The notes beneath the pieces are model-generated. The model was not told where the DNA came from. It saw nothing but the letters and a program-made list of their open reading frames with translations, and made no database searches. Shown piece after piece: positions 1 through 38,800 of a DNA stretch of 38,800 nt (the first letter of the stretch is position 1; every line of letters starts with the position of its first letter). The position numbers were made by a program, and so were the translations under genes. The DNA lies in the NCBI GenBank assembly GCA_046760505.1, contig JBHIEG010000018.1, forward strand, positions 1 through 38,800, in the 5' to 3' direction. The stretch comes from Candidatus Hydrothermarchaeota archaeon (GTDB lineage: Archaea; CAYFZR01).

Positions 1-53
1 CTCTCGTGGTAGTGCTTATAGTTTTAATGGTATGGCCATATGAGGAAAAATAA
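1..53 (+). CDS. Possible 3' end of a membrane-protein gene (…LVVVLIVLMVWPYEEK*), truncated by the window edge
   Basis: Frame starting at nt 3 reads a hydrophobic stretch plus charged tail to TAA at 51-53; too short to be sure. Confidence 0.35.
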   Translation, partial: LVVVLIVLMVWPYEEK

Positions 54-104
54 CAAATAGGTAATGATTTAAGTTATTTTGATCTATATAATTTGGGGAT
101 TATA

Positions 105-1424
105 ATGTTGGAGAGCATATTTCGTGCCAAATCTATTGCGGTGGTTGGCGCTTCAGAAGATCCAAGCAAGTTAGGCAATACATTGCTCAGGAATATAATC
201 GATGGAGGTTTTGAAGGAAAAATCTATCCTATAAACCCAAAAGCGGAGAGAATTTTGGGTTTGAAAGCATATAAAAACGTTTTGGAAATAGAAGAGGATA
301 TCGATCTAGCGGTTATAGTGGTACCAAATAAAATAGTCCCGAGCGTGATGGAAGATATAGGTAGAAAAGGCATCAAGGGCGCAATAGTGATATCCGGGGG
401 ATTTAGAGAAATAGGGGAAGATGAACTCGAGAAAAATGTTGTAGAAGTAGCAAAGAAGCATGGTGTTAGGGTACTTGGACCTAACTGCCAAGGTATAAAT
501 TACACATACAACAAAATGTGTGCATCATGGCCTTTGATAAAATCAGAAGGCCCTTTGGCTATTATTTCGCAGAGTGGGACCATAGGAGCCTCGTTCGCTA
601 TGTGGGCAGAAGAAGAAGGAATTGGAATATCTTCTTTTGTAAGTCTCGGAAACAAGTGTGATATTGATGAAACTGATTTGATTGAATTCTTTGCACAGGA
701 CGATAATACGAAAGCAATATCTTTGTACATCGAGGGGATAGAAGATGGTAAGAAGTTCATGGAAGTAGCAAGAAGGACAACAAAAAAGAAACCAGTAATC
801 ATATTAAAGCCAGGAAAGACAGAAAAAGGTAGAAAAGCCATTGAAACTCATACAAAATCAATCGTTGGAGAAGATGAAGTTTATGACGCGGCTTTTAGAC
901 AGGTGGGAGTTAAAAGGGTGGAAGATTTAACGCAATTGTATGACTTTTCAAAAGCTTTCGCCTTATTGAAAAAACCTAGAGGTAAGAATTTAGCAATCGT
1001 AACAAGTTCAGGGGGATCTGCAATTCTTGCAACCGATCTTGCCGAGAGACTCGGATTAAACGTAGTGGAAATATCCAAAGAAGCAAGAGATAAACTAAGA
1101 GAAATATTGCCGCCACATTGCATTGTAAGCAATCCTATTGATCTGACGGGAGATGCCAACGCAAACATGTACGAAGAGACTCTGGAGATATTAATAAATG
1201 AGGAAAACATAGATGCGTTCCTTGTTATATTTGGAGATCCGATAGAAAACGCCTGTGAAGTGATAAAAAGAATCAGAGAGAAAACAGATAAGGAGATAGT
1301 TGTTTGCTACTTAGGAGGAGGCGAGGTAGAAAAAGAAGAATCATTGAAGATGCACAAAGAAGGAATACCAGTCTTTCCCACTCCAGAAAGAGCCGTCCGA
1401 GTTATAAATGCCTTGGTAAGTTGA
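105..1424 (+). CDS. acdA: ADP-forming acetate/acyl-CoA ligase, alpha subunit
   Basis: CoA-binding start SIAVVGAS…K.G, GPNCQG, SQSG, SLGNKCD, phospho-His motif THTKS, NPIDLTGDA. ATG at 105 preferred over TTG at 93. Confidence 0.9.
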   Translation: MLESIFRAKSIAVVGASEDPSKLGNTLLRNIIDGGFEGKIYPINPKAERILGLKAYKNVLEIEEDIDLAVIVVPNKIVPSVMEDIGRKGIKGAIVISGGFREIGEDELEKNVVEVAKKHGVRVLGPNCQGINYTYNKMCASWPLIKSEGPLAIISQSGTIGASFAMWAEEEGIGISSFVSLGNKCDIDETDLIEFFAQDDNTKAISLYIEGIEDGKKFMEVARRTTKKKPVIILKPGKTEKGRKAIETHTKSIVGEDEVYDAAFRQVGVKRVEDLTQLYDFSKAFALLKKPRGKNLAIVTSSGGSAILATDLAERLGLNVVEISKEARDKLREILPPHCIVSNPIDLTGDANANMYEETLEILINEENIDAFLVIFGDPIENACEVIKRIREKTDKEIVVCYLGGGEVEKEESLKMHKEGIPVFPTPERAVRVINALVS

Positions 1425-1481
1425 GAATCAACATATTAAAGTCAATACATCTTAGAGAGATTGAGACATGCAGTGAGATGG

Positions 1482-2114
1482 ATGTTCGTATTAACTGAGC
1501 CGGAGGCAAAAAAACTCCTTTTAAAATACGGCATAAACGTCCCGGAATTTAAGCTGGCAAAGAATAAAGAAGAAGCTCTGAAAATAGGAAGAGAGCTGGG
1601 CTATCCCTTGGTAATGAAGATTGTATCACCAGATATCTTACATAAAAGCATTGCAAACTGCGTAAAGTTGAATCTGAAGAGCGAACAAGAAATAATCTGT
1701 GGTTTCGAGGAAATCATAAAAAATGCCAAAAAATATAAGGAAGATGCGAGGATAGACGGAGTTCTACTATACAAGATGGTGCCAGAAGGAGTAGAACTGA
1801 TTATAGGATCGATAAAAGATGAGGTTTTCGGACACGTTCTCATGTTCGGTCTGGGAGGCTCGGAAGTCGAGAAGAAGAGAGATATCTCAACGAGAATCCT
1901 ACCTGTTACAGTAGAAGATGTGCTAGAAATGATTGCTGAGATAAAAGGCTATGAAAAATTGAAGAAAGAAATAGAATTAGATGAAATCGTCGATACGATA
2001 ATCAAGGTATCAAAGATGATAGAGGAAAATCCAGATATCAAAGAATTAGACATTAATCCCCTAATAATTTCGGCTAACACTATTTACGCTGTAGACGCGA
2101 GGATTATAAAGTAG
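1482..2114 (+). CDS. acdB: ADP-forming acetate/acyl-CoA ligase, beta (ATP-grasp) subunit
   Basis: LTEPEAKKLL..YGI, GYPLVMKIVSPDILHKS, ELIIG…FG..LMFGLGG, ELDINPL…AVDARI; follows acdA. Confidence 0.88.
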   Translation: MFVLTEPEAKKLLLKYGINVPEFKLAKNKEEALKIGRELGYPLVMKIVSPDILHKSIANCVKLNLKSEQEIICGFEEIIKNAKKYKEDARIDGVLLYKMVPEGVELIIGSIKDEVFGHVLMFGLGGSEVEKKRDISTRILPVTVEDVLEMIAEIKGYEKLKKEIELDEIVDTIIKVSKMIEENPDIKELDINPLIISANTIYAVDARIIK

Positions 2115-2126
2115 AAATTGAAGGAA

Positions 2127-2498
2127 CTAACCTGTCAGATTCTTTTTCTCATATTTTGTGGGACATTTCACCAATATTTGACTCGCGGTCACATGAGTTT
2201 TGGAATCCAATATACCCGTAACGACAACCCTCTTACCTTCTCCTATGTCCACGGGGAGATCTCCCTTATAAGTTACGTTCAGGGAGGATTTTCCATCGGA
2301 GAGGGTGAATTTTAATGTCTTTGGAATCCAAGTTAATGTTCCCTCCAGAATGTCTCCAACTACTCTCACCTCATGGTTGAGGTATTTATCTGAGTTAGCA
2401 CTGACCTGAGAGACGGTTAAATAAAAGGTTCCCGTTGTTTTTGTTGTACATCCTGCAATAAACATTACTAAGATCGCACTAAGTAAGATTCTCTTCAT
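2127..2498 (-). CDS. ccmE: Cytochrome c maturation heme chaperone CcmE, CxxxY variant
   Basis: N-terminal hydrophobic anchor, VRVVG, F.LSDG, V.Y.G.LP…EG..VVV.G, C-terminal LVKCPTKY; ccm context. Confidence 0.9.
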   Translation of the reverse strand: MKRILLSAILVMFIAGCTTKTTGTFYLTVSQVSANSDKYLNHEVRVVGDILEGTLTWIPKTLKFTLSDGKSSLNVTYKGDLPVDIGEGKRVVVTGILDSKTHVTASQILVKCPTKYEKKNLTG

Positions 2499-2499
2499 T

Positions 2500-2628
2500 T
2501 TATCGCCTCTCGATTGATTTCATTTTTCTTTCAAGAGCCTTCATCCGCATATCCATCCAGAGAAGGTATAAAAAAAGTCCTGTCCAGATAAATACGCTTG
2601 CCATCAAAATGCCCACGAGAGTATCCAT
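2500..2628 (-). CDS. ccmD: Small single-TM CcmD-like protein, 42 aa (MDTLVGILMASVFIWTGLFLYLLWMDMRMKALERKMKSIERR); not in the ORF track
   Basis: Translated by hand. ATG directly follows the ccmC TGA, with GGAGGT SD 6 nt upstream; TM helix with IW..LF.Y and basic tail; lies between ccmC and ccmE. Confidence 0.75.
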   Translation of the reverse strand: MDTLVGILMASVFIWTGLFLYLLWMDMRMKALERKMKSIERR

Positions 2629-3135
2629 TCAAGTACCTCCAAATGTTGGTAGTTCTTGAGGGTGTAGAGCACTGAACTTCACAGACACATAGCTGATGAT
2701 TATGCATATAAATCCTAGGATGGCGAATACTGCAGTTATCCTTGCTCTCTTCTCCTCGTTAACTATTGCGGACCTGAGGGTAAGATACGCCGCATATACG
2801 AGCCAAAGAATTAGAGTGGTCGTTTGTCTAGGGTCCCAGTTCCAGAAAGCACCCCATCTCATCTTTGCCCATATTGCACCCGTAACTAGGGCAAGAGCAC
2901 CGAACAATAAGCCTAACTTTGCTGAAGAATGAGCAATATCATCTAACTTCACGTTTCTTTTCTTTAAATAGGAAGTACTCCCTACAAACGTTATTGTAAA
3001 GGCAAGATAAGATATCCATGCCATTGGTACGTGGAAATAAATCATTCTGTCTCTGTCATCCGCATTTGGAGAGTATACAAGTGCCAGATATAAGGCGAGG
3101 GATATAGCCAGCCATATTGCAACAATCTCCTTCAT
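2629..3135 (-). CDS. ccmC: Heme exporter/chaperone CcmC (short, 168 aa)
   Basis: YFHVPMAW His, WWD motif TGAIWAKMRWGAFWNWDPRQT, C-terminal LHP His. Confidence 0.9.
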   Translation of the reverse strand: MKEIVAIWLAISLALYLALVYSPNADDRDRMIYFHVPMAWISYLAFTITFVGSTSYLKKRNVKLDDIAHSSAKLGLLFGALALVTGAIWAKMRWGAFWNWDPRQTTTLILWLVYAAYLTLRSAIVNEEKRARITAVFAILGFICIIISYVSVKFSALHPQELPTFGGT

Positions 3136-3260
3136 GGAAGCACCTGTTTTTTGTGGTTTTTACGGAATTTATGAATGTTGATATACCTCTTTAAACTTTT
3201 TGCGTTTACTTTTATCGAAACCTTATTTTTTCTTTTATCAATGATCTTTCTGTAATTTTT

Positions 3261-3644
3261 CTATATTTTTCGAGGGATCCATATGCATGAACTTCCGTAT
3301 TTCAAACATTCTCGCGGTTTGGAATCTTTTATTAAACACTCACCCCTTAGATCTCCGTAATCCTTCAAAAACGGACATGTACTCCTCAGTTTGTTTGGAT
3401 TATTGGTGTTTCTATCTAGACGAATTATGTACTTCTCAACTTTATTCAAGTTCTCTAGAAATCTTTTGCAATCAATGTATCTGGATAGATTTTTCTGCTT
3501 ATCTTTCCATTCAACCTCAATGCATATATTTTCCAGGATCTCTCTCCTGTCCTCCTTTAACCATCTCTTCAGATCCTCTACATTTATTAGGTTATGTTCA
3601 CGCCAGTGTGCCCTACAACATGCTCCACAGTTTTTACAGATCAT
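3261..3644 (-). CDS. YkgJ-family cysteine-cluster (Zn/Fe-S chelating) protein
   Basis: CKNCGACC … CPFL … CLI…KPREC..Y pattern; start overlaps ccmB stop (ATGA). Confidence 0.75.
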   Translation of the reverse strand: MICKNCGACCRAHWREHNLINVEDLKRWLKEDRREILENICIEVEWKDKQKNLSRYIDCKRFLENLNKVEKYIIRLDRNTNNPNKLRSTCPFLKDYGDLRGECLIKDSKPRECLKYGSSCIWIPRKI

Positions 3645-4321
3645 TCTTCCACAACGTAATCGAAGACATATAGGGAGGTTAAAAACATCAATAAGATGTA
3701 GGAGAGGAGTATGATAAGTTCAATCTTTGTGTGCTCAATTCCGAAACCCATTATAGTTTTTTTGGAAGCGGAAACAGAAGGAATAACCACTGGTAACAAC
3801 AAGGGAAAAAGTACAACGGGAAGTAAAACTTCTCTCGCGCGAGCATCCATTACCAGACTCGCTATTATGGATCCAACAATCACAAATCCTATGATTCCGA
3901 TAAAAATATCGATGAATACCAAAAGTATATTGAAATCTATGTTCAGGTTGAACAAAACGATTGATAGCGGAAAAACGACTACCATCAAAACCAGCATGAT
4001 GAATAGATTGTAAAGCATCTTTCCAAGGAGAATTGACCTGTTTTTTATGGGGCTCAAGAGTAGCCCCTCAAGGGTTCCGGTTTCCTTCTCCCTTACAAAG
4101 GTTCTGTTTAAACTCAACGTGCCGGAAAAGAGAAGGATAACCCATATCAAAACGGGTACGAGATCTTTAATAAGGTTCACATATGTTCCCAGCGTATAAC
4201 TGAGAAGGGTGAGCACTATCAGGGCAAATATGAATACAGAACTGATTGTATGCTTTGCTCTCAGTTCCACTCTTACGTCCTTTGAAAAAATAGCCAGCCA
4301 ATCACTCATCTCATTCACCAA
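3641..4321 (-). CDS. ccmB: Heme exporter ABC permease CcmB
   Basis: KDVRVELR, F.REKETGTLEGLLLSP, ARAREVLLPVVLFPLLLP; about 6 TM segments. Confidence 0.9.
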   Translation of the reverse strand: MVNEMSDWLAIFSKDVRVELRAKHTISSVFIFALIVLTLLSYTLGTYVNLIKDLVPVLIWVILLFSGTLSLNRTFVREKETGTLEGLLLSPIKNRSILLGKMLYNLFIMLVLMVVVFPLSIVLFNLNIDFNILLVFIDIFIGIIGFVIVGSIIASLVMDARAREVLLPVVLFPLLLPVVIPSVSASKKTIMGFGIEHTKIELIILLSYILLMFLTSLYVFDYVVEE

Positions 4322-5027
4322 TTAAATTAAGAAAGACGTCTTCCAGAGAGTCCTTTATTTCTTCAATGTACTCCAGAAATATAACCTGACCTCTATTCAT
4401 TATTGCGACTCTATTACAAAGCGACTCTGCCTCACTTAGATGATGTGTTGTTAAAAAAACAGTTGTACCATCTTTATTTAGATGTTTAATTAGGGATCTA
4501 ATCTTTTTTGCACTAATTGGATCCAATCCCGAGGTTGGCTCATCCAAAAGAAGTATCTTGGGTTTATGAAGCAAGGCCTTTCCTATTGAAACTCTTTTTT
4601 TCATACCGCTAGAGAGAGTATACACCTTTTCATTTGCAAATTCTACCATGTCAACGATTTCTAAAACATCCCAAATTTTTTCTTCGTCATTTATTCCATA
4701 TAGTTTCATGTAAAAATCGAGATTTTCATAACTGGAGAGTTCTTCGTATAGAAATGCATTATGAGAAACGACGCCGATCATTGATTTAACCTCCTCTGGA
4801 TGGTCTATTACACTCTTTCTACCTACGTAAACATCTCCTTCAGTGGGTTTAAGCAGTGTAGAAATTATTTTTATAAGCGTAGTCTTTCCAGCCCCATTGG
4901 GTCCCAACAAACCAAAAAATTCTCCCTCTTTTACCGAAAAGGTCACTTTATTTAACGCTGTTACCTCGCCATACCTCTTAACGATGTTCCTGACATCTAT
5001 GTCAGCGGCAGGCATATCTTTAGACAT
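4311..5027 (-). CDS. ccmA: ABC ATPase, CcmA by context
   Basis: Walker A GPNGAGKT, signature LSSGM, Walker B LLLDEP, H-loop TTH; overlaps ccmB. Confidence 0.8.
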   Translation of the reverse strand: MSKDMPAADIDVRNIVKRYGEVTALNKVTFSVKEGEFFGLLGPNGAGKTTLIKIISTLLKPTEGDVYVGRKSVIDHPEEVKSMIGVVSHNAFLYEELSSYENLDFYMKLYGINDEEKIWDVLEIVDMVEFANEKVYTLSSGMKKRVSIGKALLHKPKILLLDEPTSGLDPISAKKIRSLIKHLNKDGTTVFLTTHHLSEAESLCNRVAIMNRGQVIFLEYIEEIKDSLEDVFLNLIGE

Positions 5028-5082
5028 ATCTTAAGAAACGTAATCCAATATATTTAAATCCATAAGAAGAGGCGAAGAGTAT

Positions 5083-5421
5083 CTAATAGTAATCTACATT
5101 ATCGATAAGAAAAACATTTTCCAAACTCGCTTCTTTTTCATTTGGCGAAAATCTTTTAGAATTTTTTTCTAGAATCTTGAATTGTTTGGTACTTATTTGG
5201 CAGGTATTTCTTGTTATATCCTCTAACAAGATTTTCGCCGCGCTTATCCTTGATGGTGTATCCAACACGTTGAAGGATAGAAAGGTTATTCCATCACTAT
5301 TTAATCTCGTGGTTTTTAATGTGAAGTCTACCACGTTGATGTCTTCCTTAATCAGTCTAGGTACTATGTTGTTCACCTCTTTAAGGTAGCAGCAGATCTC
5401 AACTTTCATCAGAATCTTCAT
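5083..5421 (-). CDS. Hypothetical protein, 112 aa
   Basis: ORF co-oriented upstream of ccmA; C-terminal EASLENVFL resembles ABC-ATPase tails. Confidence 0.55.
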   Translation of the reverse strand: MKILMKVEICCYLKEVNNIVPRLIKEDINVVDFTLKTTRLNSDGITFLSFNVLDTPSRISAAKILLEDITRNTCQISTKQFKILEKNSKRFSPNEKEASLENVFLIDNVDYY

Positions 5422-5583
5422 GTTACCACGATCTTAGGCGGTAATAATTATTTTGCCTTTTTTTAGTAAATTTAGTTTTCGTAAATGAAATAAACTTATA
5501 AAAGGGAGATATGAAAAAATAACAGTTTCTCAACAGATTTGCTTACACAAACTATATATAATCCACGGTATAAAATAAAAAAC

Positions 5584-5943
5584 ATGTCAGTGGAAAAATT
5601 AGCAGCCTCCATGAAGGGTTATCTATCCGAGGAAACTGCTACCGACTTCTTATTACTCAACAAAATCTTCAATGAACCTAGATTCAGGGCACTGAAGAAC
5701 AAGGCTATTGACAGGGTTTCCACCGTCTTGCTATCCGGAGCGAAGAATCACGAGTTGTTCTTCGACATAGTCGAGTGGGGCGTCCAAAATGGAGTTGCCT
5801 CAAAGCCAACATTTTCTAGGAGAAAAAACTTTTTGAAGGACCTTGGAATCATTGAAGAAGAGAAGGTAAAGACAGACTTCGGAAGACCGAGGATCAGACT
5901 CATCTTAAATGAAGACAAGTTTAGAGAGCATTTCAATCCTTAA
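5584..5943 (+). CDS. Stand-alone winged-HTH protein resembling the C-terminal domain of haloarchaeal TbsP/DUF5821 regulators
   Basis: LLSGAKNHELFFDIVEWGVQNGVASKPTFSRRKNFLKDLGIIEEEKVKTDFGRPRIRL matches the recalled TbsP C-terminal pattern (AKNE.L.YDIS.WGE..G.ASKATFSR.K..LE..G.I.TEKV..DVGRPRLRL). ATG 5584 lies about 25 nt after TATATATAA (5553-5561), so probably leaderless. Confidence 0.75.
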   Translation: MSVEKLAASMKGYLSEETATDFLLLNKIFNEPRFRALKNKAIDRVSTVLLSGAKNHELFFDIVEWGVQNGVASKPTFSRRKNFLKDLGIIEEEKVKTDFGRPRIRLILNEDKFREHFNP

Positions 5944-5993
5944 TCTTTCTTTTTCATTCCCACTTTATGAAAGTCAAAGACTAGGGACAACGT

Positions 5994-6737
5994 ATGATAA
6001 AACTTACTGAGGAAGAATCAAAATTAGTTGAAGAATTCGCCAACTGTTATGATGTAGTTAAGAACATGCCTAACTTTCTCTATGCCAAATATCAGCTTGG
6101 AAATCTCAAGGAAGAAACTGAAAAACTCGGAAAGGATATTGAATATCATCTTTCCAAGGGAAAAGATCCTAGAGAGATAGAAAAACTAATTTCAGGTACT
6201 ATAGAAGAGGTCGAAACGAGGAGGAAGGTTTTCGGCTTATATGAAGTCCTTCCTTACTTCAGAAGGAAGGAGATTGATTTTCTAACCAGACTTCACAAAA
6301 AAGCCTTGGATGTATCGATCTTAGTTGTATTGAATAGAGAGGGACTGCTAAAATTAAACAAGGAAAAAGAAGAATCAATTAAAAACAGAATATGGCTAGG
6401 CTTGGAGTTAAAGATGTTTGCCATGCTTGGAGGCGTCCAAATACCCGAGGAATCCTCATTACCCAATGAAATCATCGGAAAAATATCAGAAGAATGCGTA
6501 AAAACCCTATATTCGAAAATCAAGGAGGAAAGAGAAAAATATCTGAAGTACATTCTGAATGTACTAGATTTCAGGCATAAAGTAGCGTTATACGATTTGG
6601 ACCCAGATCTCTGGCGTTTTTTTGTTGTAATAGAGGCGGTTAGATTACTTGATGTTTCTGGAGAGTTCGTACACGACTTGATAGAATTATCGATATTACT
6701 CCAAAAACTGGAAAAAATCGAAGAAGAAATTAAATAA
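5994..6737 (+). CDS. Hypothetical all-helical protein, paralog 1
   Basis: 247-aa ORF; ungapped ~70% identity (174/247 by hand count) to 10762..11535. Confidence 0.85.
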   Translation: MIKLTEEESKLVEEFANCYDVVKNMPNFLYAKYQLGNLKEETEKLGKDIEYHLSKGKDPREIEKLISGTIEEVETRRKVFGLYEVLPYFRRKEIDFLTRLHKKALDVSILVVLNREGLLKLNKEKEESIKNRIWLGLELKMFAMLGGVQIPEESSLPNEIIGKISEECVKTLYSKIKEEREKYLKYILNVLDFRHKVALYDLDPDLWRFFVVIEAVRLLDVSGEFVHDLIELSILLQKLEKIEEEIK

Positions 6738-6769
6738 AATTTAGTTTTAGAGTTAAAAAAACATCTAAT

Positions 6770-6788
6770 TCGTTTTTTATTTTTTTCT
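6770..6788 (+). terminator. Oligo-T tract, probable archaeal terminator after paralog 1
   Basis: cgtttttttattttttct about 35 nt after the stop codon. Confidence 0.4.
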
Positions 6789-6868
6789 ACACTTTATTTC
6801 ATTTTAGTGAAATATATCTCAGATAAGTTTCATCTTTTTGTAACAAAGTGAATGGAGGGGGTTGGGAA

Positions 6869-7000
6869 ATGAAAACTAGAGTATTGAGTTTCTTTGCGGA
6901 AAGGCCAAGACTTGTCACATTCTTGGTATCCACTGTCGTGCTATTAAGCCTAAGCACGGTAGGACTTGCTGATCCTGCTGGTGGCGGTTGGGGACCATAG
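6869..7000 (+). CDS. Small secreted peptide precursor, 43 aa: MKTRVLSFFAERPRLVTFLVSTVVLLSLSTVGLA|DPAGGGWGP (DUF7503-like); not in the ORF track
   Basis: Translated by hand. SD GGAGGGGG at 6854-6861; basic n-region, hydrophobic h-region, G-L-A cleavage site, Gly-rich tail ending in GP. Confidence 0.8.
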   Translation: MKTRVLSFFAERPRLVTFLVSTVVLLSLSTVGLADPAGGGWGP

Positions 7001-7013
7001 ATCTATTGCCGCT

Positions 7014-7211
7014 CTACTCTATTTTTATTTTTGAAATTTCGCTCGCCCAGTAGAGTTTATTTCTGTATAAAACAGGCGCCGAATGCTTTACTTTATTCAT
7101 AATGTTTCTCAAGTCCTCTGGTGTTATTTCAAATTTCGCCTCGTTGAAGGCAAGGTAGGTGTTCTTGCTTTCTTCAAGATAGAGGTAGAAGCAGCCACCG
7201 ATACCTAACAT
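7014..7211 (-). CDS. C-terminal segment of the CHAT/caspase-like protein, in frame after an internal TGA
   Basis: Reads …AAG TGA CTA GGT GGC ATG… in the same frame as 7221..9056; PVLYRNKLYW resembles the recalled C-terminus of haloarchaeal homologs. Confidence 0.65.
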   Translation of the reverse strand: MLGIGGCFYLYLEESKNTYLAFNEAKFEITPEDLRNIMNKVKHSAPVLYRNKLYWASEISKIKIE

Positions 7212-7220
7212 GCCACCTAG

Positions 7221-9056
7221 TCACTTAATTTTAAGAATTAATTTATCTTGATCAATTTTCTCTATACTATATACAACCGGTATATTTGCTCTGACCTTCT
7301 GCGTCAAGTAATACTCAGGATTTCCAAGCACCAGATAGTCCCTTCCATAAATGGAGGTTAATCGTGCCAGTTCCATTGCTGTTCCTATGGGAAAACCATT
7401 GCTTAATAGCCTTGAGAAATTATAGCCTATTTTTAGAGCCTCTTCATTGCAAACTTTAAATAGCGTAACTATTCCTGCGACGGATCCCTTTTTGATTAAA
7501 TCTTCTCCCTCTTCATAGCTGTTGCAGGCATTTAGGAAGAAAGTTGGAGTGTTGTTTTCTTTAATTTCACTTGCCTTTAAGGATCCATCGCTACAGACGA
7601 AACCATCCTCGCAGTGACCTATGTAGTGCAATAGATCAAAACCTCTGGCAAATATATCTGATAACTCATCCCTGGATAAAAATTCATAGATCTTTGTTTT
7701 AAGGGGAATATCCCTTCTTTTCCTGTATATCTCTCTAACCATCTCTATCTCATCTATCATCTTCTCGTCGTTCAGTACTAAGGCGATATCGATGTGATCT
7801 TTATCTTTACCATAATATTTTAACTGATTGTAGAATGCTTTTTCAGTTGATTTTGCACAGTCTATGGATACTACATCAGAGATCCACATGTGATTGTGGG
7901 AGTCCTTTAAAAAAGGTCTTCCTACGGTTTTTTTCTCTGCCATGGCGAGTGCATCGCCTCTGAAGAAATCATTTAATGATAGTTTGATGACTTCTCTCTC
8001 TGATATTGGCTCGAATCTTGGCAGATATATCAATGAGAGATTGTTCAGCAAGAAAGGAATCGATTTCAAATTCTCCAAGTAAGGCTTTACATAGGAAGAG
8101 AGATGCCATTTCGGCATATACTTTTTAATTTTCTCGTCTGGAACATCTAAGTATATAGGAAGTTGCTCTCCAATGCTTTTATTATATATTTCATTTATAT
8201 CGAAATCTAAGCCCTCTAATGCCTCCAACTCTTTTAAATTAAATTTATATAATCCCGCGTTTCTCACCAGACAATCCAGGAAGAATATCTTTTGAAGTAT
8301 CCAGTTTACTTCGTTTTCGAATTCTGGGAATTTGGATAAATAATATTCAAAGCCATCTGAAACTATTTTTGGCTCTCCAAATCTTATATCTGCGAGGAGA
8401 TAATATGCCAGAGGCGCAACCGTATAAAGATATTCTAATTTCTCGGGAACAAAGATCTCAATGCCCGAGGAAAGTTTTTTTAAATTTTCTGGAACTTCGA
8501 AATGATCGGAGAACTCTATCAAGGGAGGATGTCCTCTTAGAGTTGGATAGCTTCTTTCGCAAGTGCTTGTTTTTATAGAAGATGAAAGAAGGGATATTCC
8601 ACTGGCAATGTCCTCAAGATCCTTTGTAACCTTTATGGTGAATTCAGGTCTCTTATGATAGGATCTCACTCCAAATATTATTTCCCTTTCTTCATCGAAC
8701 TCTAAGGAAATATTTGCATCCTTATCACATGTTATTCTTATCTCCGAATTTACAAATGCATATATCTTTACATGTGAATCGATTTCGATTATGTATCTGT
8801 TTCTTGGAATGATGAAAGAAGAGTTAGTTTCTATTTGTGTTACAACCTCGTAGGTATCATAACTTCTTATATGCGTCAGGAAAGTATCATACCTTATCTC
8901 CTTGCATATTCCGGAAAATGTAACGTCTACAGGATATCTGAATTTAAAATCTTTTCCGGTAAATTTCCAATCTTTGCAATAAAGTCTAACAAGTTTCCTT
9001 TCTGTTTTGTCATGGATCATCAATTCTCCATTTCGGTAATTTATGGAAAATCCCAT
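7221..9056 (-). CDS. CHAT/caspase-fold (clan CD) cysteine protease-like protein with large N-terminal domain
   Basis: LLHYIGHC (~7611-7634) and FFLNACNS (Cys ~7524-7526) form a His/Cys dyad; KTSTCERSYPTLRGHPP, FFLDCLVR and Y.VLG motifs as in a recalled haloarchaeal ~700-aa family. Confidence 0.75.
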   Translation of the reverse strand: MGFSINYRNGELMIHDKTERKLVRLYCKDWKFTGKDFKFRYPVDVTFSGICKEIRYDTFLTHIRSYDTYEVVTQIETNSSFIIPRNRYIIEIDSHVKIYAFVNSEIRITCDKDANISLEFDEEREIIFGVRSYHKRPEFTIKVTKDLEDIASGISLLSSSIKTSTCERSYPTLRGHPPLIEFSDHFEVPENLKKLSSGIEIFVPEKLEYLYTVAPLAYYLLADIRFGEPKIVSDGFEYYLSKFPEFENEVNWILQKIFFLDCLVRNAGLYKFNLKELEALEGLDFDINEIYNKSIGEQLPIYLDVPDEKIKKYMPKWHLSSYVKPYLENLKSIPFLLNNLSLIYLPRFEPISEREVIKLSLNDFFRGDALAMAEKKTVGRPFLKDSHNHMWISDVVSIDCAKSTEKAFYNQLKYYGKDKDHIDIALVLNDEKMIDEIEMVREIYRKRRDIPLKTKIYEFLSRDELSDIFARGFDLLHYIGHCEDGFVCSDGSLKASEIKENNTPTFFLNACNSYEEGEDLIKKGSVAGIVTLFKVCNEEALKIGYNFSRLLSNGFPIGTAMELARLTSIYGRDYLVLGNPEYYLTQKVRANIPVVYSIEKIDQDKLILKIK

Positions 9057-9087
9057 CTAAAACCACTATCGTCTTTTTTTGTTGAAG

Positions 9088-9107
9088 TTCTGACAGAATA
9101 GTATAAA
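9088..9107 (-). promoter_or_regulatory. Putative protease-gene promoter: TTTATA box followed by palindrome TTCTG-A-CAGAA
   Basis: TTTATA on the minus strand at 9102-9107; perfect 5-1-5 inverted repeat at 9088-9098 between the TATA box and expected start site. Confidence 0.35.
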
Positions 9108-9189
9108 CCTCTAGATATTTATCTTTTATCATACTATTTTTCGAAGTATAACAAAAATTATTTTATAGATGTTCATGACCTAAATACTC

Positions 9190-10647
9190 ATGAATTATAA
9201 TTTGCTTATCTTAATGACCTTTATTGCAATCACACTTTTCTTAGGTTTAAGAAGAAAGTCAATAGACATCCAGCAGATGCTTATTGCCGAAAAAAAGTTA
9301 GGTACCTTTGATACGGTAATAAATATATTTGCAACAAGTATAGGTCCCCATGCAATAGTAGGAACAATAGGTATGATATGGGTTATTGGGTTTGCAGAGG
9401 GAGCAGCTGAGTTAGCGGCTATAACAGGGCTTTTAATCTTCGCCTTTATTCTAATAAGACCCGTAAGAGAGAACTCTGAGTTTTCTCCTCCGGATATGTG
9501 GTACAACAGGTACGGCTTGGGAATAACCCTGTTCATTCATTTCATCTACTTTTTCGTGCTGTTAATCTCGTTTGCAGGGATCATTAAGGCAGGAGCATGG
9601 ACGGTAGGATCTCTGACAGGATTGGGTTTCCTCGAATCTTGCCTTCTGACCGTTTTACCCATCATGCTTTATGCTATATTTGGCGGCCTGAGATCCGTGG
9701 TTATAACAGATGTTTTTCAAGCCATATTTGTCTTCTTAGCCCTAGCTATTCCAGCATTCTTTGCACTAACAATGATAATAAAGGGAAAGATTATTGGCGT
9801 TCCTCATGAACTTTATAGCATGAAGTTTGAGGGAGACCCGAGCATAGCGGGGCTCGGGGTGTTTTCGAGACTTCTTCCTTGGTATCTCGTGATTTTATTG
9901 AATTACATCAAACCATCAAGCGTCTTGGGCTACAGGTCCATAAGCGCGGAAAGCGAGGAAGTGGCAAAAAAATCCATGTTTTACACCCTTCCTCTATGGA
10001 TATTTTATATGATCTGTGTTTTCTTGATAGGATACGCCTGTAAAGGATTGTTTCCAAACTGGCAGGATTTGGGCAACGATAGAGATAACGCATACATGTT
10101 TTTCGTTAGCGTACTTCCTTACAGTCAATTTTTAAAGCCTTTCTTGCTTCTCTGCCTTTTTGCTGCCATTGTCTCCACGATAGATACTCAAATAATCAAC
10201 TTAACAGCCGCCTATACAAGAAACGTCTACATAGTATTCTTTGAGAAAGTATTCAACTTGGAAGAGAGATTTAGGCTTAAGGCAAGCAGGATAATAGCAT
10301 TCATATTTGGTCTCACATTTTTGTTTGCGGTTCCGATAGTACCTAAGATAGAGAGTATCTGGCTTCTGGATATTTTCATCAGATCAGTAACCGCTGTCGT
10401 GATAGTTCCCCCTTATTTCTGCGCATATTTCCTGCCTAAAAAATTTGCAAACAAATATGGTTGTTGGATAGGGGTTATCTTGGGAATTCTCGGAGTATTT
10501 GCGGTCGAGTATTATAAATACAAAAATCACGTGAGGTTCATTCTGGGTTTGGTTGATACTTGGTGGTACGTGATCATATGCATATTGGTGACCATCCTGA
10601 TTATATCGTTCAGTCGAGTAGCCTCTTCTCTGAGAAAGATTGAATGA
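9190..10647 (+). CDS. Sodium:solute symporter (SSS) family transporter
   Basis: About 13 TM segments; YAIFGGLRSVVITDVFQ and AAIVSTIDTQ are SSS-type motifs. Confidence 0.8.
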   Translation: MNYNLLILMTFIAITLFLGLRRKSIDIQQMLIAEKKLGTFDTVINIFATSIGPHAIVGTIGMIWVIGFAEGAAELAAITGLLIFAFILIRPVRENSEFSPPDMWYNRYGLGITLFIHFIYFFVLLISFAGIIKAGAWTVGSLTGLGFLESCLLTVLPIMLYAIFGGLRSVVITDVFQAIFVFLALAIPAFFALTMIIKGKIIGVPHELYSMKFEGDPSIAGLGVFSRLLPWYLVILLNYIKPSSVLGYRSISAESEEVAKKSMFYTLPLWIFYMICVFLIGYACKGLFPNWQDLGNDRDNAYMFFVSVLPYSQFLKPFLLLCLFAAIVSTIDTQIINLTAAYTRNVYIVFFEKVFNLEERFRLKASRIIAFIFGLTFLFAVPIVPKIESIWLLDIFIRSVTAVVIVPPYFCAYFLPKKFANKYGCWIGVILGILGVFAVEYYKYKNHVRFILGLVDTWWYVIICILVTILIISFSRVASSLRKIE

Positions 10648-10663
10648 TATCCCTTTATTTTAG

Positions 10664-10706
10664 TTGTCTGACAAATATGGGCCATTATTTCTTTGTCTGA
10701 CGAAAG
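10664..10706. promoter_or_regulatory. Tandem palindromic operator-like sites (TTGTCTGACAA; CTTTGTCTGACGAAAG)
   Basis: TTGTCTGAC occurs at 10664 and 10693 upstream of paralog 2; first copy is a perfect 5-1-5 palindrome. Confidence 0.4.
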
Positions 10707-10761
10707 ATAGATGTACTTGAGGGCATAAAATCTATTCTACAATAGTTTGATGTGAATTGTT

Positions 10762-11535
10762 ATGTATGCCTTGGGAGAGGTAGATTACAAACTGATAGAG
10801 GAGTTTGCAAATTGTTATGATGTAGTCAGGAATATGCCTCACTTTCTTTACTCGAAAAATCAGCTTAATGAACTTAAAGAAACCACTGAACAGATTGGTA
10901 GAGATCTCAGGCATCACCTCTCTAGAGTTAAAGATCCTTTGGAAGTTGAAGAGATGATCTCTACTGCGATAAATAATATCGAAAATCGGAGAAAATCTTT
11001 TGGATTAAATGAAGTTATCCCTTATTTTAGAAGAAAAGAAATAAGCTTCTTAACTCGCCTCCATAAAAAAGCCCTTGATGCATCAATCCTTTTAGTATTA
11101 AAAAATGAAGGAATGTTAAAAATGACAAGGGAAAAAGAAGAAAACATAAAAAGCAGGATATGGCTTGGGATAGAGTTGAAAATGTATGCAATGCTTGGTG
11201 GAATTGAAATACCAGATGAATCTACCTTTTCCTATGAGATTCTTGAAAAAATATCTAAGGAATGTGTGAATATTTTGTATTCAAGAATCAAAGATGAGAG
11301 AGAAAAGTATCTGAGACATATACTAAATATCTTAGATTTCAAGCATAAAGTAGCACTCTATAATTTAGACCCAGATCTATGGCGTTTCTTTACCATAATA
11401 GAGGCGGTTAGATTACTGGATGTTTCTGGAGAATTCGTTCATGACTTGATTGAACTGTCTATACTACTTGAGAAATTGGAAAAAATAGAAAAGGAGGTCA
11501 GTTATCCCGGATGGGGCGGATGCGGTGGACCTTAG
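10762..11535 (+). CDS. Hypothetical all-helical protein, paralog 2, with extra C-terminal tail YPGWGGCGGP
   Basis: Colinear with 5994..6737 over 247 aa plus a 10-aa extension; GTGA SD-like motif upstream. Confidence 0.85.
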   Translation: MYALGEVDYKLIEEFANCYDVVRNMPHFLYSKNQLNELKETTEQIGRDLRHHLSRVKDPLEVEEMISTAINNIENRRKSFGLNEVIPYFRRKEISFLTRLHKKALDASILLVLKNEGMLKMTREKEENIKSRIWLGIELKMYAMLGGIEIPDESTFSYEILEKISKECVNILYSRIKDEREKYLRHILNILDFKHKVALYNLDPDLWRFFTIIEAVRLLDVSGEFVHDLIELSILLEKLEKIEKEVSYPGWGGCGGP

Positions 11536-13463
11536 CTACCGTGAATATTATCGCTACCATGTCTTACCTTGACCGCTACTCCTCTCTTAAATCTCATCAT
11601 TTCTTCAGAAGATAGAATTGATCTGCCCACTCCTAAAAGCGAGTCATTTTTGTTCACAACCAAAACCTCTTCTTGAGGACGTATATTCATGTCTGCATCT
11701 ACAACAAATTTCGAAAAGGCACTTTTTCCCTCTTTCACAAATTTTTCTGCCTCTTCTGATATCACAACTCTGTATTTGGGAAATTCCAAGCTATCGTGCA
11801 ATATTTTTGCTCCAAGGAAACTCAAACTGAACGTCCCATCTGTTCTCAGTGTTGCAACTACATCTTCTCCGTCGATTAGATATTTTATTCTTCCTTTTCT
11901 ACCTTTTCTAAAATCGAATTTGGAGAAGAATTTACCTATTCCACTTCCGAATTGAAAATCTATCAATTTTTCAATTTTTATACTGCTAAATTCTTCATTT
12001 TTTTCATTAAAACCATAATCAGGTTCGAAACGGCCGTAATCTACGAAGTCTCCAATTTGATATATTTCGTCGAAATTAAATTTCAGGTACTCCTTTATCT
12101 TTCCTAGGGTGAACTCTATGGTCTCCTTATCGAGTACACTAGGTAATACGGACTGCATGAGGGGGTAAACATCTTCTATTTCAATGGGTACCAAAAATGG
12201 TGGGCGAATAAATACGACATTGTATTCTCTCCAATAATTCCTAGCAATTTTCTCATTTTTCTCATTAAATACCATTAAAAGCTTATTTGAGCTTGGTTTG
12301 TATCTTGTAAACAATCTTTTGTAAAATCTGTAAACTTCAGGTCGATAGCACGATTCCGTGCCGGTGAAGAAAAAGGCTCTATTTTTTACCACGGGATCGT
12401 ACCTTTCTATAAATTCTATTTCTTCCCTTATAATTCTCAAGGCCTCTAACAACTTGGGATGCACCCTACACCTTTCTTCAACGAGTTCCCACAGAGATCC
12501 ATTCTTTATCGCCTGTTTTACTCTTTTTAATTCCAAGAAAGATACGTATAGGTTGTGTTTTGCAATGAGGAGTTCTTTATCTCGTTTTTCAAGTTTTTTA
12601 ATCTCTTTTAAGGGATATTCTAAACATACGGGGCAAATACAAGGGCTTTCTTCCAAATCTTTAAGTCTGAATGTTCCGTTAGCAAACATCAGTCTGTCAT
12701 CTCTTGCATAAATTGCATAGGAGGCAGAATCGAATGTATCACATCCAAGAAGGACCGCAAAAGGAAATATCATAGGATGACCGCACCCAAATAGGTGAAC
12801 GGGTTTTTCTATAGGTAATCCCTTTTTACATGCCATTATAATCTTAAATAATTCTGAAAATTCATAGTTTTCCATTAAAGGAACCACACCACCAATAGCA
12901 TACATATCAAATTCCAGTTTTCCAAGTTCTTGGGAACAGAAATTTCTTAAATCCAAAAAGGTAGAGCCTTGGACAGTAGCCATAATAAAATTGCCGTTGT
13001 ATCTTTTTTTTAGCTCTATACTTTCTTTAGCTCTCCTTAGAGTTTCTTCTAAGTCTTTTTCAGCATTTTTTTTAGATGAAAAGGGGGGTGTTGGTATATC
13101 TAGGAATACGGATACATCGCTTCCAATCTTCTGCTGAAACTCAAATATTTCAAGGGAATTGATCTCTAACTCATCGTACTCGTAGAGTTGATAACTCCCT
13201 GAATCTGTAAAGATAGGACCTTCAAAGTCCATTAATTTATGTATTCCTTCTTTAATTGCCTTTTCTCTTAGATTTTCATTGTTATAAATTATATAGGCGT
13301 TTGTGAATATAGTCTGAGCCCCAAAGTTTCTTGTTTCTTTTGGAGGTATGAACTTAATATCCGGATGAACTACCGGGATCAATGTTGGTGTATTGATTCC
13401 TCCATGAGGGGTTTTTATCTCACCGATTCTTCCTAGTCCATCTTTGTAAAATACTTCAAACAT
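11532..13463 (-). CDS. tgtA: Archaeosine tRNA-guanine(15) transglycosylase
   Basis: DGLGRIG, TP.LIPV, TDSGSYQ, VQGS, GGVVPLME, HLFGCGHP, FDSASY, CICPVC…H zinc site, C-terminal PUA domain. Confidence 0.95.
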   Translation of the reverse strand: MFEVFYKDGLGRIGEIKTPHGGINTPTLIPVVHPDIKFIPPKETRNFGAQTIFTNAYIIYNNENLREKAIKEGIHKLMDFEGPIFTDSGSYQLYEYDELEINSLEIFEFQQKIGSDVSVFLDIPTPPFSSKKNAEKDLEETLRRAKESIELKKRYNGNFIMATVQGSTFLDLRNFCSQELGKLEFDMYAIGGVVPLMENYEFSELFKIIMACKKGLPIEKPVHLFGCGHPMIFPFAVLLGCDTFDSASYAIYARDDRLMFANGTFRLKDLEESPCICPVCLEYPLKEIKKLEKRDKELLIAKHNLYVSFLELKRVKQAIKNGSLWELVEERCRVHPKLLEALRIIREEIEFIERYDPVVKNRAFFFTGTESCYRPEVYRFYKRLFTRYKPSSNKLLMVFNEKNEKIARNYWREYNVVFIRPPFLVPIEIEDVYPLMQSVLPSVLDKETIEFTLGKIKEYLKFNFDEIYQIGDFVDYGRFEPDYGFNEKNEEFSSIKIEKLIDFQFGSGIGKFFSKFDFRKGRKGRIKYLIDGEDVVATLRTDGTFSLSFLGAKILHDSLEFPKYRVVISEEAEKFVKEGKSAFSKFVVDADMNIRPQEEVLVVNKNDSLLGVGRSILSSEEMMRFKRGVAVKVRHGSDNIHGS

Positions 13464-14192
13464 TTAACTCATCATCTCTAAAAATTCCTTCGCTGATTCA
13501 AACATGTGTACGTTGTTAAACAAGCAATACAACTGGGGAACGTCTATGCTAGCGCATATTTCCTTTAATTTATTTAGATCCTCTTTACTGTATCTATAAT
13601 AATACATTTTTTCTCCCGGAGGAGAGCCATGCAATCTAAAATATACAAAATCTTTAGAATATAATGTTTTTTTAGCAAAAGGATCTGTACAATGTACTAA
13701 ATCAAGTTTTTCGCATAATTTTTTGATTGTATCGTCGTTCCAATCTCCTCTTGGCTCCCATACCAGATTCAAAGTGCCTCTATCTATGCATTCGAAAAAC
13801 TCCACTATATTGGAAATGTGTTCCTCACTCTCTTTGAATTTGGGAGGAGACTGGAAAACCACTATTTTTGCATCTAAGGCTTTGCAAGCATTTTTTGTTT
13901 CTTCCCAAGCATTAAAGTTCTCTTCAGTAGGTCTGAAGTATCCGTATTTATTTATGCTTTCTTTAGATATCTCTATTCCTCCTTTTTTGTAGGTTGGACT
14001 CTTTGGGGAATGAGTAATAAGTTGTGAGGCTTTAATGGTGAATTCAAAGTCGCGTGGGGACTGTTTCCTCCATTTTTTTAAGGTCTCCAGTCTCGGAATT
14101 TTGTAGAAGGTCTTCTGTACCTCTACGAGTTTGAACGTCTCAAAATATTTTTTCATTCCTTTAGGAAAGCCGCAGCAACCTATTGATAACAT
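13464..14192 (-). CDS. DUF72 family protein
   Basis: IGCCGF, VEVQKTFY, F.FTIKA.Q.ITH, FQSP, WEPRG.W, YFRLHG, FNN. Confidence 0.88.
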   Translation of the reverse strand: MLSIGCCGFPKGMKKYFETFKLVEVQKTFYKIPRLETLKKWRKQSPRDFEFTIKASQLITHSPKSPTYKKGGIEISKESINKYGYFRPTEENFNAWEETKNACKALDAKIVVFQSPPKFKESEEHISNIVEFFECIDRGTLNLVWEPRGDWNDDTIKKLCEKLDLVHCTDPFAKKTLYSKDFVYFRLHGSPPGEKMYYYRYSKEDLNKLKEICASIDVPQLYCLFNNVHMFESAKEFLEMMS

Positions 14193-14204
14193 TTTATCGA
14201 GAAG

Positions 14205-14291
14205 CGCCGGGGCTGGGATTTGAACCCAGGTGGAGCGGAAGCTCCACGGGCTCTCCAGGCCCGCGCCTTAGGCCAACTTGGCTACCCCGGC
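14205..14291 (-). tRNA. tRNA-Ser(GGA)
   Basis: GCCGGGG acceptor stem, anticodon arm CGGGC-CTGGAGA-GCCCG, long variable arm, GGTTCAAATCC T-loop; no encoded CCA. Confidence 0.95.
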
Positions 14292-14292
14292 A

Positions 14293-14601
14293 TTAGCCAC
14301 GTAACTCTATTTCTATGTTCACTCCCTCTGGAACCGTCACTCTTATAAGCTGTCTCATTGCCCTTTCATCCGCGTCTATGTCTACCAGCCTTTTGTGGAT
14401 ACGCATTTCCCAGTGATCCCAAGTCTCAGTACCTTCTCCATCTGGGGACTTCCTTATCGGAACAATGAGTCTTTTTGTGGGGAGTGGAACAGGTCCTGAA
14501 AAGCGTACACCGGTTTTCTCCGCTATCTTTTTTATTTCATTGCAAACTTCTTCCAATCTTCTAGGATCCGTTCCTGTGAGTCTGATTCTGGCTTTCTGCA
14601 T
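14293..14601 (-). CDS. rps10: 30S ribosomal protein S10 (uS10)
   Basis: [34 protein letters not shown]. Confidence 0.97.
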
Positions 14602-14611
14602 GGGCTTTCCT

Positions 14612-15880
14612 CTACTTAGGCACTACATCAATCACTATTCCTGCAGCAACAGTTTGTCCCATATCTCTTACAGCGAATCTCCCCATATGAGGGATATCAC
14701 TTGCCTTTTCTATCGACATTGGTTTTGTAGGAACTATCTTAACTATTGCTGCGTCCCCTGTTTTAAGGTACGCTGGGTTTTCCTCTATGACGGCACCAGT
14801 CTTCGGATCAATCTTTTTCAATAATTGATCAAATCTGCACGCTACCTGAGCAGTGTGTGCATGGAATACAGGCGTGTAACCTGGTGCTATGGCAGATGGA
14901 TGTTGCAGTACTACTATTTGGGCTGTGAACTCTTTAACTACAGTTGGAGGATTATCTTCGTGCCCGCATACGTCACCTCTTCTTATGTCCTTCTTTGCAA
15001 TCCCTCTTACATTGAACCCAATGTTATCACCTGGTTCTGCCTTAGGTATCGATTCATGGTGCATCTCAATAGATTTTACTTCTCCCGAGACGCCAGCGGG
15101 CTGAAATACCACTTTGTCGCCCACTTTTAGCACACCTGTCTCAACCCTGCCCACAGGTACGGTACCAACACCAGTTATACTGTACACATCCTGTACTGGT
15201 ATTCTAAGAGGAAGATGTACGGGCTTTTCTGGTGGAGTTACCGCATCAAGTGCCTCTATTAATGTAGGTCCATCGTACCAATCACTCTTGCTGTCTATTA
15301 TGTTTTCCTTGCTTACCAAAGCAGCCATGGGGATAAAAGGAATTTGTTCTGTTTTGAATCCTATTGATTTTAATAATTTTTCTGTATCACCTTTTACTTC
15401 CTTGTATCTATTTTCATCCCACTTTACGAGATCCATCTTGTTAATTGAAACGATGAGTTGATTTACTCCTAGAGTTCTTGCTAGGAATGCGTGTTCCCTT
15501 GTTTGAGGCATTACTCCATCATCTGCTGCTACCACCAGGAGAGCCACATCAGCCTGAGATGTTCCTGTAATCATGTTTTTGACGAAATCTCTGTGTCCTG
15601 GGCAGTCTACTATGGTGTAATAGTACTTATCTGTCTCGAATTTGACGTGAGTTAAATCAATCGTTACTCCTCTTTCTCTCTCTTCTCTAAGTTTATCAAG
15701 AACCCAGGCGAACTTAAATGATCCTGCTTCGTCTTTTAAATCATGGTCTGAGATAACTCCTGTCTCATAGAGAACCCTTCCCACGATGGTGGATTTTCCA
15801 TGGTCTACATGACCAATAAAAGCCAAATTGAGGTGAGGTTTTTGTCCAGCCTTTACTTCTCCTTTGCTAACGAAACCCAT
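14612..15880 (-). CDS. tuf: Elongation factor 1-alpha
   Basis: [39 protein letters not shown]. Confidence 0.97.
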
Positions 15881-15894
15881 ATTCTTCCCTCCTG

Positions 15895-18093
15895 TTAACT
15901 TAATAGAGATTCTGGAGTAGGTGGCTCAGGTTTAAGACCTTTTCGATTTCTTATTTCTTGAATTACACTTTCCTGTAACTCTTCCGGAAGCTTTTCAAAG
16001 CCGGCAAACTCAGTTGACCACAGTACTCTTCCTTCTGTAGCAGATCTTATGTCTCCAGCAAATCCAAACATCTCAGATACAGGTATCTTTGCTTTGAGTA
16101 TCACCATATCCTTCTCCTGTCGAATATCTAGTATTTGACCTCTTCTACTCTGGACCTCTCTTGTAACCGCTCCAAGGTATTCTTGAGGTACGTGGATGAA
16201 AAGATACTGCTTTGGTTCCAAGAGTATATCCTTCGCTTTTAGCATCCCAGCCAGTATAGCTGATCTCACCGCTGGAATTATCTGTGCGGGCCCCCTATGA
16301 ACTGCGTCTTCATGCAGAGAAGCATCTACCAATTTAACCTTAACACCAGCTACTTTTTCCCTTGACACGGGCCCGCCGTCCATTGCTTCATGAAATGCCT
16401 CTACCACCAACTCCATGACCTCATTCAGATATTGAATCCCCTTTGTCATATCTAACAGAATGTTGTTTCGATATATATCTACTACGTTTCTAGCCTCCTC
16501 TCTATTCATGCCGAGCTCGACTAGGGTTGCTCTTAACTCCTTTGGACTTTTTACCCTACCAGAACTTATCTCTCCTCCTACTAGTGCGTTATATACTTCT
16601 TTTTCTAAAGGTTCAACCACAAAGTAAAGTTTATTGTGCTTATTTGGTGATTTGCCCTCTATTATAGGAGAAACGCCTTCTACAGTTTCTCTATATACAA
16701 CAATAGGCTCAGAGACTTCTAATTCTATTCCTTTGTCCCTAGTAATCCTGTATGTTGTCACGTCTAAGTGTAACTCACCCATACCGGAAATTAAATGCTC
16801 CCCTGTCTCCTCGTTTATCTCAACCTTGATGGTTGGATCCTCTTTTTCAACCTGCCTTAACACTTCTATAAGCTTTGGAAGGTTTTTCATATCTTTTGCC
16901 TCTACTGCTACTGTTACAACGGGCTCTGAGATATGCACAATCTCTTCAAATCCTTCTATGCGATAATCGGGATCACATAGAGTCTCCCCAGCTCTGACAT
17001 CTGGGAGTCCAACTATGGCAGCGATGTTTCCTGCAGGAACTTCTTCAACATTTACCCTTTCAGGTCCCATGTAGACTCCAACTTGCTGAACTCGACTTGA
17101 CCTTACTGCATTAACCATGTAGACTTCCTGCCCTTTTTTAATCGAACCACTGAATACTCTTCCAGTTGCAACTTCACCTGCGTGGGGATCTATGGTAATG
17201 CTGGTTATCATCATGGCTAAAGGACTGTTAGGATCGCAGTTTTGCATTGCCTTGAATATATCGGAGTTGTTGTCTCCGGGCCATATCTTGGGTATCCTAA
17301 GTGGTTGCGCAGTTATTGGAGGCGGAAGATGTCTTATTATCATGTCTAGCAATACATTATGCAAAGATGCTTTCCTGTGCAATTCCTTAAGATTTCCTTC
17401 CTTTACATGGTCTATTATCTCTTTAAATGAAATAGTACCTTTCTGGATATAAGGGGCGCTCACTGCCCACTTTTGATACGCAGATCCAAAGGCTACGCTC
17501 CCATCATCTACCCTAACTAGCCATTCATCCTTTTTATCATCAGGAGCCATAGTTCTAATTAGGCTGTTTACCTCAGAAATTATCTCCAAAAATCTACTCT
17601 GTATCTGTTCGGGTGTTAATTTGAGCTCTTTAATGAGTCGATCTACCTTGTTTATAAAGAGAATTGGTTTAACCCTTTCTTTCAACGCCTGCCTCAAAAC
17701 GGTTTCTGTTTGAGGCATTACACCTTCCACTGCACATACCACGATTACAACGCCATCAACCGCTCTCATTGCTCGGGTGACATCTCCGCCGAAGTCAACG
17801 TGTCCTGGGGTATCTATTAGGTTAATGAGATATTCTTCCCCTTCATATTCATGTACCATTGAAACGTTTGCTGCATCTATTGTTATTCCTCTAGCCTGTT
17901 CTAACTCATCAAAATCTAAAAATAACTGAGTTCCTGCTAGTTCTTCTGATATCATACCTGCTCCTGCTAGGAGATTATCGGAGAGTGTTGTTTTCCCATG
18001 ATCAATGTGTGCGACTATTCCGATGTTTCTGATGTGATCAGGCACACGCATTAAACCTTTGATTTTATCAATCATCTTTCCTCGTCTACTCAA
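15895..18093 (-). CDS. fusA: Elongation factor 2
   Basis: [26 protein letters not shown], diphthamide loop HEDAVHRG. Confidence 0.97.
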
Positions 18094-18118
18094 TATTTAT
18101 CCCTCGAAAATTTTTTGA

Positions 18119-18676
18119 TTACCGAGATGATTTTGCTATCCGTTCTATTTCATCTTTCTTTTGTATTGAGAAAAATCTTGTATCGTATTCAGATGCCCCT
18201 ATTATCTCACTAGCTAAGCACTCGGCAAAGCTTTTTTTATTACCAAAAGATGCTTTTTTCGCACCCATTGCTATTAATCTCAATGCTATGTCAACCCTTC
18301 TTTGAGGTGAGACGTCTACGGCTTGTTGGTATACAATTCCTCCGTATTTCAGTTTTGTTGTCTCTTCCCTGGGGCCTGCGTTGATTATAGCATCCACAAG
18401 TACTTGAACTGGATTTTTCTTGGTTCTCTTGTGAATTATCTCAAAAGCCTCCTTTACTACGTTGTATGCAAGATGTTTCTTGCCAGAGTTTTCCTCAGAT
18501 CTCATGATTTTGTTGATTAGTCTCTCAACGATCCATACCTCCGCTTTCTGAAACCTCTTCTTGCTGTGCTTGCCACTTGTATGAGGGACTAATTTTGGGT
18601 TTAAGTTTATATATTTCCCTAGACCAGGATCTTTGATCTCTATTTCATTTGAATTCCATTTTTCGAAAGCATTCAT
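18119..18676 (-). CDS. rps7: 30S ribosomal protein S7 (uS7)
   Basis: IVERLINKIM, NPVQVLVDAI.NAGPREE, AVDVSPQRR. Confidence 0.97.
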   Translation of the reverse strand: MNAFEKWNSNEIEIKDPGLGKYINLNPKLVPHTSGKHSKKRFQKAEVWIVERLINKIMRSEENSGKKHLAYNVVKEAFEIIHKRTKKNPVQVLVDAIINAGPREETTKLKYGGIVYQQAVDVSPQRRVDIALRLIAMGAKKASFGNKKSFAECLASEIIGASEYDTRFFSIQKKDEIERIAKSSR

Positions 18677-18679
18677 ATT

Positions 18680-19126
18680 TTATCTCCTCGGTTTTTCCCT
18701 CCTTCCCCTTATCAGTTCTATCAGGGGCACATTGTTTACCTTCACCACTTTCCATCTTACACCAGGAATATCTCCTTTTGCCCTCCCCTTTGCTCCACCG
18801 ATTCCTTCCACAATGACATCGTCATGTTCGTCTATAAAGTTAATGGCACCATCTCCTGGTGCGAAACATGTAATTTGTCGACCATTCTTTATCAATTGAA
18901 CTCTCACACACTTTCTTATTGCTGAATTAGGTTGTTTTGCTTCAACTCCAACTTTCTCTATAACGATTCCCCTAGCTTGGGGAGAACCTTCTAGAGGATC
19001 TACCTTCTCATCGAGTCTTAGCATCCTTCTCTTGTAGTATATGTCTTTCCATCTAAATTTCTGCCTTCTGGACCTCAACTTCCTAGCTGCATGCATCCCT
19101 CTACTTTTCTTTGCCATATCTTGCAC
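18680..19126 (-). CDS. rps12: 30S ribosomal protein S12 (uS12)
   Basis: [27 protein letters not shown]. Confidence 0.97.
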
Positions 19127-19135
19127 CTTTACGCA

Positions 19136-19570
19136 CTAGGTTATTTGCACATCATCGATGTTGTGGTGGCGTTTAACCAGCATCTTAGCCTTCTTTATAT
19201 TTTTTCCTCCCTTCCCGATAACAAGCCCCTTATCTCTTTCATTAACATCGATTAATGCAATGGTTTTACCTTCTTTCTTATTCAGTATATTAACATTTTT
19301 TATCTTAATGGGGGAAAAAAGGTTCTTAATAAATTCTACTGGATCGTCAGAATGTTCTATGACTTCTACATTCTTTCCGATGGTTTTTTTAACTCTTGCT
19401 ATATTTACCCCTCTCTTCCCTATGGCAAGACCTACATCTCCTTTCTTCACGACAAAGATAACCCTATCATTGTCTTCATCTATAACACAATCCTTGGTCA
19501 CCGCCCCAGTAAGACTTTCAAACAGGGCGATGTACTTGATACCTTCGGTAGTTAATTTCACTTCTCCCAT
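19136..19570 (-). CDS. nusA: Archaeal NusA (two KH domains)
   Basis: YIALFESLTGA, AIGKRG.N, VIGKGGKN; conserved operon position. Confidence 0.95.
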   Translation of the reverse strand: MGEVKLTTEGIKYIALFESLTGAVTKDCVIDEDNDRVIFVVKKGDVGLAIGKRGVNIARVKKTIGKNVEVIEHSDDPVEFIKNLFSPIKIKNVNILNKKEGKTIALIDVNERDKGLVIGKGGKNIKKAKMLVKRHHNIDDVQIT

Positions 19571-19890
19571 TCAACAGCCTCCCTTGATAGGTTTAAAATG
19601 TTCGATTCACCAGGATCAATAACTCCTAGTACCGATACTCCAAAGGGCTTTCCACAAAGCGGTCCTAATTCGAGTCGAGTTTTGTCTAGATGTAAAACAG
19701 GAACTGAAGATATTCTTGCATATCTTTCAATATCTTCTCTAAGCGATTTAGGGCAATTACTAGCTAAAATAACCAGTTTTGTACTTTTAAATTTAAGACT
19801 TTTAACGGTACTGTTGTACCCAAGTGTAATTTTTCCGGTGTCTGCGGCTAATTTAATTGCCCTGCTGATGCTCATACTGCTTCTCCTCAC
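19558..19890 (-). CDS. rpl30e: 50S ribosomal protein L30e
   Basis: TGKITLG, LVILASNCP, ELG.LCGKPF, DPGES. Confidence 0.95.
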   Translation of the reverse strand: MRRSSMSISRAIKLAADTGKITLGYNSTVKSLKFKSTKLVILASNCPKSLREDIERYARISSVPVLHLDKTRLELGPLCGKPFGVSVLGVIDPGESNILNLSREAVEWEK

Positions 19891-19921
19891 GATTTTCTTT
19901 TTATCTTACCTGGTCATTCTT

Positions 19922-23754
<3,833 letters not shown>

Positions 23755-25638
23755 CTATACCAAATCGCTCAATACTAGCCTTGGAACAACGCATAACGCT
23801 CGCAGTTCGTCGAGTAAAAGTTTGAAGGCATATGACATCTCCACAAGATATATGTCGCCATGTTCTCCCTCCAACGGGCAATAAATCCGCAGAGATTTGC
23901 TGTCTTGTACCGCTATGTTACCACATTTTCCACAAACAAGGACCGAATATTTGTCTGATTCATCTAACAACCTTTCTTTAAGGAGCATTGAGGCTCCATG
24001 ACCTATTAAACAGTCTCTTTCCATCTCTCCAAACCTTAAGCCGCCTTCTCTTGCACGACCTTCAGTTGGCTGCCTTGTAAGAACCTGTAAGGGCCCTCTC
24101 GATCTTGCATGAATCTTGCTTGCAACAAGATGATGGAGTTTTTCGTAGTATGCTATGCCTACAAATATCTCTGCCTCTATCATCTTCCCGGTAATACCGT
24201 CATACAGTACTTCTCTTCCATTGTGCTTGAAACCGAATGATTCCAATGTTTTTCTCAGTTTTGATTCGTCTTCTCCTTCAAATGCGGTTCCGTCCACTCT
24301 TCTACCTTCTAAACATCCTACCTTGCCGGCTATCATTTCCAAGACTTGACCGACGGTCATTCTGGAAGGTATTGCGTGAGGGTTTATTATGAGATCGGGT
24401 ACGACTCCATCCTCGGTGAAAGGCATATCCTCCTGAGGCACTAAAAGACCGATTACTCCCTTTTGTCCATGTCTGGATGCAAACTTGTCCCCCAGTTCTG
24501 GTATACGTTCGTCTCTAACTTTTACCTTTACCAGTTTGTTCCCCTCTGATGTCTCTGTAATCATTACTCTATCTACGACGCCTTTTTCTCCGTGCCTGAC
24601 TGTAACAGATGTCTCCCTCCTCTTCTCTATAGGTAACCCAAATTCATCAATATCTTCTAGGAACCTAGGAGGACTTGTTTTACCCATCAATACGTCTCCG
24701 CTATTAACCTCGAGTTCTACCTCTGCAATTCCGTCTTCTCCGATACGGGCATATTCGCCTTCTACTCTAAACCCTCTCACATCTTCAGGAGGAATCTCAA
24801 ACTTATCTTCCTGACCTCCAGGATATCTTCTCTCTTCTGCCTCGTATACACGGAAGAAAGTGGATCTACCCAGACCTCTTTCAACAGAGGATTTATTGAG
24901 TACCAATGCGTCTTCCATGTTGTATCCTTGGTAAGACATTACCGCTATCACGAAATTTTGTCCTGAAGGCCTTTTATCCAGGTGAACCAAATCTGAGAAC
25001 TTTGTCTTTACAATGGGGAACTGTGGATAATGAAGCAGATGTCCCCTGGTATCGAATCTGATGAGATAATTACTCATGTAAATTCCAATGGCCTGTTTTG
25101 CCATGGCTGCGCCCATTGTATTTCTGGGAGAAGAATTATGCTCGGGGTAGGGTATTAAACCAGCGCATATTCCCAGAATTGCGGAGGGGGCTATCTCAAG
25201 GTGAGTATGTTCTTTCGAAAGCTCTTCAGGTAAGACAGCGATTAAGCAGTTTTCTTCTTCTTCGGCATCTAGATATTCTACGACTCCATCTTCTACCAGA
25301 TCTTTCCACCCAATTTCTCCGTTTGCAAGTTTTTTGATGTGTTCTTCAGTTAATTGAGGTACGCCGTCTTTCACCACGATTAGGGGGCGTCTAGCCCTTC
25401 CTGAGTCGACGTTTATTTGCACTTCATTAGTTTCTGGATAATAGGTCACGTTTAGTTGGTTGGATAATAGACCTTCTCTCCTCTTTTCCCTTATATCAGC
25501 TACAAATTCTATTGGATCAGAGTGAAAACCAATTAGTTTTCCATTCAAATACACTCTAGCGGGTTTATATTTTGGAGCCTCTATCGCTTCTACTGTTTTG
25601 ATGTAAAAATCTGATATTTCGTGTGACATCATCATCAC
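23755..25638 (-). CDS. rpoB1: RNA polymerase subunit B' (Rpo2C)
   Basis: [31 protein letters not shown]. Confidence 0.97.
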
Positions 25639-25639
25639 C

Positions 25640-27121
25640 TTATTTTATGGGCTCTAGGCCCAGTTCAAATAATACATGTTCAACGGCTTTTTCATCTGCT
25701 CCGGTAGAAACTTCGCACATAATGGCAAAATTCTTAACCAATCCGCAGTTTGGACCTTCAGGAGTTTCGTTGGGGCATATCTTTCCCCAGTGAGTTGGGT
25801 GGAGATCTCTAGCCTCAAAGTGGGGCTGACTCCTGCTTAATGGCGAGACCACTCTTCTTAAATGAGATAATGCTGAGGTAAAATTGGTTCTATCGAGCAA
25901 CTGACTTACGCCCGATCTGCCCCCTACCCAATTACCTGTTGCAAGAGCATGCTGCATCCTATCGGTAAGCACATCAGGTCTTACGGCAGATCTTATCGCT
26001 GGCTCTCTCCCCCTCATGTTTATCCTTTCAAGTTGATATCTGATATCTTTAACAAGGGTAAGAAAGGCCATCCTGAAGAGATCTTCCATTAGATCACCTG
26101 TTAGTCTTAAACGTTTGTTTGAATAGTGATCTTTATCGTCCGGAGTCCTTTTACCTAAGTGGAGTTCTATTGCCATTTCAGCCATCCTACAGAGATAGAG
26201 TGCCTTTCTCTTCCTGTCTTCTGGAGCAGTTCCGAGATGAGGAAGGAGGTATTGATCGATGACCTGACCTGCTCTTCGGAGTCTATACTCCTGCAACTGT
26301 CCAGCAGCGACTCTCTTTCCTATGTAGTCAATGCAATCCTCTTGGCTATAAGGTTCTTTGAATTCTTCCAGGTTCGGGATGAAAGCTACGATTATATCAG
26401 GATCATCCGATATCGCATCAACTATTTCCTGATCTTTTTCCATACCTAAGGCTCTAAGAAGGAGTACCAGAGGTACCTGTCCTGGAACCGCTGGGAATGA
26501 CGCATAGATGAGTCCGTCCTTTCTTCTTTCAACAAGATTTAGGACCCTGAGCCCTCTGTATTTTGAAAAGACTTTAGCAACCTCTATCTTGGATTTATAC
26601 TTTTCTTCTTGCTCTACAAGTATCCTGTTGGGTGCTAGGTCCTCAATCGTTACGACCACTCTTTCAGATCCGTTGACGATAAAGTATCCACCCGTATCCA
26701 GAGGGTCTTCGCCTGCCTTTATTATCTCTTGCTCACTCAAGCCATATAGGTTACAGAGTTTTGATTTGACCATTATCGGCAACATGCCGATGTTTAACGT
26801 TTCATGGTTTTCCACTCCGTTTAAAACTTCCTTGAATTCTAGGCGGAGTGGCGCTGCATATGTTAAATTTCTCAGTCTTGCCTCATTAGGGAACAACTTG
26901 GTTGTTGAACCGTCAGTTTCTTTTATAGATGGCTTGTCCACATGGATTCTACCTAGGGTTACATAGTAGTCCTCGACGTTGGTTTCGATTGTACCTACCT
27001 CATCCACGACCATCTGTAGTTTGTGCTCTAGAAAGTGATTAAATGAATCGAGCTGTTGTCTTACCAAGGAGAGTTCCCTAAAGAATACATCAGCTAATAT
27101 AGACATGTTCAAATATCTCAA
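25640..27121 (-). CDS. rpoB2: RNA polymerase subunit B'' (Rpo2N)
   Basis: [38 protein letters not shown]. Confidence 0.97.
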
Positions 27122-27130
27122 ACCTCCATT

Positions 27131-27379
27131 TTATTCCTTCACAACAAGTCTATAAACAGATATTTCTTTAGCAGTTGGACTTTTTCTTGTTATCTTTACT
27201 ACGTCACCAGGATTTGCGCCTATAGCTTTAACAGCAGGATCTTTGCTCGATATCTTTGGAAGTTGGGATAGTTCAATGCCGTATTTTCTTTTTATCTTTT
27301 CCACTTCCTCAGGTGTTGCTATTTCGTGCTTTGGGACCAATTCATGAATCAGCACGTCCACTTTTTTTGGCATATCCAA
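27131..27379 (-). CDS. rpoH: RNA polymerase subunit H (Rpo5)
   Basis: HELVPKHE, LPKI…DP, GDVVKITRKSPTA. Confidence 0.97.
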   Translation of the reverse strand: MDMPKKVDVLIHELVPKHEIATPEEVEKIKRKYGIELSQLPKISSKDPAVKAIGANPGDVVKITRKSPTAKEISVYRLVVKE

Positions 27380-27421
27380 CCTCCGAGAACTAATTCTTAC
27401 TTTTTATAGGCGTTTCTATGA

Positions 27422-27496
27422 TGGGCCCGACGGGATTTGAACCCGCGACACTCGGCTTAAAAGGCCGATGCTCTAGCCAGACTGAGCTACGGGCCC
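27422..27496 (-). tRNA. tRNA-Lys(UUU)
   Basis: GGGCCCG acceptor, anticodon arm TCGGC-CTTTTAA-GCCGA, GGTTCAAATCC. Confidence 0.95.
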
Positions 27497-27586
27497 TGAT
27501 ATTAGGAATGTTCTGATCATTGCTTTCAAAATGAATTCTATATTTTCTAACCTTACATCACCCGTTTCTAGACTCTCCAATTCTAT

Positions 27587-27664
27587 TGGCGCCCTGGCCG
27601 GGATTTGAACCCGGGTCACGGGCTCGACAGGCCCGAATGATAGACCGGACTACACTACCAGGGC
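27587..27664 (-). tRNA. tRNA-Asp(GUC), CCA encoded
   Basis: GCCCTGG acceptor, CGGGC-CTGTCGA-GCCCG anticodon arm, ends GCCA. Confidence 0.95.
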
Positions 27665-27668
27665 AATG

Positions 27669-27797
27669 GAGGGCTGGCAGCGTCATGGAGTTCCCGTAGG
27701 CTCGCGCACTACAGTACAGTCCATATCGCTGGGGGACTTTACTTCCGGGATCGGACGAGACCGGGTGTATCCCCCCCGCTATGGCCGCCATACCCTC
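27669..27797 (-). rRNA. rrf: 5S rRNA (ends approximate)
   Basis: GGCGGCCATAGCGG…ACACCCGGTCTCGTCCGATCCCGGAAGTAAAG…GTACTGT…GGGAAC…GCTGCC; terminal GAGGG/CCCTC helix. Confidence 0.92.
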
Positions 27798-27813
27798 GCA
27801 TGGTTATTCTTCA

Positions 27814-27821
27814 TATTTATA
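27814..27821 (-). promoter_or_regulatory. TATA box for the 5S-tRNA-Asp unit
   Basis: TATAAATA about 20 nt upstream of the 5S 5' end. Confidence 0.5.
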
Positions 27822-27840
27822 TCTTATGGACTAAGACGCA

Positions 27841-27917
27841 TGGTCCCGTCGGCCGGATTTGAACCGGCAACCTGGGGATCTACAGTCCCCCGCTCTGCCA
27901 AGTTGAGCTACGACGGG
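27841..27917 (-). tRNA. tRNA-Tyr(GUA), CCA encoded, intronless
   Basis: C1-G72 archaeal Tyr identity pair, GGGGA-CTGTAGA-TCCCC anticodon arm, ends ACCA. Confidence 0.95.
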
Positions 27918-27942
27918 TTTGGTGCATCTAATACCTAACCCA

Positions 27943-27949
27943 TACTTAA
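27943..27949 (-). promoter_or_regulatory. TATA-like box for tRNA-Tyr
   Basis: TTAAGTA 26-32 nt upstream of the tRNA 5' end. Confidence 0.4.
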
Positions 27950-28082
27950 GTCTTGTGCCTTTATGAGAGTTATTAGATCGTTTGTCTCCAATTTTTTTAT
28001 CAACATATAAGGTATTTACAAACCTAAAAATTTTACTATCAAAACACTTATCTAGATCAAACAAAACCTTCCATTCGGAGGG

Positions 28083-28553
28083 ATGTTTTTGGAGGAGGAA
28101 AAGAAAGTTATAGATATTCCTGAGAAGATGAGGAAAGATGCAAGATACTTCGAGGCTAGGGTGAAACCAAAGATCGCAAGACATCGCTTAGAGGCGATGG
28201 GAGTAGAAATAAGGAGGGAAGACGTGGAGGCCGATTTCTGTCTGAATGTTTCCATAGGTCCAAGGGCCGGTATTTGTTACGTGGTTGCTTTGGAAGACAA
28301 GAGATTTTTAACTGGAGAAGCCAAGCCTATAAAGATTGAGAAAATAGAAATACCTGCCAACCATTTTCTGATGATATCTGCGTATGGTAGACATCCTGTA
28401 GGTCATTTAATAGCGGTGGGGGAAGAACTGGTTCAACCAATTGAGAAGGAGAGGACCGCAGATTATGCATTATTTTTGGCTGGCGCGGACGGAGATGTAA
28501 AAAAGGGAGATATAATCGGTGTAGTAATGTTCATGAGTTTTAAGATGGGATAA
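28083..28553 (+). CDS. DUF22-like archaeal protein
   Basis: GEAKPIKI..I.IP, Y.RHPVG..IAV.EE…PIE..R, DG.VKKGD.IG; GGAGGG SD. Confidence 0.65.
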   Translation: MFLEEEKKVIDIPEKMRKDARYFEARVKPKIARHRLEAMGVEIRREDVEADFCLNVSIGPRAGICYVVALEDKRFLTGEAKPIKIEKIEIPANHFLMISAYGRHPVGHLIAVGEELVQPIEKERTADYALFLAGADGDVKKGDIIGVVMFMSFKMG

Positions 28554-28578
28554 CTTGCTCATTTATTTTTTTGGAGGG

Positions 28579-29133
28579 TTATTCTTTTTTTATACCCATG
28601 GTAACCTCTAGGAGACTCTCCACCTCTTCTTCGCTCAGTTCTTTGGGAGGTTCGGTGGTGAGTATGCCAGTGCAGAAATCTTTACCTACAATTACCGCTG
28701 ATTTATAATCTACTCCGCTTCCCGTGTGAATTACATTTCTAAGCACTGCAAGGCGGACGCACATCACTGGCAATTTTTTGCTTTCCAAGTCTAGACACAA
28801 AGGTCTGTAAAAGCAACTGTAGTGTTCTACTTTCATTTCTTTGTCGTCTCCGGTTATGTTGTCTTCTTCGCTCATGTATCCTTCTTTCTTACAATCCTCG
28901 ATATAATTTTTAGCTACCTCAAATGGTCTGTCTTTTTTTATCTCGATATTTGATTTCTTTTTTTGATAAGCTCGCCAATAATTCCCTGCATTTGAAAATA
29001 TTTCCTTAATCATTTTTGGATTGTCAATAGTCGCCATACCTACACCATAAGCCCAAGAAAGAGATACTTGCTTAAATAGCTCGATAGGATCAATTTTTTT
29101 TGCCATACGAATCCCTCCCATTTTTAAAATCAA
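28579..29133 (-). CDS. Hypothetical protein with a possible V4R/methanogen-output-domain-like Cys pattern
   Basis: CFYRPLC…MCVR…C pattern; probable start at MAKKIDP after GGAGGG. Confidence 0.5.
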   Translation of the reverse strand: MILKMGGIRMAKKIDPIELFKQVSLSWAYGVGMATIDNPKMIKEIFSNAGNYWRAYQKKKSNIEIKKDRPFEVAKNYIEDCKKEGYMSEEDNITGDDKEMKVEHYSCFYRPLCLDLESKKLPVMCVRLAVLRNVIHTGSGVDYKSAVIVGKDFCTGILTTEPPKELSEEEVESLLEVTMGIKKE

Positions 29134-29240
29134 CTCAACACCTGAATTGCTAAAACTTTACCCATTAATCTTTATATAGGTTTTGATAACATGGTTTTTT
29201 GGTAAAAAAATATAAAAAATAAAAAGACAATGGTAATACC

Positions 29241-29630
29241 ATGATTGTTCAGCGCACGTTTGGGATTCTACAGGTAATAATCGGTTTGGTTTTAGTAGCG
29301 GTTGCCAGTTACTATGCTGGAGTAGCGAAACGCGTTCTTGGGGAACAAGCAATGTTTACTCCTGGTGCTTTTTATATCTCTCTGCTTCTTATCCTGTTGC
29401 CGGGGATATTGCTCTTTCTTGGAGGGTTTTCCTTACTTTATGCATTAAAAAAACCTCTGAGAGTAGGCCCTCCTGTTATTAGAGATGATGGAACTTTTAT
29501 CGGGGAAGTGGAGGCAATAAAACTAGATCCATCCACACAAAATGTTAGGATCATTATGAAAAGGGAAGAAGTTGAGATAGAAGATATCGCAGATATAAAC
29601 GAGTTTATAGTTGTTAGGAAGAAAGAATAA
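29241..29630 (+). CDS. Two-TM membrane protein with PRC-barrel-like C-terminus
   Basis: Two hydrophobic helices followed by V..DDGTFIGEV..I.LD…I..I.EFIVV. Confidence 0.6.
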   Translation: MIVQRTFGILQVIIGLVLVAVASYYAGVAKRVLGEQAMFTPGAFYISLLLILLPGILLFLGGFSLLYALKKPLRVGPPVIRDDGTFIGEVEAIKLDPSTQNVRIIMKREEVEIEDIADINEFIVVRKKE

Positions 29631-29647
29631 TTCCTACAATTCTCCAG

Positions 29648-30298
29648 TTATAAACTCCTAGTTATAAATGGTCTCCCCTCCTTTTCAAATGATATTTTGA
29701 AACCTATATTCCTGAGGTACTCATATGATCTTGTGCCTTCTCCATGGATAAGCACCTCTACGAAATCCTGTTTGGTATCCACGTCTATTGAGAGCAAAAA
29801 AGAATCATAGATAGCGTATCTCAATTTTTTCTCCTTTATAAGTTTTAAATGTCTGAAAAAACTTATACCATTGAAAAGCGGATCTATAACATCCTTTGGC
29901 GATCTGTACAGCAGAGACGTTCCTCCAGCCCTCGATGGCACTATAACGATTTCTTTATCAGAGCCCATTTTCAAAATCTTTTCGACATGGAATCTTTTTA
30001 TGAGGGGAATATCTGCAGGGACTATGATGCTTGTATCTGCCTCTATCTTTTTCGTTGCGTTTACAAGGGCAGTGTTCAAATCTGATGTATCATAAAATAT
30101 ATTCGCCTTGTATTCAAGGTCCATATTTTTTTCTGGCGTCACAATGTATGTTTCCATTCCTAAATCAAAAAACACGTTACATACATCGTTTAACATTGCC
30201 AGAGTAAATCCTTTTCTCTCTTCATCAGTTAATACGTCAGATAATCTTGTTTTACATTTGGATAGCGAATTTAAGGGGATTAAAACGATATTCTTCAT
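29648..30298 (-). CDS. cofC: 2-phospho-L-lactate/PEP guanylyltransferase (F420 biosynthesis)
   Basis: LIP…KTRLS, AML.DV, LNTAL, PADIPL, GGTS, SF..H, DVDT..D; downstream of mer. Confidence 0.9.
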   Translation of the reverse strand: MKNIVLIPLNSLSKCKTRLSDVLTDEERKGFTLAMLNDVCNVFFDLGMETYIVTPEKNMDLEYKANIFYDTSDLNTALVNATKKIEADTSIIVPADIPLIKRFHVEKILKMGSDKEIVIVPSRAGGTSLLYRSPKDVIDPLFNGISFFRHLKLIKEKKLRYAIYDSFLLSIDVDTKQDFVEVLIHGEGTRSYEYLRNIGFKISFEKEGRPFITRSL

Positions 30299-30317
30299 AT
30301 CAAAAAAATAGGGGAGA

Positions 30318-31358
<1,041 letters not shown>

Positions 31359-31377
31359 TCATGGAATAATTACTAGC

Positions 31378-32505
31378 ATGATATTGGAAGATATTACAGA
31401 GTTATGTGAGGAGATAAAGGAAGGTAAAGAGCTATCAAAGGATGAGGCTCTTTTATTTCTCGATTCTGAAGCAATTGATCTCATCTTTTTTACTGCTAAT
31501 AAAGTTTTTTCAAAAAATAAGAAGGAAGTAACTTTTTCAAAGAATATTTTTCTACCCATAACTAATGTGTGCAGAAACAGATGTTATTACTGTGGCTTTA
31601 GAAGGGATATAAATTCCCACGAGGCTTTCCTCATGGATATGAGGGAAATCGATAAAGTTTTGAATGAAGCAGAAAAAAGGGGCTGCAAAGAAGCGTTGAT
31701 TAGTACTGGAGAGAAACCAGAAGAAATACCTGAATTCAGAAGAAGACTCAGAAAATTGGGTTACGAACGTCTTTTAGATTACGTATACGATATATGCAGG
31801 AATATACATGAAAATTCCAATCTGTTGTGCCACACGAACATAGGGGTATGCGATTACGATGAGTTAAAGATGTTGAAAGAGTACAATGCGAGCCTAGGTT
31901 TAATGCTTGAGACTATAGCAAAAGTTCCTGCTCATAAAGAAAGTCCTGGAAAAAACCCTAAATTGCGTCTAAAAACTATTGAAAACGCTGGAAGGCTGAG
32001 AATACCATTTACAACTGGCCTACTGGTAGGAATTGGTGAATCGAACTTTGATATAGTAGAATCTCTTTATGAAATAAAAAATCTGCATGAAAAATATGGA
32101 CACATACAGGAAATAATCATTCAAAATTTCAAACCAAAACCTAATACGCCTTTCGAGAATAGACCTGAGCCAGATAGACTAAAAATGTTAAAAATAATAT
32201 TTCTTTCAAGGCTAATTTTTCCAAATGGAAACATTCAATTTCCACCCAACTTGAATCCAGATTTATTTCAAGTTGCTTTACTTTTAGGCGCCAACGATCT
32301 TGGGGGAATATCCCCCGTCACATTGGATTACATCAATCCAGAGGATCCTTGGCCTTCTTACGAGGAATTAAAAACAAAGGTAGAGGAAGTGGGTTTCAAA
32401 TTGAAGGAAAGGCTTCCGGTCTATGATGACTTCATCAGCGAGGAATGGCTTCCAGATAATGTGTACAAAAAATGTATCGTGCTACGGGGGAAGTTAGATG
32501 TTTGA
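31378..32505 (+). CDS. cofG: FO synthase subunit 1 (radical SAM)
   Basis: TFSKNIFLPITNVCRNRCYYCGF, SLGLMLE, IPFTTG.LVGIGE, GHIQEIIIQNF, PPNL, D.GGISP; ATG 31378 preferred. Confidence 0.93.
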   Translation: MILEDITELCEEIKEGKELSKDEALLFLDSEAIDLIFFTANKVFSKNKKEVTFSKNIFLPITNVCRNRCYYCGFRRDINSHEAFLMDMREIDKVLNEAEKRGCKEALISTGEKPEEIPEFRRRLRKLGYERLLDYVYDICRNIHENSNLLCHTNIGVCDYDELKMLKEYNASLGLMLETIAKVPAHKESPGKNPKLRLKTIENAGRLRIPFTTGLLVGIGESNFDIVESLYEIKNLHEKYGHIQEIIIQNFKPKPNTPFENRPEPDRLKMLKIIFLSRLIFPNGNIQFPPNLNPDLFQVALLLGANDLGGISPVTLDYINPEDPWPSYEELKTKVEEVGFKLKERLPVYDDFISEEWLPDNVYKKCIVLRGKLDV

Positions 32506-33625
32506 TTCTCTTATGAAGAATGCAGATCCTCTAATAGCATCTTTACTAGATCGGGTATTAGATAAAAAAAGACTGAAAGAAGAGGATTACATCACTTTAA
32601 TGAATGTAAAAGGTTTTGAACTCTTGCTTTTACAAATTACAGCGGATCTGATAAGAAAGAGGGAGGTGGGAGATTACGTGAGTTTTGTGGTTAACAGAAA
32701 CATCAACTTCACCAATATATGTGTTGGAAAATGCAGTTTCTGTGCATTTAGAAGATCACCTGACAAACAAGAGGCATATTTTTTAAGTATAGATGAAATT
32801 TTACAGAGAGTAAGGGATTCTATAAGAAAAGAAATCACAGAAATTTGTATACAGGGCGGATTGCATCCAGACATTGATATAACATACTACGAAACCATGA
32901 TTAAAAGAATAAAGCAGGAATTCCCAGATATACACATACATGCCTTCTCTCCGATGGAACTCTACTACATATCAAAGAAGTCTGATCTGAGTATAATGGA
33001 GGTTTTGAAGACGTTAAAAGAAGCTGGGTTAGATTCAATTCCAGGAACTGCAGCAGAGATACTTCACGATGAAATTAGGAGGGTTATATGCCCGAAGAAA
33101 ATAAACACAGAAGAGTGGGTTAATGTGATAAAATCTGCTCATAGAATAGGGATACCTACTACATGCACAATGATGTACGGGCACATAGAAGGACCTGAAG
33201 AAAAGATAAGACATCTTTTGTTGTTGAAAGAGATTCAAAAAGAGACTAAAGGGTTTACTGAATTCGTACCCTTAAGTTTCATCCATCAGAATACAGAACT
33301 TTACAAAAGCAACAAGGCAAGACCGGGAGCAACAGGAGCAGAGGATCTGAAGGTAATATGCCTCTCCAGAATTATTTTTGAAGGTTACATTAAAAATATA
33401 CAGGCTTCATGGGTCAAATTGGGTCAAAAACTCGCTCAATTAATGCTTAATGCAGGAGCAAACGATCTCGGTGGAACTCTTTTTGAGGAGAACATATCAA
33501 GAACTGCTGGCGCAAGGCATGGAGAGTACTTAGAAAAGGAAGAAATGATCAGACTCATAAAAGATATCGGCAGAGTACCTGTTGAAAGAAGTACTGTATA
33601 CGAAAAACTGAAAGTGTATTTATGA
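32498..33625 (+). CDS. cofH: FO synthase subunit 2 (radical SAM)
   Basis: VNRNINFTNICVGKCSFCAF, QGGLHP, HAFSPME, PGTAAEIL, NIQASWVK, NDLGGTL.EE.I. Confidence 0.93.
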   Translation: MFDSLMKNADPLIASLLDRVLDKKRLKEEDYITLMNVKGFELLLLQITADLIRKREVGDYVSFVVNRNINFTNICVGKCSFCAFRRSPDKQEAYFLSIDEILQRVRDSIRKEITEICIQGGLHPDIDITYYETMIKRIKQEFPDIHIHAFSPMELYYISKKSDLSIMEVLKTLKEAGLDSIPGTAAEILHDEIRRVICPKKINTEEWVNVIKSAHRIGIPTTCTMMYGHIEGPEEKIRHLLLLKEIQKETKGFTEFVPLSFIHQNTELYKSNKARPGATGAEDLKVICLSRIIFEGYIKNIQASWVKLGQKLAQLMLNAGANDLGGTLFEENISRTAGARHGEYLEKEEMIRLIKDIGRVPVERSTVYEKLKVYL

Positions 33626-33701
33626 ACGTGAAATATTTGGTCTGTATTTTTTGCTTTTGAAAACAAAAAATCTTATAGTATAAACCAATTATTTTACATG
33701 T

Positions 33702-34154
33702 ATGAAAGTTTTAATAGAGTACTTCAAGGATTTTCAATTGATGCTTCCTGCAACTCCTGGGGGTAGCTGTTGCCTTCATCCAGAAGTTAGAGAGAGTAAA
33801 TTGAGCAGAGATTTAAATAACAAATTGTGGTTACTAAAAAAAGAATTGAAAGATCAAATCGAGCTTTGCGTTGTAAATGAAGTTCCAAAGGATGCATATC
33901 CATACATCGCAATGATATCGTACAAGAGATTTGAGAGTGCGGTGAAAGAATTTGTCTACAAAATCAGCCAAAAGCCAATGGGTATAATTCGTCCTAAAGA
34001 GAATTTTTTAACATTCTTGGTAAAATATCTTCTTGGAAAAAGAACTTTCGTAAAATTTGGACCATATGACGACATAAAAGATTTGAAACAGAAGATATCG
34101 ACTATAGAAGAGAAATTTATGCCGTTGGTTACCTTTACCGAGGATACCAATTAA
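33702..34154 (+). CDS. Hypothetical protein with vicinal Cys-Cys
   Basis: 150-aa ORF with upstream TATAAA box; GGSCC motif. Confidence 0.55.
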   Translation: MKVLIEYFKDFQLMLPATPGGSCCLHPEVRESKLSRDLNNKLWLLKKELKDQIELCVVNEVPKDAYPYIAMISYKRFESAVKEFVYKISQKPMGIIRPKENFLTFLVKYLLGKRTFVKFGPYDDIKDLKQKISTIEEKFMPLVTFTEDTN

Positions 34155-34164
34155 ATCTAAAAAT

Positions 34165-34659
34165 CTAACCTTCTTTTTCTTCCACATTTTTTGTTTCATT
34201 CCGATACGAGGCTCTCTTGGATAAAATAATTTTGGATAAGATAATTGCGGTTAGTGCGCCTAGTATTCCAAGAATAAACTTGTAACTTATGCTATTTCTC
34301 CGTCCATGAGGGACTGCATTTTTAGTTTCATACGGTGGTTTTGGCTGGGATTCAACAATCATTTCAGTAGCATTTGAGATTTTTTCAACGGGAAGACCAA
34401 GTTTTACAAAAACCTCATTAATCGAATAACCTTGAGAAAGCAAAATTATTGCTCTGTCTCTAACCTCTCTTGCGATGTTACACTTGCAATCAATTACATT
34501 GAAATCACAGGCGATGCCATTGCATGGACACTCAACGTTGATTGCCTTGCTAGCAAACTCGTTCCATTTTTCAGATTGAGCATGAACATCAGAAAATATG
34601 AATAACGCGATTACGATTAGGAGAATTATTTTTCCGCATCTCATAGAATAACCTCTCAT
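34165..34659 (-). CDS. CcmH-like exported Cys-rich protein with C-terminal TM anchor
   Basis: Signal peptide (VHA|Q), ECPC…C…DCKC..AREVR…L..G.S..EV, linker, TM helix. Confidence 0.55.
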   Translation of the reverse strand: MRGYSMRCGKIILLIVIALFIFSDVHAQSEKWNEFASKAINVECPCNGIACDFNVIDCKCNIAREVRDRAIILLSQGYSINEVFVKLGLPVEKISNATEMIVESQPKPPYETKNAVPHGRRNSISYKFILGILGALTAIILSKIILSKRASYRNETKNVEEKEG

Positions 34660-34816
34660 TTTTTATCTTTAATTTTATCTTTAATTTCGCTGATTTTTTT
34701 TGGAGTAATAATACTTTAACTATTTATTTATGTTTCTATTGAATATCTAAACATTCAACATATTTAAAATAATGACATATATTTTAGTTGTTATTGATTT
34801 TTGAAATTTTTTAAGA

Positions 34817-36175
34817 TCATGCAAATTCTCTGCATCTCTCTATAAAATTTTTTGCAAAATTCTTGTTCGAGTAAAAATGTAAGTGGGAATAAGATCCTAG
34901 TGTATTGTTGACCAACCACCCATCTTTTTTAGATGTTATTCCCTTTCCTCTGGTTAATTTATAAACAAACTTTTCATTTTTTGGTACACCATCTATCTCC
35001 GTATAATGAAATTCGTGCCCGAGAATCAGATCTCCTTTTCTGCTTAGAATGTTGTCCTCTATCACGAATCCTTTGGTGTAGTTTAATGTCACCCTATCCT
35101 TCATTTTTGCAGAAGCATTGAATACTCCAACCATTTCAAATCTTTTTTCCGAATACTCTATTTCATTTGTTAGGTACAACAGACCTCCACACTCCCCATA
35201 AATTGGAATCTTTTCCTCACTTAGTTCCTTTATTAGATTTAGCATCTTCTTGTTTCTGGTCAATTCGTTCGCATAAACTTCTGGAAACCCCCCTCCTATG
35301 TAGAGTCCGTCTACGTCGATTTGCTTGTCTCTAACTGGACTGAAAAATTTCAGATCAGCACCAAGTCTCATCAAAAGGTCCAGATTGTCCCAGTAATAGA
35401 AGTTAAATGCTTTATCGAAGGCAACGCCAATTTTTACCGCATATTTTTTATCGTCTTTTTCATCAATTTCCTCCTCGAAATAGTTGATCTCCGGTGAAAT
35501 CTCGGAAAGATCTAAAATTCTTTCCAGATCAATGCACTCTTCGATAATTCTTGAAATTTTTTGTATCTTATTGTTGAAGTCCTTTTCGAAACCGGGAATG
35601 AGCCCTAAGTGTCTTTTTTCTAAAATAATTCCTTCTTCTTTTGGAATGGCACCAAATACCTCGATATTTTCATTTTCCAGTGCTCTGATACATGTTTTTT
35701 TGTGAGAATCACTACTCACTTTATTCAAAATTACCCCTGCAAAGTTTTTGCTCATGGAGGAGAATCCCTTTGCAACCGCACTCACGCTTTCTCCCATTGA
35801 GGTTACATCTATAATTAATATCACAGGTAAGTTCAGAATTTCAGCAATCTTCGATGTGCTTGTATTGATCTCAAGTGCAGACCCATCATACAGACCCATA
35901 ACTCCCTCAACGATTGATACGTCTGCATTTTTACTCGCTCTATAGAATATTTCTTTTATTCCATCTTCGGTGATCATCCATAGATCTAGGTTGCGGGAAC
36001 ATCTTTTTGTGGCGAAGTAATGATAGGAGGGGTCTATATAGTCGGGTCCAACCTTGAAAGGCTGAACAATGAGACCTTTTTTTATAAAGGAACTCATCAA
36101 CCCTATGGAAATGGTTGTCTTTCCGACTCCGCTCCATGCTCCTGCTATTACCATTCCTTTTGACAATTTTTTCAC
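34817..36175 (-). CDS. cbiA: Cobyrinate a,c-diamide synthase family amidase (CbiA/CobB; CfbB not excluded)
   Basis: SGVGKTT, FKVGPDYIDP, RNLD, EGVMGLYDG, RHLGL, AFNFYY, GGGFPE, ECGG, GHEFHY. Confidence 0.85.
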   Translation of the reverse strand: MKKLSKGMVIAGAWSGVGKTTISIGLMSSFIKKGLIVQPFKVGPDYIDPSYHYFATKRCSRNLDLWMITEDGIKEIFYRASKNADVSIVEGVMGLYDGSALEINTSTSKIAEILNLPVILIIDVTSMGESVSAVAKGFSSMSKNFAGVILNKVSSDSHKKTCIRALENENIEVFGAIPKEEGIILEKRHLGLIPGFEKDFNNKIQKISRIIEECIDLERILDLSEISPEINYFEEEIDEKDDKKYAVKIGVAFDKAFNFYYWDNLDLLMRLGADLKFFSPVRDKQIDVDGLYIGGGFPEVYANELTRNKKMLNLIKELSEEKIPIYGECGGLLYLTNEIEYSEKRFEMVGVFNASAKMKDRVTLNYTKGFVIEDNILSRKGDLILGHEFHYTEIDGVPKNEKFVYKLTRGKGITSKKDGWLVNNTLGSYSHLHFYSNKNFAKNFIERCREFA

Positions 36176-36293
36176 CGATCCCAGATTAAAGTTAATCTGA
36201 TTTTATTACGTTTCATCATGGTTTTATCTTCTTCCCGGCAAATAAATAATATAAAGCATCAAAGTAAAAATCATCCTTACCGAGGTCGTAGAA

Positions 36294-37184
36294 ATGCTGG
36301 AAATAATGAAAGAGAGTTACGGAATCTTTCGGAGAAATTTAATTACACTGGCTGGCTGGCAGTTTTTACAAATTATTTGCGTTTCAATCATTCTGTTTAT
36401 TTTTTTAGCATTGTTATTCGCTTTTTTGTTGATCTTAGGAGTATCCCTACCGAGTTTTGCTGAAAGAGGTTTTGATTTAGTAACTGCATTGTCCGGTGCT
36501 TTTACCGGTATCGGGATTATTCTAATAATTCTTTTGTTCACATGCTTTATTTTCCTGAGTTTTGCTATAACAGGTTTCTTCAATACCGGACTCGTAGGTC
36601 TGTGCCTAAATGCGATAAGGGGAAATGAAATCTCAATTGGCACTGGAATTGAATTCGGAAAGAAATTTTGGATCACCGGAGCATTGGCTACGTTTCTTTA
36701 TACTTTAATAACAGGCATACCAGGCTGGATTGGGGATATTTTTCAGTATCTGCTTAGAGATTCATATGAAATCCTAGGGGTAATACTCTCATTATTTCTT
36801 GCCTTAGCTAGCTTGATAATCTCCTTCTTCCTTCTTTATTACATTCAATCCATTGTGATAGACGAAAAAAATGCCATTCGATGTCTTATTCAGAGTGCAT
36901 CTTTTGTAAAAAATAACTTGGCCAATGCATTTGTTTTGATAGTTTTAATAATTCTGATTGCCATTTTAGGCTTTATAGTAATATCAACCCCTTTTGGTGT
37001 AATCGCTGCTCTTTTATACTTAATTTCAAGGGGATCCGAGATTTTAGCTGGGATATCCGCGATTGTTATAATTCTCGGAATCATACTTTATTTTCTCATA
37101 CTGATGATTTATTCGATACTCTTCGGTGTTTACTACTACGTAACCCTGACAAATTTCTATCTTAAATTCAAAGAGAAATCTTAG
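36294..37184 (+). CDS. Polytopic membrane protein of unknown function
   Basis: About 6 long hydrophobic segments; GAGGT SD. Confidence 0.75.
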   Translation: MLEIMKESYGIFRRNLITLAGWQFLQIICVSIILFIFLALLFAFLLILGVSLPSFAERGFDLVTALSGAFTGIGIILIILLFTCFIFLSFAITGFFNTGLVGLCLNAIRGNEISIGTGIEFGKKFWITGALATFLYTLITGIPGWIGDIFQYLLRDSYEILGVILSLFLALASLIISFFLLYYIQSIVIDEKNAIRCLIQSASFVKNNLANAFVLIVLIILIAILGFIVISTPFGVIAALLYLISRGSEILAGISAIVIILGIILYFLILMIYSILFGVYYYVTLTNFYLKFKEKS

Positions 37185-37223
37185 AGAAGATAGAATTATG
37201 AAAAGATCTAAAGGAGGATCAAT

Positions 37224-37574
37224 ATGCTCGAATTGATTAAGTATATCCTAATCTTTATATGTGCAGGATCTTTGGTAACTGGAGCAACCTATTTTGGTGC
37301 AAAGATTCAGGATCCATTCTATGCTGCAATGATAATATTTTTGCCATTGATAACAATGACCACTGTATTCTTTACCTACATCTCTACGTCAAATCCAGAG
37401 CTAGCAATAAGCATACTTTATCCTAACTGCTTCATTGCATTCATACCTTGGCTTGGATACGTTGGATTCGTGGTAATTTCTTACAGATGTATAGGGGTTT
37501 TAACATCTTTACTCGGAGGATTGGGAGTTTATATAATCATAATGCTTATCTTGAGGAACTTTTTAGTTTCTTAG
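37224..37574 (+). CDS. Small 4-TM membrane protein (DUF3147/GlpM-like)
   Basis: F..G.LV..A, A.I..LP.IT pattern; GGAGG SD. Confidence 0.6.
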   Translation: MLELIKYILIFICAGSLVTGATYFGAKIQDPFYAAMIIFLPLITMTTVFFTYISTSNPELAISILYPNCFIAFIPWLGYVGFVVISYRCIGVLTSLLGGLGVYIIIMLILRNFLVS

Positions 37575-37618
37575 CCGATTCCATAAAAATTTAAGTTTTA
37601 ACCAACATTAAGACGATT

Positions 37619-38437
37619 ATGGAAAACATCAAGTTAAAAGAAATTGAGGTCAAATCAATAATTAACAGGTCCGGTATTCTTGGCGTAGATTTGTGCATAA
37701 ATCCATATGTGGGGTGTCAGCACGGATGCGTTTACTGCTATGCACGCTTTATGAGAAAATATTCTGGACATATGAACGATTCATGGGGAAGTTTCGTGGA
37801 TGTAAAGATAAATGCGGTGGAAATTTTAAAAAAACAGATGAAAAAATTAAATAAAGGGGAAATAATTATTAGCAGTGTTACAGATCCTTACCAGCCATTA
37901 GAAAGACGATATAATATTACAAGAGGTGTATTATCGGTACTGAAAGATTATAACTTTCCTGTCTCAATACTCACGAAATCCGATCTTGTAAAAAGAGACA
38001 TAGATTTTCTGGTAGAAATGAAAGATTGCGAGGTAGGCTTCACAATCGTTACATTAAATGATGAAATTAGAAAAGATTTTGAACCTTTTTCATCTCCAAT
38101 AGATAAAAGACTGAATGCTTTGGAAGAATTGGCAGAAAATGGGATCAAAACCTATGTATTTTTAGGACCTATCCTACCTTACCTCACAGAAGAGACATTA
38201 ATGGACACCTTGAAAATTACATTTGAAATGGGCGCTAGACATTTTATAATAGACAAACTAAACTTCAAGGCTGGAAACTGGCAAGATATAAAAGATTTAT
38301 TAACGGATAAGTATCCTGAGCTTCTTCCAAAATATAATGAAATAAGAAAAACTGATAGCAGTTATTATCAAGGCATCAGGAATGCAATCAAAAGATTTTG
38401 CGTGAAAAACAAGGTACCCTATAAGTTCTGCTTCTGA
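37619..38437 (+). CDS. Radical SAM protein, spore-photoproduct-lyase-like family
   Basis: INPYVGCQHGCVYCYA, SSVTDPYQP.E, ILTKS, RDID, FEP. Confidence 0.85.
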   Translation: MENIKLKEIEVKSIINRSGILGVDLCINPYVGCQHGCVYCYARFMRKYSGHMNDSWGSFVDVKINAVEILKKQMKKLNKGEIIISSVTDPYQPLERRYNITRGVLSVLKDYNFPVSILTKSDLVKRDIDFLVEMKDCEVGFTIVTLNDEIRKDFEPFSSPIDKRLNALEELAENGIKTYVFLGPILPYLTEETLMDTLKITFEMGARHFIIDKLNFKAGNWQDIKDLLTDKYPELLPKYNEIRKTDSSYYQGIRNAIKRFCVKNKVPYKFCF

Positions 38438-38460
38438 GAATTTAAAAAAAGAAAGGAGGA

Positions 38461-38799
38461 TTATTCTGTTGGATGGCAGCCACCCTCTCCAGCGCAGCTT
38501 GTGTAACCTTCTGGCAATGGCAGCTCCGGAGCCTTTATACCATTGTGGCAATCACCGCATTCGTGATTAGGTCCGCCCATGTTTGCGTATCTTCCTTTCA
38601 AGGGACCAGGCGGATCTGCGACGCCTTCAGAACTGTGACAATCACTGCATACATGGTTTTGTCCGCCCATATGGAGATGTTTTTTAAGAATATTCATCGT
38701 CACGCCGTCTTTGCCCGAATTTGGCCAGGCACTGACGAAGGCTATTCCAATCAACATGACTAGAAGTGCAGTCGTCACAAGTATTGTGCCTTTATTCAA
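38461..38799 (-). CDS. Small secreted multiheme c-type cytochrome (2 x CxxCH plus one CX5CH); 5' end at the window edge
   Basis: Signal peptide ending VSA, then CSDCH, CGDCH, CAGEGGCH. Confidence 0.8.
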   Translation of the reverse strand: MNKGTILVTTALLVMLIGIAFVSAWPNSGKDGVTMNILKKHLHMGGQNHVCSDCHSSEGVADPPGPLKGRYANMGGPNHECGDCHNGIKAPELPLPEGYTSCAGEGGCHPTE

Positions 38800-38800
38800 G

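Follow-up and report, generated by a model that had tools for sequence, protein, structure and literature searches.

Sec-exported precursors of Bacillota such as Phr, PapR and NprX (RRNPP) are mostly signal peptide and carry their active part at the C-terminus, ComX precursors have no hydrophobic signal and require an adjacent ComQ, and in known peptide-signal cassettes the precursor has a receptor, modifying enzyme or exporter encoded next to it. According to PMC6568020 the PapR peptide is a heptapeptide, and according to PMC5331326 the ComX precursors have 53-58 aa and the mature peptides 6-10 aa, their Trp being the third or fourth residue counted from the C-terminus. Prokaryotic microproteins, small membrane proteins that cross the membrane once, are treated as a class in PMC12648545 and PMC10903887. 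DUF7503 (PF24335) comprises small haloarchaeal proteins of uncharacterised function, and our literature search on this family found no paper that names it.

The small gene considered here is a 43-codon ORF at 6869..7000 on the forward strand, TAG stop included, in the window, that is, the whole stretch of 38,800 nt that was analysed, on contig C18 of the archaeal genome G000 (2.17 Mb, 38% GC). Like the microproteins, its product is shorter than 50 aa and has one predicted transmembrane (TM) helix, a positive-inside charge distribution, its own Shine-Dalgarno (SD) sequence and no enzymatic domain, but the microproteins are a class and not a homologous family, and the helix of the small product ends in a c-region-like segment. 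With the RRNPP precursors it shares its small size, a mostly signal-peptide-like make-up and a putative active part at the C-terminus; it differs in having no TPR-type receptor beside it and no paralogous cassettes, and in its archaeal host, SecA not being known from Archaea. The likeness to ComX lies in W41 of 43, third from the C-terminus, which is a weak feature alone, and in a putative mature part of 9 aa, whereas the ComX precursors described in PMC5331326 are longer than 43 aa, the small product has a hydrophobic leader, and the polyprenyl synthases (PF00348) of this genome are encoded by five genes on other contigs (C30, C23, C26, C116 and C121), with none on C18.

A conserved small gene and its putative expression signals

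The ORF runs from ATG 6869-6871 through TAG 6998-7000 and encodes the product MKTRVLSFFAERPRLVTFLVSTVVLLSLSTVGLADPAGGGWGP, as read from the window. Residues 1-14 (MKTRVLSFFAERPR, 6869..6910) form a basic n-region with a net charge of +3, residues 15-34 (LVTFLVSTVVLLSLSTVGLA, 6911..6970) are a run of 20 uncharged residues that could be either a TM helix or the h-region and c-region of a signal peptide, and residues 35-43 (DPAGGGWGP, 6971..6997) form a tail that holds the sole Trp. On re-reading, each of the features for which the initial annotation had singled out this ORF was present: a strong SD, GGAGGGGG at 6854..6861, 7 nt ahead of the ATG; a T-tract between the ORF and the upstream gene, which ends at 6737; AERPRL (residues 10-15) in the n-region, a hydrophobic core of about 20 aa and a G-L-A site followed by nine residues; a GC-rich tail in an AT-rich spacer (GC of 0.51 over 6900-6999 versus 0.19-0.21 over 6700-6849), which is explained by the codons that the tail uses for Gly, Pro, Ala and Trp; and a gap of 13 nt between the stop of the small ORF and that of a convergent ORF (7014-7016).

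The window contig also carries archaeal housekeeping genes (S10, EF1A, EF2, an archaeosine tRNA-guanine transglycosylase and a TbsP-type HTH regulator) and a ccmABC(D)E-like cluster. In the searched genome set the phylum consists of two genomes, G000 and its sole congener G001, so orphan genes are expected in it and carry little weight either way. The gene order in G001 is the same, with ccmB, ccmA, a 112-aa ORF, the HTH gene, a 247-aa gene and the small ORF following one another at protein identities of 76-89%. The comparison of the small ORF with its G001 orthologue covers the first 22 codons in one close relative, as the G001 contig (G001:C9) ends at codon 23, and the remainder is absent from the G001 assembly.

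The claim that the small gene is real and conserved was borne out by several features. The codon-usage log-odds of its frame is +11.2 bits, to be compared with 13.2 +/- 5.7 for 43-codon windows of real long genes and -21 +/- 10.7 for shifted frames. Eleven of the 68 comparable nucleotides differ between the two orthologues, and K2R and R4K are the sole amino-acid changes, so that 20 of the 22 residues are identical, which is as high as for the syntenic neighbours. Within codons 5-22 all six differences are synonymous, a pattern equalled by 19 of 200,000 random six-substitution sets, and purifying selection on these codons is shown at the level of this pairwise comparison. The G001 copy begins at the corresponding position with GTG, and two codons before it stands a TAG in frame, which fixes the start and excludes a longer reading of 50 aa from GTG 6848. 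Two collections of predicted proteins already contain the identical 43-aa sequence, which has thus been predicted by at least one gene caller, and the term 'unannotated' used in the initial annotation would apply at most to the gene list on which it was based. Taken as a gene call, 6869-7000 is very probably a real protein-coding gene.

An ORF on the opposite strand (6799..6957) has its third codon positions in common with the small ORF and so inherits much of the substitution pattern; it shows two amino-acid changes in 22 codons, the same as the forward frame, and this pattern alone cannot tell the two frames apart. It scores lower, at +9.0 bits, lacks an SD, and in G001 is interrupted by a stop codon on leaving the overlap, and it is read as a shadow of the forward-strand gene.

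SD-like motifs are in use in this genome, as shown by the enrichment of the 4-mer core ahead of 1365 long ORFs (41.7% versus 12.3% of random sites); the GGAGG motif precedes 8.2% of long ORFs versus 1.2% of random sites. The SD of the small gene is retained in G001 as GAGGGGG. Between the upstream gene and the small ORF lie two oligo-T tracts at 6773..6786, T6 (6773-6778) and T7 (6780-6786), which are likely an archaeal termination signal dividing two transcription units. They are followed by a block at 6790..6850 that is near-identical in G001, although the remaining spacer (6738-6789) is cut up by long indels; it contains a TATA-like AAATATAT at 6810-6817, about 56 nt ahead of the ATG, and would act as the promoter of the small gene, with a transcript start predicted near 6840. 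Runs X2-X4 vary at 6804, 6818, 6832 and 6834 within this block. Two further tracts, T5 and T5 at 7022..7032, lie 22-32 nt past the stop, where they overlap the 3' end of the convergent coding sequence, and may possibly terminate the small transcript, the end of which would then fall there. A scan for bacterial-type promoters and terminators gave nothing relevant, the only Rfam match was RAGATH-19 within the neighbouring gene (29 bits against a cut-off of 85.6), and the runs listed as holding the stretch were four DNA runs and no RNA run.

These four metagenome runs (X1-X4) are labelled hydrothermal vent and come from one study, which is possibly the source of the window, so that they are not independent of it, and their contigs carry no listed difference over the small ORF, tail included. 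The Logan contigs of X2-X4 break at 6979-6988, in the tail codons, and low-depth contigs (5-10) link 7001/7002 to 7291, which indicates a second haplotype that diverges where the ORF ends or immediately beyond it. A blastn search of 6700-7400 against G000 did not find a contig of this haplotype.

The instability of the assemblies at about 6980-7290, where the G001 contigs also end, would agree with an alternative in which the ORF has no protein function at all. It would then be a chance ORF, or the 5' remnant of a secreted-protein gene that was truncated when the multi-copy CHAT-like convergent gene arrived, and its conservation would reflect short divergence or an RNA or promoter element. The comparison does extend over just 22 codons, with a relative whose neighbouring gene shows 81% identity, and the product found only itself among 5.8 billion and 1.84 billion proteins. 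However, the synonymous-only pattern that so few random sets reach, the gene-like codon score, the SD and start position kept in G001 with a stop just upstream, and the promoter block kept within an indel-rich spacer all point away from this alternative, as do an ordinary RNA fold, no better than shuffles (z = -0.58), and the lack of a convincing Rfam match. No larger protein in the genome has a similar N-terminus; one weak match, on C2, was examined as a donor and rejected, as it falls on a TM segment in the interior of a large protein. We therefore consider the absence of any protein function to be quite unlikely.

Searches for homologues of the small product recovered the G001 orthologue and none beyond the genus. 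The word-indexed search of 5.8 billion clustered proteins and phmmer against 1.84 billion representatives each returned the query itself only, and a back-translated degenerate pattern for residues 5-16 matched the G001 contig only among 185,579 species genomes. Neither this pattern nor a tail-plus-stop pattern had a match in JGI metagenome contigs, and a search of 41 genomes gave seven matches besides those of G000 and G001, at chance level (E 0.16-0.52). As far as seen in these sequence searches, the small gene is restricted to a single genus, in an archaeal phylum of which very few genomes have been sampled.

A resemblance to haloarchaeal DUF7503-type peptides had been pointed out in the initial annotation, and DUF7503 was indeed the sole Pfam family at E <= 10 and the best named family in the language-model search, although both signals are below threshold. 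The Pfam match has an E-value of 0.09 and 12.8 bits, far under the gathering cut-off of 27, and aligns residues 4-30 with profile positions 3-29 of 42; the lengths are alike, at 43 aa for the small product, 42 positions for the profile and 43-45 aa for the Atlas clusters. In the language-model search, where scores below 0.9 count as leads only, the top three named clusters were DUF7503, which scored 0.87, 0.87 and 0.85 and had 191-192 of 256 features in common with the small product, and unnamed clusters of 43-47 aa scored 0.89. A genome-wide DUF7503 search of G000 gave no match at E <= 10, a level at which the profile matches in 11 of 14 control genomes. Above the cut-off, the family was found in none of 101 and none of 401 archaeal genomes sampled, with Haloferax volcanii as the only positive, as a control, and no member was found on three H. 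volcanii plasmids. The two signals are weak and partly independent, and they agree with the resemblance given in the initial annotation, but it is the hydrophobic segment that is matched, and composition may be the cause. DUF7503 is the nearest named family and a look-alike, with the small product scoring outside it.

Predicted membrane targeting and possible fates of the tail

The product is predicted to be membrane-targeted. The AF2 model, made from the single sequence (pLDDT 78), places residues 4-11 and 13-34 in helices and leaves 35-43 as coil, the Kyte-Doolittle 19-mer maximum is 2.19, and the charges are +4/-1 before the helix (K2, R4, R12 and R14 being the positive ones), with D35 and the C-terminus after it. 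The initial annotation had described the product as mostly signal peptide, which is right as regards the basic segment, the hydrophobic helix and a plausible G-x-A site, but the same layout is that of an N-in/C-out microprotein, and the sequence is equally compatible with a Sec signal peptide that is cut off and with an N-in/C-out anchor that stays uncleaved.

One possible fate of such a product is that of a Sec-type pre-peptide, in which residues 1-34 would be cleaved off by archaeal signal peptidase I and DPAGGGWGP would be released to the outside of the cell, possibly with further trimming or modification. The features of a signal peptide are all there, with a basic n-region, a core of 14 residues (L15-L28) and a six-residue c-region, STVGLA, in which G occupies -3 and A occupies -1, D being the +1 residue, so that the candidate cleavage site follows A34 (G32-L33-A34, then D35). 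The enzyme is represented as well, by four matches to TIGR02228 (archaeal signal peptidase I) in the genome, three of them over the cut-off, on contigs C2 and C6. As a yardstick we used 64 larger G000 proteins with an N-terminal hydrophobic stretch, a crude set in which signal peptides and anchors are mixed. The stretch of 20 uncharged residues equals the median of this set and is thus typical for the genome, whereas an n-region of 14 residues is long (median 4; at least 14 in 7 of the 64), as is the total length of 34 up to the cleavage site. The absence of SecA also speaks against post-translational export of so short a chain, and the tail was found nowhere else among the 1.84 billion representatives and the metagenome contigs. 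Release of the tail is accordingly possible but doubtful.

The reading that we favour over a released peptide is a single-span membrane microprotein, to which we assign a probability of roughly 0.45. A chain of 43 residues is complete before its hydrophobic segment exits the ribosome, so its insertion must be post-translational, and post-translational insertion without SecA, together with the commonness of small single-span proteins, favours the uncleaved form. Such proteins are readily found in G000, where, of 6025 small intergenic ORF/start combinations, 37 (about 32 distinct ORFs) have both a TM-like segment and an SD; by eye, Sec61beta-, TatA- and pilin-like proteins are among them. For the microprotein we would envisage a small gene that has a promoter and a ribosome-binding site of its own and the product of which is sent to the cytoplasmic membrane. 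Being too short for co-translational targeting, the chain would probably be inserted post-translationally; by the positive-inside rule the basic residues 1-14 would be kept in the cytoplasm, residues 15-34 would cross the membrane as a single helix, and the nine-residue Gly/Trp/Pro tail would be exposed outside. The most likely end state would be an uncleaved, tail-anchored-like single-span microprotein, and its role may be an accessory one, such as the modulation of a larger membrane protein, as is usual for such microproteins.

Neighbouring genes, toxin-like and pheromone readings

Upstream of the small gene, on the same strand, lie a gene for a TbsP-like HTH regulator (HTH_TbsP_C, 5539..5943), which is a single-copy gene, and the gene of the 247-aa protein (5994..6737), which belongs to a nine-copy family; both are syntenic in G001. 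The 247-aa protein matches no family even at E <= 10. Downstream of its eight other paralogues a signal-like small ORF is absent in all eight cases; in one of them the next ORF encodes 52 aa with two hydrophobic segments and is unrelated.

On the opposite strand, the convergent gene (7014..9056) encodes a protein of about 680 aa with a match to the CHAT/caspase fold. An in-frame TGA at 7221-7223 divides it in the window into 611 and 65 aa; the contigs of the reads (X1-X4, from one study) have GGA at these positions, so the apparent stop codon of the window is not found in them. The G001 orthologue likewise lies at a contig end (G001:C51) and covers residues 1-588, the rest being absent from that assembly. 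The initial annotation had called this gene a protease. By sequence there is no family in support: the protein has no Pfam or PDB sequence match, and its family is 'hypothetical' in 21 of 21 database matches; H479, H483, C490 and C513 are invariant. By fold, the model of an intact paralogue (pLDDT 72.5) matches, over about 200 residues, SAVED-CHAT (E 2e-7) as well as separase, gingipain and Craspase TPR-CHAT, and 'protease' is a fair label on the strength of this model. The family thus appears as a CHAT/caspase-fold family without annotation that is present in several copies per genome. No convergent small ORF follows the two full-length G001 paralogues, the G000 copy on C2 being left out of this comparison. 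With the small ORF lacking beside the paralogues on either side, a pairing of the small gene with the 247-aa family or the CHAT-like family is not supported.

The CHAT fold is often defence-associated, and with such a neighbour the small product might be thought of as a hydrophobic peptide resembling type I toxins, which damages the membrane and the translation of which is checked by RNA pairing or by convergent transcription of the CHAT-like gene. This would suit a small product with one hydrophobic helix. The convergent gene is 13 nt away, and on its strand no oligo-T precedes the small ORF, so that antisense read-through would be possible, and 17 nt at the start codon (6867-6883) are 82% complementary to 7015-7031. 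However, this complementarity is A/T-rich, the mRNA shows no excess of structure over its shuffles, a strong exposed SD and an own promoter are atypical of such toxins, and an ORF of this kind is missing next to the CHAT-like paralogues compared above. We consider this toxin-like role barely plausible.

From the fact that the gene is almost all signal peptide, the initial annotation had inferred that it encodes a peptide pheromone, and this step was not supported, as microproteins have the same layout. In this scenario, a special case of tail release, the exported 43-mer would be cut after Ala34, and DPAGGGWGP, perhaps modified at its Trp, would serve as a diffusible cue read through the TbsP-like regulator and the 247-aa protein. 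The regulator is suitably placed 0.9 kb upstream, and the Trp third from the C-terminus recalls ComX as described in part of PMC5331326. Against this, there is no adjacent TPR/RRNPP-like receptor, peptide exporter or prenyltransferase, and the other 247-aa paralogues have no such ORF. Beyond its layout, nothing was found that ties the small gene to signalling, and a shallow literature search on archaeal peptide quorum sensing found no ribosomal peptide signal in Archaea. A signalling role of the released peptide is very unlikely overall.

Significance for the phylum and for DUF7503

The small gene is a well-supported small-gene call in a two-genome phylum in which most genes have no families, and, as it stands, its product is one more lineage-specific small membrane-targeted protein. 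If the release of the tail were true, the importance of the gene would be far greater, and through the sub-threshold likeness to DUF7503 a function would be suggested for haloarchaeal proteins that are so far uncharacterised. If signalling were true as well, Archaea would have their first demonstrated ribosomal peptide pheromone, and this in a phylum of which two genomes are known.

The CHAT-like family and an in-frame TGA

The gene that converges on the small ORF (6869-7000, + strand), called a protease gene in the note and located at 7014-9056 on the - strand, is a member of a family without annotation whose proteins are about 680 aa long. We found three matches to this family in each genome of the genus: in the archaeon's own genome (G000), the window's copy together with C2:3080-4888 and C3:67515-68042, the last of which is partial and broken by a stop, and in the sole congener genome (G001), matches on contigs C51, C87, and C68. 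These two genomes make up the entire phylum in the GTDB-232 genome set searched. No Pfam domain was found in the family, all 21 of its database matches are labelled "hypothetical", and these include MAGs labelled Methanocellales and Hydrothermarchaeaceae as well as haloarchaea. A His/Cys pair is invariant, and comparison of a structure model matched the C-terminal domain to the CHAT/caspase fold (SAVED-CHAT, separase, gingipain).

The window's copy is split into 611 and 65 aa by an in-frame TGA at 7221-7223 (- strand). Recoding was ruled out, because TGA terminates 513 of the 1365 long ORFs in G000. No stop interrupts the paralogues (673-700 aa), in which Gly occupies the place of the TGA, and in contigs from all four hydrothermal-vent metagenome runs (X1-X4) position 7223 is C, giving the codon GGA (Gly); thus, on the sequences compared, the stop is a peculiarity of the window's assembly or of a minor variant.

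Upstream genes

A system I type cytochrome c maturation cluster occupies 2127-5027 on the - strand and comprises CcmA (4311-5027), CcmB (3641-4321), a CcmC-like ORF (2629-3135) of which only profile positions 66-207 were matched, and CcmE (2127-2498). The CcmD position is taken by a 42-aa hydrophobic ORF (2500-2628, - strand) that gave no Pfam match. Directly upstream of the small ORF, the gene at 5994-6737 (+ strand) encodes a helical protein of 247 aa that belongs to no known family and is present in nine copies in G000 with 43-73% identity: two in the window (5994-6737 and 10762-11535) and seven at further loci (L028, L030-L035), with genomic surroundings that vary among the copies.

Repeats and complementary arms at the small ORF

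The Shine-Dalgarno region and the tail codons of the small ORF share a 14-nt direct repeat (TGGAGGGGGTTGGG at 6853-6866 and TGGTGGCGGTTGGG at 6979-6992; 12 of 14 positions identical), which is probably due to chance, since in the alignment the first copy is not retained in G001. Two A/T-rich 17-nt arms with 82% complementarity also flank the small ORF, one at the start-codon region (6867-6883) and the other just past the stop (7015-7031), and the overall RNA fold of the region containing them was no better than that of shuffled sequences.

Assembly variation around the small ORF

Contigs with a depth of 6-10 in X1, X2, and X4 connect 6741 to 6832 with five different letters in between, and this joined form contains neither the T-tracts (6773-6786) nor the promoter-like block (6790-6850). 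A deletion variant could explain this form, as could sequence from a paralogous locus, because the reads of these runs were placed on the window at 80% likeness.

The region 6979-7291 was also unstable across assemblies. The Logan contigs of X2-X4 stop at 6979-6988, low-depth contigs carry junctions from 7001/7002 to 7291, and the G001 contigs C9 and C51 both terminate within the same region. These contig ends and joints suggest a second haplotype, or paralogue exchange, at the 3' end of the CHAT-like gene, beginning where the small ORF ends.
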